A DNA stretch of 64,000 bases from contig OX597830.1 of the NCBI GenBank assembly GCA_951406725.2, forward strand, positions 54,746,001 through 54,810,000, in the 5' to 3' direction. Source of the stretch: Octopus vulgaris. Its lineage: Eukaryota. Positions 1-64,000 of the stretch are shown here, in pieces; within the stretch, counting starts at the first letter, position 1, and each line of letters begins with the position of its first letter. Under the pieces are notes generated by a model, which had not been told where the DNA came from, searched no databases, and was given only the letters and a program-made list of their open reading frames with translations. A program made the position numbers and the translations under genes.

Positions 1-2042
1 GTTTACACATTCGGTGAATTACAGTTTGGGGTTCATTATATAATTTCCGACTCTTTTCTATCGGATCACACAAAATAGATTGGATGTGTAGCGGGTATGT
101 GGGGAAGGAAAAGGTTAAAGAAGGGAGAGGAGGCGAACAAAAGTTAAGAAAAATTTATTTTTGGAAAAAAAAATTCTTCAGATGGTGGTACATGAAGAGA
201 ACTAGCCCCTTTCTTTTCCAATGATGTGCGGGGCATCTGTTCCAAAACTCAACCGATTTTCCTTTTTTAATATTTTGGTAAAATTCGTTACAATATCTAA
301 TTTGCTTCCATCTATTTAACATTATGAGTTCAAATTCTGGTGTGGCGTCGATAATTCACCCCCTTCGGCCACCCAGCTCTTTCGAAACAAATCTTCGAGG
401 AAAAAGAGTGTCGGTGTTAAACCTGGGGGCAACAGAATGGTCTATACTAAAGCTACCCAAGAACGGTCCTTGAAGGGCCAGGCGATGGTGTTAACTGACT
501 GTCTGATATTCTACAGAAATGCTATACTCTTTTTAACTTAATTATTCACCGTAAACTCCGTCAGTAACTCGTAAACCTGGCCATGACGATCCTTCCAAAA
601 GATACACTTAACCCCAGTGTATAGTATCTTAATGAAAATATATTTTGCTTTTAGAAAATTCAACATTATGGTTCAGAAGCTCACTTAACGACCGCATGGT
701 TTCGGGTTCAGTCCCACTGTATGGCATGTTGATCAAATGTCTTCAACAGCTCTAACTCCAGGCTGACCGATGCCTTGTGAGTGAATCTGGGTGGAAGCTA
801 TCGTGTGTGTATGTAGGAAGTGTGTGTTTGTGCTTGTTACCACTTGAGAGCAGGTGTTGGTTTGTTTATGTCCTCTTGGCTGTTCAGCATAAAGAGACAT
901 CGACAGAATAAATGTGAAGCTTTTAAAAAAATAAGTTGTAGTTTGTGTGATTCATTCAACGAAAACTCTTCAATGTGGTGCACCAGCATGGCCGCAGTCT
1001 AATGACTGAAACAAGTAAAAGATTTTCGATAACATACGTAGCCATAAACTTCCTTATCCTATTTATTTCTCATTTAAAATATTTTTCAAAAATGAAATTA
1101 AAGCAATTTTTAGGAAATATTTTTTTTTATAAATTCTAAATTTCTGAAGTTTAAAAAAAAAAAAGAAGAAAACTGTCGACTCCCTACCATCTTAGGATTT
1201 TATGCAAATAAGTACCCAAAACAATATTCTTTTACCAGTTTTACTCACTGAGTTCTGGTCATGCTGGAGTATATCTTTCAAAGCTATTTTATTCTATTTA
1301 TGTATTTAGCCTATCATATATTGATGCCCAGAACTTCGGTCAGTCTGGTACTTAATCGGCTTCAAATTTTGGTACAAGGTCAGCAATATATGGGGACGGG
1401 ACAAGTTGATTACATCGACCCCAGTGCTGAACTTGTACTTATTTTATCGACCCCGAAAGGATAAAAGGCAAATCGACCTTGGCGGAATTTGAACTGAATA
1501 CACTAAGACAGACGAAGCATTTTCTCCTGTATGCTTAAATTCTGCCAGCTCGCTGCCTTAATAGGGGATCATATATTGATGCCCCAAACCTGTCTGTCTT
1601 GTACTGTTGAACTGCTAAGTCACAAGGCATAAACAAATAAAAAAAAACCTAGTTTATCTTATTGGTTCTTTTTCATCAGTGTAAATATAAACGTACATGA
1701 ACACGTAAACAATAGCTCAGCTGATAAGGAAATGTCTGTCTGTTTAGATTAGAACTGTTATTGTGTTGTTTATTTTCCAACTCTTTTGGGGTTTAGTCTG
1801 TTCTTCAGCACACGTGGACACAATGTCACACACACACACACACACACACACACAGCAAAGCAAATAAATTAGCCTTTACGTGATTGTTGAAGAGAGTCTG
1901 TTAGAAATAGCAGCTGAATCTCCCCTCAAATCCCACTCTACCATCTTAAATAAGGAAGGCAAGTCTGGATAATATAGTCATACAGGACTTTAAAAAAGAC
2001 ATGACACACACACACACACACACACACATATGTATACACATA

Positions 2043-2675
2043 CAGGGTCCTGTGAATAAATTGTCTAAATTACATAAAAGTGAAAATAACATTGACGTCT
2101 CATTTTAACAGACATATTTACCAAAATTACATAAAAATATCTTGAAATACTAAAGAGTAAATTTATTCAATAAAATCTCCATTGGCTTAAACCACGGCCT
2201 CCAGACGACTTCAGCATCTCCTTGTTTAAGTTGGTGAATGCTGCCATAATCTTGCCTTCAGTTCATCTTTGGTGTTACAAGGAGTTTTGTTGGTCTCTCG
2301 CTCAACTGCGCCCCACACATAATAATCAAGGGGGTTGCAGTCAGGGTGGGATGGGGGTGGGGTTAGGTGGCCAGTGTTAGGGGTGATGTGGTTGCAGAAA
2401 TTGTCTCACAGCCATGACCGGGTTCTCCTGCTTGTGGGGCATGGTACAGAGTCCTGATGCCAGATATAGGGTCTTCCAGCAGCCACCCTCTTGACCCAAG
2501 GCAGCACTACCTCCTCCAGGCATTTGATGTAGGCATCCGTGTTAAGTCTGAAGCCACGTGGGAGTCTGAGGCCATATGGGAAGATGAATGGAGGCATAAC
2601 GTTGCCCTCATAGTGATAACTCCAAACACTATGATGTTGACTGGATGTTTGATTTTTATCACTCTCGGTACATGT
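2043..2675 (-). mobile_element. Tc1/mariner-superfamily (DD37D-like) transposon fragment, one TIR
   Basis: TA+cagggtcctgtgaataaattgtc TIR; minus strand encodes LNTDAYIKCLEEVVLPWVKRVAAGRPYIWHQDSVPC...DCNPLDYYVWG; homologous to 59334-60052. Confidence 0.85.
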
Positions 2676-2676
2676 C

Positions 2677-2855
2677 CTCAGATTGTATCCGGTCTGCATG
2701 TCATTCAGCTTTGTGTGCTGGTAGTGCAGGGCTTGGAACTTCCCTGCATTAAACTGCATGTTGTTGTCCTCAGCCCACCTGTATATTGTATCCAACTCCC
2801 ATTGCAGACGTGCAATATTTCCAGGGTTTTGTATTGTCTGAAAGACTTATACAGC
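2677..2855 (-). mobile_element. CR1/L2-clade LINE reverse transcriptase fragment
   Basis: LQWELDTIYRWAEDNNMQFNAGKFQALHY matches the LQxDLxxxxxWxxxNxMxFNxxK RT C-terminal motif. Confidence 0.75.
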
Positions 2856-4046
2856 ACAAAAAAGTGATGGTTTGTTGCCAACTTAATGTGGCAGTCCCAG
2901 GAAAGGGAAGAATACTACTGCTGTTTAACCCCAGGAAACATCGTTTGCAGTTGGTTATGTGACACAAGAGATTTAGAAATGCAATATTTCTCACTAGTGC
3001 TGGTGGCATGAAAAAAAAAGAGGCATCGAATGCATGCAGGAAAATGGTTGATGTTAGGATGGGCATTCAGCTGTAGAGACCATGCCAAAGCTGACATTGG
3101 AGTTGTTGCAGTCTAGCAGCTTGTTGAATTCTGTAAAACCTTCCAGTTGATGCCAGCATGGAAGTCAAAGATGATATATAGGAGAGAGGGAGAGAGAGAG
3201 AGAGAGCAAACAAGAGGTTTGAATTTATCTAGAAAGCAAAAGGTGATCAATGCTAAAGATCAATAAACTTTATAATTGGAAACAAAAACATGAAAAGAAA
3301 AACTCCCAAAAAAGCAACCTGCTCTCCATATGAGACAAGCTGTTGTATTATATGCAGTGTGTGTGTGTGTGTGTGTGTGCATAGTGGTTTAAATAATTAA
3401 CATGTAAAAACACTTAGCTATAATGTACCAGCTGATTTAGATAATGGATCTCAACTTCCATCTGGTGACAGATGGGAGAACTAACTTCCTTACTAAGGGA
3501 AATAATCAAATAATATCTATATATTGGAATATACTTTTGTTGTTGTTTAGACCACCATAGTAATATGTGATGACCGCAGGAGAGAAGAATGGTTAGATGG
3601 TTTGAGTGACCATCATGAGGTCACAAGTTTGATCTGAGAGCAGGGCATCTTGGGCAAGGTGTCTTTTAGTATAGCCTTGAGTCAATCCACATGGCTGCCC
3701 TTCACAGATGACATTCTGTCCAACATAGTTGCCCTTCACTGATAGATTTGTCTTCTACACACTCAGCTACTACAACTTCATGGCAAGCACTCACCTTCAA
3801 TTCTCTTCTGAGCACCACCACCACCACAATCACCACTGCCACCATCACCATCATAACACAAATCAATGAACAACGAAAAAGTTTCACAAAGGGACAGACA
3901 CAGCTGTGTGGTAAGAAGCTTGCTTCTCAACCACATGGTTCTGGATTCACTGTGTGGCACCTTGGGCAAGTTCTTCTACTATAGTCTCGGGCCTACCAAA
4001 GCCTTGTGAGTGGATTTGGCAGACAGAAACTGAAAGAAGCCCGTTT

Positions 4047-4087
<41 letters not shown>

Positions 4088-4539
4088 ATCTTTGTGTTTA
4101 TCCTGCACTACCTCTTGACAACCAATGCTGGTTTGTTTACATCCCCATAACCTAGCGGTTGGCCAAAAAGAGATTAATAGAATAAGTACCTAGCTTAAAA
4201 AGAGTACTGGAGGCAATTCATTTGGCTAAAAGTTCTTCAGACAAAATTTTTTTAAATAGTTGAAAAGTTAAACTCATTCCAGAATCACAATTTAAAAGAA
4301 AATAAGACATTTTGGTAATGTAATTGGCAATAAATTATATTAAAAAATGACCGAATGGCCATGGTTAGATTGTCTGTGGTCATTGTTTCATCAAAGCTGA
4401 CTTCCCTACTTAAATAACAACAACACTATTCTCCTTTACAAGTCAGATCCAGAATCTCAATGGTGTTAGAAATAGCAGCCAAATCTCCTTCCATGTCATA
4501 TTTTACTATCTGTATGGCATGTATATATGTGTGTGTGTG

Positions 4540-4975
4540 GCGAGAAGGCCAGAGTGATATGCAGTGATATATATTTGGGAGATCTTGGAGGGTTTAGCTC
4601 CCAATTTTAGAATTGACAGTTATACCAATCCTCAAACTGGATGGCACTGCATCATACCAAAGATCCCATCTTCCCCATCTAAAATAAGGACACAGTACTG
4701 CAATAGTCTGGGTTTCAAGGGCCCGCAATGGTTCAACATCATTCCAGGCAACCTTAGAGATCTACATGGTGTTGATGTGGAAGTTTTCAAGGAACATCTG
4801 AACAGGTTTCTTTCTGAGATGCCAGATGAACCCACATCATGTCAGGAGATGCAAAGAAGGGCAGCTCCGTCTGCGTCGATACTTCACCAAAAACAATACT
4901 GGAAGCAACACTGAGTAACTGAGTAACTTCAGGTGGTGCTCCAGCGTGACCTCAGCCCTGGGCTGAAACCAGTAG
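4540..4975 (+). mobile_element. CR1/L2-clade LINE 3' end
   Basis: IYIWEILEGLAPNF...NSLGFKGPQWFNIIPGNLRDL...VFKEHLNRFLSEMPDEP, typical ORF2 C-terminus, followed by a short 3' UTR. Confidence 0.8.
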
Positions 4976-5179
4976 AAGATATATGTAAATGTATGTATAT
5001 ATATATATACGTGTGTGTGTGTGTGTGTGTGTATGTGTGTGCATGTGTGTGTGTGTGTATATGTGTGTGCATGTGTGTGTGTGTATATATGTGTGTATAT
5101 ATGTGTGTGTGTATATATGTATGTGTGTGTGTGAGTGTGTATATATGTGTGTGTGCATGTGTGTATACACACACACACA

Positions 5180-5340
5180 TGAAGAGATAGTGGTGTGGAT
5201 TTCCACCTTGGCATCCAAAACTCAGAGTTTTATCTTGGCTACCGAGTAATTGTCACATATTATTTTTACAGATAAATTCCTCTATTTACATAATATTGAG
5301 GTCTCTTTCTTTCTTTTATTATCTTACCGTTTTTACCAAT
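5180..5340. mobile_element. Short interspersed repeat, possibly Penelope terminal-repeat type; second copy at 6215-6485
   Basis: Clear similarity to 6215-6485 (cagagttttatcttggcta...taatattgaggtc...atcttaccgtttttaccaat). Family assignment is inference. Confidence 0.45.
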
Positions 5341-6551
5341 ATGTATATATATATATATATATATATAGAATACATGTTTTATATATAAAGAACGTGAAAT
5401 ACAGGAAGGGACAAACACGGAACACAGACAAATCATTCGAAGCCTTCAATCTTCAGTCAGACACCGAATCATCATAGCAAATTTCGGCTGTTCAATTCTG
5501 ATATTTGCTCCAACTCGGCCAGCCCCAAGAAAAAAAACTAAGCTGTAAGCATTAGATTTCTTGGTAGAAGACAGGAATGTGAACGCACGAGACGGATGTA
5601 AATACGAGAGACGAAAACGAAATTGAAAACGGTAACGGTTAAACAAAATATAATATAACGGTGGTTGTCATACGACTTTAGACCAAATGAGACAAAAGGT
5701 GTGTGTGTGTGTGTGTGTACATTTTCTATGAATTTTTTCTCCAAATGCAACCAAACAGATGTTTTGTTTAGGAAAGCATGTTCAATAAAATCTATACACA
5801 GTAAACTATGTTAAGCACATCATATTCTGAAGATTCAAACAAACTGACTCCCTATTGTCAACTGGTATGGGGACAATCACAATCACACAGGCACATATAC
5901 ATATATATATATCATCATCATCATCATCGTTTAACGTTCGTTCTCCATGCTAGAATGGGTTGGATGCTTCGACCAGGGATCTGGGAAGCCAGAAGGCTGC
6001 ACCAGGCTCCAGTCTTATCTGGCAATGTTTCTACAGCTGGATGCCCTTCCTAATGCCAACCACTCCATGAGTGTAGTGGGTGCTTTTTACGTGTCACCCA
6101 CACAGGTGCCAGGCAAGGCTGGCAACGGCTACAGTCGGATTGGTGCATTTTACGTTCCACCAGCACATATCTGTAAATTAATATGTTACCATTATTCAAT
6201 AGCCAAGATAAAACCAAAGAGATGGCGTTTTCACTTTGGCATCCGATACGCAGAGTTTTATCTTGGCTATTGAATAATGGTAACATATTAATTTACAGAT
6301 AAATTTCCTCTCTTTACTATTCTTATTAATCTCTAGAAGCTTAAACCATCCAACCACCTCTTGGGTATCAGACCAGATGGCTAATCTAATTTTAGACTTA
6401 AGGACGGGTATTACCCTATCAATGATTTTTTTTACTAATATTGAGGTCGCTTTCTTTCTTTTGTTATCTTACCGTTTTTACCAATATATATATATATATT
6501 TTATTTTTATTTATTTATCTAGTTTCAGCTCACAAGCTGTGGCCATGCTGG

Positions 6552-6604
<53 letters not shown>

Positions 6605-7021
6605 GTATGACAGGCTCTTCTACAAAGTTTCCATCTCCCAGATCCACTTACGAGGCATTGGTCAGTGTGACATTTGCTCAAGGTGTCAAGCAATGAGACT
6701 GAAATGAAAACCATGTGGTTGTGAAACAAACTTCTTAATCACGCTGCTTTGTTTGCTCTTTCTAGCAGGTCCAGTGACCATCTAGAATGTTGATTGTGGA
6801 CGGACTATTGTTGTTGATGTTGTTGATAATGCTATTGTCATTGGTTAGTTCCAAGAGACCATACTGTAGCAGTCCTCTTGATGTGTAGGTAACTAATGGC
6901 TCACTCACTCACACACACACACACAAATACACACATACACACACACACACACACACACTCTTACACACACACGCACATGTATGCACACACACACTCACAC
7001 TCTCACACAAACAAACCCACA

Positions 7022-7059
<38 letters not shown>

Positions 7060-7204
7060 TACACAAACATATGCACAAACACACACCCACTCTCTCACAC
7101 ACACATTCACTCACACACACTCTCTCTCTCATTCACACTCACACAAGGGCTGGACAAGGACATTAATGAAATGAATGATGACGAAACAAGGATGATAAGG
7201 ATGG

Positions 7205-8365
7205 GAGAAGACAAAAAGCACCTGCCGACTTTTGCTTCTCTAAAAACAAACACAAAACGAGGTATTAAACCTCTTACAGTTTTTACAATTTTTTCAGTAT
7301 TTTGGACTTCATAGTCCATTACAAATAATAACATAGTTCACAAAACTCAATTATCCTCCTCCCCGACCAGGCTGTATGCTACCCTTAGGCACTGCTCCAG
7401 CTCCAGGTCAGGGCCCCAGAATGCAAATCTGAACATGTCATTTGAGAAGGCGCCCTCACTCTGAACATAGCAACATCTGATATGACCTTCGTAGTCACCT
7501 GTGAAGGCCAATCCTCGTCCTCTGTCCAGGGCATGGGCTTCTCTCTCCAGCCATCCAGCTTCTCTACGAAGCTCTGTATTGCCCCTCCCTTCTGGAAGAA
7601 GATGACAAAATCATCTTTCCTCCATATGGGAGGAGCTGCTGTTTCCTCTGTCAGTGGCACACATCCCACCGACAAAGTTTCCGGGCATGCCAGCAGTTCA
7701 TCATCAACTGCGGGCAATGTCCCGTTCTTCTTTTTACATTTCTTCTTTTCCTTCACAATGAGAGGATGGAGTTCCTCTGTCATGTCTGGAAGTCCTTCCA
7801 TTCCTCCTGCCACCTCAGGAGCCATTGGTGGGCAACCATTGTTGCCCACCTTCTTTCTTTTTTTCCTTTTCTTTTTCGATGGGGTTGCCTCCCCCTCGAC
7901 TTCTTCCCTCTCTCCCTCCACCCCCAATAGGGGTTCAGGGGGTTCTTCTATTAACTGTTCCAGGACATTTGCTTGGTTCCAGTGGCAGTTTTTCTTTATG
8001 TGGCCCAATTCCAGGCACAGATGACACTTGGGGGGGTGTGTCCCTCAAGGATCACCAGGTACCTGGAACCAGCCATTGTTAGAAAATCTGACAAAGCCAG
8101 ATTATCGGCTGATTGGGTCCATAGGGTCAAAATTGCTTTTGACCCTACCCAATGAGCTGCAGGGAGAATTCTGACATTCAAGAGCCTGGCAGTGCTGCCA
8201 CCTAGACCCAGACAGATAGTGTCTTCTATCTATTTGGGCTCTATACTGGGTGGCAGCCCACACACCCAAGCTCTTGTCAGCCTCCTCCCTTCATAAGTGG
8301 GAAGAAACAAAATTTTCTCCCCTTCCAATGGTTGGCTTGTGAAATCCCAAGCCTCCACGGGGCTG
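7205..8365 (-). mobile_element. L1/Tx1-like ORF1 (gag-like zinc knuckle) relic
   Basis: Minus strand KCHLCLELGHIKKNC (CX2CX4HX4C) near 7984-8028, followed by Lys/Glu-rich low-complexity sequence; upstream frames broken by shifts and stops. Confidence 0.65.
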
Positions 8366-8460
8366 TGTCAAACAAAACACACACTTTTTATATAGAAGAT
8401 CAAAAATTAATTCACAGATGCTAAAAAGAGAAACGAACATGCAATGCAGCATGAAAAGTA

Positions 8461-9420
8461 CTAAAAATAACCATTTACAGTGTTGTGTATGCCTGCTTCT
8501 TTTATATATTGGATTTTTTCACGGTACCCAGCCCTAGCTAGAGTAGCGTTATGATAAGTTCCATGCGATTCTAAAATTTTATTATTAGCAGATAATCTAG
8601 AGATTCTTGTAGAAATATTCTTAACTAGTCCCCGTATAATCGAGGGTGGATGGTTGGATGCTATGTTAATGTATTTATGAAATGGTTCAAATAATCCAGT
8701 ATCAAGACAGAAGGTAGCGTCAAGAAAATTCATTCTCCAATAATCTTTACCCATAGTCTTCCTATGCCTTTCTAACTGTACTTTACTACTTCTGTCCAGC
8801 AAAAATAAGGTGTCATCTCTATGTAAATCCCCGTTACTTCCAGAAAGAAAGACTGGATTAATGAAAGGATATATATTCCAACTCAGTCACTGGCTTGAGC
8901 AGAATCCTATGAGCCCATTGCTATATCAAATGCAGTCTCCTTATCTAATCTACTCCATAATCTACCATCAAAATCTATTAGAGTGGCTCATGCGGCAAGT
9001 ATAATAGCTATTTTACATTGGGACAAATTGGAATTTTTCATGCTAAAAATCAGGGCTTGATTAAGAATGATTGGGTTGATAGTGGCATAATAGCTCTCTA
9101 TATCTAGTTGCAAAAATTTACTATTCTTATTAATCTCTCGAAGCTTAAACTATCCAACCACCTCTTGGGTATCAGACCAGATGGCTAATCTAATTTTAGA
9201 CTTAAGGACGGGTATTACCGTATCAATGATTTTTTTTGACTAATAATGCCTATAATGGATTTAGGAGAAATCAATATGAGGGGTCAATGAGAAAGTTAGG
9301 TTTATGGTCCTAAAGTATAATCCAAGGTTTTCGAGGGATGTAGGATGCGGTTCTATCATCTATAGTTAGATCTCTGACAATTTGTAGCCCTGTATTGGTA
9401 ATTCTTTTTAATACATCATT
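8461..9420 (-). mobile_element. Penelope-like element reverse transcriptase relic
   Basis: NFLDATFCLDTGLFEPFHKYINIASNHPPSIIRGLVKNISTRISRLS matches the PLE RT FLD...SNHP region; MGSxDS and YxDD-like remnants upstream. Confidence 0.8.
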
Positions 9421-9459
9421 ACATACACACATATATATATACAAATATATATATATATA

Positions 9460-9562
<103 letters not shown>

Positions 9563-10219
9563 TTTAGTGTACACAGTATTTTAAATAAATCCTGCTAATA
9601 GTTTCTTGCCAAAAGACACTGATTAGAGGGATGTATATAACAACCCTTGTTTCTCCAAGTAATCTTCAGCTGAAGATTATTTGGAGACTCAAAGCATGTT
9701 ATGTAGACCTGTCTAATCACAATGTCTTTTTTTGGAAGTAATTATTGGTAGGTCTTATTTAAAATGATTTGTACATTACACAATATTTATTTCTCACTGG
9801 ATGGAGTGATATATATATTTACAAGACTGTGAGCTGGCCGAAATGTTAGCACACCAGGTGAAATGCATAGCATTATTTTGTCTGTCTTTATGTCCTGAGT
9901 TCAAATTCTGCCAAGGTTGGCTTTGCCTTTCATCCTTTTGAGGTCGATAAATTTGGTACCAGTTGCATACTGGGATTGATCTAATCAACTGGCCCTCTCC
10001 CCAAAAATTCTAGGCCTTGTGCTTCGAGTAGAAAAGAATATATATATTAAAATAAAATAATATATACATATGTATATCATTATATATTTCTCACACTGAT
10101 AATTACATTTTACAAAGCCTGCTCTATGTATGTAAGTATATATATATATGTATGCATGTAAGAATACATATGTGTATATACATATATATTTATATATAGG
10201 TGTGGTTATGAGTTTGTGA

Positions 10220-10262
<43 letters not shown>

Positions 10263-10281
10263 TGTGGTTATGAGTTCGTGA

Positions 10282-10319
<38 letters not shown>

Positions 10320-10984
10320 GTTGTGAGTTGGTGTGCATGTCTATATATATATATATACATACATATGTTTGTGTGTGTGTGTATATATGTGCGTGCGTGT
10401 GTGTGTTTTATTTTGGGAAAGAGACAGGTGGCTTGCAAGAAAATAAAAATTTCCAGGGAAGACTAACAGAGCACACACTCACACACACAGACATGGGAAT
10501 TGCAAACTATATTTTCTCTATAGACTAAGTGAAGCATGCATCTAACTACAATACTACCAGGCCGTTGGAGTTAAAAGGGGCACAGTCACAACAGCTGGTA
10601 GTGATGTCTGCCAGAGAAAATTAGATAAAAAAATATTCCTCTCCAACTTCCACTCTACATTTTGATCTTGGGGCTTCTTTTTCTCTGTTTTCTCTGGGTT
10701 TTAGAAGAACATCTCTTCACCTACCACCACCACCTTCTTCTTATCATAAATTATAATGTAACTTATCATTTTTTAAAGTTTTATTAAGGTGGGGAACTAA
10801 TAGTTTTTTTCCAAAAGATATTGTGATTAGACAGATCTATATAACATGCCTTGTGTCTCCAAGTAATCTTATTAGAGTGTTGAACAAAGTGCTTCAAGAT
10901 ATTTCTTCCAATATCCTGCCAAGGATTAGAATCGAAGGGCCTTAGAGTCAACCTAGCTAAAACCAAAGTCCTAATAAGTAGGAA

Positions 10985-11935
10985 GGTAGACAAGTCACAA
11001 ACGCCTTCAGGTAGATGGCCTTGCTCAATCTATAGAAAAGGTGTAGGTAGAAACTCTATAAGATGCACCAAGTGTAAGCTATGGACACATAAGAGGTGCA
11101 ACAACGTCAAAGGAAGGCTAACTAGGAAGATAGTTTTTGTATGTGGCAGATGCTCAGGAGCAATAAACACTGAAAATGCGCAGAGACCAACTTCCGCCAC
11201 ATTCCAGGGAGAAAAACTAGAAATAGTTGATAGCTTCCGTTACCTAGGTGACCAAGTCAGTAGCAGGGGTGGGTGTGTTGAAAGTGTAACTGCTAGAGTA
11301 AGAATAGCCTGGGCAAAGTTCAGAGAGCTCTTACCTCTGCTGGTGACAAAAGGCCTCTCGCTCAGAGTAAAAGGCAGACTGTATGATGCATGTGTACGAA
11401 CAGCCATGCTACATGGCAGTGAAACATGGGCCATGACTGCTGAGGATATGCGTAAGCTTGCAAGAAATGAAGCCAGTATGCTCCGATGGATGTGTAATGT
11501 CAGTGTTCATACCCGACAGAGTATAAGTACCTTGAGAGAAAAGTTGCACCTAAGAAGCATCAGTTGTAGTGTGCAAGAGAGACGTTTGCACTGGTGTGGT
11601 CATGTGGCGAGAATGAATGAAGATAGTTGTGTGAAAAACTGCCACACCCTAGTGGTTGAGGGAACCTGTGGAAGAGGTAGACCCAGGAAAACCTGGGACG
11701 AGGTGGTGAAGCATGACCTTCGAACTTTAGGTCTCACTGAGGAAATGACTAGAAACCAAGACCTTTGGAAGTATGCTGTGTGTGAGAAAACCCAGCAGGA
11801 CAAGTGAGGCCATAACCCATGGCCTCTACTTGGGATGTAGCCAGTCCACTTATGCATACCTTTTCTTCTTGGGACACAAAACTCTACTTGTGAAGACCTG
11901 TTGAGGCAAGTGAAAATCAAAAATAAAAATCGAAA
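10985..11935 (+). mobile_element. RTE-clade LINE 3' portion with Cys-rich (PHD-like) insert
   Basis: CTKCKLWTHKRC...FVCGRC then VDSFRYLGD...ARVRIAWAKFRELLPLL...KGRLYDACVRTAMLHGSETW...RRLHWCGHVARM...GRGRPRKTW, stop at 11807. Confidence 0.9.
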
Positions 11936-11949
11936 TCGATCAACATCGA

Positions 11950-12285
11950 TGGAAATTGTAGCTGTGATACCAGTGTCAGTGGCCCATAAGAGGACCATCC
12001 GAACGTGGCCGTTGCCAGCACCGCCCCGACTGGCCTCTGTGCCGGTGGCATGTAAAAAGCACCATCTGATTGTGGCCGTTTGCCAGCCTTGTCTGGCACC
12101 TGTTCCGGTGGCACGTAAAAAGCACCCACTACACTCACAAAGTGGTTGGCGTTAGGAAGGGCATCCAGCCGTAGAAACATTGCCAGATCAGACTGGGCCT
12201 GGTGCAGCCTTTTGGCTTCCCAGACCCTAGTTGAACCATCCAACCCATGCTAGCATGGAAAGCAGACGCTAAATGATGATGATGA
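11950..12285 (+). mobile_element. Abundant non-autonomous retro-repeat with (GAT)n tail
   Basis: aaaagcacccactacact...ggcgttaggaagggcatccagc...ccatgctagcatggaaagcggacgttaaa(tga)n; other copies near 5912-6165, 16425-16590, 21330-21910, 25730-25840, 29040-29190, 51770-51865, 53795-53945, 57670-58060. Confidence 0.75.
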
Positions 12286-13374
12286 TAATGATGTATGTCT
12301 ACACACACACACACAAAGATAAATTGTGTGGGCAAACAAAAATATGAGATACTGCCTAGTGTTTTTTTTTTATTTTGATATGCCTGGTACTTATTCTATC
12401 AGTTCTTCTTGTGAAACCAGTAAGTTATGGGGATATAAATAAACGAACACCAGTTGTGAGGCAGTGATGAGGGAGAAACTCAAAGACACACACACATAGA
12501 CTTACATATATACATACATATATATACGATTGATTTCTTTGAGTTTCTGTCTACAAAATCCACTGACAAGGCTTTGGTTGGTCTGAGGCTATAGCAGAAG
12601 ACACATGCCAAGTTACCACACAGTGGGACTGAACTGAGGACCATGTGTTTTGGAACGAAGTTTGTTACTACACAGCCAAACCTGCACCTATGTATGTGTG
12701 TGTGTGTGTGTGTGGGGTGGAAGGTGTGTGTATGGCTGTATATATGTGAATATATATGTGTACATATTACATGTACATCTATATATATATATACATCTAC
12801 ACATATACATGTATACATATACATCTATATGTATAGAAATAAATGTATACATATACAGCTATACACACACACACACACATACATAGGTGCAGGTGTGGCT
12901 GTGTGGTAACAAACTTCATTCCAAATCACATGGTCCTGGGTTTAAATTTAAATTTAAAATAATAAGGGTGTGAAATTGAATATTAATTTGATTAATATGA
13001 ATTGAAAACCAGTGGTGTAGCATATAAGACCATAGCCGAACTTCTTCTAGCAAAATGGATGTCCACTGTTAATGGTTCATCCCTCTTATATAATAGTTTG
13101 ACTTTAATAGTTTCAGTATTAAAGTGAAAGTATCCGACATTACAATAGAGAGATGTTTTTGTTTCACTTTTAACACGTAATGCTGAAATAGTGGAGAAGA
13201 TATGATATTGTTGTGGGCTCACCCTAGGCAAGAAGTTAGAAATGTTTTTGCCTATGACACTACATGGACTCTAAGTAAGCCATGTGTAAAATTTGAATGA
13301 AATTGGTTGCGTAGTACTCAAGTTTTAGGGAAACAGACAGACAGACAGATACACATTCTCACTTTTATATATAT

Positions 13375-14660
<1,286 letters not shown>

Positions 14661-15084
14661 GCATGGAAGTCGAACTTTAAATGATGCTGATGTTCTACAT
14701 TTACGAAAGACATCTCAAAGTATGTATTAATTTGTTAATCATCTTATCTTATTAGTTGGATGTAAACCAAAATCACTGTTTGTTCCATTGTTAACACGTG
14801 TCTGTATGGATTATAGTTTAGACATACACACGCACAGACATATATACACCACACAAATACACATATATACAGAAAGGTACATACAGAAAGGCACACACAC
14901 ACAACCTTGTAAGTACACAAAACACTCACATAAAATTTATATACACTTGTTCCTACACACGTTTTATCACACACATTGCTTCTCTTTCACACAGTTGTGT
15001 AGGTGGTTAGAGTCTTGTGTGCATCTGTTTGTGATTGCATGTGTGCGCACGTGTGTGTGTGTGTGTGTGTGGTGATAGTACCTC

Positions 15085-15452
15085 TATGTTTGAGTGGTGG
15101 TGTCTGTATGCTTTGAGTGGTGGTGTCTGTATGGTTGAATGGCGGTGTCTGTATGCTTTGTGTGGTGGTGTCGGTATGCTTTGAGTGGTGGTGTCTGTAT
15201 GCTTGAGTGGCAGTGTCTGTATACTTTGAGTGGTGGTGTCTGTATGCTTGAGTGGCAGTGTCTGTATGCTTTGAGTGGTGGTGTCTGCATGCTTTGAGTG
15301 ATGGTGTCTGTATGCTTTGAGTGGTGGTGTCTGTATGCTTTGAGTAGTGGTGTCTGTATGTTTTGAGTAGTGGTGTCTGTATGCTTTGAGTGGTGGTGTC
15401 TGTATGCTTTGACTGGCGATGTCTGTATGCTTTGAGTGGTGGTGTCTGTATG
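15085..15452. repeat. Minisatellite, 21-23 bp unit ttgagtggtggtgtctgtatgct, about 16 copies
   Basis: Head-to-tail diverged tandem units without unique spacers. Confidence 0.9.
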
Positions 15453-18357
15453 AGTGAGGGGCGGCATCTTTGTGTGAGTGATGGTGTGTGTGTGTGTGTG
15501 AGTGAAAGAGTGAGCTTAAACATAACTATGTTTCCGTGTGCCTTTGCATCTTTATATGCATATATGTGTGCATATTTGTGTAAGTCTTTGTGTATGTAGT
15601 TGTTTCTCTGTATATATGTGTTTGTGTATATGCCTTGTTTGTGTGTGTATGTGCATGTGCAGGTATATTTATACTCTATTTGGGATGTATGAGTATGTCT
15701 CTCTCTCTCTGTTTGTATGTATGTATGGATGGATGGATGCATGTATGTTTGTATGTGTGTTTGTGTGTATGTATGTAATGCTCAAGTATTTATTGATCAA
15801 CTCTTAGATGATCCAAAGCTCAGTAAGTGATTGTTGCCAGGAGAGACTTTGTTAGGAATGCTTGACCAAGGTCACAATGATTGATGTGTGCATGTATGTA
15901 TGTATATATATATATACATACTCTTCTAATTTTTTTTTACTTGTTTCAGTCATTTGACTGCAACCATGCTGGAGCACCATCTTTAGCTGAAGGAATCAAC
16001 TCCAGGACTTATCCTTTGTAAGCCTAGTACTTATTCTATCAGTTTTATTTGACGAACTGCTAACTCACAGGGATATAAACACACCAGCATCAGTTGTCAA
16101 GCTATGGTGAGGAGACAAACACAGGCATACAAATGTACACTCACATATACACACACACATACATACACACTCATACACATTACAGGCTTCTATAGGTTTC
16201 CATCTACCAAATCCACTTATAAGCCCTTTGTTGGCTCGAGGCTATAGTAGAAAACATTTACCCAGCGTGCCACGCAGTGGAACTGAACCTGGAACCATGT
16301 GGTTGGGAAGCAGGCTTCTTACCACACAGCTATGCCTATGCCCTGTGTATGCATATATATATATATGTGTTTGTGTGTGTGTGTGTGTGTATATATATAC
16401 ATACATATATCTATAATATTTCATCATCATCATCATTTAACGTCCATTTTCCATGGTGGCATGGATGGGACAGTTTGACTGGGATCTAGAAAGCCAGTGG
16501 CTCACTAGGCTTCAATCTGATTTGGCAATGTTTCTGCAGCTGGATGCCCTTCCTAATACCAACCTCTCTGAGAGTGTAGTAGGTGCTTTATGTGTGTGTG
16601 TGTGTGTGTATGTATGTATTTATATATGTGCGTATATATTTGTGCGTACATGTATGTGTGTATATATATATATATATATGTATAGGTGTGTGTGTATATA
16701 TATATATGTATATGTATAGGTGTGTGTGTATATATATATATGTATATGTATAGGTGTGTGTATATATATATGTATATACATATGTGTGCATATATATATA
16801 TATATGTGTATGTGTGTATATATATATGTATTACACACACATATATACACATGCACATATGTACACTTTTAATTTATACATACATATACATATGTACACA
16901 ATCACATAATTAAAAAGGAAAAATGAAAAATATATATATAAAGTAATAAAAAAAATGTTACGACATTTGGAAAGCTTGTGCAGGAACATAGTGAAAATAC
17001 AGATTCTATCCATGATCTTGTGGGGCCCAAGACTGTTACAGGCATTTTGTCATATGTAGACATGATCAAAAGACTGAAACATGTAAAGTAATAAAAGAAT
17101 ATACATTCAATGTGTCTATCTTTTAGATTAAGCTTTCAACATTATTCATTTATTTTAAACTCCCACCCACCCACCCTCCACACTAGATTTAAATCCTTGT
17201 GAAAATCTAATACTGTGATCCTATTAAACAAAGTGTCGTCTTACACTCAGGTTATAAACCCTAAACAATTAAATTAATCGATTGATCGTCTAGTCTTTGT
17301 GTCCATGTTATAAGATATTAAATAGTTTATATATGTCAATAGTTGTATTGCTTTAAATATGAGGGAATATTATTCCAAACTTACAGGGAAAAATTCAATT
17401 TAGAAATTTCACAAAATACAATATATATATATATATAAATTAGAAAAAAAACACTTTCTATTAAATAATTTATATATGTTAACAGTTGTATTGCTTTAAA
17501 TATATTCAATAGAATAAACATGAAGGGATGTTTACCATGCATCTCTTGTTCTCCCTCCAGGGGGGTTGAGTGCACTTTGCTTGCCTACCTGCCTCTTTTT
17601 CCCACATCCACTCTGGCAACCTACCCAACCACATGTCATCTCCCTTTCTCCTTTCTCCTTTTCTCTCTTCCCTTTCTCTCTTTCCCTCTCTCTCTCTTTC
17701 CCTTTCTGTCTCTTTCTTTCCCCTTCTCTTCCTCTTTCTAATCTCCTCCTCTCTACTGTATCCTCAAAACTATTCTGCCTCTCTTAACCAGCCAGCATCG
17801 TTGGTCACCCCCACCCCATGCTGCTTATCCACCATTCACTACATCCACCCCTCAGCACCTGTTCCTCATTCATTACAGTCACCTTTACCCATTCCCCATC
17901 ACTCACTTTCCCCACACACTCTTACAACCTTTAATCACACACACTCTCAATTCTCCTGTTCCCACTTTTGCTCACCATGTGTCCTGGAAGGTCCACTCAG
18001 GCACCTCATCACTCCTTCTACCTCTCCAGCAGACAACTCATTTCATTAACTCCCACCTTCTCCTCTAAAATATGAATAGTCAAATAGTCATGTAACTCCC
18101 CCTTCAGCAAGAAACCTTTTCAGCTCTGACCCTCTTTTCTCTAATACTTTAACCCCCCTCATCCCTTAGCATAAAGCTGCCTCTCCTGGAATTCATAGAC
18201 GCAGTGCCACATCATTGCAATGCATGTCAACAAGAGTGCATCTACACCTGTATTTCTCAACAATTTTTTATCTATGGACCCTTCTGATTCCTATTTTACA
18301 GAGTGGGCCCTCTCAACCATTCGATTTTTTAAAATATTCTAGAGACCTTATTGTTTA

Positions 18358-18728
18358 AGGTGTAGGAGTGGCTGTGTGGTAAGTAGCTTGCTTACAAACC
18401 ACATGGTTCCTGGTTCAGTCCCACTACATGGCACCTTGAGCCGGTGTCTTCTGCTATAGCCTTGGGTGGACGGAAACTGAAAGAAGCCTGTTGTATATAT
18501 GTATATATATGTGTGTGTGTTTGTGTGTCTCTGTTTGTCCCCCCCCCCCCCACAACATCGCTTGGCAACCGATGCTGGTGTGTTTACATCCCCATAACTT
18601 CGGCAAAAGAGAGTGATAGAATAAGTACTAGGTTTGCAAAGAATAAGTCCTGGGGTTGATTTGCTTGACTAAAGGCGGTGCTCCAGCATGGCTGCAGTCA
18701 CATGACTGAAACATGTAAAAGAGTGAAA
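18358..18728 (+). mobile_element. tRNA-derived SINE family A
   Basis: A-box-like tggctgtgtggtaag and B-box-like ggttcagtccc head, conserved body, ...gactgaaacaagtaaaaga tail; other copies near 670-1020(+), 3900-4240(+), 12365-12690(-), 15930-16345(-), 19568-19915(-), 37554-37955(+), 42973-43355(+), 46555-46950(-), 59100-60340(-, interrupted). Confidence 0.85.
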
Positions 18729-18809
18729 AGTATATAATTTCATAAATATAAGGAATTGAATTTTAAAAAAAATGTTAAAATATTTCTTGAATTATAGAAA
18801 TATCAGTAA

Positions 18810-19181
18810 CTAGCAGTATCACCCGGCGTTGCTCAGGTTTGTTTCAACCCTTTAGAATTGGAATTTTTGAAAAGTAAAAATTTGGCATTATGTAGCTTGT
18901 TATTCTCTTTAAGTGAACATTTTTCTGGTTGAAATACACCGAAAATTGGCGACACAGCAATCAAAAATCGTAAAAAATAGGGATTTTCATAGAAAAAAAG
19001 CACCTTTTTGATATAAATAATTTTTGGTCTTAACATGGTCCGATTTGAATTTTATCTTCTACGGAATGAAGAGAAAGCCTTCTTCTATCATACTCCCAAT
19101 TCTGGTCAACTTGCACCGCAGGGTCTTGGAGGCTACAAAACCTGCCATACACAGACAACTTCAGTTTTATATATAGAGAGA
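18810..19181 (-). mobile_element. Non-autonomous Helitron-like element
   Basis: Minus strand begins TCTCTATATATAAAA and ends with GC-rich ctgagcaacgccggg then CTAG, inserted between A and T with no TSD; similar ends at about 12950-13380(-) and 25328-25730(-). Confidence 0.7.
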
Positions 19182-20274
19182 TTTATTGCAGATCAATTTT
19201 AACAACAAAATCTTATATAGACCTCCAAGGTCATTTAGCTAGCTAGAAATAGTATCCTCATTTCCCTCGTATAACACTTGAAGAAGGAAGAACATTTCTT
19301 TGTTTAACATCCATTTTCCCATGCTAATAAGCATTTTGTACATTTTGTAAAGTACTTGCACTTGTGGTGTCATTCACCTGGGATGGGTTTGAGTCAGTTC
19401 CAACTAATGAGTTAAAGTTCATGTTTGGAGATTCAGTGGGAATAGAAGATCACATGTGGTCTCTGGTCACATACATACTTTGGGATCATGTGATCCATAG
19501 CAGCTCATCACATGTATATGCATGTGTATATGTATAAAGGCATGTTGTACCCTCATGGCTAGTGTATTGCTGGAGCATCGCCTTTAGTCGAGCAAATCGA
19601 CCCCAGGACTTATTCTATTGGTCACTTTTGCCGAACTGCTAAGTTACAGGGACATAAACACACCAGCATCGGTTGTCAAGCAATTTTGGGAGACAAACAT
19701 AGATGCACAAACATATACACACACATACATATATATATATACACACATATATATGATGGCTTCTTTCAGTCTCCGTCTACCAAATCCACTCACAAGGCTT
19801 TGGTCGGCCCGAGGCTATAGTAGAAGACACTTGCCCAAGGTGCCACACAGTGGGACTGAACCCGGAACCATGTGGTTAGGAAGCAAGCTACTTACCACAC
19901 AGCCACCCCTACGCCATTTTGAATTTGAATGAAAGAAGTTGATTGTTATTACCATGAGGTGGGCTGTGATTGGTTGAGGAATGTCACGTGGTGATGTGGT
20001 TTGATGTTGGTATAACTGTATATCGGTGACGACTGTTAGCTTGAAAACACCACATGGTGAACAGAAAATCAACTGCGTAGTGGACAGCAAATCGGTTGGG
20101 TTGTTGGAGGGAAGGTAGGAAGGGGCGGTATGCACAAGTATATAGTTTTATATGTGGGTGTGTGAATGCGCTAACCCTAACCGAGACCCTAAACTCCACA
20201 GAGCTAGTTTTCAGACAGTGTCTTGGTTGGAAGATATTTGATTATAGGTCTGCTCAGTCAAAGCTGAGCTAGGA

Positions 20275-20280
20275 CTACTA

Positions 20281-20315
<35 letters not shown>

Positions 20316-20362
20316 ACTACTTCTACTACTACTTCTACTACTACTACTGCTGCTACTACTAC

Positions 20363-20417
<55 letters not shown>

Positions 20418-20460
20418 GCTACTACTACTGCTGCTGCTGCTACTACTACTACTACTACTC
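20275..20460. repeat. (CTA)n/(CTG)n trinucleotide tract
   Basis: Seen directly. Confidence 0.95.
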
Positions 20461-22799
20461 AGTTGAAGGAAAATACCTAAGGACAACATATGGCATTCTT
20501 AACCAACTGATCTTAGTTCAGTTAGCTTCCTTACCTTTTGTTTTTAGATCTTAGTCACTTAAAATGGGAGGCTTTGTCTACTAAGCGCGTAGGTAATTTC
20601 ACTCATCCTCCTCCTTCTTCTTCTTCTTCTTCAATACAGCACACTCAAAAGTGCCACCTACATAGAAACATTGTCTGGGTGGGAAGATGCCCCTCTCACT
20701 CCTTGGCTACATGACTAACAACCCTGTGTGTGCGTATGTAAATACATGCATATACACACACACACTCTTATATATATATATATCATATTGCATCACCAGT
20801 AAATCATTACACATCCACACAAGTCCTTACTTTCTCTTTGCAATAATAAGCCAATTGGTCATTTGCTGTGGCACCAATCATTCTTCTTTCTCTCTTTCCC
20901 TCCACCCCCTTTCCATATATACCTTCCTACCTACCTAGTGTTGCAATACCAATATAATTGGATAGCCGTGCCCTTTCACTTCTCCACTTCATCTCTCGCA
21001 CGAACACTGGCAACAGAAACTTGTTTTGAGGAAGCAATCAACTATAATTATATACCAATTATATATCAATTACTTGTAATTATGCACACACATAAATATA
21101 TTCATGCATTGCAATGCAATGTGCGTTTGTAATGCATTGTTAAATAGGGTTATTACATTATTACAGCTAGTTTAAGAGTAACAACAGAACATTTACTGAT
21201 GGAGTAACTAAGTCAATACTGAGAGTAGAGTTATACTTATTGTAAGGTCTGTGTTGACTGGGATAAGTTTTGCCTGTTGGCTTATTCAAAGGTGAAGCTT
21301 TAAAGCCCAGGCAATTTGATTTTTACATATATCGGCTTCCGTGCCGGTGGAATGTAGGAGGCACCATTCAAGTGGGATCATTACCAGCATCGCCTTACTG
21401 GCACCTGTGCCGTTGGCATGTGTAATAAAAAAAAAAATTCGAGCGAGGTTGTTGCCAGTACCTATTTTTTTACTACCCACAACGGGCTAAACACAGAAGG
21501 GACAAACAAGGACAGACAAATGAATTAAGTCAATTACATCGACCCCAGTGCATAACTGGTACTTATTTAATCAACCCCGAAAGGATGAAAGGCAAAGTCG
21601 ACCTTGGCGGAATTTGAACTCAGAAAGTAACGGCAGATGAAATACTGCTGAGCATTTCGCCCAGCGTGCTAACGATTCTGACAGCTCGCCGCTGGTTGTT
21701 GCCAGTCCCGCCTGACTGGCCCCCATGCCGCTGGCATGTAAAAGCAACCAATACATTCTCGGAGTGGTTGGCGTTAGGAAGGGCATCTAGCAGTAGAAAC
21801 TCTGCCAGATCAAGACTGGAGTCTGGTGCAGCCATCTGGTTCGCCAGCCCTCAGTCAAACCGTCCAACCCATTCTAGCATGGAAAGCGGACGTTAAACAA
21901 TGATGATGCTATGTCATCATCATCATCATTTAATATTTGTTGTCTATGCTGGCATGGGTTGGATGGTTTGACCAGGGCTGCCACAACTATGATTTCACTT
22001 GGCTTGATGGATCTTCTGCTCAAGCACAGCATCATGCTGAAGGTCTTTGTAATTTGTCTTTGCCTCCCCGAGGCCCAGTACTTGAAAGTGCTTTTTACAT
22101 GCCACTGGCATGGGTTCTACTTATGTGACACCAGCATCGACTGTATTGCCTCTGTGAGGCCCAATGCTCAATAGGTGGTTTTCATGTGCCACTGGCCTGG
22201 GTGCCAGTTACGTGACACAGACATTGGCCATGATTATGATCTCACTTGGCTTGATGCATATATGCATATATATATATGCATATATGTATATATGCATATA
22301 TATATATATGTATATATGTATGTGTATATGTATATATGCATATATGTATGTGTATATGTATATATGCATATATATACATTTGCATATATGTATGTGTATA
22401 TGTATATATATATATGTATATATGTATGTGTATATGTATATATGCATATATATACATATGCATATATGTATGTGTATATGTATATATATATATGTATATA
22501 TGTATGTGTATATGTATATATGCATATATGTATATATGCATATAAGTATGTGTATATGTATATATGTATGTGTGTATGTATGTGTATATGTATATATGCA
22601 TATATGTATGTGTATATATATATATGTGTATATGTATGTGTATATATATATATGTGTGTATATGTATGTGTATATCTATATATATATGTGTGTATATGTA
22701 TGTGTATATATATATGTGTATATGTATGTGTATATGTATATATATGTGTGTATATGTATGTGTATATATATATGTGTATACTTACTTTGATACTTTGAT

Positions 22800-23104
22800 A
22801 GGTTTCGGCCATTATTGGCCCAGGCCATGTCTAACTTAATAGCACCACCTGGTGAAGTCTTTCAAGTCAGAATTTGGGCACTATGGCCCACTCAAGTAGA
22901 GAGTTATTGTTTACAGAGACATATCCGGGTGTAGGGGGTTTATCCGGGATTTCTTGAAGGAATCTGTCCAAAGACTTCTTGAACCCTATAGAGTCAGTTT
23001 CTGTTTTAATGTGTTTTGGTGTAATGTTAAAGAGAGCGGGGCCAATTGAGGTGAAATAATTGTGCCGTATTGTTGTTATGAGATGAGAGTGCGATTTTTG
23101 TTTT
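22800..23104 (-). mobile_element. CR1/L2-clade LINE 3' end
   Basis: NYFTSIGPALFNITPKHIK...FKKSLDRFLQEIPDKPPTPGYVSVNNNSLLEW; same ORF2 tail type as 4540-4975 but a diverged subfamily. Confidence 0.8.
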
Positions 23105-24222
23105 GTATATGTATGTGTATATGTATATATGTATACGTATATGTATATATGCATATATGTATGTGTATGTGTATATGTATATATGCATATATGTATGTGT
23201 ATATGTGTATATATATATGTATGTGTATATGTATATATGTGTATATGTATGTGTATATGTATATATGTGTATATGTATGTGTATATGTATATATGTATAT
23301 ATGTATGTGTATATGTATATATGTATGTGTATATGTATATATGCATATATGTGTATATATGTATATATGTATGTGTATATGTATGTGTGTATATGTATGT
23401 GTATATGTGTATATATGTATGTGTATATATGTATGTGTATATATGTATGTGTATATGTGTATATATGTATATGTGTATATATATATGTATATATATATAC
23501 GTATATGTTTGTATATATGTGTATGCACATATATGTTTGCGCTAAGAAGGGCACCCAGTCATAGAATTCATGCCAAATCAGACTGGAACCTGGTTCAGTT
23601 CTTCAGTTTACCCGTTCTTGTCATGCCATCTAAGCTATGGAAAGCAGGTATTAAATGATAATGATGATGATGTGTATGTATATATGTGTGTTTGTTTGTG
23701 TGTGTGTGTGTATATATGTGTTTGTATTGGAAGGTTTGGAGATGATGTACAGGTATTATATATTAGAAGAAATGAGGTAATCAGAAGATCAGATGGTTCA
23801 TAATTATAGATATTTATTTATATATTACATTTTTTACATATATATATATATCATATCATTCAGATTATTAGCGCTTTCTCCCATTCCAGTGGGGTTTTCA
23901 AATCAAATTAATACGTGTTTGTATATATGCATATGTGTATGCATATATGTATATGTAGATATGGATATATATATATGTGTATGTATGTGTATGGATGTAT
24001 ATGAATATATTCGTATGTATGTGTATGTATATATATGAATGTATGTATGTATGTGTATGTATATATATATATGTATGCATGTATGTGTTGTAAATATATG
24101 AATGTACGTATGTGTATGTAAATATATGAATGTACGTATGTGTATGTAAATATATGAATGTATGTATGTGCATGTATATATATGAATGTATGTATGTATA
24201 TGTATATGTATATGTATGAATG

Positions 24223-24271
<49 letters not shown>

Positions 24272-24302
24272 GTGTATGTATATATATGTATGCATGTGTA
24301 TG

Positions 24303-24335
<33 letters not shown>

Positions 24336-25289
24336 ATATTTATATATATAGTATTATGGGTGGTATCTGGAATACTAATTACCAATTTGCTGTAATTTTA
24401 ACATAGTATATTAGTAATTAATTAACATTTAATGAATGGGGATAACAATGGACTGTTATTTACAATGTAAGCTCATGTAAACCTGGCATCTATTATTGCC
24501 AATTCTTTGTTCTACTTCCCATTATACAGCAAGAAATAATTACACCCAGAAATTCTATAAAATTGTCACCAATTCTATAGCAATTGTCTTCTTTGGAACC
24601 GTTGTTGTTGTTATTGTTTTGGCCCCCAAAATCAGAACTGATCTGGCAAACTTATGATTAGAGATAATTCCAGTTGTGGCATTTTCTTAAGATTATGTAG
24701 GATCACATTATTGGTGTCCCTTCTTTGTTTAACCCTTAGGTACCAATGTGTCTGAACTGACTTCTGATTCTGTGATGCAAAAACCTTCTGTTTTAATGTT
24801 TCAGCATCCTTTTATCTCAGCATCTTCTTTTCAGTTAGGGTTTGAGTAACTTCTTGATATACAAGTGTACATGTCTTTTATTATGTACTAAATATCATAT
24901 ATATATATATATATATATATATCTATATATATATATATGATTGATTGATTTTTTTTTGATTTTTCCAGTTTCAGCTAATGAGCTGTGGCCATGCTGGGGC
25001 ACTGCCATTTGCTGGAACATGGCTGTGTGGTTAGGGAGCTTGCTTCCTAGCTACATGGTTTTGGGTTCAGTCCCACTGCGTGGCACTTTGGGCAGGTGTC
25101 TTCTACTATAGCCCCGAGCCGACCGGAGCTTTGTGATTGAATTCGGTAGGCGGAAGTTACTGCCGTGTGTGTATGTGTGCGTATAGCTGCTCAGTGCCTC
25201 TCAGAAAGAGAGAGAGAGAGGGATATATATATATATATATTTATATATATATGGTGTTGGGTACACACATATGTATATGGTGTTTTGTG

Positions 25290-25328
<39 letters not shown>

Positions 25329-25807
25329 TAGCAGCTAAGCCCGGTTTCACCTGGTCTGTTTGGATGATGTGGCTATGATCGTTTTTGGTTAGGCATAATC
25401 TATAACAGCGTTTGTCAACCTCATCATTTCGGGTCCCTTGTTTCGATTGGAGCCTCCAGCTGTATGAAAATTTCCTGACCCCACCCCATCAGAAAACAGC
25501 TTCTAAGCAACTGGTTGTTTTAATGGCGGAAGAAAGGGAATTCCATTAGAAAAAGTTTTAATCGATTTTCTCGGTTAGTATGGAGGTTAGGAAAAAAATA
25601 CAAACTGCATTCCAATCTATGCACTCGTCTCTACATGTGTGCCATTTTTCACATGAATCCACCCAGCCGTTTGGCTGTGAACCTCAAGACAAGAAAGAAT
25701 ACAACGCTCACCCACGTCCAATTTATATATTGGCCTGGTGCAGCCTTCGGGCTCCCAGACCCCAGTTGAACCGTCCAAAACATGCTAGCATGGAAAGCGG
25801 ACGTTAA

Positions 25808-25841
<34 letters not shown>

Positions 25842-26942
25842 ATATATATATGGGGAGAATTCACAAAAAAACAAAAGACGAAGACAGGTGGTGTAGAAAA
25901 CAAACAGATGTATTAGTATAATGATCGGGAATTGAAAAAGTCTTTAACATTTCGAGCCTATGCTCTTCCACAGAAAGAAACACAGAAAGAAGCAAGGAGA
26001 GAAAAAAAAACATATATATATATCCTTTAGGTTCATTTACAGGAAACGTTTTTTCGTATGCATGCAAAAACTCTTATTTTATTATGCTGCCACCTAATGA
26101 TGGTCACTTGCAGTAGCTGTTTTATGGGTTTGTACCAAGCTGTACTGATATAATATGTATAAATCCATCCACCCATCACTGTCTATCTGTCAGCAGCGAG
26201 CTGGCAGAACCATTAGCACGCCAGGCGAAATGCGTAGCCGCATTTCGTCTGCCGTTACGTTGAGTTCACATTCCGCCAAGGTCGACTGTGCCTTTCATCC
26301 TTTCAGGGTCGACAAATTAAGTACCAGTTACGCACTGGGGTCTATGTAATTGACTTAATCCCTTTGTCTGTCCCCTTTATGTTTACCCCCTTGTGGGCAA
26401 TAAAGAAATATATCTGTCTTTGTCAATTCTTTTTGTTAAAATGTGGTTCAAAGAATGGTCTTAAGCTAACAAAGTAGAAATATATTTTCAAATATTTGCC
26501 TTTCATTATGTCCCAAACACCATCTAAATATACCAATATTTAGTTGGGTCTTTGAAACTTCCCTTTTGTTAAATGTTCCATAGAACCATCTTAACAAAAC
26601 ACAACTATATATTGGTATAATAAAATACCATGTTGATATACCAATATACATACATTTATTTTAAATTACATGTCAAAACCATTTTAATATCTCAATAGAT
26701 AAAAGGTGAAGAGCTGGCAGAATTGTTAGTAGCCCGGGCAAAATGCTGAGTGGTATTTTGTCCCTCTACATTTTGAGTTCAAATTCTGTCAAGGTTAATT
26801 TTGCCTTTCATCCTTTCAGAGTCAGTAAATAAAGTACCAGTGAAATTCTGGGGTTGATGTAATCGACTAGTCCCTTCCCACAAGACTTCAAGCCTTGTCC
26901 CTATAATAAAAAGGTTATTATTATTATTACTATTATTATTAC

Positions 26943-26973
<31 letters not shown>

Positions 26974-27006
26974 TCTTTTATTATTATTATTATTTCTTTT
27001 GTGCAG

Positions 27007-27215
27007 AAAACTGCAGACCTCATGGTATTCACATAGCCTTTGGTAACACAACACAGGACATAGTGATAATGTGGTCATCAGTGGCCAACTGTTCAAGCTC
27101 TGTGAAATACGGTGACACCATACAGAACAAGAAGTACAAAGCGGAACCAACTACAGTGTTTTTTAATCTTACCAACTCACTGGCAAGACATTACTACTAC
27201 CATGCTGTACTAAAA
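27007..27215 (+). CDS. ACP7: ACP7-like exon A: PAP N-terminal FN3-like domain
   Basis: tttcttttgtgcag acceptor; NCRPHGIHIAFGNTTQDIVIMWSSVANCSSSVKYG...RHYYYHAVLK resembles the PAP PxxxHxxxG...W...VxYG...YxHxxxL pattern; donor gtgagt at 27216. Starts in phase 1, so an upstream exon is required. Confidence 0.88.
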
Positions 27216-27239
27216 GTGAGTTCTCCAAATCACCAATCC

Positions 27240-28170
27240 CACCATCGTGGTCGTTATTGTTATCATCATTATTATTATTGCTGTTGTTTGCATCATTGTG
27301 TCATCAGCATCATTATCCTTATCCTTGTTGTCTTCCTCATAATTGTTGTTACTTCGTTTATAGATGTCATCGTTATCATCACCATTGCCATCGACATCAT
27401 TGTCCATCTCACCATCATCATCATCATTAACATATTCAAGTTATCGTCATCACTGTCATTGCTATTATCATTGTCATCAGTCATTGTCCTTGTTACCACC
27501 GTTGTCATTATCGTTATCATTATTAGCATCATTGATATCATTATTGTTATCATTATTGTTATCATCATTATTATCAATATTGTTATCGTCATTGTTATCA
27601 TTTTTATCATTGTTGTTATCGTTATCATCATTGATATCATTATTGTTATCATTATTATCATCATTGATATGACTATTGTTAACATTATTGTTATCATCAT
27701 TATTATCATTATTGTTATCATCATTGTCATCGTTGTTATCATCATTGTTATCATTATTATTATCATCATTGATATCATTATTGTTATCGTCTTTGTTATC
27801 ATCATTGTTATCATTATTGTTATCATCATTGTTATCATTATTGTTATCATTGTTATCATCATTGTTATCATCATTGTTGTTATCATTATTGCCTCCGTCA
27901 GTATTGTTAGTAGTTATTATTGTCATTGCAATCAACACTATCATCATCTCTAACATTGCTATTATCGTCAGTGTCATCATTAGCATAATTATCATCATTG
28001 TTGTGTCATCATTGTCACTGTTGCCATCGTTGTCATCATCATATCATCATTGTTATTGACATTATATTCAGCATGACTATCACTATCCTCTTCTTTATTA
28101 TTATCATCATTATTATCATCATCATCATCATCATCAGCGTCGCCGTCGTCGTCGTCATCGTCATCGTCCA
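27240..28170. repeat. Degenerate (ATC/ATT/GTT)n trinucleotide low-complexity tract in intron
   Basis: About 930 bp of codon-periodic repeat just after exon A's donor. Confidence 0.9.
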
Positions 28171-29286
28171 CTAGGCCCATGCATCACAACCATACGTGTG
28201 ACATGATGATCTCATATCAAAATAAGCACATGACCTTGCAGGTGGGGCCCAGTTAGAATTTTCTTCTGGTTGAGTGATCTATCCTGCTCAAAAGGTCCCT
28301 GAATAAGGGTTGTTTAAGGATGTTAAACGAAATTTTAGAGGTGTAGCTAGTTGACTACCTCAACTCCAGTGCATAACTGGTACTTATTTCATCAATCCCC
28401 AAAGCATGAAAGGCTAAGTTAACCTTAGCAGAATTTGAACTCAGAATGCAAAGCCTGACGAAATACCACTAAGTATTTTGTCCAGCATTGTAATGATTCT
28501 GCGAGGTCACTGCCCAAATAATGATAAATCAATGGCTTAACTTTCAAGTGTCTGGTATAAGATCTTTAAAAAGTGGTGGTCAGATTATGTCATGTAACTG
28601 TCAGAACAGAATTTTATTAAGAAAATCAATATCAGTTAATAAGTTTTTAAATGTCAATGGATATATATACATTCTTCTCATTATAAAAACAATGTTTTTT
28701 TTTAGAAAGGAGAGTAAAAACAAATAATAGAAAGACTTATATAGGTGACAGGCTGAATAGAGATAAAAAAAAGGCATGGAGATGGGGAGATGAATGAATT
28801 CTAAGATCTGATGAATTAGGGGTCTAATGAATTCAAATAGCAGATGAATTAGGGGTCTAATGAGTGGTGTCATTTGTTTCTAGTCTTTTGTGAAAACATG
28901 TCTGGCTCAGTAGAATATTGGAAACAGACGAGGGTTGGCAACAGCAAGGGCATCTGGACTTTGAAAAATCTGCTTTAAAGAATTTTTTCCAATATATGCA
29001 AGCATAATAAAGTGGATGGTAAAACAATAACGATATCATCATCATCCTAATCATCATCATCATTTAGCATCCGTTTTCCATGCTGGCATGGATTGGACTG
29101 TCTGACAGGAGCTGGCCAGGTGGAGAGCTGCATCAGGCTCCAATTGTTAGTTTTGGCCTGTTTTCTACAGCTGGATGCCCTTCCTAACACCAAAATAGGA
29201 TTTTATATATATGTATATTTATATATGTATCCATTATATATGTATTTCCTCTTCTCTAAACTGTCTGTTATATATTCATGTTCCAG

Positions 29287-29376
29287 GACCTCAAACCAAA
29301 TACAACATACTATTACAGTATAGTCAACAGTAAAATGGTGACTCCTGCCTACTTTAAGACACCACCAAAGGGCAAT
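29287..29376 (+). CDS. ACP7: ACP7-like exon B
   Basis: ttccag acceptor; DLKPNTTYYYSIVNSKMVTPAYFKTPPKGN (FN3 LxPxTxYxY...FxT motif); donor gtaagt; 90 nt, phase 0/0. Absent from the ORF track. Confidence 0.9.
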
Positions 29377-29692
29377 GTAAGTAGATATGTTTTGTATTTA
29401 TGTGTGTGTGTGTGTGTGTGAGTGTGTGTGTCAAATTAATGGATTAATGATCTGTTCATTAAAGTTTGATGATAGATTATACTTAGGGTTCATATATAAC
29501 ATTAAGTACAGTGAATTTGTGTGTGTGTGTGTATGTTGGTGTGTGGGTGTGTTGGTGGGTGCATGTGAGTGTGTATGGTGCAAGTGTGTGCATAGCGTAT
29601 GGGGGCATGAAGAGGATTTGTCTAAAATAATTTAATCCTTATTACGTCTTAATATTATGCCTTAATATGTTTGTGTGTGTGTGTGTATGTTT

Positions 29693-29749
<57 letters not shown>

Positions 29750-29956
29750 TGACATGCACACACACACACACACACATATTGTAGACAAATTGTAATATAC
29801 ATATATAGGTGCAGGCATAGCAGTGGGGTTAAGAATTTTGCTTTGCAGCCTTGTGGTTTGGGGTTCAAATACATTATGGGTAAGTTTGATGCTTATTCTA
29901 TTACAGCCTTGTATTAGCCAATGTTTTGTGTGTGGAATTTGGTGGGAATAAGTTAT

Positions 29957-30292
29957 GTGGAGGCATACAGCTCAGTGGTTAGAGCGTTGGGCTTACAATC
30001 ATGAGGTAGTGAGTTCGATTCCTGGACCGGGCTGTGTGTTGTGTTCTTGAGCAAGACACTTTATTTCATGCTGCTTCAGTTCACTCAGCTGTAGAAATGA
30101 GTTGCGACATCACAAGTGCCAAGCTGTATCAGACCCTTTGCCTTTCCCTTGGATAACATTGGTGGCATGGATAGGGGAGACTGGTATGCATGGGCGATTG
30201 CTAGTCTTCCATAAACAATCTTGCCTGGACTTGTACCTTGGAGGGGAGCTTTCTAAGTGCCATCCCATGGTCAGCTGTGACCAAAGGGGATC
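29957..30292 (+). mobile_element. tRNA-derived SINE family C
   Basis: agctcagtggttagagc...gagttcgattcc head then gtgttgtgttcttgagcaagacacttt body; second copy about 50260-50515. Confidence 0.75.
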
Positions 30293-31159
30293 TTTATATA
30301 TATATATATGTACAGGGATCTACATGTGAAACCACATGGTTGCAAAACACATTTTTGTGTCACATGGCTATGCCTGCTCATAAACATAGAAACACACATA
30401 CATAATATATAATCATTATTTAATGTCTGCATTCTCTGCTAGCATGGTAAAATAGTTTAGTAAAATGGTTTAACAGTATCTACTAGTCTGGGGTCTACAT
30501 TGAGAGCTTCTGTGTCTGCTTAGGCAGGGTTTTCTATGGCTGGATGCCCTTCTTTATGCCAACCACTTTAGAGTGTACTGGGTGCTTTTTTTTTTAGTGG
30601 CAGCAGCACTAGTGAAGTTGCCAATTATATACATACACACACATACACATGTATATACATATCCTAGTATAGTGGTGGTCTGCCCTTAGGCAGGTCCTGT
30701 GCACGTGAACCTTCTCCAGCACACTTTGTATGACCTGGGAAGGTTCATACTTTCACCTGCTGCCATTAAGTAGATTACTGGAACTTTGGCTACCATGACT
30801 AGACTTGGAATGAAAACTGGAGTGGTTTCCCGTTGCTTTCTTCAGGCAAGTGGAATTTGAACTCAGAATGTAGAGGCTGGAAAATTTACTGTAAAGCTTT
30901 TCTGCCAATGTGCCAATGATTTTGCAACTGTCCAGACTGCAGAGCAATGTGAAGGCATGTGGCCTTGTGGTTAGGGTATTGCACTCACAATTCCTGGACC
31001 TGGTAGTGCACTGTGTTCTTGAACAAAACACTTCATACCAACATATACACACTTAAAAATATACAAATGCACAAAAAAAAAAAAAACATATACAATTCTA
31101 TAACCACTCAGACATGCTCACATACAGAGCCATTGTATTATTCATTGTCTTTTCAACAG

Positions 31160-31309
31160 GAATGGTCCCCTTCGTTTGTCCTCTTTGGTGATCTTGGAGT
31201 GGAATCCCGCATTCATCCAACTCTAACCAATGAAGCATTGTCTGGCAAATATTCTGCCTTCTTCCATATTGGAGATTTTGCTTACAACTTCGAAGACGAT
31301 GGTGGACAG
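31160..31309 (+). CDS. ACP7: ACP7-like exon C: DxG and GDxxY metal ligands
   Basis: tttcaacag acceptor; EWSPSFVLFGDLGVESRIHPTLTNEALSGKYSAFFHIGDFAYNFEDDGGQ; donor gtaatt; 150 nt. Confidence 0.95.
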
Positions 31310-31329
31310 GTAATTATGGTTCTCTATCT

Positions 31330-31549
31330 ATGACGGAGTGCTAAAAAGTTCTTGGCCTTAAGGGCATCACGAAAAGCCTGGTTGGAAGCTCAACTTTCTG
31401 TGTTCTTTTACAGGGCTTAGAGAAACTGCTGCAATAAGTGTGTGGCTCTGAGAGGAGGATATGTTGGATAAAATCATAATCAACTGATCCTCTTGTATTT
31501 TCTTTTACCAAAAGCCAGGAACTTTTCAGCACCCCCCCCCCCCCCCGTA
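31330..31549. mobile_element. Mariner-like MITE
   Basis: Inverted ends acggagtgctaaaaagttcttggc and gccaggaacttttcagcacccc...cgta. Confidence 0.55.
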
Positions 31550-31596
31550 TATTGATTATTTGTTGTTGTTGCTGTAGTTCTTGTTGTTGAGCCGCA

Positions 31597-31894
31597 GATC
31601 TACTGTGATCAAATAGACTTATAATCAAAATTGTTCCAAGGCCATTGTGGACCCCTTCATGACTGAAACTACATGGAGGACCCTGTTTGTCTCGCTTGTG
31701 TTCTTGTTATTTATGTTGCTGTTGTTATTTAACCCCAGGACAGACCTCACTGAGAAGAACTATCATCAACAGCAACATAAACAACAAGAACACAAGCCAA
31801 ACAAACAGGGTTCTCCATGTAGTTCCAGTCATGAAGATGTCCACAATGGCCTTGGAACAATTTTGATTATAAGTCTATTTGATCACAGTAGATC
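31597..31894. repeat. Long inverted repeat (128-bp arms, 42-nt loop)
   Basis: 31597-31724 is the near-perfect reverse complement of 31767-31894. Confidence 0.9.
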
Positions 31895-32224
31895 AATATA
31901 GTAGATCTATATTCTACATTAATATTATAAAGAATATAAATAAAACATAAAAAAAAATGTTGGAATTTCTTTGAACAATATATATCCCTTTATACACAAT
32001 TATACAAATCCCTTTATATATATATATATGTGACCGTGTGTGTACCGTTGGCGATTTTTTTCCTCTGTCTTCCCTTCTCTGGATCTTTCCTTTTCCTATG
32101 TTTCCGACGAAGAGCTCTGCTCGAAACGTTAAACCCTCCTTCTTTCCTGAGTGTCCAATCATACTATATTTGTTCCACGTCCTCACGTTGTTGTGTTTTT
32201 TTTGTGGTGCTTTCTTGTTTGGAT

Positions 32225-32279
<55 letters not shown>

Positions 32280-32321
32280 TCTAAAAATCTAATGTTGATA
32301 ATATTTATGTTTTCATCACAG

Positions 32322-32397
32322 AATGGCGATGAGTTTATGGATATCATACAAGACTATGCAAAATATGTGCCTTACATGACAGCTCCAGGAAACCATG
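32322..32397 (+). CDS. ACP7: ACP7-like exon D: GNH(E) motif
   Basis: tttcatcacag acceptor; NGDEFMDIIQDYAKYVPYMTAPGNH + g; donor gtaaga; ends in phase 1. Confidence 0.95.
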
Positions 32398-32620
32398 GTA
32401 AGATAGGTTGTTGTTGTTTTTGTTGTTGTTTGGCCTTTTTCTGGCTTTATATTCTGAGTTCAAATGCCACCAGAGGTGACTTTGCCTTTTATTCTTTTGG
32501 GATTGATGAAATAAGTACCAGCAGAACACTGGAGTTGATGTAATCAATTATCCCTCTCTCCCATAATTTTAAGCTTTGTGCCTATTGTAGAAAAAAATTA
32601 TTATTATTATTATTATTATT

Positions 32621-33045
32621 AGTCGGTAGTTTTAATTTTATAGCGTGCTTTCACTTCACTACTGAGTGCAGCTCTGTGTGCCTTGGGTATGTGCTGTGAT
32701 TTGTTGCGATGCTCTGATGGTTATTGTATGGAAAATGTTCTGCGTAGGATGTGTGCAGTGCCTAGTAGTGCAATTTTCTGTATGTTATATGTGTTTGTAA
32801 GTCCTGGCGTTTTTGTTATGTATTTGTCTGAATATTTTTTTATCGTGCCTAATGCACCTACTATGATAGGAATTGTTTCTGTTTTTAGATTCCACATTCT
32901 GGTTACCTCTATTTCCAGGTCTTTGTATTTTGAAAGTTTCTCCATTTCTTTTAGAGACACGTTGTCATCTGACGGTATTGATACATCAATTAGAAAGCAT
33001 TTTTTCTTCATGATCTCTGACAACTATATCTGGTCTGTTGGCCTT
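32621..33045 (-). mobile_element. R4/Dong-like non-LTR retrotransposon 3' end (restriction-like endonuclease)
   Basis: RPDIVV...CFLIDVSIPSD...EKLSKYKDLEIEVTRMWNLKTETIPIIVGALGTI...IQKIALLGTAHILRR; flanked by (ATT)n on both sides. Confidence 0.85.
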
Positions 33046-33074
33046 AATTATTATTATTATTATTATTATTATTA

Positions 33075-33412
33075 TTTTTCCTTCTTTCTTCAAATTTTCT
33101 TCCGTTTCTCGCCGAGTGTTTTCTGTACACCCAGGGCAGAGAAGCTCATTGTATGCATTCCCAGGTTACACACACAAATTCACAGGTAAAATATGTATTT
33201 TAAAAAATTAATAAATAAATAAATTCATGAATGGATGTTGTTTTCACAGCGATAATGTTCTTCTCAGTACATGAGCCGTTCCAGTTAATACGATTTTTTG
33301 CACTTCCTGTAGGGATGGTAAGCCTGGTATCATTTTCAAATAGGTTTTGCTACCCTTTTTTATCATTCCCAGAGATTCTACAATCACTGGTACTGTAGTC
33401 ACCTTGAGATGC

Positions 33413-33414
<2 letters not shown>
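33075..33414 (-). mobile_element. Second R4/Dong-like 3' end, different subfamily
   Basis: WHLKVTTVPVIVESLGMIKKG...QEVQKIVLTGTAHVLRRTLSL*; flanked by (ATT)n. Confidence 0.8.
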
Positions 33415-33472
<58 letters not shown>

Positions 33473-33709
33473 GAGGATTAAGGCCATAAGCTGACAGAAT
33501 TCTTAGCATGCCAGGTGAAATGCTTAGTGGCATATAGTCCATCTTTACATTTTGAGTTCAAATTTTGTTGGTGTCGACTTCACCTTTCATCCTTTCAGGG
33601 TCAATAAAATAAGTGTTATGTAAGTACAGAGGTCAATATAATCAACTCACCTGCTCTACCAAACTTACTGGTCTTGTACCGAAATGTGAAATTGTTGTTA
33701 TTATTGTTA

Positions 33710-34794
33710 TTGAGCGAGAGAGCTGTGCATACCATCAAAGTGACACCCATCATGACTACCCATTCTCACCCATCATGGCTACCCATCTGATAAGGATAAG
33801 TCAGGCACAGGCATCACAACTAAACCATATGTGCATGACAAGGTGATCTCATATCAAAATTAACAGCACATGACCTTGCAGGTGGGGCCCAGTTAAAGTT
33901 TTCTACAATAAAAGTTGTCTGTGGATGTTGAATGAAACACCTATGTTTCCAGAAGTGAATTATTCAAACTCCAAAGAATTCCTCTCAACACATGCATATG
34001 ATGCTCCCCCAACAACTTCTGCTCATGATCTGAGATTCACATATCATTTGTCATGAAGGGACATATTTGACTGGTTATGGTCAAACAACTGACAAGTAAA
34101 TCTGTGGTATTGAGCAGAATAGTTGCTGTATTTTATATGATGACAAAACATGTACATGATAACACTTCCAATCAGTTAAGATCAGAAGCCATGAGAGCCA
34201 CTGCCTGGTACTGCATCAGGGCCTTATGATTATTATTGAGTGAGAGAGCAGTGCATGCCATCAAAGTGACACTGGGGTAAATTATACGAAGCCCAGTATA
34301 CCCATCATGACTACCCATCTGATAAGGGTACACTAGGCACATGCATCACAACAATATGTGTGCGGCATGGTGATCTCATATCAAGATAAACAGCACATGA
34401 CCTTGCAGGTGGCGCCCAGTTAGAATTTTCTTCTGGTTGAGTAACCCATCCTGCTCAAAAGGTCCCTGAATAAGGGTTGTTTAAGGAAATTGAACAAAGG
34501 TAAATTATCCAAACCTCTAAGGAATCCTTTCAACACATGGCTATGATGCTCCCCAACTATTTCTGCACATGGTCAGAGATGCACATATCATCAGCCACTA
34601 AGGGACATGCTCAACTGGTTAAGGCCAAACAACTGACAAGCAAATCTGTGGTATTGAGCAGAATATTTGCTGTAGCCCATCTTTTATACCAAGACAAAAC
34701 AATGTACATGATAACACTTCCAATCAGTTATGATCAGAAGCCACGAGAGCCACTGCCTGGTACTGCATCAGGGCATGGTACTGCAGCAGGGCAT
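33710..34794. mobile_element. Two tandem copies of a ~520-560 bp interspersed element in (ATT)n
   Basis: 33710-34223 and 34237-34794 are co-linear (tgagtgagagagcagtgcatgccatcaaagtgacac...ctgcctggtactgcatcagggc); further copies at 38572-39120 and 28172-28330 (partial). Confidence 0.8.
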
Positions 34795-36201
34795 ATGATT
34801 ATTATTATTATTATTCAGTCACTTGTTGTAGCTAGATAATTATAGGTTCTGACTCATTTTAAACACAACATGCCTTTTTGTAACATCTGGGCATTCGTTT
34901 CTGTTTTGTTACCTGCATACAGCAAACTTTCTACAAAGTTCTTTCATCATCTCTTCCCTCCTCCCCGCTCTCACCACGATTTCTAACAGCTGTCTTCTCC
35001 TATCCCCTCTCACTTCCTCCCTCCTCATATCGATTTCTTGGTCTTTATAAAGTTAAATGGGTCAATCGGAAATGGTTATTACATTTTTAGGATTCTGTGT
35101 GTGTATGAGTGTGTTTGTGTGAGTGTGTGCAAGTGTTTGTGTGTGATTATGTGTATGATTATGTGCAAGTATGTGTATTTCTGTGACTCTGTGTGTGTGT
35201 GTGAGTGAGTATGTGCAGTTACTTGTGTGTATGCATGTGGCTACATACAAGTGTATGAGTATGTATGCATGATTATGTACAAGTGTATGTGCATGCATGT
35301 GATTGTGTACAAGTCTGTATGTATATGTGTGTGACTGTGTATGAGCATGTACCCATGTGTGTATGTGAGTGGCTATGTAAGTATGAATGTAATTATGTGC
35401 AATTGTGTGCACATGTATGTGTGATTGTGTGCCTGTGTGTTGGTTGTCATCTATATCAGATCTATGTACACGCCAAAATCTGTCTATAAACTTGATTTTA
35501 TCTTATATATATATATTTATCTATCTTTATATATCAGTCTGTTTTTTTTTTATTGTTATTTAACATACATCCTCTCACTAACAAATCAGTAATTGTGTAA
35601 ATCTATGATCAGATGTTCCAGCCATAACCCAATATGTGCTATATTTTGTTAACCCTTTAGTATTCAGACCAGCTTAACTATTCAACCAGTTTTATGGTAA
35701 AACTGGATAGATCTGGCCTCTCACACTTATCCTACTATGTCTTTCTAAAACTAAGCAATCACCTCATGAAAATGTCTTAGCTGCAAGAAAATGCTTAATT
35801 CAAAATGATGTGAATAAATGAGCGTTATATTTAAGAGAGAAATCTGAATGTTGAAGGTAGTAGAGATTGGCTACTGTGTCTTGCTTGTTGAATAACGATG
35901 TAGAGGCTTCTTTGGCTCATTCATCACAGTGTTATTCATGCCCATGTGTGTGTGTGTGTGTGTGATGCTAAAGAACATATCTATAGATCCTGAGCCAAAC
36001 AAAGCCTTATGAGTGAATTTGGTAGAGAAACTCAAAGAAGGCCATTTGTATTTATCATAGAATTGGTGGTTTTTTTAAGCTTTTGCTTTGATTTTTAGCA
36101 AGTGGTATCTTTACCCTTCGTTTCTTAAAATATTTTATATTATACCTGTTTAGGTAGAAGTCTTTAAACATTTTATATTATACCTGTTTAGTTGGTGGTT
36201 T

Positions 36202-36240
<39 letters not shown>

Positions 36241-36470
36241 GGGTTTCTTTCAGTTTCCAGCTACTAATCCATTCATAAGGCTTTGGCTACCTCAGGTCTA
36301 TAATAAAAGACACTTGCTTGAGATGTCTCACAGTGAGACTGAACTCAAGGTCACGTGATTGGGAGTCACAGCCATGCCTGCACCTAAGTACATACATGCA
36401 TGTGTGTATATGTGTGTTTCTTTCTCTCTCTCTCTCTCTCTCTCTATCTCTATATATCTCTATATATATA

Positions 36471-36518
<48 letters not shown>

Positions 36519-36519
36519 A

Positions 36520-37068
36520 ATTAATCAAAGTATACAGTATTATACATCCATTTCAGCTGATCTTACCAATTGGTTTCACACTAAGGATTCAACAAAGTGT
36601 TAGGTAACAGCCTGATTATGTAACCCTGAGCTCTTCAGAGGTAGCCATTATGAAATGAAGCATGGTGACTGCTCTCTATTGTACCTTTAAGATTGTTGTT
36701 CTTGTGGAACATCAACCTTAAAGATAATGCATTTCCCATAAACACTTTTCCAGAAACTCTCACCACCTTGCAACAAAACATCCGCCAGAGAAGAGGTTTT
36801 TAATACAAAGAGGCATAACACTTAACTTAACCCCCTGCTCGATTTGTTACGTTGTCTTTTTCACAGCGACCACAAACTGCACATGTCTTTTCACCTCTCA
36901 CAATAGGGAGCAGTCACCATATTTCATTCCAAAATGGTTACCTCTGAAGAGTGCTGGTTTACATAATCGGAGTGCCGGTTTTACCTAACACTCCATTAAA
37001 TCCACTGTGTGAAACTGATAGGCAAGATCAGCTGTAATGGATATATGATACTGTACACTTTGATTAAT
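36520..37068. mobile_element. MITE/foldback with ~165-bp terminal inverted repeats
   Basis: 36520-36682 pairs imperfectly with 36900-37068 (attaatcaaagt...actttgattaat ends). Confidence 0.75.
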
Positions 37069-37214
37069 AGACCCACTCAACTGATAGATATACAAGTGCA
37101 TTTTTTCCTGACTTTTGGACTCTTAGATGGCTTACACACACACACACACAGACACACATGCACACACACACACACACATAGATAGGCCTTGATGTATTTT
37201 ATGCTTGTTTGCAG

Positions 37215-37335
37215 AGATTGACAATGAAACATTCGCTCAATATCGGTACCGTTTTTCCATGCCTGGAACCAGTTGGCCAATGAAGTTGAATAAATTGTGG
37301 TACAGTTTTGATATTGGACCAGTACATTTCATCAG
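37215..37335 (+). CDS. ACP7: ACP7-like exon E
   Basis: ttgtttgcag acceptor; (E)IDNETFAQYRYRFSMPGTSWPMKLNKLWYSFDIGPVHFI(S); donor gtttga. Phase 1/2 completes GNHE and fits the next exon. Confidence 0.93.
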
Positions 37336-39490
37336 GTTTGACACATTCTGAAAAAAAATTATATTTATTTTCTTTAATTAATTGATATTTTTTCTTTTTT
37401 GTTGCAGGACGAGGGAATGGTTTTTCTTTTTACTATTGTGAAAACTATTGTAAGAATTTGGAATGAATTATCAATCCAATGAATATTAGGATGCCATATC
37501 ACTTCAAAATTGCTACTCTTGTGCTTAAATCAGAAACTATTAATATCTATTATAGGTGCAGGAATGGCTGTGTGGTAAGTAGTTTGCTTACCAGCCACAT
37601 GGTTCCGGGTTCAGTCCCACTGCATGGCACCTTGAGCAATTATTGTCTAGCATAGCCTCGGGCCAACCAAAGCCTTCTGAGTTGATTTGGTAAACGGAAA
37701 CTGAAAGAAGCCTGTCGTATATATGTATATACATGTATGTGTGTGTATATGTTTATGTGTTTGTCCTCCCCAACATTGCTTGACAACCGATGGTAGTGTG
37801 TTTACATCTCCATACATTAGCAGTTTGGCAAAAGAGACAGATAGAATAAGTACTAGGCTTACAAAGAATAAGTCCTGGGGTTGATTTGCTCGACTAAAGG
37901 CAGTGCTCCAGCATGGCAACAATCAAATGACTGAAACAAGTAAAAGAGTAAAAAGAGAGAGCTATCTATTTAAAGCTGTATATGGTTTTGGTATGTCCAC
38001 TCTTGGAGTTTGGGTCTCCAGTCTGAAATACCCATCCTGTCTAGAATATTGATCTTCTGGAAGCTGTCGAGAGATGTGTACCTTCCATATTTTCAATGTC
38101 CTGTTTCTCTGGACATCAACACACTAAGGTTTCAACATCTTGCAGCTGACTCAGTAGAATTCTACAATATTATACATCATCTTTCCAACATCAACTTTGG
38201 GTACTTCTTTTAACTCAATACCTCTACCACCCATAAACATGCTTATAAAATGAAAAACCAGTGCAGTAGCCACAGCTTTCAGAAATACTTTCATGCTCAG
38301 AACTGTCAAAACATAGAATAAAGTAACTGCATCAGTTGTTAGCTGTCGGGTCACTGCAGTCTTCGAAAGTACCATAAACCCTTTCCTCTCTATGGCCTTT
38401 TTTATGTTTATTTTTCTATCTTTTTGTGTTTTATACTGTAAACCGTGCATGTACTTCTAGATTTCATTACTGTCTTTCTTTACTTGACTTATTGCACTTA
38501 GTTGTAGTACACCTCCGTACTGTACACAATAAACTGTATCATTATTATTACCATCATTATTATTATTATATATGAATGAGAGAGCAGCACATGCCATCAA
38601 GGTAACACTAGGGTACAAATATATGAAACCTAATATACCTGTCATGACTACCTGTCTGATAAGGGCACACCAGGCACATGCATCACAGTCATGTGTGTGC
38701 CATCTGATGATCTCATATCTAGATAAACAGCACATGACCTTGCAGGTGGAGCCCAGTTAGAATTTTCTTCAGATTGAGTAACCAATATCACTCAAAAGGT
38801 ACCTGTATAACAGTTGTTTAAGGATAATGAATAAAACACCCATGTTTCCATTTCATTGAAAGCCCAAAGAATCCCTTTCAATACATAGTTACTATGCTCC
38901 CTTACTACTACTGCTCGTGATCAGAAGTGCACATATTGTCAGCCACTAATGTCAGCTGATTAAGGTCAATCAAGTGACAAGCAAATCTGTGATATTGAGC
39001 AGAATATTTGCTGTAGCCCATCTTTTATACCAAGACAAAACATGTACATGCTAGCATTTCCAATCAATTAAAATCAGAAACCATGCGAGCCACCTCCTTG
39101 TATAGCATCAAGACATTAATTATTATTGTTAAGTCAACGAACTGGTAGAATCGTTAACACACCAGACACAATGCTTAGCTGTATTTCATCCGTAGTTACG
39201 TTCTGAGTTCTAATTCTCCTGAGGTCAGCTTTGCCTTTCATCCTATCAGGATCAATAAAGTATGTACCAGTAGAGCACTGGGGTTGATGTAATTGATTTA
39301 CCACTGGAAATGCTTAGTGGTATTTCACCTGTTATTACATTCTAAGTTCAAATCCCGCTGAGGAAAGACTTTGCCTTTCATCCTTTTGGGTTTGATAAAT
39401 TAAGTACCTGTCAAGTATTGGGGTTTATGTGATTGACTATCCCCACCACAAAAAAAAAAATGTCAGACCTTGTGCCTTTAGTAGAAAGGG

Positions 39491-39703
39491 TTATTATTAT
39501 TATTAAGGTGGTAAACTAGCAGAATTGTTTGCATGCTGGACAAAATGCTTAGTGGTATTTTGCCTGTCATTGCATTCTGGGTTCAAATTCTGCCAAGGTT
39601 GACTTTGCCTTTCATTCTTTCAGGGTCAGTAAATTAGGTACCAGTGATGTAATTGATTAGTCCCCGCCTGCAAATTTAAGACCTTGTACCTTTAGTAGAA
39701 AAG

Positions 39704-39748
<45 letters not shown>

Positions 39749-40254
39749 GGCATGGATGATGCCAGAATAGATAAAGAACTGGAGCGGGTAAGCCATTTCA
39801 TATTTCATTCTTTCATTATATTCATATTTCATATGTCACGTTCTATGTACCCCACATTTTGTCTGTCCCTGTGGTGTCCCCTCTTTTTTTCTCAGGCTTT
39901 ATGCCTATAATAAAGAAAAATAGATAAAGAACTGGACAAAATATATTTTTGTTTGTTTGCTTTGTACATATTCTTCCTGTCACTTAGAATACAAAAATAA
40001 AAACATTGAATATGGAATTAAATTAATGTTTTTTCCTTTCCTTCCAGTTATTCTACAGAAGTATTCTTCATAAAAGACACCAGATATATTGCAGCTCAGT
40101 CTGCTTGGCTAATAGAAGACTTAGACAAAGCAAATAAACAGAGAAAAGACCATCCTTGGATTATAGCTGTTGGTCATCGACCAATGTATTGTTCCAACAG
40201 CAATGATGATGATTGTACTTTGGAAAACTCCGAAGTTAAAGTGCAGTAAAGATC

Positions 40255-40285
<31 letters not shown>

Positions 40286-40611
40286 ATCTTCTTTCCTTTA
40301 TTTCTTTCTTCTGTATATGTGTATGTATGTATGTGTGTGCGCATATATATGAGTATCTCTGTCTGTCTGTCTGTCTCTCTCTCTCTATGTATATATTATT
40401 ATTATTATTATTAAGGTGGTAAGCTAGCAGAATTGTTAGCATGCTGGACAAAATGCTTAGTGGTATTTTGCCTGTCACTGCATTCTGGGTTCAAATTCTG
40501 CCAAGGTTGACTTTGCCTTTCATTCTTTCAGGGTCAGTAAATTAGGTACCAGTGATGTAATTGATTAGTCCCCGCCTGCAAATTTAAGCCCTTGTGTCTA
40601 TAGTAGAAAAG

Positions 40612-40650
<39 letters not shown>

Positions 40651-40739
40651 GGCATGGATGATGCCAGAATAGATAAAGAACTGGAGCGGGTAAGCCATTT
40701 CATATTTCATTCTTTTATTTATTATATTCATATTTCATA
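39491..40739 (+). repeat. Near-identical ~340-bp direct repeats flanking exon F
   Basis: 39491-39833 matches 40400-40739 across a SINE, an (ATT)n run and the unique ggcatggatgatgccagaatagataaagaactggagcgggtaagcc flank. Confidence 0.85.
40048..40245 (+). CDS. ACP7: ACP7-like exon F: VxxH ligand region
   Basis: cctttccttccag acceptor; YSTEVFFIKDTRYIAAQSAWLIEDLDKANKQRKDHPWIIAVGHRPMYCSNSNDDDCTLENSEVKV; donor gtaaag chosen because it gives the phase 2 needed by the next exon. Confidence 0.93.
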
Positions 40740-42330
40740 CGATGCACTTGGCATCCTTATTTAGGAGCCCTTAATTATATTTCTACATGAATAATATTTT
40801 TCTATATGAATAATATTTTGTCTAATGACTAATTCATCCTTTGTGCTGGGACACTGGTAGTAATCTATGTTATTACCCTTTAGAAACATTAGCACGCTGG
40901 GCGAAATGCTTAGCGATATTTTGTCTGTCGTTACGTTCTGAGTTCAAATTCCGCCAAGGTCGACTTTGCCTTTCATCCTTTCAGGGTCGATAAATAAAGT
41001 ACCAGTTTCGCACTGGGGTCGATGTAATCGACTTAATCCGTTTGTCTGTCCTTGTTTGTCCGCTCTATGTTTGGACCCTTGTGGGTAGTAAAGAAATATA
41101 TATATATCTAGTGGTGTATATCACCACTTTGATGTGGCTGTCCCCTAAGAGACAACAATATTGCTATTTCAACCCCAGAAAGACATCTCTTTCCAGCTGG
41201 TTTATTCAGTGCTCTCTCACACTTGATATTCATTGCAAACCGGAGAGAACTCCTGCCACCCTAGCTTGGAGATGACCAGATCATGTGATTTCAATCTTAT
41301 TGGATCACTTCAGTTGTAGGCACTCGTTCACCAGGCATATATATGTATGCATGCTTAAGTGAAATGGGGGAGCAGAATAGTCAGATCAATGCTCCACAAC
41401 CTTTTGTTGCTTGTGGTACGCTTATATACTTTTCAAAATTCAGCAGCACACCTGAACTAAAAAAAAATATATAACTAAAAGTATAGGGAAAAAAAATCAT
41501 TCAGGTTACACTGCGACACACCTAGCACCATCTCATGACACTAGTGGAGGTGCAATGGCCCAGTGGTTAGGGCAGCGGACTCGCGGTTCCAATTCCCAGA
41601 CTGGGCGTTGAGTGTTTATTGAGCGAAAAACACCTAAAGCTCCATGAGGCTCCGACAGGGGATGCTGGAGACTCCTGTTGTACTCTTTTGCCCCAACTTT
41701 CTCTCACTCTTTCTTCCTGTTTCTTGTCTCCGACTTCCTACGTAACCACTGAGCCTGGATGCACATTCATCTATCTGTCGATGCTCTCGGTGTCGGGGGT
41801 TGACCTGCTTTCTCTTCTGTGGGTCTTACGAATAGCAAAGGACCACGTTTTGGACTTCTCCCACTAATAGGACGAAGACCACTTCGCTCAACATACAAAC
41901 AAACACCAGCAACAACAACAACAACAACCTCTCTAGACAATTTGTTGCTTGTATAAAAATCTCTCTTGACATATTTGAAATTTTACCTGACTGTATGACC
42001 TGATTGTTTGACCTGCAAGAATAGCTTCTGAACCGGCTTCAAATTACACCCTACTACCTTGAGAAGGGGAGAGCATACTGAATAGTGGTTGTCCTAGTTA
42101 TTCAAAATAAGATGAAAGGTCAAGTTTGGAACTCTTTGCCCCATAGATCTGCTATCCATAACAACAACAAACCTCAAGTAGCATAACAATATCTCAAACA
42201 AACACACACACACACACACATGTCTACACCATAGAAATCTATGGATGATTTAGTGAATTGCTAATGTGTATACATATAATTTATTTAGACTGCTGTAAGC
42301 AAATGTGCACCAACAAGGAGAATTATAACC

Positions 42331-42555
42331 TATTTCTTTACTACCCACAAGGGGCTAAACACAGAAGGGACAAACAAGGACAGACAAACGGATTAAGTTG
42401 AATTTATCGACCCCAGTGCGTAACTGGTACTTATTTAATCGACCCCGAAAGGATAAGTCGACCTTGGCGGAATTTGAACTCAGAACATAGCGGCAGACAA
42501 AATACGGCTAAGCATTTTGCCCGGAGTGCTAACGATTCTGCCAGCTCGCTGCCTT
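42331..42555 (-). mobile_element. SINE family B with 16-bp target-site duplication
   Basis: TSD aaggagaattataacc at 42315-42330 and 42556-42571; body ggcgagctggcagaa...gagttcaaattcc...gtcgataaa...agtaccag; other copies near 1360-1560, 9830-10040, 21463-21693, 26190-26410, 26705-26915, 40880-41097, 47565-47795, 48194-48420. Confidence 0.88.
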
Positions 42556-44088
42556 AAGGAGAATTATAACCGTCATTAATAATGACTGAGGGTGTTATAA
42601 ACACCTACATTACTAGAAATAAGAGCTAAATGCTCTAATTTGCTTACTGCTGCCTAAATAAATTATTTCTATACACATTATAGATTTCTGTGGCGTAGTC
42701 ATATATGCTGAGAGTGGTTGTTGTCTGGAATCAGCCAAGTAGGCTGATCCCACTGAAGAGGCTACAGCAAAGGCCAAAACTGGTCAATCAGTCTGGGAAT
42801 CTCTCACCTGCTGCTCTTCACGCTATTACAGTCTCTGTCAGCATGTATGTATACAAACAATTATATACTTTGACTGCAGCATTAGAGCATTTAGCTCTTA
42901 TTTCTAGCAATCCCTCAGTTATATTTAATGATGGTTATAGTTCTCCTTGTTGGTACACATTTGCTTACTGTTGCAGGAGTGGCTATGTGGTAAGTAGCTT
43001 GCTTACCAACCGCATGGTTCTGGGTTCAGTCCCACTGCATGGCACCTTGGGCAAGACTCTTCTACTATAGCCTTGTGAGTGGATTTGGTAGATGGAAACT
43101 GAAAGAAGCCTGTCGTATATATATATATGTATGTGTGTGTATATGTTTGTGTATCTGTGTTTGTCCCCCAACATTGCTTGACAACCGATGCTGGTGTGTT
43201 TACGTCTCCATAACTTAGCAGTTCAGCAAAAGAGACTGATAGAATAAGTACTAGGCTTTCAAAGAATAAGTCCTGGGATCGATTTGCTTGACTAAAGGTG
43301 ATGCTCCAGCATGGCTGCAGTCAAATGACTGAAACAAGTAAAAGAGTAAAAGAGTATATATAATATAAAATTTATATGGGCAGCTGGGCACAACATAAAC
43401 CATATCATCGGCAAAATTTAGTCGTCACTAATTGTGACTGCATGTGCTACAAAGGCATTATATTGCTAAAAATAGCAGTTAAACCACTTATAGCTGCTTA
43501 AAAAGCACATTTTATATGCTGACAAGGTAGATGACTGCTCTATGATCAAAGTGAAGTTAGAACTGCAAATTTCATCAAAATTGGTGTTGTCAATAGTGTT
43601 CCTCCTCTGCTTCCATGGAACAGCTAATTCTCTTTGTTAGTATCAACATATTTGCCATATGTATTTATGGCTGATTTAGTGAAATGCCAAATCATACAAC
43701 ATAAGATTAATGTTGGGCAGCTGAGTGCAATATAATCCATACAGGCAAGATTTAGTCATCACTAATTGTGACTGCATATGTTACACGTACGTATATTGCT
43801 AGAAATAGCAGTTAAACCGCTTATAGTCGTGAATAAGTACATTTATATATACTGATAGGTTAGAAAACTTTCCCATGAGCAAACAACATACTGAATGAAC
43901 AATACTGAATAATGTTGTCCTACATCCTCAAGATGGGATAGTCATGGGTGGTAGGCCTCTGACTAAAAGTGCATTTAATTTAATCTAACCTGGGACTAAA
44001 TTGCTTTATCCAATACTTTATACGCACTTTTGACAAGTTGTGGTGCACCTGAGCACTGTATACAATAATTTCATTATTATTATTATTA

Positions 44089-44146
<58 letters not shown>

Positions 44147-45342
44147 CTAATCTATTGTGAGACTAAAATGGAGCTAGTCAGGTGTTACCTGACACTCTAG
44201 TACTTGCAGACAGCCGCCATCAGGATTAAAATGCATTTACAGTCTAGACTGTAAATTGATTGGTGAAAGTAAGGCGATCCAGTTGTGAAAAACACAGGGG
44301 AAAAAGGAAAACGGTTATGAGCAGGGAAGATGTTAATATCTGAACCAACAGGGCCAGCAGCCTGTCAGGGAGAATGGTAACTCTGACAAAAGAAATGTAA
44401 GGTAGAGATCACTGTAAAATCTTGTCAGGAATTCCCCCAGTGCCGGTGACATTATAAACTGCACTAAGTCTATTTTATGAAAGGTGGAAAGTTTGCAGTC
44501 ATTAGTGTTGGATAGAATGTTTTACAGTTTTTGTTTTGGTTCCCTGAGTTCAAATTCCTCCAAGGTAAATTTTGCTTTTCCTTTTAGGGTTGATAAAAAA
44601 AATAACCAGGGTGATCGATTCACAGAACTGTTTAGAGGGTCATATAGTTTGCCTTGTGTTATCTGTTCTTGCCCCTTGTGTTCTGACAGTAAGGCTTACA
44701 ATGAAATTAGTACCACCTGTTTTGGCTCTAAACTAGCAGACTTTCCCTTAGACTACATAAGCGGCACACAGAAGGGTAACTTGCATGTAACACCAACAAA
44801 CAATCTTCCACAAATTATCTTGCCCAGGCTTGCATACACATTTACAGATATATGGCCGACCCCAAGGGATGGAGGCTCTACAATGCTGTGCTGTGGTTTC
44901 TGATACGAAAGGTGTCAAGCTGTAAAAAAAATGACCTTGTCAATAACAGTTATTGCTGGTTGCTGTGCATACCAGATGATGAAGAGCTGCAACAGATGGC
45001 AAAACATTGTGGGACCAGCCTAATAAAATATTTAATAAACTAATTAATAAACTAAGGAGAGTTTACTAAAAAGACAAAAGATGAAGACTGGTGGTGTACA
45101 AAACAAACAGATGTATTAGTATAATGCTCAGGAATAGAAAAAGTCTTTTATGTTTCGAGCCTACGCTCTTCTACAGAAAGGGACACAGAAAAAAACAAGG
45201 AGAGAAAAAAATGTGTGTAGTGGCTAACGATCTATCATGGCAACTGACTTTGGACAGAAGGGTCACACACGAGAGGCAAGAAGTAGGGGAGATAACAAAG
45301 TAAAGATGACCCCCAAAACGAAAGTGCATGTGTGTATGAGAG

Positions 45343-45733
45343 AGTGGAGGTGCAATGGCCCAGTGGTTAGGGCAGCGGACTCGCGGACATAGGATCGCGG
45401 TTTCCATTCCCAGACCGGGCATTGTGAGTGTTTATTGAGCGAAAACACCTAAAGCTCCACGAGGCTCCAGCAGGGGATGGTGGTGATCCCTGCTGTACTC
45501 TTTCACCACAACTTTCTCTCACTCTTACTTCCTGTTTCTGTTGTACCTGTATTTCAAAGGGCCGGCCTTGTCACTCTCTGTGTCACGCTGAATATCCCCG
45601 AGAACTACGTTAAGGGTACACGTGTCTGTGGAGTGCTCAGCCACTTACACGTTAATTTCACGAGCAGGCTGTTCCGTTGATTCGGATCAACCGGAACCGT
45701 CGTCGTCGTAACCAACGGAGTGCTTCCATCCAT
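45343..45733 (+). mobile_element. tRNA-derived SINE family D
   Basis: agtggaggtgcaatggcccagtggttagggcagcggactcgcgg head shared with 41543-41870; the two copies have different 3' halves. Confidence 0.75.
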
Positions 45734-45851
45734 AAGAGAGTAATTGATAAACTCTATATGTTCTCTATTTTTGTTAATTTTTTTGTTATTTTAATACCTT
45801 GTTGAAGAAAGCCACTGATATTCTCTGAATGTTTTTTTTTCTTTTTTTCAG

Positions 45852-46045
45852 CTTGGAGAACATATTCTACATTGCTGGTGTTGATGTGATTTTTGAAGCT
45901 CACGAACATTCTTATGAACGTCTGTATCCTGTTTACGACGGTAAAGTGGTCAGTGAGAACTACACAGATGCTGCTGCACCAATCCATATTATAACAGGGG
46001 CTGCTGGCAATAAATGGGGCTCAGATCCCATGGATAGGGATGCAG
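45852..46045 (+). CDS. ACP7: ACP7-like exon G: AHEH motif
   Basis: ttttttcag acceptor; LENIFYIAGVDVIFEAHEHSYERLYPVYDGKVVSENYTDAAAPIHIITGAAGNKWGSDPMDRDA + g; donor gtgagc; ends in phase 1. Confidence 0.95.
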
Positions 46046-47017
46046 GTGAGCTGAAAAGAAGTTTGGGGTTTTCTTCTTTTCTTTATGTTTTTTGAAACAC
46101 AAAAAAAAAATCCTTAATTCACTGCCAGTAATTATTTTATTTGTTTGATATTTTTTATATATATTTTTTATATTTTTTACATGTCTCACTCATTGGACAG
46201 TGACCATGCTGGGGTACTGCTTTCAAGGGTTTTAGTTGAACAAATCCCTATTTTTTTGCTGGTACTTATTCTTTTGGTCTCTTTTGCCAAACTGTTAAGT
46301 TATGAGGGGTGTACACAAACCAGCACCAGCTGTCAAGCAGTGGTGGGTACACAAAGACACACACACACACACATTTGACTAACTTCTTTTAGTTTCCTTC
46401 AACCAAATCCATTCACAAGACATTGGTTGGCTCAGAGCTATAGCAGAAAATACTTGCTAAAGTTACCATGCAGTGGGACTGAACCCAAAACCATGTGGTT
46501 GGGAAGCAAGCTTTCTACCACCAAACCATGCCTGTACCTGTTCTTTGTTCTTTTATTGTTCATTTACTTGTTTCAGTCATTTGACTGTGGCCATACTGGA
46601 GCACCGTCTTTAGTCGAGCAAATCGACCCTAGGACTCATTCTTTGTAAGCCTAGTACTTATTCTATCGGTCTCTTTTGCCGAACCGCTAAGTTACGGGGA
46701 CATAAACACACCAGCACCGGTTGTCAAACGATGTTGGGGGGACAAACACAGACATACACACATATACACACATATACACATATATACGACAGGCTTCTTT
46801 CAGTTTCCGCCTACCAAATCCACTCTCAAGGCTTTGGTAGGCCCAAGGCTATAGTAGAAGACACTTGCCCAAGGTGCCACACAGTGGGACTGAACCCGGA
46901 ACCATGTGGTTGGTAAGCAAGCTACATACCACACAGCCACTCCTACGCCTTGATTTTCTTTTTCTTTTTTTAAATTCCCACTTTTTAATGGAACTATTGT
47001 TACAAAGTTGTTCCTTC

Positions 47018-47992
47018 TTAACCCTCTGGTGGTGAAGTTCTGTATTTTTCATGTTTGGTGCATTGGAGTATGGAGAATCCCACTCATAGATTTAGCTATT
47101 TTTAGTACTTTTTATTACTTTGTGTGTTCTTAAGCAATAATATTACCAAAAAACATATTCTGATATAATGTATTTATTTATCGTGTAAGCAAAAATAGAC
47201 AAGGACTCTTTGAAAATGAAGGTCAAACGAAATGAAACTATTTCTTCCTCTTCGTATTCCTCTTCATCTGGTTCTTCATCAAGAAATGATTCTGATTCTT
47301 CTATGTCTAATTCTCTCTCTCAATTTTTCCATTTGTCTTTCGTAGTCCATTGTGAATCTGAAAGGAAAGAAAATTTCTCACTTTTATGACATTCAGAACC
47401 GTCTAATAACAAAAAAATTTTTTTTAATGTTGGTCAGTTAACAATATATAATTTTATGCAAGAAATAATCAGCCTTTCAGATGTAAAAATAAATAAATAA
47501 AATATAATAAACAATAAAGAAAAAGAAACAAAAATGTACCAGTCAATTAAATAGTACAGTGAATGGTAGCGAGCTGGCAGAAACGTTAGCATGCTGGGCG
47601 AAATGCTTAGCGGTATTTCGTCTGTGTTACATTGTGAGTTCAAATTCCGCCGAGGTCGACTTTGCCTTTCATCCTTTCGGGGTTGATAAATTAAGTACCA
47701 GTTACGAACTGGGGGTCGATGTAATCGACTTAATACCTATGTCTGTCCTTGTTTGTTCCCTCTGTGTTTAGCCCCTTGTGGGTAATAAAGAAATAGGTAT
47801 GGTGGGGTATGCACGACCCCAGACACAAATAACAGGTGTGTGTACACTTCTCATTACTCAGCAGGTAACTGGGTGGAGGGTACCAAGAAATTACAAGGGT
47901 GGACAGCCCTATCACTGCTGTCGAATGTAAGATATACATTTACAAACATCACCTGGGGTATGAGATACTCCACTGCACCACTGCATGGTTAA
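47018..47992 (-). mobile_element. piggyBac-like relic with TTAA ends, containing a SINE
   Basis: TTAA|ccctctggtggtgaag at left, ctgcaccactgcatgg|TTAA at right (15/20 match including TTAA); subterminal tggtgca.tggagtat inverted motif; minus strand has an acidic frameshifted ORF start (MDYERQMEKL..ELDIEESESFLDEEPDEEEYEEEE). Confidence 0.5.
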
Positions 47993-48919
47993 ATTTACTT
48001 GAAGGTCAATCTGTAGGAGACAAGCTCAAAACACTCAGCTTTTGCAGACAAGTTTTACTTCGTGGAAATCTTTTCCTTACTGAAAGTGTGTGTGCGTGTG
48101 TATGCGTGCGTGTTTGTGTTGTCTGCCGGTGTATGATATATATGTATATTCTGTCCGTGTGTTCGCCTTCTACCTTGTCAGCTTGTTTGTATATATTTCT
48201 TTACTACCCACAAGGGGCTAAACACAGAGGAGACAAACAAGGACAAAGGGATTAAGTCGATTACTTCGACCCCAATGCGAAACTGGTACTTAATTTATCG
48301 ACCCCGAAAAGATGAAAGGCAAAGTCGACCTCGGCGGAATTTGAACTCAGAACGTAAAGACAGACGGAATACCGCTAAGCATTTCGCCCGGCGTGCTAAC
48401 GTTTCTGCCAGCTCGCCGCCCACCTACTTGTTTGTATATGTAACAGTGGGGACCGCACGACAACGCACGATTTTAGCTAATCCATTTTTCTTATAAAAGC
48501 CTTTTCCTAGTGACTGGCACATTTACAATAAGGACTACACACTATTTTGTCATGCTACTAGCACGAAAAACACTTCGACTCAAAAAACAGTAAACGTTAT
48601 TAACGCAAGGGAGATAAATAAACAATTTACTTGAGAGATGTAAGGGAAGCTACTCTGGTTGCTAACGAGACACTTTTGACCACTGTTCCGTGGTTCATTT
48701 GGTACAGGGTGGCATAGAATTTTATTTCTATTTAATTGACAATCGCAGCCTGCAGAGTGATTCCCTAGTGCGTGGGAAAATTGTCTTGCACGAAACCAGT
48801 CCGTGGTGCAAAAAAGCTTGGTGCCCATTCCTTTAAGCTAGTTGTTCCCAACCATTTTTCTACCTAAGGACCCTCTTGATTCCTTTTTTACTTGGGTGGA
48901 TCCCCATTGCTATTTTATG

Positions 48920-49321
48920 GGATCTTTTCAGTTTGAATGATTTTTTAAAAATCATTTCCACGTAACTAAACACTTTTAAACTTCGTATACTGGTAGAATG
49001 TGTTTATAAAACATCTTTTTCTCTTGGCTTTATTGAGAAAATTCTATAGTTTGTAAAATATTTGTTGTTTTTTTCTTCTTCAATTTCTGCAATTTCAACC
49101 AATCAGTGACGTCAATTGAGGTAAAAAAAATATTCTGTGCCGTATGAATATGCCCCTCGTTTAGGAAACAGATTGGGTTTATTTACATTTGTGAAGAAAA
49201 AAAGATACCCTTAACCCTAAAACAGATTGAAATGCAATAGATCGATACTAGGGTCATAATTATGTGTGACAATTTCATATGACACCGCTAGAAAAAACTG
49301 CCGTTCAAACCGAAAAGATTC
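48920..49321. mobile_element. MITE nested in an older hAT-like non-autonomous element (about 48838-49783)
   Basis: gatcttttcagtttgaa and ttcaaaccgaaaagatt inverted ends; host element resembles 18248-18340. Confidence 0.6.
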
Positions 49322-49988
49322 ATTCTATGTTTTAAAAATAGCCTATTATTTTTATAGCAAAATAGGAATTGTATAAAAAAAGATTGACGTAACTCCTCAC
49401 AAAGGTAAATGGACAATAAGACGATTGTGATGTGATTGTAATAGATCATTTATTGGTTTGAACGATATTTCGACATCTTGTCTGTCTTTTTCAAACTCAA
49501 AATATAAAATGAAGAAACGCATAAGTTCAAAAATATAAGCGTGGAAATCTTGCATTCCCGCTTTGACAGAATAACATCATCAGTCTTCAATTTTCCGACT
49601 GGCAAAAGGGAAACAATGTAGGAAAAAAAAATATTTAGTTGAACGGTTTTGTGTAAATGTGATGAAATTCACCGGTCGTTATTATAAGAAATTTTTAAAT
49701 ATTTAGTGTAGAAGCATAAGCAATTCATTGCTCATAAGTTTTAACAAAATAATCTTATATGGACCCTGATTTGAAAACCGCTGCTTTAAACCAACAATTG
49801 ATTCTCAATAAATATACGTATATCTTGATAGGTATGCAGGTGAATGGATAGATAGGTGCTTAGATGCATGGAAAGCTAAATAAATATCTGTGCAGGATGG
49901 CCGTTTCTTCATGATTACATGAGCTAGACTCATGTGTTAGAGGCATTGTTTTACAGCCTATACACATACACACGCACGTTCACACACA

Positions 49989-50023
<35 letters not shown>

Positions 50024-50874
50024 ATAGATATCACAGAGTTGAACTTAGATGGATGGGAACTTACTCTCCTTCAAGTGGGGTAATGCCCCCAACGTTAAAA
50101 GATAGCTATAGGAACGATCTTTGTCAAGCTATTATGGAACACAATAAGGTAGCTAAACACAATTAGGTTTATTGCGTATATTACATGGAATACAAAATAT
50201 AGAGTATGGACTAAAGTAAACAAACGAAGTTAGGTAACTGTGTTTATCTCTCTGTCCCTGGCACTTGGCTCAGTGGTTAGAGTATTAGGCAGTGTGTTGT
50301 GTTCTTGAGCAAGACACTTTTCACCCTTGCTCCTGTTCACTCAGCTGTAGAAATGAGTTGTGACGTCACCAGCGCCAAGTTGTACTGGCTTTTCCCTTGG
50401 ATAATATCAGTGGCATGGAGAGGGGAAGCTGGTATGCATGGGTGACTGCTAGTCTTCCATAAACAACCTTGCCAAGACTTGTGCCTCGGAGGGAAACCTT
50501 TTAGGTGCATCCCAAGGGAAAATGTAGATAATGGTCTTTTCATATTCCTTCATTGTTGCACCAATAAGGAGATATACAATGACCATTATTTATACCTAGT
50601 CTTGTATATCACCCTGTGTAAAAGACCTGTTTAACTCGGAAAACAACCATGGATTTACAATATACGATGGGGATGAACTACAACCTTGGATCCTGCCACC
50701 AGAATACGCAGAATTCTTTAGTAATAAAAAAAAAAAATATTTGTTGTTAGCCTGGTGTATTTGTATTAACAGAGAACTTATAAAGTATTTTGCCCAAATT
50801 GATAATCCCTCATTAATAACCGTTTATATATATCATCATATGCATTTGTGTATGTATATATATATACATATGTG

Positions 50875-50930
<56 letters not shown>

Positions 50931-50958
50931 CCATGTTGGTATTTTTGTTGTTTTTCAG

Positions 50959-50997
50959 TTAATGCCACACATGAAGAATTTCACCAGAACAATACTG
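50959..50997 (+). CDS. Putative microexon 1 (VNATHEEFHQNNT), GC donor
   Basis: tttttgttgtttttcag acceptor, 39 nt, phase 1/1, followed by g|gcaagt; sequons NAT and NNT. Confidence 0.6.
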
Positions 50998-52190
50998 GCA
51001 AGTTACTGATAACAATCACATTACCTCACATTACTCTGGAAAGCTTATTTTCTTTTATTATTATTATTTCCAATTTTGAAATTTTTCCACACCATTTTAC
51101 TTTTCATGTTTGTTTTTTTTCTATTACAAATTCTCCTCCACGTCATCACCACCATTTAAATCAACCTCTTTTCTTCTTTTTGTCTCGGGTGTTGGAATTT
51201 CTACAATATTTATTTCATTGTGTCTTTAATTTTTAATTTATAAAAAGGTTTTAATTAACTTAATTCATAATTAATTTTATGTAATTAATTAACAATCAGT
51301 ATCATTAATTCTAATAATATTTTCTGTTAACTATTTCTACATTCATTATGCATATATGATCACCTCTGCATGATCAGGAATATGTCTGGCATTTTCTTTT
51401 ATAAGAATTCCCTATTTTCACATATCTATCATCTGTGATCATGTTTTTCTTTTTCATTCTTCACTTATGTCTCTATTTATTAATGGACATCATCTTTCAC
51501 CCTGTCTATTCTGATCTTGTGAAATTTTATTTGGTACATTATAATACAGTATTATTTGTATAATACTGTATTATAATTTATCTATCATCCAGTTAATTAC
51601 CATATATTTATCTTTAGGTACTTTTATGGGGTACACTATTGTGGTAGACTATCACCCTGTTTAACACCACCATCTAGTCCTTGAGTTCTTTAACCCGGGT
51701 CTAAATCAGGAATAAGCAACTGTTGTCAAGAAGTGGGCCACGTGAGACATGAATCATCAGCTGGCAAGCCATCATCATCATCATCGTTTAGCATCCGCTT
51801 TCCATGCTAGCATGGGTTGGACGGTTCAACTGGGGTCTGGGAAGCCAGAAGGCTGCACCAGGCCTAATATAAACTTCAGAGTAGTTTTACTTTAGGCCTG
51901 CCATTCAGGAAATGCTGTGGGTTGCAGGTTGCCTATAACTGGCCTGAATATTGCAAGCATTCCTGGCTGGTCTCCATTCTTAGAATAATTTCCTCTTTTT
52001 CTTACCTCACCAGTCTTGGTATACCTGAGGATATGTCACAAAGTATGTTAAGCACTCTGGAGATGGAAATGATAATTAATAGGTGTACCCAGGTGAAAAC
52101 ATTTTGATATCACATAAATTTCACAAGAATAACCATGTCTCTTTCTCTTTCTACACACACATATATGTTGGTATTTTTGTTGTTTTTCAG

Positions 52191-52229
52191 TTAATGTAAC
52201 TAACCAAGAATTACTCCACAACCATACTG
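52191..52229 (+). CDS. Putative microexon 2 (VNVTNQELLHNHT), GC donor
   Basis: Same acceptor context as microexon 1, 39 nt, phase 1/1, g|gcaagt; sequons NVT and NHT. Confidence 0.6.
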
Positions 52230-53207
52230 GCAAGTTATTGATAATATTCACATTACTCTGGAATGGGTTTTTTTTTTTTTTCATCTGTTTCAAGTTTTGA
52301 AATTTTTCCACCCCATTTTACCAACATTATCATCACCATCTAAAAACCTTTCTTTTTTCTCTTAAATTCTTGGGTTTGGGGATTTCTAGAATTCTTATTT
52401 AATTCCATTGTCTCTTTAGTTTTTTTTAATTTTCAAAAAGAATTTTAATTAACTTTTTGATTTATAATTAATTTTATATAATTAATTAACTATCAGTATC
52501 ATTAATTCTAATAATATTTTTTGTTAGCTTCTTCTTCATTCATTTTGGTTATGGGCTTACCACTACATGATCAGAAATATATCTGACATTCTATTTTATA
52601 ACGATTCCTATTTCCACATATCCATCATCTGTGATTGTTTTTCTTCTTTGTATCTCTATTTATTGAATAACGGACATCATCTGTTATCACTTTCTACCCT
52701 GTCCTTGGGAATCTTTCTGTGATATACTGCAGTATTCGAATTTATCTGTCATCCAGTTTATTGCCATTACTCTATCATTAGACACCTTTAAGGGGTATAT
52801 TATTGTGGTGGGAGGCTATCACCCTATTTAACAATGCCATCTTGCCTTTGACTTCTTTAAACAGAGTCTAAATCAGGCATGAGCAACCATTTCCAAGAAG
52901 TGGGTTGCATGAAACACAAGGGAGGCTGTGTGCAGGATGGGAGAGGCAGCTGAAAGAGCTTTTTGTTGGCTTTAGAGTTAAGATGGGGGCCAGGGGGAGA
53001 TGAAGAGCAATGATTTGGCCACCTCTGCTGACCTACCAATGGGAGGGTGTTACAGTTCAGAGTACATATTTTATCCCATTTGCCAAACTGCTAAGTTACA
53101 GCAGCATAAAGAAACCAACACCAATTATCAAGTTATGGCAGCAGGACACACACTCACTTACTCACACACACACACACACGCACACACTTACTCACACACA
53201 CTTACTC

Positions 53208-53238
<31 letters not shown>

Positions 53239-53573
53239 AACACACACACACTTACTCACACACACAACTGGCTTCTATACAGTTTCCATCTACCAAATTC
53301 ACTCACAACGCTTTGGTTGACACCTGTCAAAGGTTCCACTGAGTGGAACTGAACCCAAAACCATATAGTTATGAAGCAAGCTTCTTAACCACACAGCCAT
53401 AAATAAGGAGCTAGGGACAGACAGACAGACAGACATAGTTTTGTATAGCGTCCCCCAATATTTCCACAAGCTCAGCTGATAAAAAGACCAAATTTCTCTA
53501 ATATTCACAGTATTTCTTCATAAAATTAATATTTCTCTCTCTATTTCTTTTTCCTTTTATTTTATTATTTCAG

Positions 53574-53615
53574 TTGATAATAATTCCACATTTGAGGAAA
53601 ATTTCAATAACACGG
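53574..53615 (+). CDS. Putative microexon 3 (VDNNSTFEENFNNT), GC donor
   Basis: Long pyrimidine tract + cag, 42 nt, phase 1/1, g|gcaagt; sequons NNS/NST and NNT. Confidence 0.6.
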
Positions 53616-54133
53616 GCAAGTTTTTTTAACTTTTGTGTTTCCCAGCATTATTTTTTTGACTATTTTTGATAACTCTTTCTTAATTTGGATTTTTTCACAA
53701 ACAGCAAACACACACACTCACACAAACACACATATACATACATCCACACATGCACACACCCATACATACACCCACATATATATATATATATATAATCATC
53801 ATCATCATCATCATCGTTTAACATCCGCTTTCCATGCTAGCATGGGTTGGACGGTTCAACTGGGGTCTGGGAAGCCCGAAGGCTGCACCAGGCCAGTCAG
53901 ATGTGGCAGTGTTTCTACAGCTGGATGCCCTTCCTAACGCCAATATATATATATATTCTCTTTTACTCTTTACTCTTTTACTCTTTTATTATATTATATA
54001 TAATTTAGAGAAAAAACCCTATTAAACAATTCAATAATGAAAGATATTATTCACACCATATAGAAAACATATACTAAAAAAACCTTATTATAAAAATCAA
54101 TAAGGTACAATAAATAGTAAATAGTAGTAAAAA

Positions 54134-54253
54134 AGACTATGTGCGTTTCATGGCTATATTTTCATATAGATAATAATAATAAAATCAATTCGATTTAAAA
54201 TTAAATCAATCTAAAATTAATTCTATTTAAAAATATAGTCACTCATCAGGTCT
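54134..54253 (-). ncRNA. Hammerhead ribozyme-like motif (type I, Penelope-associated)
   Basis: Minus strand agac-CTGATGA-gtgactatatttt...aaaatatagccat-GAAA-cgcac-ATA-gtct; stem I agac/gtct, long stem II. Confidence 0.55.
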
Positions 54254-54507
54254 AAAATAGATAATAAAAAAATAATAGAATAAATGTACTTAACTTAACT
54301 TATGCCAATTACCAAATAAATATATAAAAATACGTGTATTAACTATAAATAATCAAAAAGCATTTAACAATATTTCTTAAAAGAAAAATATAACTTATCT
54401 TATCGAAGGATTTTCATTAACTAAAAATTTAAATGTAATACGTATAACTTAGTGTTCATAAGAAATATATCGCATGAAAATATGGCGTAAATAGAAGAAA
54501 TAGATAG

Positions 54508-54582
<75 letters not shown>

Positions 54583-55049
54583 AAATAGAAGAAATAGATA
54601 GAAATATGTATTTAAGCTATGAAAATTACAAATGTATTTCAGCTGTGAGAATAAGAAAAAAATTAACTTTAATATACAATTTACTGGAAAATTTGTAAAG
54701 TCTAAATAATTTAAATCCTAAATACGTAAAATACATAATATAATAAACATAAATTAAGCTAAAATTCTATAATTTAATCTATTTTCATTAATTAATTTAT
54801 TTATTTTATAAACATCTAATTTTCAGCTTATTCTAATTATGTAGTATAGACTATATATTCTCGGGCTAATTTATACACGTTTTACTACTACAAGTTATAA
54901 CTACAACAATTAGTAACATAAAACAGGGTTTATATATATACACAAATTAGCTAAACTTATATAGTAATTTAATTTATGTCTACATTTAAATATTTATATA
55001 TTAAATATATATATATATATATAGGTGCAGGAGTGGCTATGTGGTAACT

Positions 55050-56165
55050 AATAGTAAAACTATTTGGTTAATTATTCCCTATGGGAAAAAAATTAAATCT
55101 AATCTTCCTTTGCAGTTTTGTGAAGCTATTATTAGGAATTTTCTAAAGAATTTTAGGTATTATTCTATTATCAACTCACACAGTTAGGATTGGTTTTTCC
55201 ATCACAAAAGTCTCTTGCAAATTATCTCTTCACATAATATTAACCTGTTAAATATTGACACATTTACTAATACTAACATTAATTTAGCTAATACCATTCA
55301 TCCCCCTAGAAAAATAATAACAAGGTTATTGTATCTGAAGTCAATTACAACAGAATCAAGTTTATGTCAAGTAACTCTAAAATTGAAAATTCTATATACC
55401 AGTGTAAAATTACTACTGGTAATGAAGTATTTTTTTTATATAGGAAGCTCATCTTCTCCGTTATCTAAAAGAATTTCTAATCATTACTCAACATTTAGGG
55501 ATAGGAATAAACGTAAAAGTACATGGCTTAGTAAATTTATTTGGTATCTAAAAGACCACAATAAACAATTTAATTTAGATTGATTGATTCTCTCAATATC
55601 GATACTTTATGACAAAGGCAAGGAATTATGTCTTCTCTGTAATTCTGGTTTATTTTTATTCTTTTTTCTAAAAATCTCCTTGTAAACATGGTTATAGAGC
55701 ATGCATACCAATGTAAACATTGGCAAAAACACAGCATTAGTTCATATAAGAGATATCTATCATTATATATAATTTAAACATATATTTTCTTCTTACATTT
55801 CACGTTCACTAGATATATCTTTTTCCAAGTCTATATGGTTTTATTTAATATACATATAGTTATATACTTCTCATTTATTTGGGGATTTTTTACCCCTCCT
55901 CTTTCTATACACTACCTTTCACGTTAAATCCTCTAACGTTTTTTTTAAACAAATTTAATAGCATTCAGTTAATCACTATACATATCCATCATTTTCTGTT
56001 AAAATGTCTTATTGACGAGTCTCATTTCTTCATTTCCCTGAAGAGAAGATTACATTGTTTTACACCATTTTATTCCTTTGGAATAATACCAGTGATATCT
56101 TCGAAACATGTGTCAGAAGTAAAAGAATTTGAATAACACCAGCGTTTAACTCCATTTATTTATTT
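55050..56165 (+). mobile_element. Penelope-like element 3' part (GIY-YIG endonuclease relic and terminal repeat)
   Basis: YFFYIGSSSSPLSKRISNHYSTFRDRNKRKSTWLSKFIWYLKDHNKQFNLD..LCLLC with stops and frameshifts; hammerhead motif downstream. Confidence 0.8.
56032..56120 (+). ncRNA. Hammerhead ribozyme-like motif (type I minimal, Penelope-associated)
   Basis: CTGAAGA (56038-56044), stem II gaagat/atcttc, GAAA (56103-56106), palindromic acatgt helix III, GTC triplet 56112-56114, imperfect stem I atttcc/agaagt. Confidence 0.6.
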
Positions 56166-56182
56166 ATATATATTATTAAATA

Positions 56183-56628
56183 TCTATTATATAAAATCCC
56201 CTGTGTGTGTGTGTGTCTTCTAGGATCTTGGGCATCATCCATCCGATTGCACTCAAATTTGATATGTAGATACCGACGGTATCAGGGCGCGTATAAATCT
56301 TGAAAAAATTACAAAAATCGATTCCAGGTCAGAATGTGATCGATAAAGCCGCGGGAACGTGCATTTGTACTTGCAAGTACATCAGCTGTTGCGATGTGCT
56401 TACTGATATTTAAACTCTGCGGTTGCATATTTGTGTGAATAAAATCGTTTTTCTTTGGAATAGAAAAATGTCTATCTTTATTTCTTCTTTTGCTGGTGTC
56501 TCAAATTTTTGGTTAAATCAGTGTTTCTCAAAGAGGAGGCCTATGGGACGGTCGGACAAATTTGAGAAAATTTGGTTTAAATCTTTGACAACTCAGCACC
56601 ATCCATTGGACAGGGGGCGTTTTGCTCG
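56183..56628 (+). mobile_element. Non-autonomous Helitron-like element
   Basis: Starts A|TCTATTATATAAAA, ends with a GC-rich imperfect hairpin and ctcg|t (degenerate CTAG). Confidence 0.55.
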
Positions 56629-56684
56629 TATGTATATATTTAAATATATATATATACATATATATTAAATATATATATATATAT

Positions 56685-56728
<44 letters not shown>

Positions 56729-56847
56729 TATATTAAATATGTATTATGTATATATTAAATATGTATATATATATATATGTATGTATATATATATATGTAT
56801 GTATAAAATATGTATGTATATATATAGATATATATATAAACTATGTT

Positions 56848-56888
<41 letters not shown>

Positions 56889-56975
56889 GATATGTATATA
56901 TATATTAAATATGTATGTATATATATATTAAATATGTATATATATATATACATATTTTCATGTATATATATACAT

Positions 56976-57038
<63 letters not shown>

Positions 57039-57463
57039 TACACTCACATACACACTCACACATATGTATGCACACATATATGTATTTACACTTGCATGCA
57101 TGTCTGTCTGTGTATAGATAGATAGACAGATAGACAGATATCCTTGTTTGGCTTGGTTTTAATATTTCTGTTTTGTTTTATTTTAATATTTCTTATTTTG
57201 TTTCTTATTTTGGGGTTTTTATTTTCAAATTTGAAATGGTATTATTTTATTTTTCCAATTTTAAATCCTTTAATTCCTTTTAAATCCTTTTATTCTGTTA
57301 TCCCAGAAGGCTATGGGCTTCATTCTTCTGCTTACCAAAGTATTTTGTCTCTCTTTTACATTTGCTTCTCTCTTCTATATTAAACTATCTTCTGGTCAGT
57401 ATGGATAGTTGGAACAGCTTGCTTGAAATATCTTTTTTATATTCTGTTCTGTTATTGTTCCAG

Positions 57464-57502
57464 TTAACAATTGTTCTACTGTTAATCTAAAATGAAGGAA
57501 TG
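57464..57502 (+). pseudogene. Possible degenerate fourth microexon (VNNCSTVNLK*RN)
   Basis: ttgttccag|ttaacaat start like microexons 1-3, 39 nt to g|gtgaaa, but in-frame TGA at 57493-57495. Confidence 0.25.
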
Positions 57503-59333
57503 GTGAAATACATGAGGGAAAGAATGAGTTATATTTATTTATATATGTTTATTATTTCACACTGTTATTTCTCTCGAATTCCTCATACTTACCTGATAAA
57601 TTCCTGGAAATGTTTGACCAAATCTTCAATCATGGAAATGGCAATTATTGTTGTCATCATTGCAGTTGTGCCCATGCTAGTAGGGTGCCAAGAGCACCAT
57701 CCAAGCGTGATCATTGCCAGAGTAGCCGACTGGCTTCCGTGCCAGTGGCACGTAAAAGGGCACCATTCGAGCATGATCGTTACCAAAGTCACCTTACTGG
57801 CACCTGTGCTGGTGGCATGTGTAAAAGGATTCGAGCGAGGTCATTGCCAGTACCGCCTGACTGGCCCCCGTGCCGGTGGCATGTAAAAAGCACCCACTAC
57901 ACTCTCGGAGTGGTTGGTGTTAGGAAGGGCATCCAGCTGTAGAAACTCTGCCAAATCAAGATTGGAGCCTGGTGCAGCCATCTGGTTTGCCAGCCCTCAG
58001 TCAAAATCGTCCAACCCATGCTAGCATGGAAAGCGGATGTTAAACGATGATGATGATCATCATCATCATTATCATCAGTTTTAATGTCCACTTTGCCATG
58101 TCTGCATGGATCAAACAAAATCTTTTGAAATATATTTTCTATGGCCAGATGGCCTTCCAGACATCAATTTTCACCTGTTTCCAAAGTAAGGTAATACTTT
58201 TTCCTGCATCTTTGAACTCCAGTAAGATAATGGTCAGGCTTGGTTTTTATTGGAAGATTCCAAACAAATGATACTACTTCTGTGACAGTAATGAATGTTG
58301 ATAACTATAGTACAATATTAAGACAAGAAGTCACACACATCTTATATTATAAAAGGGAAGACCATCTCCCTCTGTCTGTCCATTACAAGATATATGTGAA
58401 GGAGGAGAAGAAGGAGAGGAATCAATGGGGAGACAACCCCTGTCACAAAATATATTTAGATGGAGAGGAAAAGAAGTTGTTGTCAAGAGAGAAATACAGT
58501 AAGATAGAGAGTGTGAAAGATAGATTGATAGGTAGTGTTGTCACCATAGTAGCTAATGTGTCTGTGTTTCTCTATGCCTTTCGACATAGAGACAACGCAA
58601 CACAGAGTTTTACAAAAAACTTTCATTATAATGACAAGTTGTTGTTGAGAGAGAAATTCAGAGAGAGAGAGAGAGAGTGAATGTGTGTGTGTGTGTGATA
58701 GACAGCTAGGTAAAGTGTTGTCACCATAGTAACTAATAAGACTTTCACTGTATAACAGTCTGCTACTAAAAGAAGGTATGTGCATGAATAAGAAATATTG
58801 TTACCAGTAGCATAGTGCTGGTAGAGACCGAGTACACATAATTGTTCAACATCTATTTTACTATGATCACATGTGTTGGACGGAATTTTGTTGAGGTGGA
58901 TTCTCTATGGCTGTATGCTAACCTTTGCCTGCTTCCAAATAAGGTAGTATTTCCCCATGGAAATGAAGGATGCACTTTCATGGCAGTGAGACTTGTTAAC
59001 AATTATCATGTGATGTCAAGGCAAGGTGCTGCACTGTGGGACTGAACCTGAAATCACATGGTTGCAAAGTGAGCTTCTTAGCTAGACATCCATGTCTATC
59101 TTTACTTATTTTTTTCTTTTACTTGTTTCAGTCATTTGAATGTGACCATGCTGTAGCACCACCTTGAATTTTGTTTAGTCAAATGAATTGGCTCCAGTAC
59201 TTATTTTTTAAGCCTAGTACTTATTCCGTCAGTCTCTTTTGCCAAACTGCTACAGTGATGTAAACAAACCAACACCAGTTGTCAAGGGGTGATGGTGAGA
59301 CAAACATAGACACAAAGATACACACATAATATA

Positions 59334-60052
59334 CAGGGTGCAATGAGTAAATTATTGCCGTTTTATATATTTAATTTCATGCGTGCACATTGTTTGTTTT
59401 TGAGTTTGTTGACTACACAGTATAGTAGGGTCAGTTGGGCTCCATCTATGAGAAAAACAGCATCATAGTGTTTGGAGTGATCACTAGTGATGGCATCATT
59501 ATGCCTCCAAACATCTTACCACACGGCCTCGGACTCAACATGGAGGCCTGCATCAAGTACCTGGAGGAGGTAGTGCTGCCCTGGGTCAAGAGGGTGTCTG
59601 TTGGAAGACCCTATGTCTGGCATCCGGACTCTGCACCATGCCACATAAGCAAGAGAATCCTGTCATGACCATCAGACAATTTCTGGAACCACATCACCCC
59701 TAACATCTGGCCACCTAACTCCCTAGACTGCAACCCTCTTGATTATTATGTGTGGGGTGCATCCGAGTGAGTGACCAACAAAACTCCTTGTAATACCAAC
59801 GATCAACTGAAGGCAAGGATTATGGCAGCATTCACCAACTTAAACAAGGAAACCATTCAGAAGAGTTACAGGAGATTCCAAAGTTGTCTGGAGGCCATGG
59901 TTGAAGCCAATGGCAATTTTATTGAATAAATTTACTCTTTAGTATTTCAAGATATTTTCATGTAATTTTGGTAAATATTTCTGTTAAAATGAGATGTTAG
60001 TGTTATTTTCCTTTTTGCGTAATTTAGATGACAGTTTATTCACTGTACCCTG
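59334..60052 (+). mobile_element. Internally deleted DD37D (maT-type) Tc1/mariner element with both TIRs
   Basis: TA|cagggtgcaatgagtaaatt ... tttattcactgtaccctg|TA; DSAPCH...WPPNSLDCNPLDY with 37 residues between the last two catalytic Asp; internal stops; inserted in a family A SINE. Confidence 0.88.
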
Positions 60053-60056
60053 TATT

Positions 60057-60160
<104 letters not shown>

Positions 60161-60411
60161 TAATATGTAATGTATATACACAACAAGCTTCTTTCAGTTT
60201 CTGCCTACTAAATTCACTCAATAGGCTTTTACTTGGCTCAAGGCTAAAAACGTAAAAGACACTTGCCCAAGGTGCCACATATTGGGACTGAACCTGGAGC
60301 TATGGGGTTGGGAAGCAAGCTTCTTACCAAATAGCCAAGTCAGTGTCCTAAGTTTTTTTTTTGTTTCTTTTTGTTTTGTTTTTTAATTCATTCTATTCTT
60401 TTTAATTGCAG

Positions 60412-60980
60412 GTAATTGGACAGCATTCCGCCAGAGTGGATTCTCGTTGGACAGCTATGGAAGGTTTACAGTCTACAACTGTACTCACTTGTTCTGGGAA
60501 CAAGTACAAGATGGTAAAGATTTGGACAGCATTTGGATTGTGAAAGGAGAACATACGAAAAACAATGTCAGTAAAGAACTCCAGAAGAAAATCATAAAAA
60601 ATGTGATGGATCAACTTGCAACAACCACGCCAAAAGCAACAACACCACCAATAGCAGTAGGAACACACGTAAAAGCTAATGGATCTCAGCATTCGGTTCT
60701 ATCCTCACCGTTCCTGAAAGGCAAAAGCAGTCAGACATTGATCATCAGTCTGTCTGCTGTTGGAGGATGTATTTTAATCCTCATAACGGTCTGTATGGTT
60801 ATCAAGAGCAACAGGAATAAATCATCGCCGGTTAGTTCTTGGAATGATGGGGGTTTTGTGAAGAGGAGTTTTTATCGTAACATAAAGAATTTAGAGAATG
60901 ACATTATGTCAGAAGAACTGGACATGCATGATGGCTCGTTACCAACTTCGAAATTGCTATCTGAAAATATGGACATCTAA
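60412..60980 (+). CDS. ACP7: ACP7-like terminal exon: PAP C-domain, Thr-rich stalk, transmembrane helix, cytosolic tail
   Basis: Strong pyrimidine tract + ttgcag; (G)NWTAFRQSGFSLDSYGRFTVYNCTHLFWEQVQDGKDLDSIWIVK matches the PAP C-terminal W.A.R...YG...V.N.THL..EQ...D pattern; hydrophobic LIISLSAVGGCILILITVCMVI; stop TAA 60978-60980. Confidence 0.92.
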
Positions 60981-61193
60981 TTGATATATATATTCATACA
61001 CAGACACACACATGCATTCATAAATACACACATATTATATATGTATATACATAATATTTATATATATGTTGTATAACATATATCAACATTATATCATGTA
61101 GTTAAATAGACATATGTAATATGCATATATACATATAAAACATGCATATTTATGTATATTACATGTATGTGTTTGAGTATGTGTTTTTGTATG

Positions 61194-61224
<31 letters not shown>

Positions 61225-61849
61225 AATTAATTTTTTTTAATATAAAATTATATATATCGAACACTCAAACAATATAATGAAATATTTCCTAATGTTTTGT
61301 TGCCCCCCCACTCTCTCACTCTCTCTCTCTCCCTCTTTCTCTCTGTGTGTGTTTGTGTGTGTGTATGTAACCTGTCTCTGTCTTTCCAGCCTCTTCCATC
61401 CACCATCTTCCACTCTCACTCCTTATATCTCTTTCTTCTCTCCTCCCTCTCTGCCTGACTGACTCCTCCTTTCTCTCTCTCTCTCTCTCCACCAACCACC
61501 ACAACTCTCACCACTGCCACTACACTCACAGATAAGTGCACTAAACAACAACAACAACGTTAACAACAACAACAACATACCATCAACTCTTTCAGAACTA
61601 TAAAACCAGCAACGAGTTTTTACTTGTTATGCAAAACTCTTACCAAACAAAAATTTAAACAACAACAACAATAATTCTTTATTCATCACAAGACTGAAGG
61701 TTGAGGGAATGATACATGAATGACTTATATAAACCTGGGTGTTTCACAGAACCTGGGATTGAGGTTACAGGCCTGGGAAATACTAAGAATGGTACAAATA
61801 ACACATTGGAATAAGAGTAGATAGCTACCTGGGACTTATCAGAAAACCT

Positions 61850-63350
61850 CATAGGGTTTACGCTTACTACAAAGGGTCAGTGCTCTCCCACCTCCCCAGC
61901 TGTGGTGTTCAATCGCCAGAATCATGCTGAAAGCAGCTCCATTCATCTGAGTCATACTCACCACTCTCACTCAACTTCCAGAAAATTCACTCAATCATAG
62001 TACTCCTCTCTCCCTCTTTGTCTTTAATTTCCTCTCCAAATAGTACTTAGAGATACTGATAAGAGAGTGAAACTTTACAGATGTTGATGAGGGGTTACTT
62101 AATAATTTTGATAAAGAGGTGTAACTTTAAAGATGTCAATAAAAGTATAGAGAGGGGCTGGGGTTAGGGGTGTTAGGTCATCACTGGTCTTGTTTTTCCT
62201 CTTCACTTCACCGCATATTCATACCTCAATCTCTTTTTCTCTTCTTCATTGATTGATGAAGAGACAGAGGAGAAGGACATCAGTATGTCACTGTTGTGCC
62301 ATTTGGGCTAGTGGTGGCACTTCTGTGCCACTGACCACTCTTTGGTCAGTGGTTGTGCTAGTGTAGCTGACCCCGTCTGCTGTTGCATTTGGTTGGGATA
62401 TTACCACAGTTATTGTCATTTGTGATGTTTTAATGGCTGTGGTTTTGACAACAAATAGGGGCTGAGGGTTTCCCCATCTTTTGCCTATCTTCAGTACTGT
62501 GGGTCTGAATTCACACGTCTGTGCAACAGAATCAGCACAACATAGTCCTCCTACCCTCACCACAATTCTGACTTGATTCTCCCTCTTGAAATAAATTAGA
62601 TCAAATATCTTCAAGGGGTTTATAAGGGCGAGTAATTTCCATATTTCTCTCTGAACTTTAAATCAGTTCTGACAGGAGATCATCTTGGACTCAATGACTT
62701 AGCCATACTCCTTGAAGCCCCACTACTAGAAAAATTACATCTGTGAGGTAGCACATAATTTATTGTAACATCTGTCTCATTACTCTATGTAGGATACCAG
62801 AACACACCCTTCAAAGGAGGATAATATAGATACAAGCCTTCAATGGGACACAAAACCTATGCCAACCTATATTTTCTCTCTTTTTTTTTTCTTTTCATCT
62901 TTCACATAGCACCCCATACATTTTTCAGACATTTTCACTTGTATTGGAGAAAACTTACTGATGTGTTTTGGTTTTTGCTAATTAAATTTGTAAAGAATTT
63001 CTGTTTCTCTTTTATATCCACCGCTAGCAAAACAAGCATATCAGGTTAGATAATGCCTGGGTCTTGAAAATTTCTTTATTTACTGACAATTGTTCTGTCC
63101 ATAACTATGTGGATTCAGAGAACAAAAAGGTCTAATTAATGGTGGATTTTCGTAAACAAGATGGCCTTGAGTACACTGTTGTTTATGATGGTGGAGGTAT
63201 TGCTCCTGCTACTAGCTGGTCTAGCGGTCACCTCTGTTGTTGTTGTCATTGTTATCAAGGATGACAGTAACAGTGATTATTATATGGTTAAATGTGGTGG
63301 GACTTTTTTTGGTGAAGAGTATCCTCCCTTGTCCCTTAATGCCGGTGGCA
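61850..63350 (-). mobile_element. Possible highly degraded LINE ORF1-type relic
   Basis: Non-microsatellite, protein-like broken frames (e.g. KIFDLIYFKRENQVRIVVRVGG followed by a Cys cluster); no intact motif. Confidence 0.25.
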
Positions 63351-64000
63351 CTTAATTAAAAAAATTCTTTTTTGTAAGCAAGATAAATACAAGAACTTTA
63401 AACAATGTTTTACTCCTTAAGGCGATGGAAACCAGGAAATTACCATTCTGTCCTGCTCTCAGGCAAATCTATAAGAAAATGTTCCACAACAATTAAAAGC
63501 ATTAAGTCCTTGTTAGGACAAAACTAACAATCTTATTCACAAAAACCCATAGATCTGCACAATTCCATCATGCTTAGAATATAAAACAAATAATAATAAT
63601 AATAATAATGATCCTTCGTACTAAAAGCACAAGGCCTGAAATTTTTTTGTGGGTGGGGGACTAGTTGGTAACATCGATCTCAGCGTTAATTACTCACAAA
63701 CATATTTCTCCTCATGCCTTTTGAGTACTGAAAGTGTAGCAGACTCAGAATATTTTATGAGAATATGCACTTTCAAGTCTTTTTCAAAATTGCAGCCATT
63801 TGAAGGTAAAATGTTTGGCAAGTTCTGTCGAACTACTGTTATTGTGCCCAGTGTCATATCTGTGCCCATTAAATATTTTGTTTAATTGTTTAATTGTTCT
63901 GTATAGCCAACATAAATCAAGTTGTGTTTGGTGCCTTATGCTGCATACACCAAATGGAAATCTCTGTAATTTTGAATTTCTACGTATCACTTTTCATTTT

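Follow-up and report, generated by a model that had tools for sequence, protein, structure and literature searches.

Short GC-donor cassette exons encode a sequon-rich insert in the catalytic domain of an octopus ACP7-like protein

The window analysed here, 64 kb of Octopus vulgaris DNA (contig OX597830.1, positions 54746001-54810000, forward strand), contains three short spliced exons, units 1 to 3, which lie between two coding exons of a gene for a protein resembling purple acid phosphatases (PAPs) and together encode a 40-residue insert rich in predicted N-glycosylation sites (Table 1). In gene models of related cephalopods, inserts at this site are both included and skipped.

Table 1. Features located in the window (positions count from the first nucleotide of the 64-kb stretch)
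Feature	Positions	Strand	Description
Six further coding exons	27007-27215, 29287-29376, 31160-31309, 32322-32397, 37215-37335, 40048-40245	+	GT donors
Upstream constitutive exon	45852-46045	+	Last two metal-ligand histidines; phase 1 end; GT donor; from tblastn and junction search
Unit 1, 39-nt cassette exon	50959-50997	+	Phase 1/1; 2 sequons; GC donor; from sequence and RNA contig joint
Unit 2, 39-nt cassette exon	52191-52229	+	Phase 1/1; 2 sequons; GC donor; tandem duplicate of unit 1
Unit 3, 42-nt cassette exon	53574-53615	+	Phase 1/1; 3 sequons (2 overlapping); presumed GC donor
Tandem duplication, ~800 nt, with units 1 and 2 and their splice sites	50933-52904	+	Copies 50933-51737 and 52165-52904
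Last coding exon	60412-60980	+	End of catalytic domain; Thr/Pro-rich stalk; predicted transmembrane helix (about 60723-60815); cytoplasmic tail

Splicing and combination of the three units

Each unit is preceded by a cag acceptor, starts with TT, ends in ACNG and is followed by the sequence gcaagt, and when placed between the flanking exons the three units form a single open frame, so that the positions, lengths, ends, donors and frame-keeping phase given in an earlier sequence-only reading are all borne out. That reading had also assigned a pyrimidine tract to every unit; the cag is indeed general, but in units 1 and 2 the tract is rich in T and G and for this reason fails an 80% pyrimidine filter. 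When both strands of the window were scanned loosely for pseudo-exons (24-90 nt, a multiple of 3, donor G/GYRAG with the slash marking the cut, open in phase 1), units 1 to 3 were the sole matches, while a stricter scan with the pyrimidine filter retained unit 3 alone. Read past the GC donors by eye, short open stretches run into stops. Neural microexons of the SRRM3/4 type are 27 nt or shorter and have a UGC motif near the acceptor; the units are too long for this class and have no TGC within 40 nt upstream. Their lengths do fall within a loose microexon definition of 51 nt or shorter, as given in an excerpt of PMC12064062. In the donors the +2 base is C and the -2 base is T or G in place of the consensus A (PMC3167603, in excerpt), and the seven other donors recovered in the host gene are all GT. 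The -2 base is the last of a Thr codon, so that the protein would not force the weakness of these donors.

No further unit was found in the intron or the genome: a genome DNA search, which skips common words, matched the region of unit 1 to the unit 1 and unit 2 copies alone, and matched unit 3 to itself alone. Between unit 3 and the last exon the plus strand has a 165-codon stretch with one stop (55188-55682), whose translation has a likeness to the GIY-YIG endonuclease of Penelope-like retroelements, and, at about 59450-59920, what we take from its motif, by eye, to be the decayed remains of a Tc1/mariner transposase.

Four runs from four studies, presumed to be RNA, were compared with positions 50931-53700, a stretch outside which both flanking exons lie. 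The joint of unit 1 to unit 2 is found in two of the four (X3 and X12) and that of unit 2 to unit 3 in three (X3, X8 and X12), with unit 3 covered in all four, counts that register the presence of joints, not levels of inclusion, in runs given without their tissue. The joints fall at 50996/52190 and 52228/53573 and, with one ambiguous letter each, equal GC-AG cuts, which places the donors of units 1 and 2 in GC-AG introns; the same is presumed for unit 3. Intron depth is zero in most non-repeat bins. In X3 and X12 depth arithmetic gives pieces of 41, 39 and 44 letters, which would fit a transcript in which the upstream exon (final CAG), the three units and the last exon (initial G) follow one another. 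Run X8 has a unit 2 piece of 41 letters, leaves unit 1 without spliced cover and likely skips it; this run also holds one unspliced 239-nt contig at a depth of 2.2. In run X10 units 1 and 3 are covered and unit 2 is not, with no joint among the rows listed. The three units are thus real spliced exons, as the sequence-only reading had proposed. Directly after unit 2, positions 52233-52325 have contig depth in three of the four runs (9.1, 5.0 and 21.2) that the listed joints do not explain, and the sequence near 52237 has a loose likeness to the start of unit 3.

RefSeq-type models generally rest on RNA evidence, and those of O. sinensis comprise six isoforms with five of the eight possible unit combinations: all three (isoforms X1 and X6), 2 and 3 (X2), 1 and 2 (X3), 3 alone (X4) and none (X5). 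The models of O. bimaculoides hold three combinations (none, unit 3 alone and all three), and the O. vulgaris annotation, CAI9735406.1, omits all three units, which together with run X8 points to skipping in O. vulgaris as well. The pharaoh cuttlefish has models that contain a 28-residue insert at the same site and others that lack it, and unnamed transcript-derived proteins of the same cluster (15 listed of 19 members) include insert and skip forms, the insert being present in most of the full-length cuttlefish proteins listed. The units therefore behave as cassette exons, included and skipped in five combinations in O. sinensis and three in O. bimaculoides, in keeping with the variable splicing suggested earlier, and the cuttlefish insert does so in two; the form with no unit is modelled in all three octopuses and in the cuttlefish. 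A second decapod cluster (3 members) has skip forms and no insert, 13 short transcript-derived fragments gave no further insert form, and members of seven more clusters (six with named mollusc members, one unnamed) have no insert where the region is present. One unnamed decapod transcript-derived protein (P0157) terminates six residues past the same exon junction, which suggests another alternative, truncating exon in the same intron.

The host protein and the position of the insert

The exon map, made by tblastn and junction search, matches the window to the O. vulgaris protein CAI9735406.1, a 583-residue model named 'acid phosphatase type 7-like', with no exon found in the window for its residues 1-48. 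All seven metal ligands are present (D159, D187, Y190, N222, H307, H347 and H349, in the numbering of the O. sinensis isoform), and the five metal-ligand motifs of purple acid phosphatases occur in CAI9735406.1 too. The domains PF16656, PF00149 and PF14008 (PAP N-terminal, Metallophos and Metallophos_C) all score above Pfam cut-offs, and the best Foldseek matches are plant PAPs (E about 1e-28). The predicted transmembrane helix is supported both by hydropathy and by a helix in the structure models, and the protein model starts with a hydrophobic, signal-like segment; given such a start and a C-terminal anchor, the catalytic domain likely faces the outside or the lumen. By its sequence the host belongs with the ACP7-like purple acid phosphatases of molluscs; its membrane anchorage and its phosphatase activity are both predicted.

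A midpoint-rooted tree of 43 chosen rows places the coleoid proteins together with membrane-anchored proteins of bivalves and gastropods (support 100/99), and vertebrate, insect and other mollusc sequences, vertebrate ACP7 among them, form a separate clade (100/100), a placement that sets the host apart from the orthologues of vertebrate ACP7. The octopus protein has its domain set, fold and seven metal ligands in common with plant-type high-molecular-weight PAPs and ACP7-like proteins, and differs in its place within a mollusc clade that has a C-terminal anchor and stands separate from vertebrate ACP7, and in the length of one linker. To our knowledge, little is known of the function of animal ACP7-type enzymes. 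High conservation of the cytoplasmic tail between octopus and cuttlefish suggests that the tail may have an independent role in sorting or binding. Elsewhere in the genome two ACP7-like paralogues, L002 (G000:C1:151565933-151566100) and L003 (G000:C4:173501917-173502078), stand in open frames of 526 and 444 codons and so are probably intron-poor copies; two more, in short frames, lie on C9 and C27.

The linker interrupted by the insert measures 13-19 residues in 104 of the 106 parsable non-coleoid relatives, is shorter in two and longer in none (among the best 120 of 277 matches, 115 being non-coleoid and 9 of these unparsable), against up to 54 residues in the octopus, so that the short linker expected in known PAPs is general and the insert is restricted to coleoids among the proteins compared. 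In the structure model with three units, residues 395-434, exactly the insert, have pLDDT below 50, and the core secondary-structure elements are the same with and without it. The insert is accordingly modelled as disordered, a prediction in which low pLDDT is also to be expected from the few alignment rows that cover it. Alignment to sweet potato PAP (1XZW), at roughly 24% identity, pairs Trp385 with Glu365, and by hand count the insert starts ten residues later. Glu365 hydrogen-bonds phosphate and helps set substrate orientation and specificity, as described in an excerpt of PMC4062093, and from the alignment the insert loop is likely to lie near the active-site rim; the available text of PMC2267794 has nothing on this loop. 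A sequon at the linker end in 15 of the 106 other relatives, including the closest bivalves, suggests that the loop may be exposed. In those bivalve proteins (P0028, P0030-P0032 and P0038) one sequon apparently spans the same exon junction.

Origin and sequence change of the units

The two duplicated copies that hold units 1 and 2 align at 71% over 828 columns in blastn. They agree at every base of the 26 nt leading up to the exon (26/26) and of the 8 nt following it (8/8), compared with 79% (503/639) in the intron and 74% (29/39) in the exon itself; at the intron rate a run of 26/26 has a chance of 0.002, and another stretch of the duplicated intron holds an identical run of 29 nt. With homologous flanks as well as homologous exons, units 1 and 2 are tandem exon duplicates. 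The likeness of unit 3 to unit 1 is confined to the exon (DNA p=0.002, protein p=0.007), and no significant likeness to unit 2 was found (p=0.17 for DNA, 0.08 for protein). The paralogy first claimed for all three units is thus secure for the duplicated pair, and common descent of unit 3 with the others is likely from its sequence.

The cuttlefish insert consists of 28 residues with four sequons and divides into two 14-residue halves, each with N-x-S/T near both ends. The halves resemble each other (p=0.001) and the first resembles octopus unit 3 (p=0.0006), in shuffle tests that shared sequons and a phase-forced first residue inflate. A common origin of the octopus and cuttlefish inserts is likely on this likeness, the alternative being convergence. 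Fragments from clam, snail and cuttlefish read into the intron, from which the same phase-1 intron appears to be present in all three; being apparently common to them, it is likely an old intron in which the units arose.

The 40-residue insert has seven sequons, where 'six or more' had been counted before. This density (7 in 40 residues, against 10 in the other 465 residues of the ectodomain, p=1e-4) is far above expectation from residue composition (p=1e-5), and of the 7740 windows of 13 codons that are open in the same intron, just 31 hold two sequons. Closely spaced, overlapping sequons may not all be used. The earlier proposals that sequons persist and that other cephalopods should be compared are answered together by three octopus species that keep the frame, the sequons and the splice sites: each of the seven sequons has the same position in all three, and not one of the seven variable insert columns falls on a sequon N or S/T (0/7, p=0.035). 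Between units 1 and 2 alone, sequon retention was not significant (7-13% chance by simulation). Between this genome and the sister species O. sinensis, 4 of 40 insert residues differ, three of them in unit 3, as against 2 of 583 in the rest of the protein (p=2e-4); compared with O. bimaculoides the insert is 90% identical and the rest 92%. Across these sequences, then, the pattern appears to be one in which splice sites, frame and sequons are kept and spacers are free. In protein sequence unit 3 equals its O. bimaculoides counterpart, yet 3 of its 14 residues, none of them costing a sequon, are different in O. sinensis, a far nearer relative. A separate paralogue as the source of O. sinensis unit 3 finds no support in the O. 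vulgaris genome, where no second unit 3-like copy was found.

Possible roles and related systems

Our preferred explanation, which we judge evenly poised between right and wrong, is an N-glycan shield, set by splicing, that tunes the access of large substrates or partners to a predicted membrane-anchored enzyme. Each unit could be skipped through its weak GC donor, and each unit included would add two or three predicted N-glycan sites, giving a total between zero and seven. These sites would sit on a predicted flexible loop near the active-site rim, facing the outside or the lumen, where their glycan bulk may tune the reach of large substrates or partners. The selected property would be the number and bulk of glycans and not the peptide sequence, and the catalytic chemistry would be unchanged by the insert. 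A more elaborate version can be put forward tentatively, and we doubt that it holds in full: a coleoid combinatorial N-glycan dial in the PAP catalytic domain, in which an ancestral 14-codon exon flanked by sequons multiplied separately in octopuses and cuttlefish, its inclusion being set by tissue or condition through weak GC donors, so as to change substrate or partner access stepwise, with spacers under diversifying selection. An isoform series differing by zero to seven predicted glycan sites on one loop would be a clean test of glycan bulk on an ecto-enzyme. The finding concerns one gene in one animal group, where it also supplies a dated case of cephalopod exons arising and being duplicated, and exposes a practical gap, the genome's own annotation missing all three GC-donor exons.

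It is possible, if on balance improbable, that the units are glycosylated but act on stability or routing, through protease shielding, folding or the choice between surface and lysosome, rather than on the access of substrates. Sequons that stay fixed while the spacers vary suit any role of bulk glycans, other relatives have the linker-end sequon noted above, and fibulin 2 misfolds on loss of a single spliced N-glycan site according to excerpts of PMC12095903. Yet the remaining ectodomain already has 10 sequons, and the zero-unit form is the family norm, modelled in each octopus species and in the cuttlefish, so folding does not need the insert. Control by glycan bulk of self-association or of binding to lectin-like partners, microbial ones included, in the manner of CD45, seems to us unlikely. 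It would explain the fast change of spacers relative to O. sinensis, and it has precedents in the readier dimerisation of short CD45 isoforms (excerpt of PMC4730250) and in plant PAPs, which are homodimers (excerpt of PMC4062093); but relaxed constraint would give the same fast change, and in the comparison with O. bimaculoides insert and remainder are conserved to about the same degree. Nor is it likely that the units are passengers that a permissive surface loop tolerates, their splicing due to the existence of the sites and of little effect on fitness. The exon interior has diverged between the duplicates at least as much as the intron, and the O. vulgaris annotation and the second decapod cluster show skip forms only, as passengers would allow; against this stand the sequons, frame and splice sites kept in three octopus species, the cuttlefish insert of like build, and the fully included form, assembled in two of the four runs, with the insert in most full-length cuttlefish proteins listed. 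That the units are unspliced intronic look-alikes, as their omission from CAI9735406.1 might suggest, is very improbable in the face of exact joints in contigs from three studies and independent gene models in two other species.

The arrangement had been thought undescribed. A literature search, with most subscription papers outside its scope, found no description of it, and the available text of bioRxiv 10.64898/2026.09.05.749416, which includes O. bimaculoides, has neither 'phosphatase' nor 'glycosyl'; its supplements might include the three units. The claim holds for papers, then, as far as this search reached, but not for databases, as the unit isoforms are already in the automatic models of RefSeq and UniProt, nor for the principle, as glycosylation cassette exons are known in CD45 and FBLN2. 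The predicted membrane anchor, the cuttlefish insert and the fast change of the spacers go beyond the sequence-only reading.

CD45/PTPRC, an unrelated tyrosine phosphatase, serves as a working analogue and not as a relative, and its variable segments stand away from the catalytic domain. It is likewise a membrane-anchored phosphatase with three cassette exons (exons 4-6, RA, RB and RC) for glycosylated extracellular segments used in all-to-none combinations, and excerpts of PMC4730250 describe those segments as O-glycosylated, whereas the octopus units are of 13-14 codons, carry N-sequons and GC donors and lie inside the catalytic domain. Schistosome MEGs similarly have small symmetrical exons, in-frame skipping and often disordered glycosylated segments, but their coding region is mostly microexons under 36 bp and their glycans are mostly O-linked (excerpt of PMC4671649); the octopus has three 39-42-nt exons in an ordinary enzyme gene, the small exons supplying 40 of 623 residues, and does not belong to that class. 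In FBLN2 exon 9 alternative splicing likewise decides N-glycosylation, but with one exon and one site in a matrix protein, and with neither array nor enzyme, as excerpts of PMC12095903 present it. According to excerpts of PMC3167603, about 1% of introns in humans have a GC donor, and such donors are overrepresented among alternative introns. On average GC donors are stronger at their other positions; the octopus gene has three in succession, at least two of them inherited by duplication, and these are off-consensus at -2.

Follow-up and report, generated by a model that had tools for sequence, protein, structure and literature searches.

The gene considered here poses a question about where a purple acid phosphatase (PAP) may be held in a mollusc cell. 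In the window, a 64,000-nucleotide stretch of Octopus vulgaris contig OX597830.1, the reading frame of a PAP gene does not stop at the end of the catalytic domain, and translation of 60546-60980 gives a further 144 residues and a stop directly after DSIWIVK. Purple acid phosphatases of animals are generally regarded as soluble enzymes. The first-pass annotation of this locus had read the extension as a membrane anchor with a Thr/Pro stalk and a tyrosine motif, YRNI, which might have converged on the sorting of the lysosomal acid phosphatase ACP2. Whether the extension belongs to the gene, whether it is particular to the octopus and to which compartment it would direct the enzyme are the points considered here.

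The catalytic part was characterized from its domains, ligands and predicted structure. Three Pfam families, PF16656, PF00149 and PF14008 (N-terminal PAP, metallophosphoesterase and C-terminal PAP), were all matched above cut-off, and the octopus protein gave no Pfam match to a histidine phosphatase domain. The seven metal ligands D159, D187, Y190, N222, H307, H347 and H349 are intact in the motifs DxG, GDxxY, GNH[ED], VxxH and xHxH, the last of which reads AHEH, the same as in deer ACP7. The AlphaFold2 model, based on a 59-sequence alignment (mean pLDDT 81.6), runs from an N-terminal helix (residues 11-34) through the PAP core and a disordered microexon loop (395-419) to the C-terminal extension; it has the PAP fold, with kidney bean PAP as the best Foldseek match (E 3e-28). 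Plant high-molecular-weight PAPs were the first matches in both the sequence and the fold searches. In the ESM Atlas, the whole protein fell among generic PAP clusters at 0.88-0.90, which was uninformative, and residues 440-609 returned no usable match. By its domains, ligands and predicted fold, the octopus protein is classed as an ACP7-like high-molecular-weight purple acid phosphatase.

Eleven exons were placed on the plus strand between 27007 and 60980, with an AG acceptor at every one (Table 1). The preceding 48 residues, which contain the signal-peptide-like segment, could not be located: seven 12-residue probes over 1-27100 of the window gave background scores only. Their absence from 1-27006 implies either that the first exon has diverged or that the first intron exceeds 27 kb. 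The version of the window gene that includes microexons 1 and 2 differs at 3 of 560 residues (positions 248, 417 and 552) from the Octopus sinensis protein annotated as 'acid phosphatase type 7 isoform X3' (P0002, 609 aa), so few that the DNA would belong to O. sinensis or a very close species. The last exon is 99% identical to this reference and 93% identical to O. bimaculoides. Two O. bimaculoides models, P0003 and P0004, differ from each other by the three microexons, and both are without the 76-nt GNH exon and the N-terminus, which are probably annotation gaps. As well, reading on from the first PAP exon into the trinucleotide-repeat intron that follows yields a spurious 347-residue ORF on the plus strand (26910-27953), which has a long poly-Ile/Val stretch and could mislead gene finders. 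Six intronic ORFs, at 10884-11807 (+), 2406-2846 (-), 4558-4914 (+), 7385-8044 (-), 8461-8886 (-) and 59429-59920 (+), are presumably retroelement or Tc1/mariner-type transposon debris, judging from their resemblance by eye. A Pfam scan of the six gave a sub-threshold PHD match for 10884-11807 only and none for the others, the last being scanned over 59429-59665.

Table 1. Exons and sequence features of the octopus PAP gene, in positions of the window.
Feature	Position	Strand	Description
First exon found in the window	27007..27215	+	N-terminal PAP domain
Coding exon	29287..29376	+	N-terminal PAP domain
Coding exon	31160..31309	+	Ligand motifs GDLG (D159) and GDFAY (D187, Y190)
Coding exon	32322..32397	+	GNH(E) (N222)
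Coding exon	37215..37335	+	Catalytic domain
Coding exon	40048..40245	+	VGHR (H307)
Coding exon	45852..46045	+	AHEHSY (H347, H349)
Microexon 1	50959..50997	+	39 nt, symmetric phase 1, GC donor, 2 N-glycosylation sequons
Microexon 2	52191..52229	+	39 nt, symmetric phase 1, GC donor, 2 sequons
Microexon 3	53574..53615	+	42 nt, symmetric phase 1, GC donor, 3 sequons
Last exon, whole	60412..60980	+	Catalytic-domain end, spacer, 22-residue helix, basic stop, 58-residue tail
Last exon, 5' part	60412..60545	+	Final beta-strands of the C-terminal catalytic domain (PF14008), ending in DSIWIVK
Predicted helix after the catalytic domain	60573..60626	+	Residues 475-492, pLDDT about 84 (AlphaFold2)
Luminal spacer (predicted)	60618..60737	+	Thr/Pro-rich, then disordered
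Single transmembrane helix (predicted)	60738..60803	+	22 residues, LIISLSAVGGCILILITVCMVI
Basic stop-transfer segment	60804..60821	+	KSNRNK
Trp564	60840..60842	+	Invariant in the 18-tail alignment; RRW in most relatives
FVKRSFYRNI	60855..60884	+	Octopus form of the family block YG[KR]KFY; YRNI at 60873-60884
Acidic patch	60894..60932	+	Counterpart of the family DFE[IV]D..DG
KLL dileucine	60951..60959	+	6 residues from the C-terminus
Stop codon	60978..60980	+	TAA

The last exon holds the four last beta-strands of the catalytic domain together with the entire extension. Since both share one exon, exon skipping would break the enzyme, and the anchor is an integral part of the last coding exon. 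No Pfam family was matched by the 144-residue extension. The DSIWIVK end, ATTTPKATTPP (60618-60650), the helix, KSNRNK, YRNI and KLL all lie where the first-pass annotation had placed them. Its Thr/Pro stalk survives in part: a spacer is present, its first part is modelled as a confident helix (residues 475-492), and disorder is limited to about residues 501-525. Identity over spacer residues 493-529 is 5-8% outside Octopus.

The hydrophobic segment that follows reaches a Kyte-Doolittle 19-residue mean of 2.62, which is beyond chance, as 3 of 10,000 shuffled versions of the extension attain it. AlphaFold2 models a helix at residues 526-555, with block pLDDT 85-93 over residues 531-550, and the tail beyond it is disordered. 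In the O. sinensis reference, two hydrophobic peaks only exceed 1.2, at residues 21 (1.88) and 530. The positive-inside bias is weak in Octopus, with 3 basic residues after the helix versus 2 before it; the orthologues are strongly basic there, and their tails give weak sub-threshold matches to TM-juxtamembrane Pfam models. A GPI anchor was ruled out by the 58 hydrophilic residues after the helix. Hydrophobicity and the AlphaFold2 model, with the signal-peptide-like N-terminus taken from the O. sinensis reference, make a type I topology very probable. The type I membrane PAP originally proposed, which combines this single predicted helix with intact ligands, is supported.

The extension is not an octopus peculiarity. 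A full-length search returned 969 relatives, and the best 120 of these, ranked by likeness to the octopus protein, were examined; 82 of the 120 rows were analysed (80 named and 2 close relatives), the 38 left out being unlabelled records and one redundant isoform. An anchor was scored as present at a C-terminal helix score of 2.0 or more. Among these best 120 of 969, it occurs in 48 of the 53 named mollusc homologues, from 31 genera of snails, clams and cephalopods, and in 1 of the 27 named non-molluscs, the nemertean Tubulanus; because ranking by likeness to the octopus protein favours anchored forms, such proportions overstate the prevalence of the anchor among all ACP7-like genes. Within the 27 named non-molluscs, it was absent in the sponge, cnidarian, echinoderm, hemichordate, amphioxus, bryozoan, arthropod, amoebozoan and deer records. 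With 48 of 53 named mollusc homologues anchored in this set, the novelty that had been supposed at the octopus level falls away. The Tubulanus protein (P0108) ends in a short tail of unrelated sequence that includes YEPL, and two of its ligands are replaced (Y to F, N to D).

A tree of the catalytic cores only (65 rows, LG+G4, quick search, SH-aLRT supports) places the 44 anchored rows on one side of a branch with an SH-aLRT of 85 (not starred), and 0 of 500 label shuffles came out as low. Deer ACP7 falls together with copies from insects, copepods and Pomacea (SH-aLRT 99, starred), apart from the octopus protein; the two are 39-48% identical, the deer record being partial and internally duplicated. 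This placement, for which a single partial deer record is the basis, makes the octopus gene a paralogue and not an orthologue of mammalian ACP7, and the comparison with mammalian ACP7 made in the first-pass annotation had set paralogues side by side. The anchor was probably gained once in lophotrochozoans, which is the simplest reading of the tree. These comparisons place the octopus gene in a subfamily of anchored ACP7-like PAPs that is lophotrochozoan and found mainly in molluscs, and the anchored PAP is an old mollusc-wide design, not an octopus invention. No description of an anchored animal ACP7-like PAP subfamily was found in the open literature, subscription journals being mostly outside the coverage; the subfamily is apparently undescribed, and its member proteins are already in RefSeq and UniProt under the generic ACP7 name.

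In addition, a second mollusc anchored group was noticed (P0047, P0048, P0050, P0072, P0078 and P0094), with a short luminal spacer and a conserved Cys pattern, C...C.CP.PF. Several of its members have Cys-rich juxtamembrane tails, which are possibly palmitoylated, and a few have a canonical [DE]xxxL[LI].

Compared with the anchor, the glycosylation of the octopus protein has a much narrower distribution. Microexons 1 and 2 are duplicates of each other, flanking intron included, and the donor of each of the three microexons is the non-canonical gcaagt. All eight microexon combinations preserve the frame, and they raise the luminal sequons of the window-encoded part from 10 to 17. In the aligned homologues, the surface loop that the microexons lengthen, about 15 residues without them, has 41-55 residues in Octopus and one close relative and 13-19 residues in nearly all others, a few incomplete models being shorter. 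A second close relative, with an almost identical tail, has a short loop, which is consistent with optional microexon inclusion. Sequons number 14-17 in Octopus and 16 in the nearest relative, against medians of 6 in the 33 tail orthologues and 4 in unanchored forms. Judged from these counts, the glycan load is a cephalopod-type add-on. Because the high sequon count is confined to Octopus and one close relative, it says little about the compartment of the family, and the suggestion that dense luminal glycans fit a lysosomal setting loses its force.

The cytoplasmic tail, which has 55-60 residues in the subfamily, is well conserved by comparison with the spacer, with identities of 60% vs 5% to the nearest relative and 27% vs 8% to other orthologues; in O. 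bimaculoides tail identity is 93%. A profile of 18 tails matched 61 proteins, all at E <1e-18, and every species-labelled one is a mollusc PAP. Searched against 1.84 billion representatives, the tail profile gave 34 matches. All 28 of these with more than 28 upstream residues match PAP upstream, the other 6 having at most 28, and a tail borrowed from another family was rejected. Within the octopus group the tail consensus reads RRW..., YG[KR]KFY, DFE[IV]D..DG and T.KLL. Short motifs of this kind need comparative support, since shuffles of the octopus tail alone produce YxxΦ in 25% and LL/LI in 49% of cases. Such support was obtained for the dileucine: all 33 named orthologues have an L[LIV] among their final 14 residues, against 2.4 expected from shuffles, the rows being related and not independent. 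A canonical dileucine, [DE]xxxL[LI] or DxxLL, was found in 0 of the 27 tails tested. By these comparisons, the best-conserved part of the tail is the dileucine/acidic block and not the tyrosine motif. A C-terminal PDZ-type ending (MDI) was also considered and rejected, as the termini vary among orthologues.

With these features, we lean, by a modest degree, towards an ACP7-like type I PAP that cycles between the plasma membrane and endosomes or lysosomes by means of the dileucine/acidic/aromatic block of its tail. A signal peptide would mediate entry into the ER, and the product would be a glycoprotein of type I membrane topology, its catalytic domain exposed to the cell exterior or to the lumen of endosomes or lysosomes, with putative phosphomonoester hydrolysis at acid pH. 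Less firmly, the YG[KR]KFY block, the acidic DFE patch and the near-terminal dileucine might act as a composite sorting signal, and this signal could drive the enzyme from the plasma membrane to the endosomal/lysosomal system and back. The combination of an aromatic block, an acidic patch and a terminal dileucine is reminiscent of endosomal sorting tails, and endolysosomal trafficking through the better-conserved dileucine/acidic block is possible. As indirect support, the symbiont-digesting bacteriocytes of mussel and snail gills express a gene labelled acp7, which may or may not be the anchored paralogue, together with cathepsins, prosaposin and acp2 (10.1101/2023.08.18.553804, PMC13401447, 10.1101/2025.05.21.655246).

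A resident plasma-membrane ecto-phosphatase is fairly unlikely but carries real weight. Its tail would serve ER export, polarised (e.g., basolateral) delivery or scaffold binding, and the ectodomain might be shed into mucus by cleavage of the spacer, whose disordered portion of about 25 residues is available as a cleavage site. The non-canonical form of the dileucine (0/27) and a YRNI without lysosomal features, as detailed below, would both suit a surface enzyme. The aromatic, acidic and terminal-dileucine set, with its likeness to endosomal sorting tails, speaks against it, as does the co-expression of mollusc 'acp7' with lysosomal genes. A purple acid phosphatase, which may or may not be the product of this gene, is listed in O. 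vulgaris skin mucus in PMC11431876; this would fit a surface or shed enzyme too, but the same list also has many cytosolic proteins.

The relation between the tail and catalysis is seen best in copies that have lost metal ligands and kept the tail. These are 9 heterobranch gastropod proteins (P0054, P0106, P0129, P0132, P0137, P0139, P0140, P0143 and P0147), the Mytilus galloprovincialis (P0055) and Lottia (P0092) copies and four other records, and they are likely pseudo-phosphatases. The Lottia record is compositionally atypical and may be a poor gene model, and an apparent ligand change in Haliotis rubra was treated as a gene-model gap (alignment gap). The tails of the 9 heterobranch copies are more alike (identity 0.80) than their cores (0.62), whereas 6 ligand-intact heterobranch paralogues have a core identity of 0.68, a tail identity of 0.25 and no remaining tail motifs. 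On the tree, ligand loss takes 3 changes, at least 2 of them forced by starred branches, a count that is provisional in view of long branches. This pattern suggests that catalysis can be separated from a further function of the tail, and perhaps also of the ectodomain, which would then be a binding module.

Taken further, the same copies would fit a conserved job that is non-catalytic, as a receptor, ligand carrier or membrane scaffold, with phosphatase activity dispensable or secondary. A precedent is TgGAP50, a type I protein of PAP fold with its ligands mostly lost and an essential conserved tail, according to PMC2172186. Nevertheless, the full set of seven ligands is present in the octopus copy and in most bivalve and caenogastropod orthologues, a mere sorting address would equally predict a conserved tail, and the Lottia copy is open to the doubt given above; we regard a purely non-catalytic role as improbable. 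A broader scheme, which we offer tentatively and consider unlikely, is a mollusc-wide family of cycling type I proteins with PAP ectodomains, in which the RRW/YG[KR]KFY/DFE/KLL tail would be a sorting or signalling module, enzyme-to-receptor splits would have occurred repeatedly, and cephalopods would retain both functions and add spliced glycan microexons. If this were true, an active enzyme with a degenerate tail would stand against a metal-free pseudo-phosphatase with the tail, and cephalopods would unite both in one protein and tune it through alternative splicing of the glycan microexons in a surface loop.

A lysosomal YxxΦ signal in YRNI, acquired in convergence with ACP2 as originally proposed, together with a glycan-rich loop that protects the enzyme in lysosomes, is very doubtful. 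Of 27 relatives, 24 retain the YRNI Tyr at the aligned column and 11 have a hydrophobic Y+3 there, and the pteriomorph bivalves without Φ at that column (oysters, scallops and mussels) have YxxV three to four residues downstream. YxxΦ follows the Trp in 18 of the 33 orthologues and any YxxΦ is found in 21 of 33 vs 12.5 expected, these rows again being related and not independent. Set against this retention, the motif after the Trp is missing in nearly all gastropod orthologues, its chance occurrence in the octopus tail is the 25% noted above, and heavy glycosylation is limited to Octopus and one close relative. The octopus Tyr is 24 residues from the membrane and is preceded by Phe, not Gly; its X residues are basic or polar, none acidic. 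As given in the review PMC4584282, endocytic YxxΦ signals lie 10-40 residues from the membrane, and lysosomal ones lie 6-8 residues from it, often with a preceding Gly and acidic X residues. By these criteria YRNI fits the endocytic signals in position, and it departs from the lysosomal ones in position, preceding residue and X residues. Since YRNI does not show the features typical of lysosomal tyrosine signals, there is no support for convergence on ACP2 sorting; YRNI can at most add a putative endocytic AP-2-type signal, in cephalopods and bivalves. Finally, the chance that the anchor is an artefact of last-exon read-through or annotation error and that the real protein is soluble is negligible: an internal GT at 60566 agrees with the donor consensus at 7 of 9 positions, but the tail lies in the same exon as the catalytic strands, homologous tails occur in 31 mollusc genera and are nearly unchanged in O. 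bimaculoides, and a 617-residue relative encoded on contigs of at most 2,667 bases implies a spliced transcript.

The anchored subfamily bears on how mollusc acid phosphatases are read. Mollusc transcriptome papers, in their accessible parts, label such genes 'ACP7' and assign a lysosomal role by name alone, and the accessible part of PMC7200681 describes mollusc acid phosphatases as poorly characterised and gives no topology. Many mollusc 'ACP7' records appear to form a separate membrane-anchored paralogue group, some of them likely catalytically dead, and this split alters the reading of expression results on symbiont digestion, shell remodelling and mucus defence. As well, the tail of the mollusc anchored PAPs is a directly testable candidate sorting tail.

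Among known systems, the octopus protein is most like ACP7 (PAPL) and the plant-like high-molecular-weight PAPs, with which it shares the three Pfam domains, the seven ligands and the kidney bean PAP fold; unlike them, it has a C-terminal anchor and a 58-residue tail. ACP2, the lysosomal acid phosphatase (LAP), is a histidine phosphatase whose fold is unrelated to PAP, and its short tail carries a Gly-preceded Tyr motif near the membrane. Like ACP2, the octopus protein is, by its predicted topology, an acid phosphatase anchored in type I orientation with the catalytic domain in the lumen; it differs in that its Tyr lies mid-tail and its conserved feature is the dileucine/acidic block. The parallel with ACP2 is architectural, not motif-level. 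LAP has been reported to travel via the cell surface, with its luminal domain released in lysosomes (PMC10916873).

The Arabidopsis proteins AtPAP2 and AtPAP9 are PAPs with a C-terminal hydrophobic anchor as well, as stated in PMC8303434. They are tail-anchored on chloroplast and mitochondrial outer membranes and are involved in protein import, whereas the octopus protein has a predicted secretory-pathway layout and a long conserved tail. Apicomplexan GAP50 is a type I protein with a PAP-fold luminal domain, a cleaved signal peptide, N-glycans and a conserved essential tail, its ligands being mostly lost (PMC2172186). The octopus protein resembles it in combining a PAP-fold ectodomain with a conserved tail (Foldseek match 3tgh, E 3.5e-9). 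However, the GAP50 tail has six residues and binds the glideosome, and the structural match is much weaker than that to plant PAPs; GAP50 and the mollusc anchored PAPs would appear to be of independent origin.
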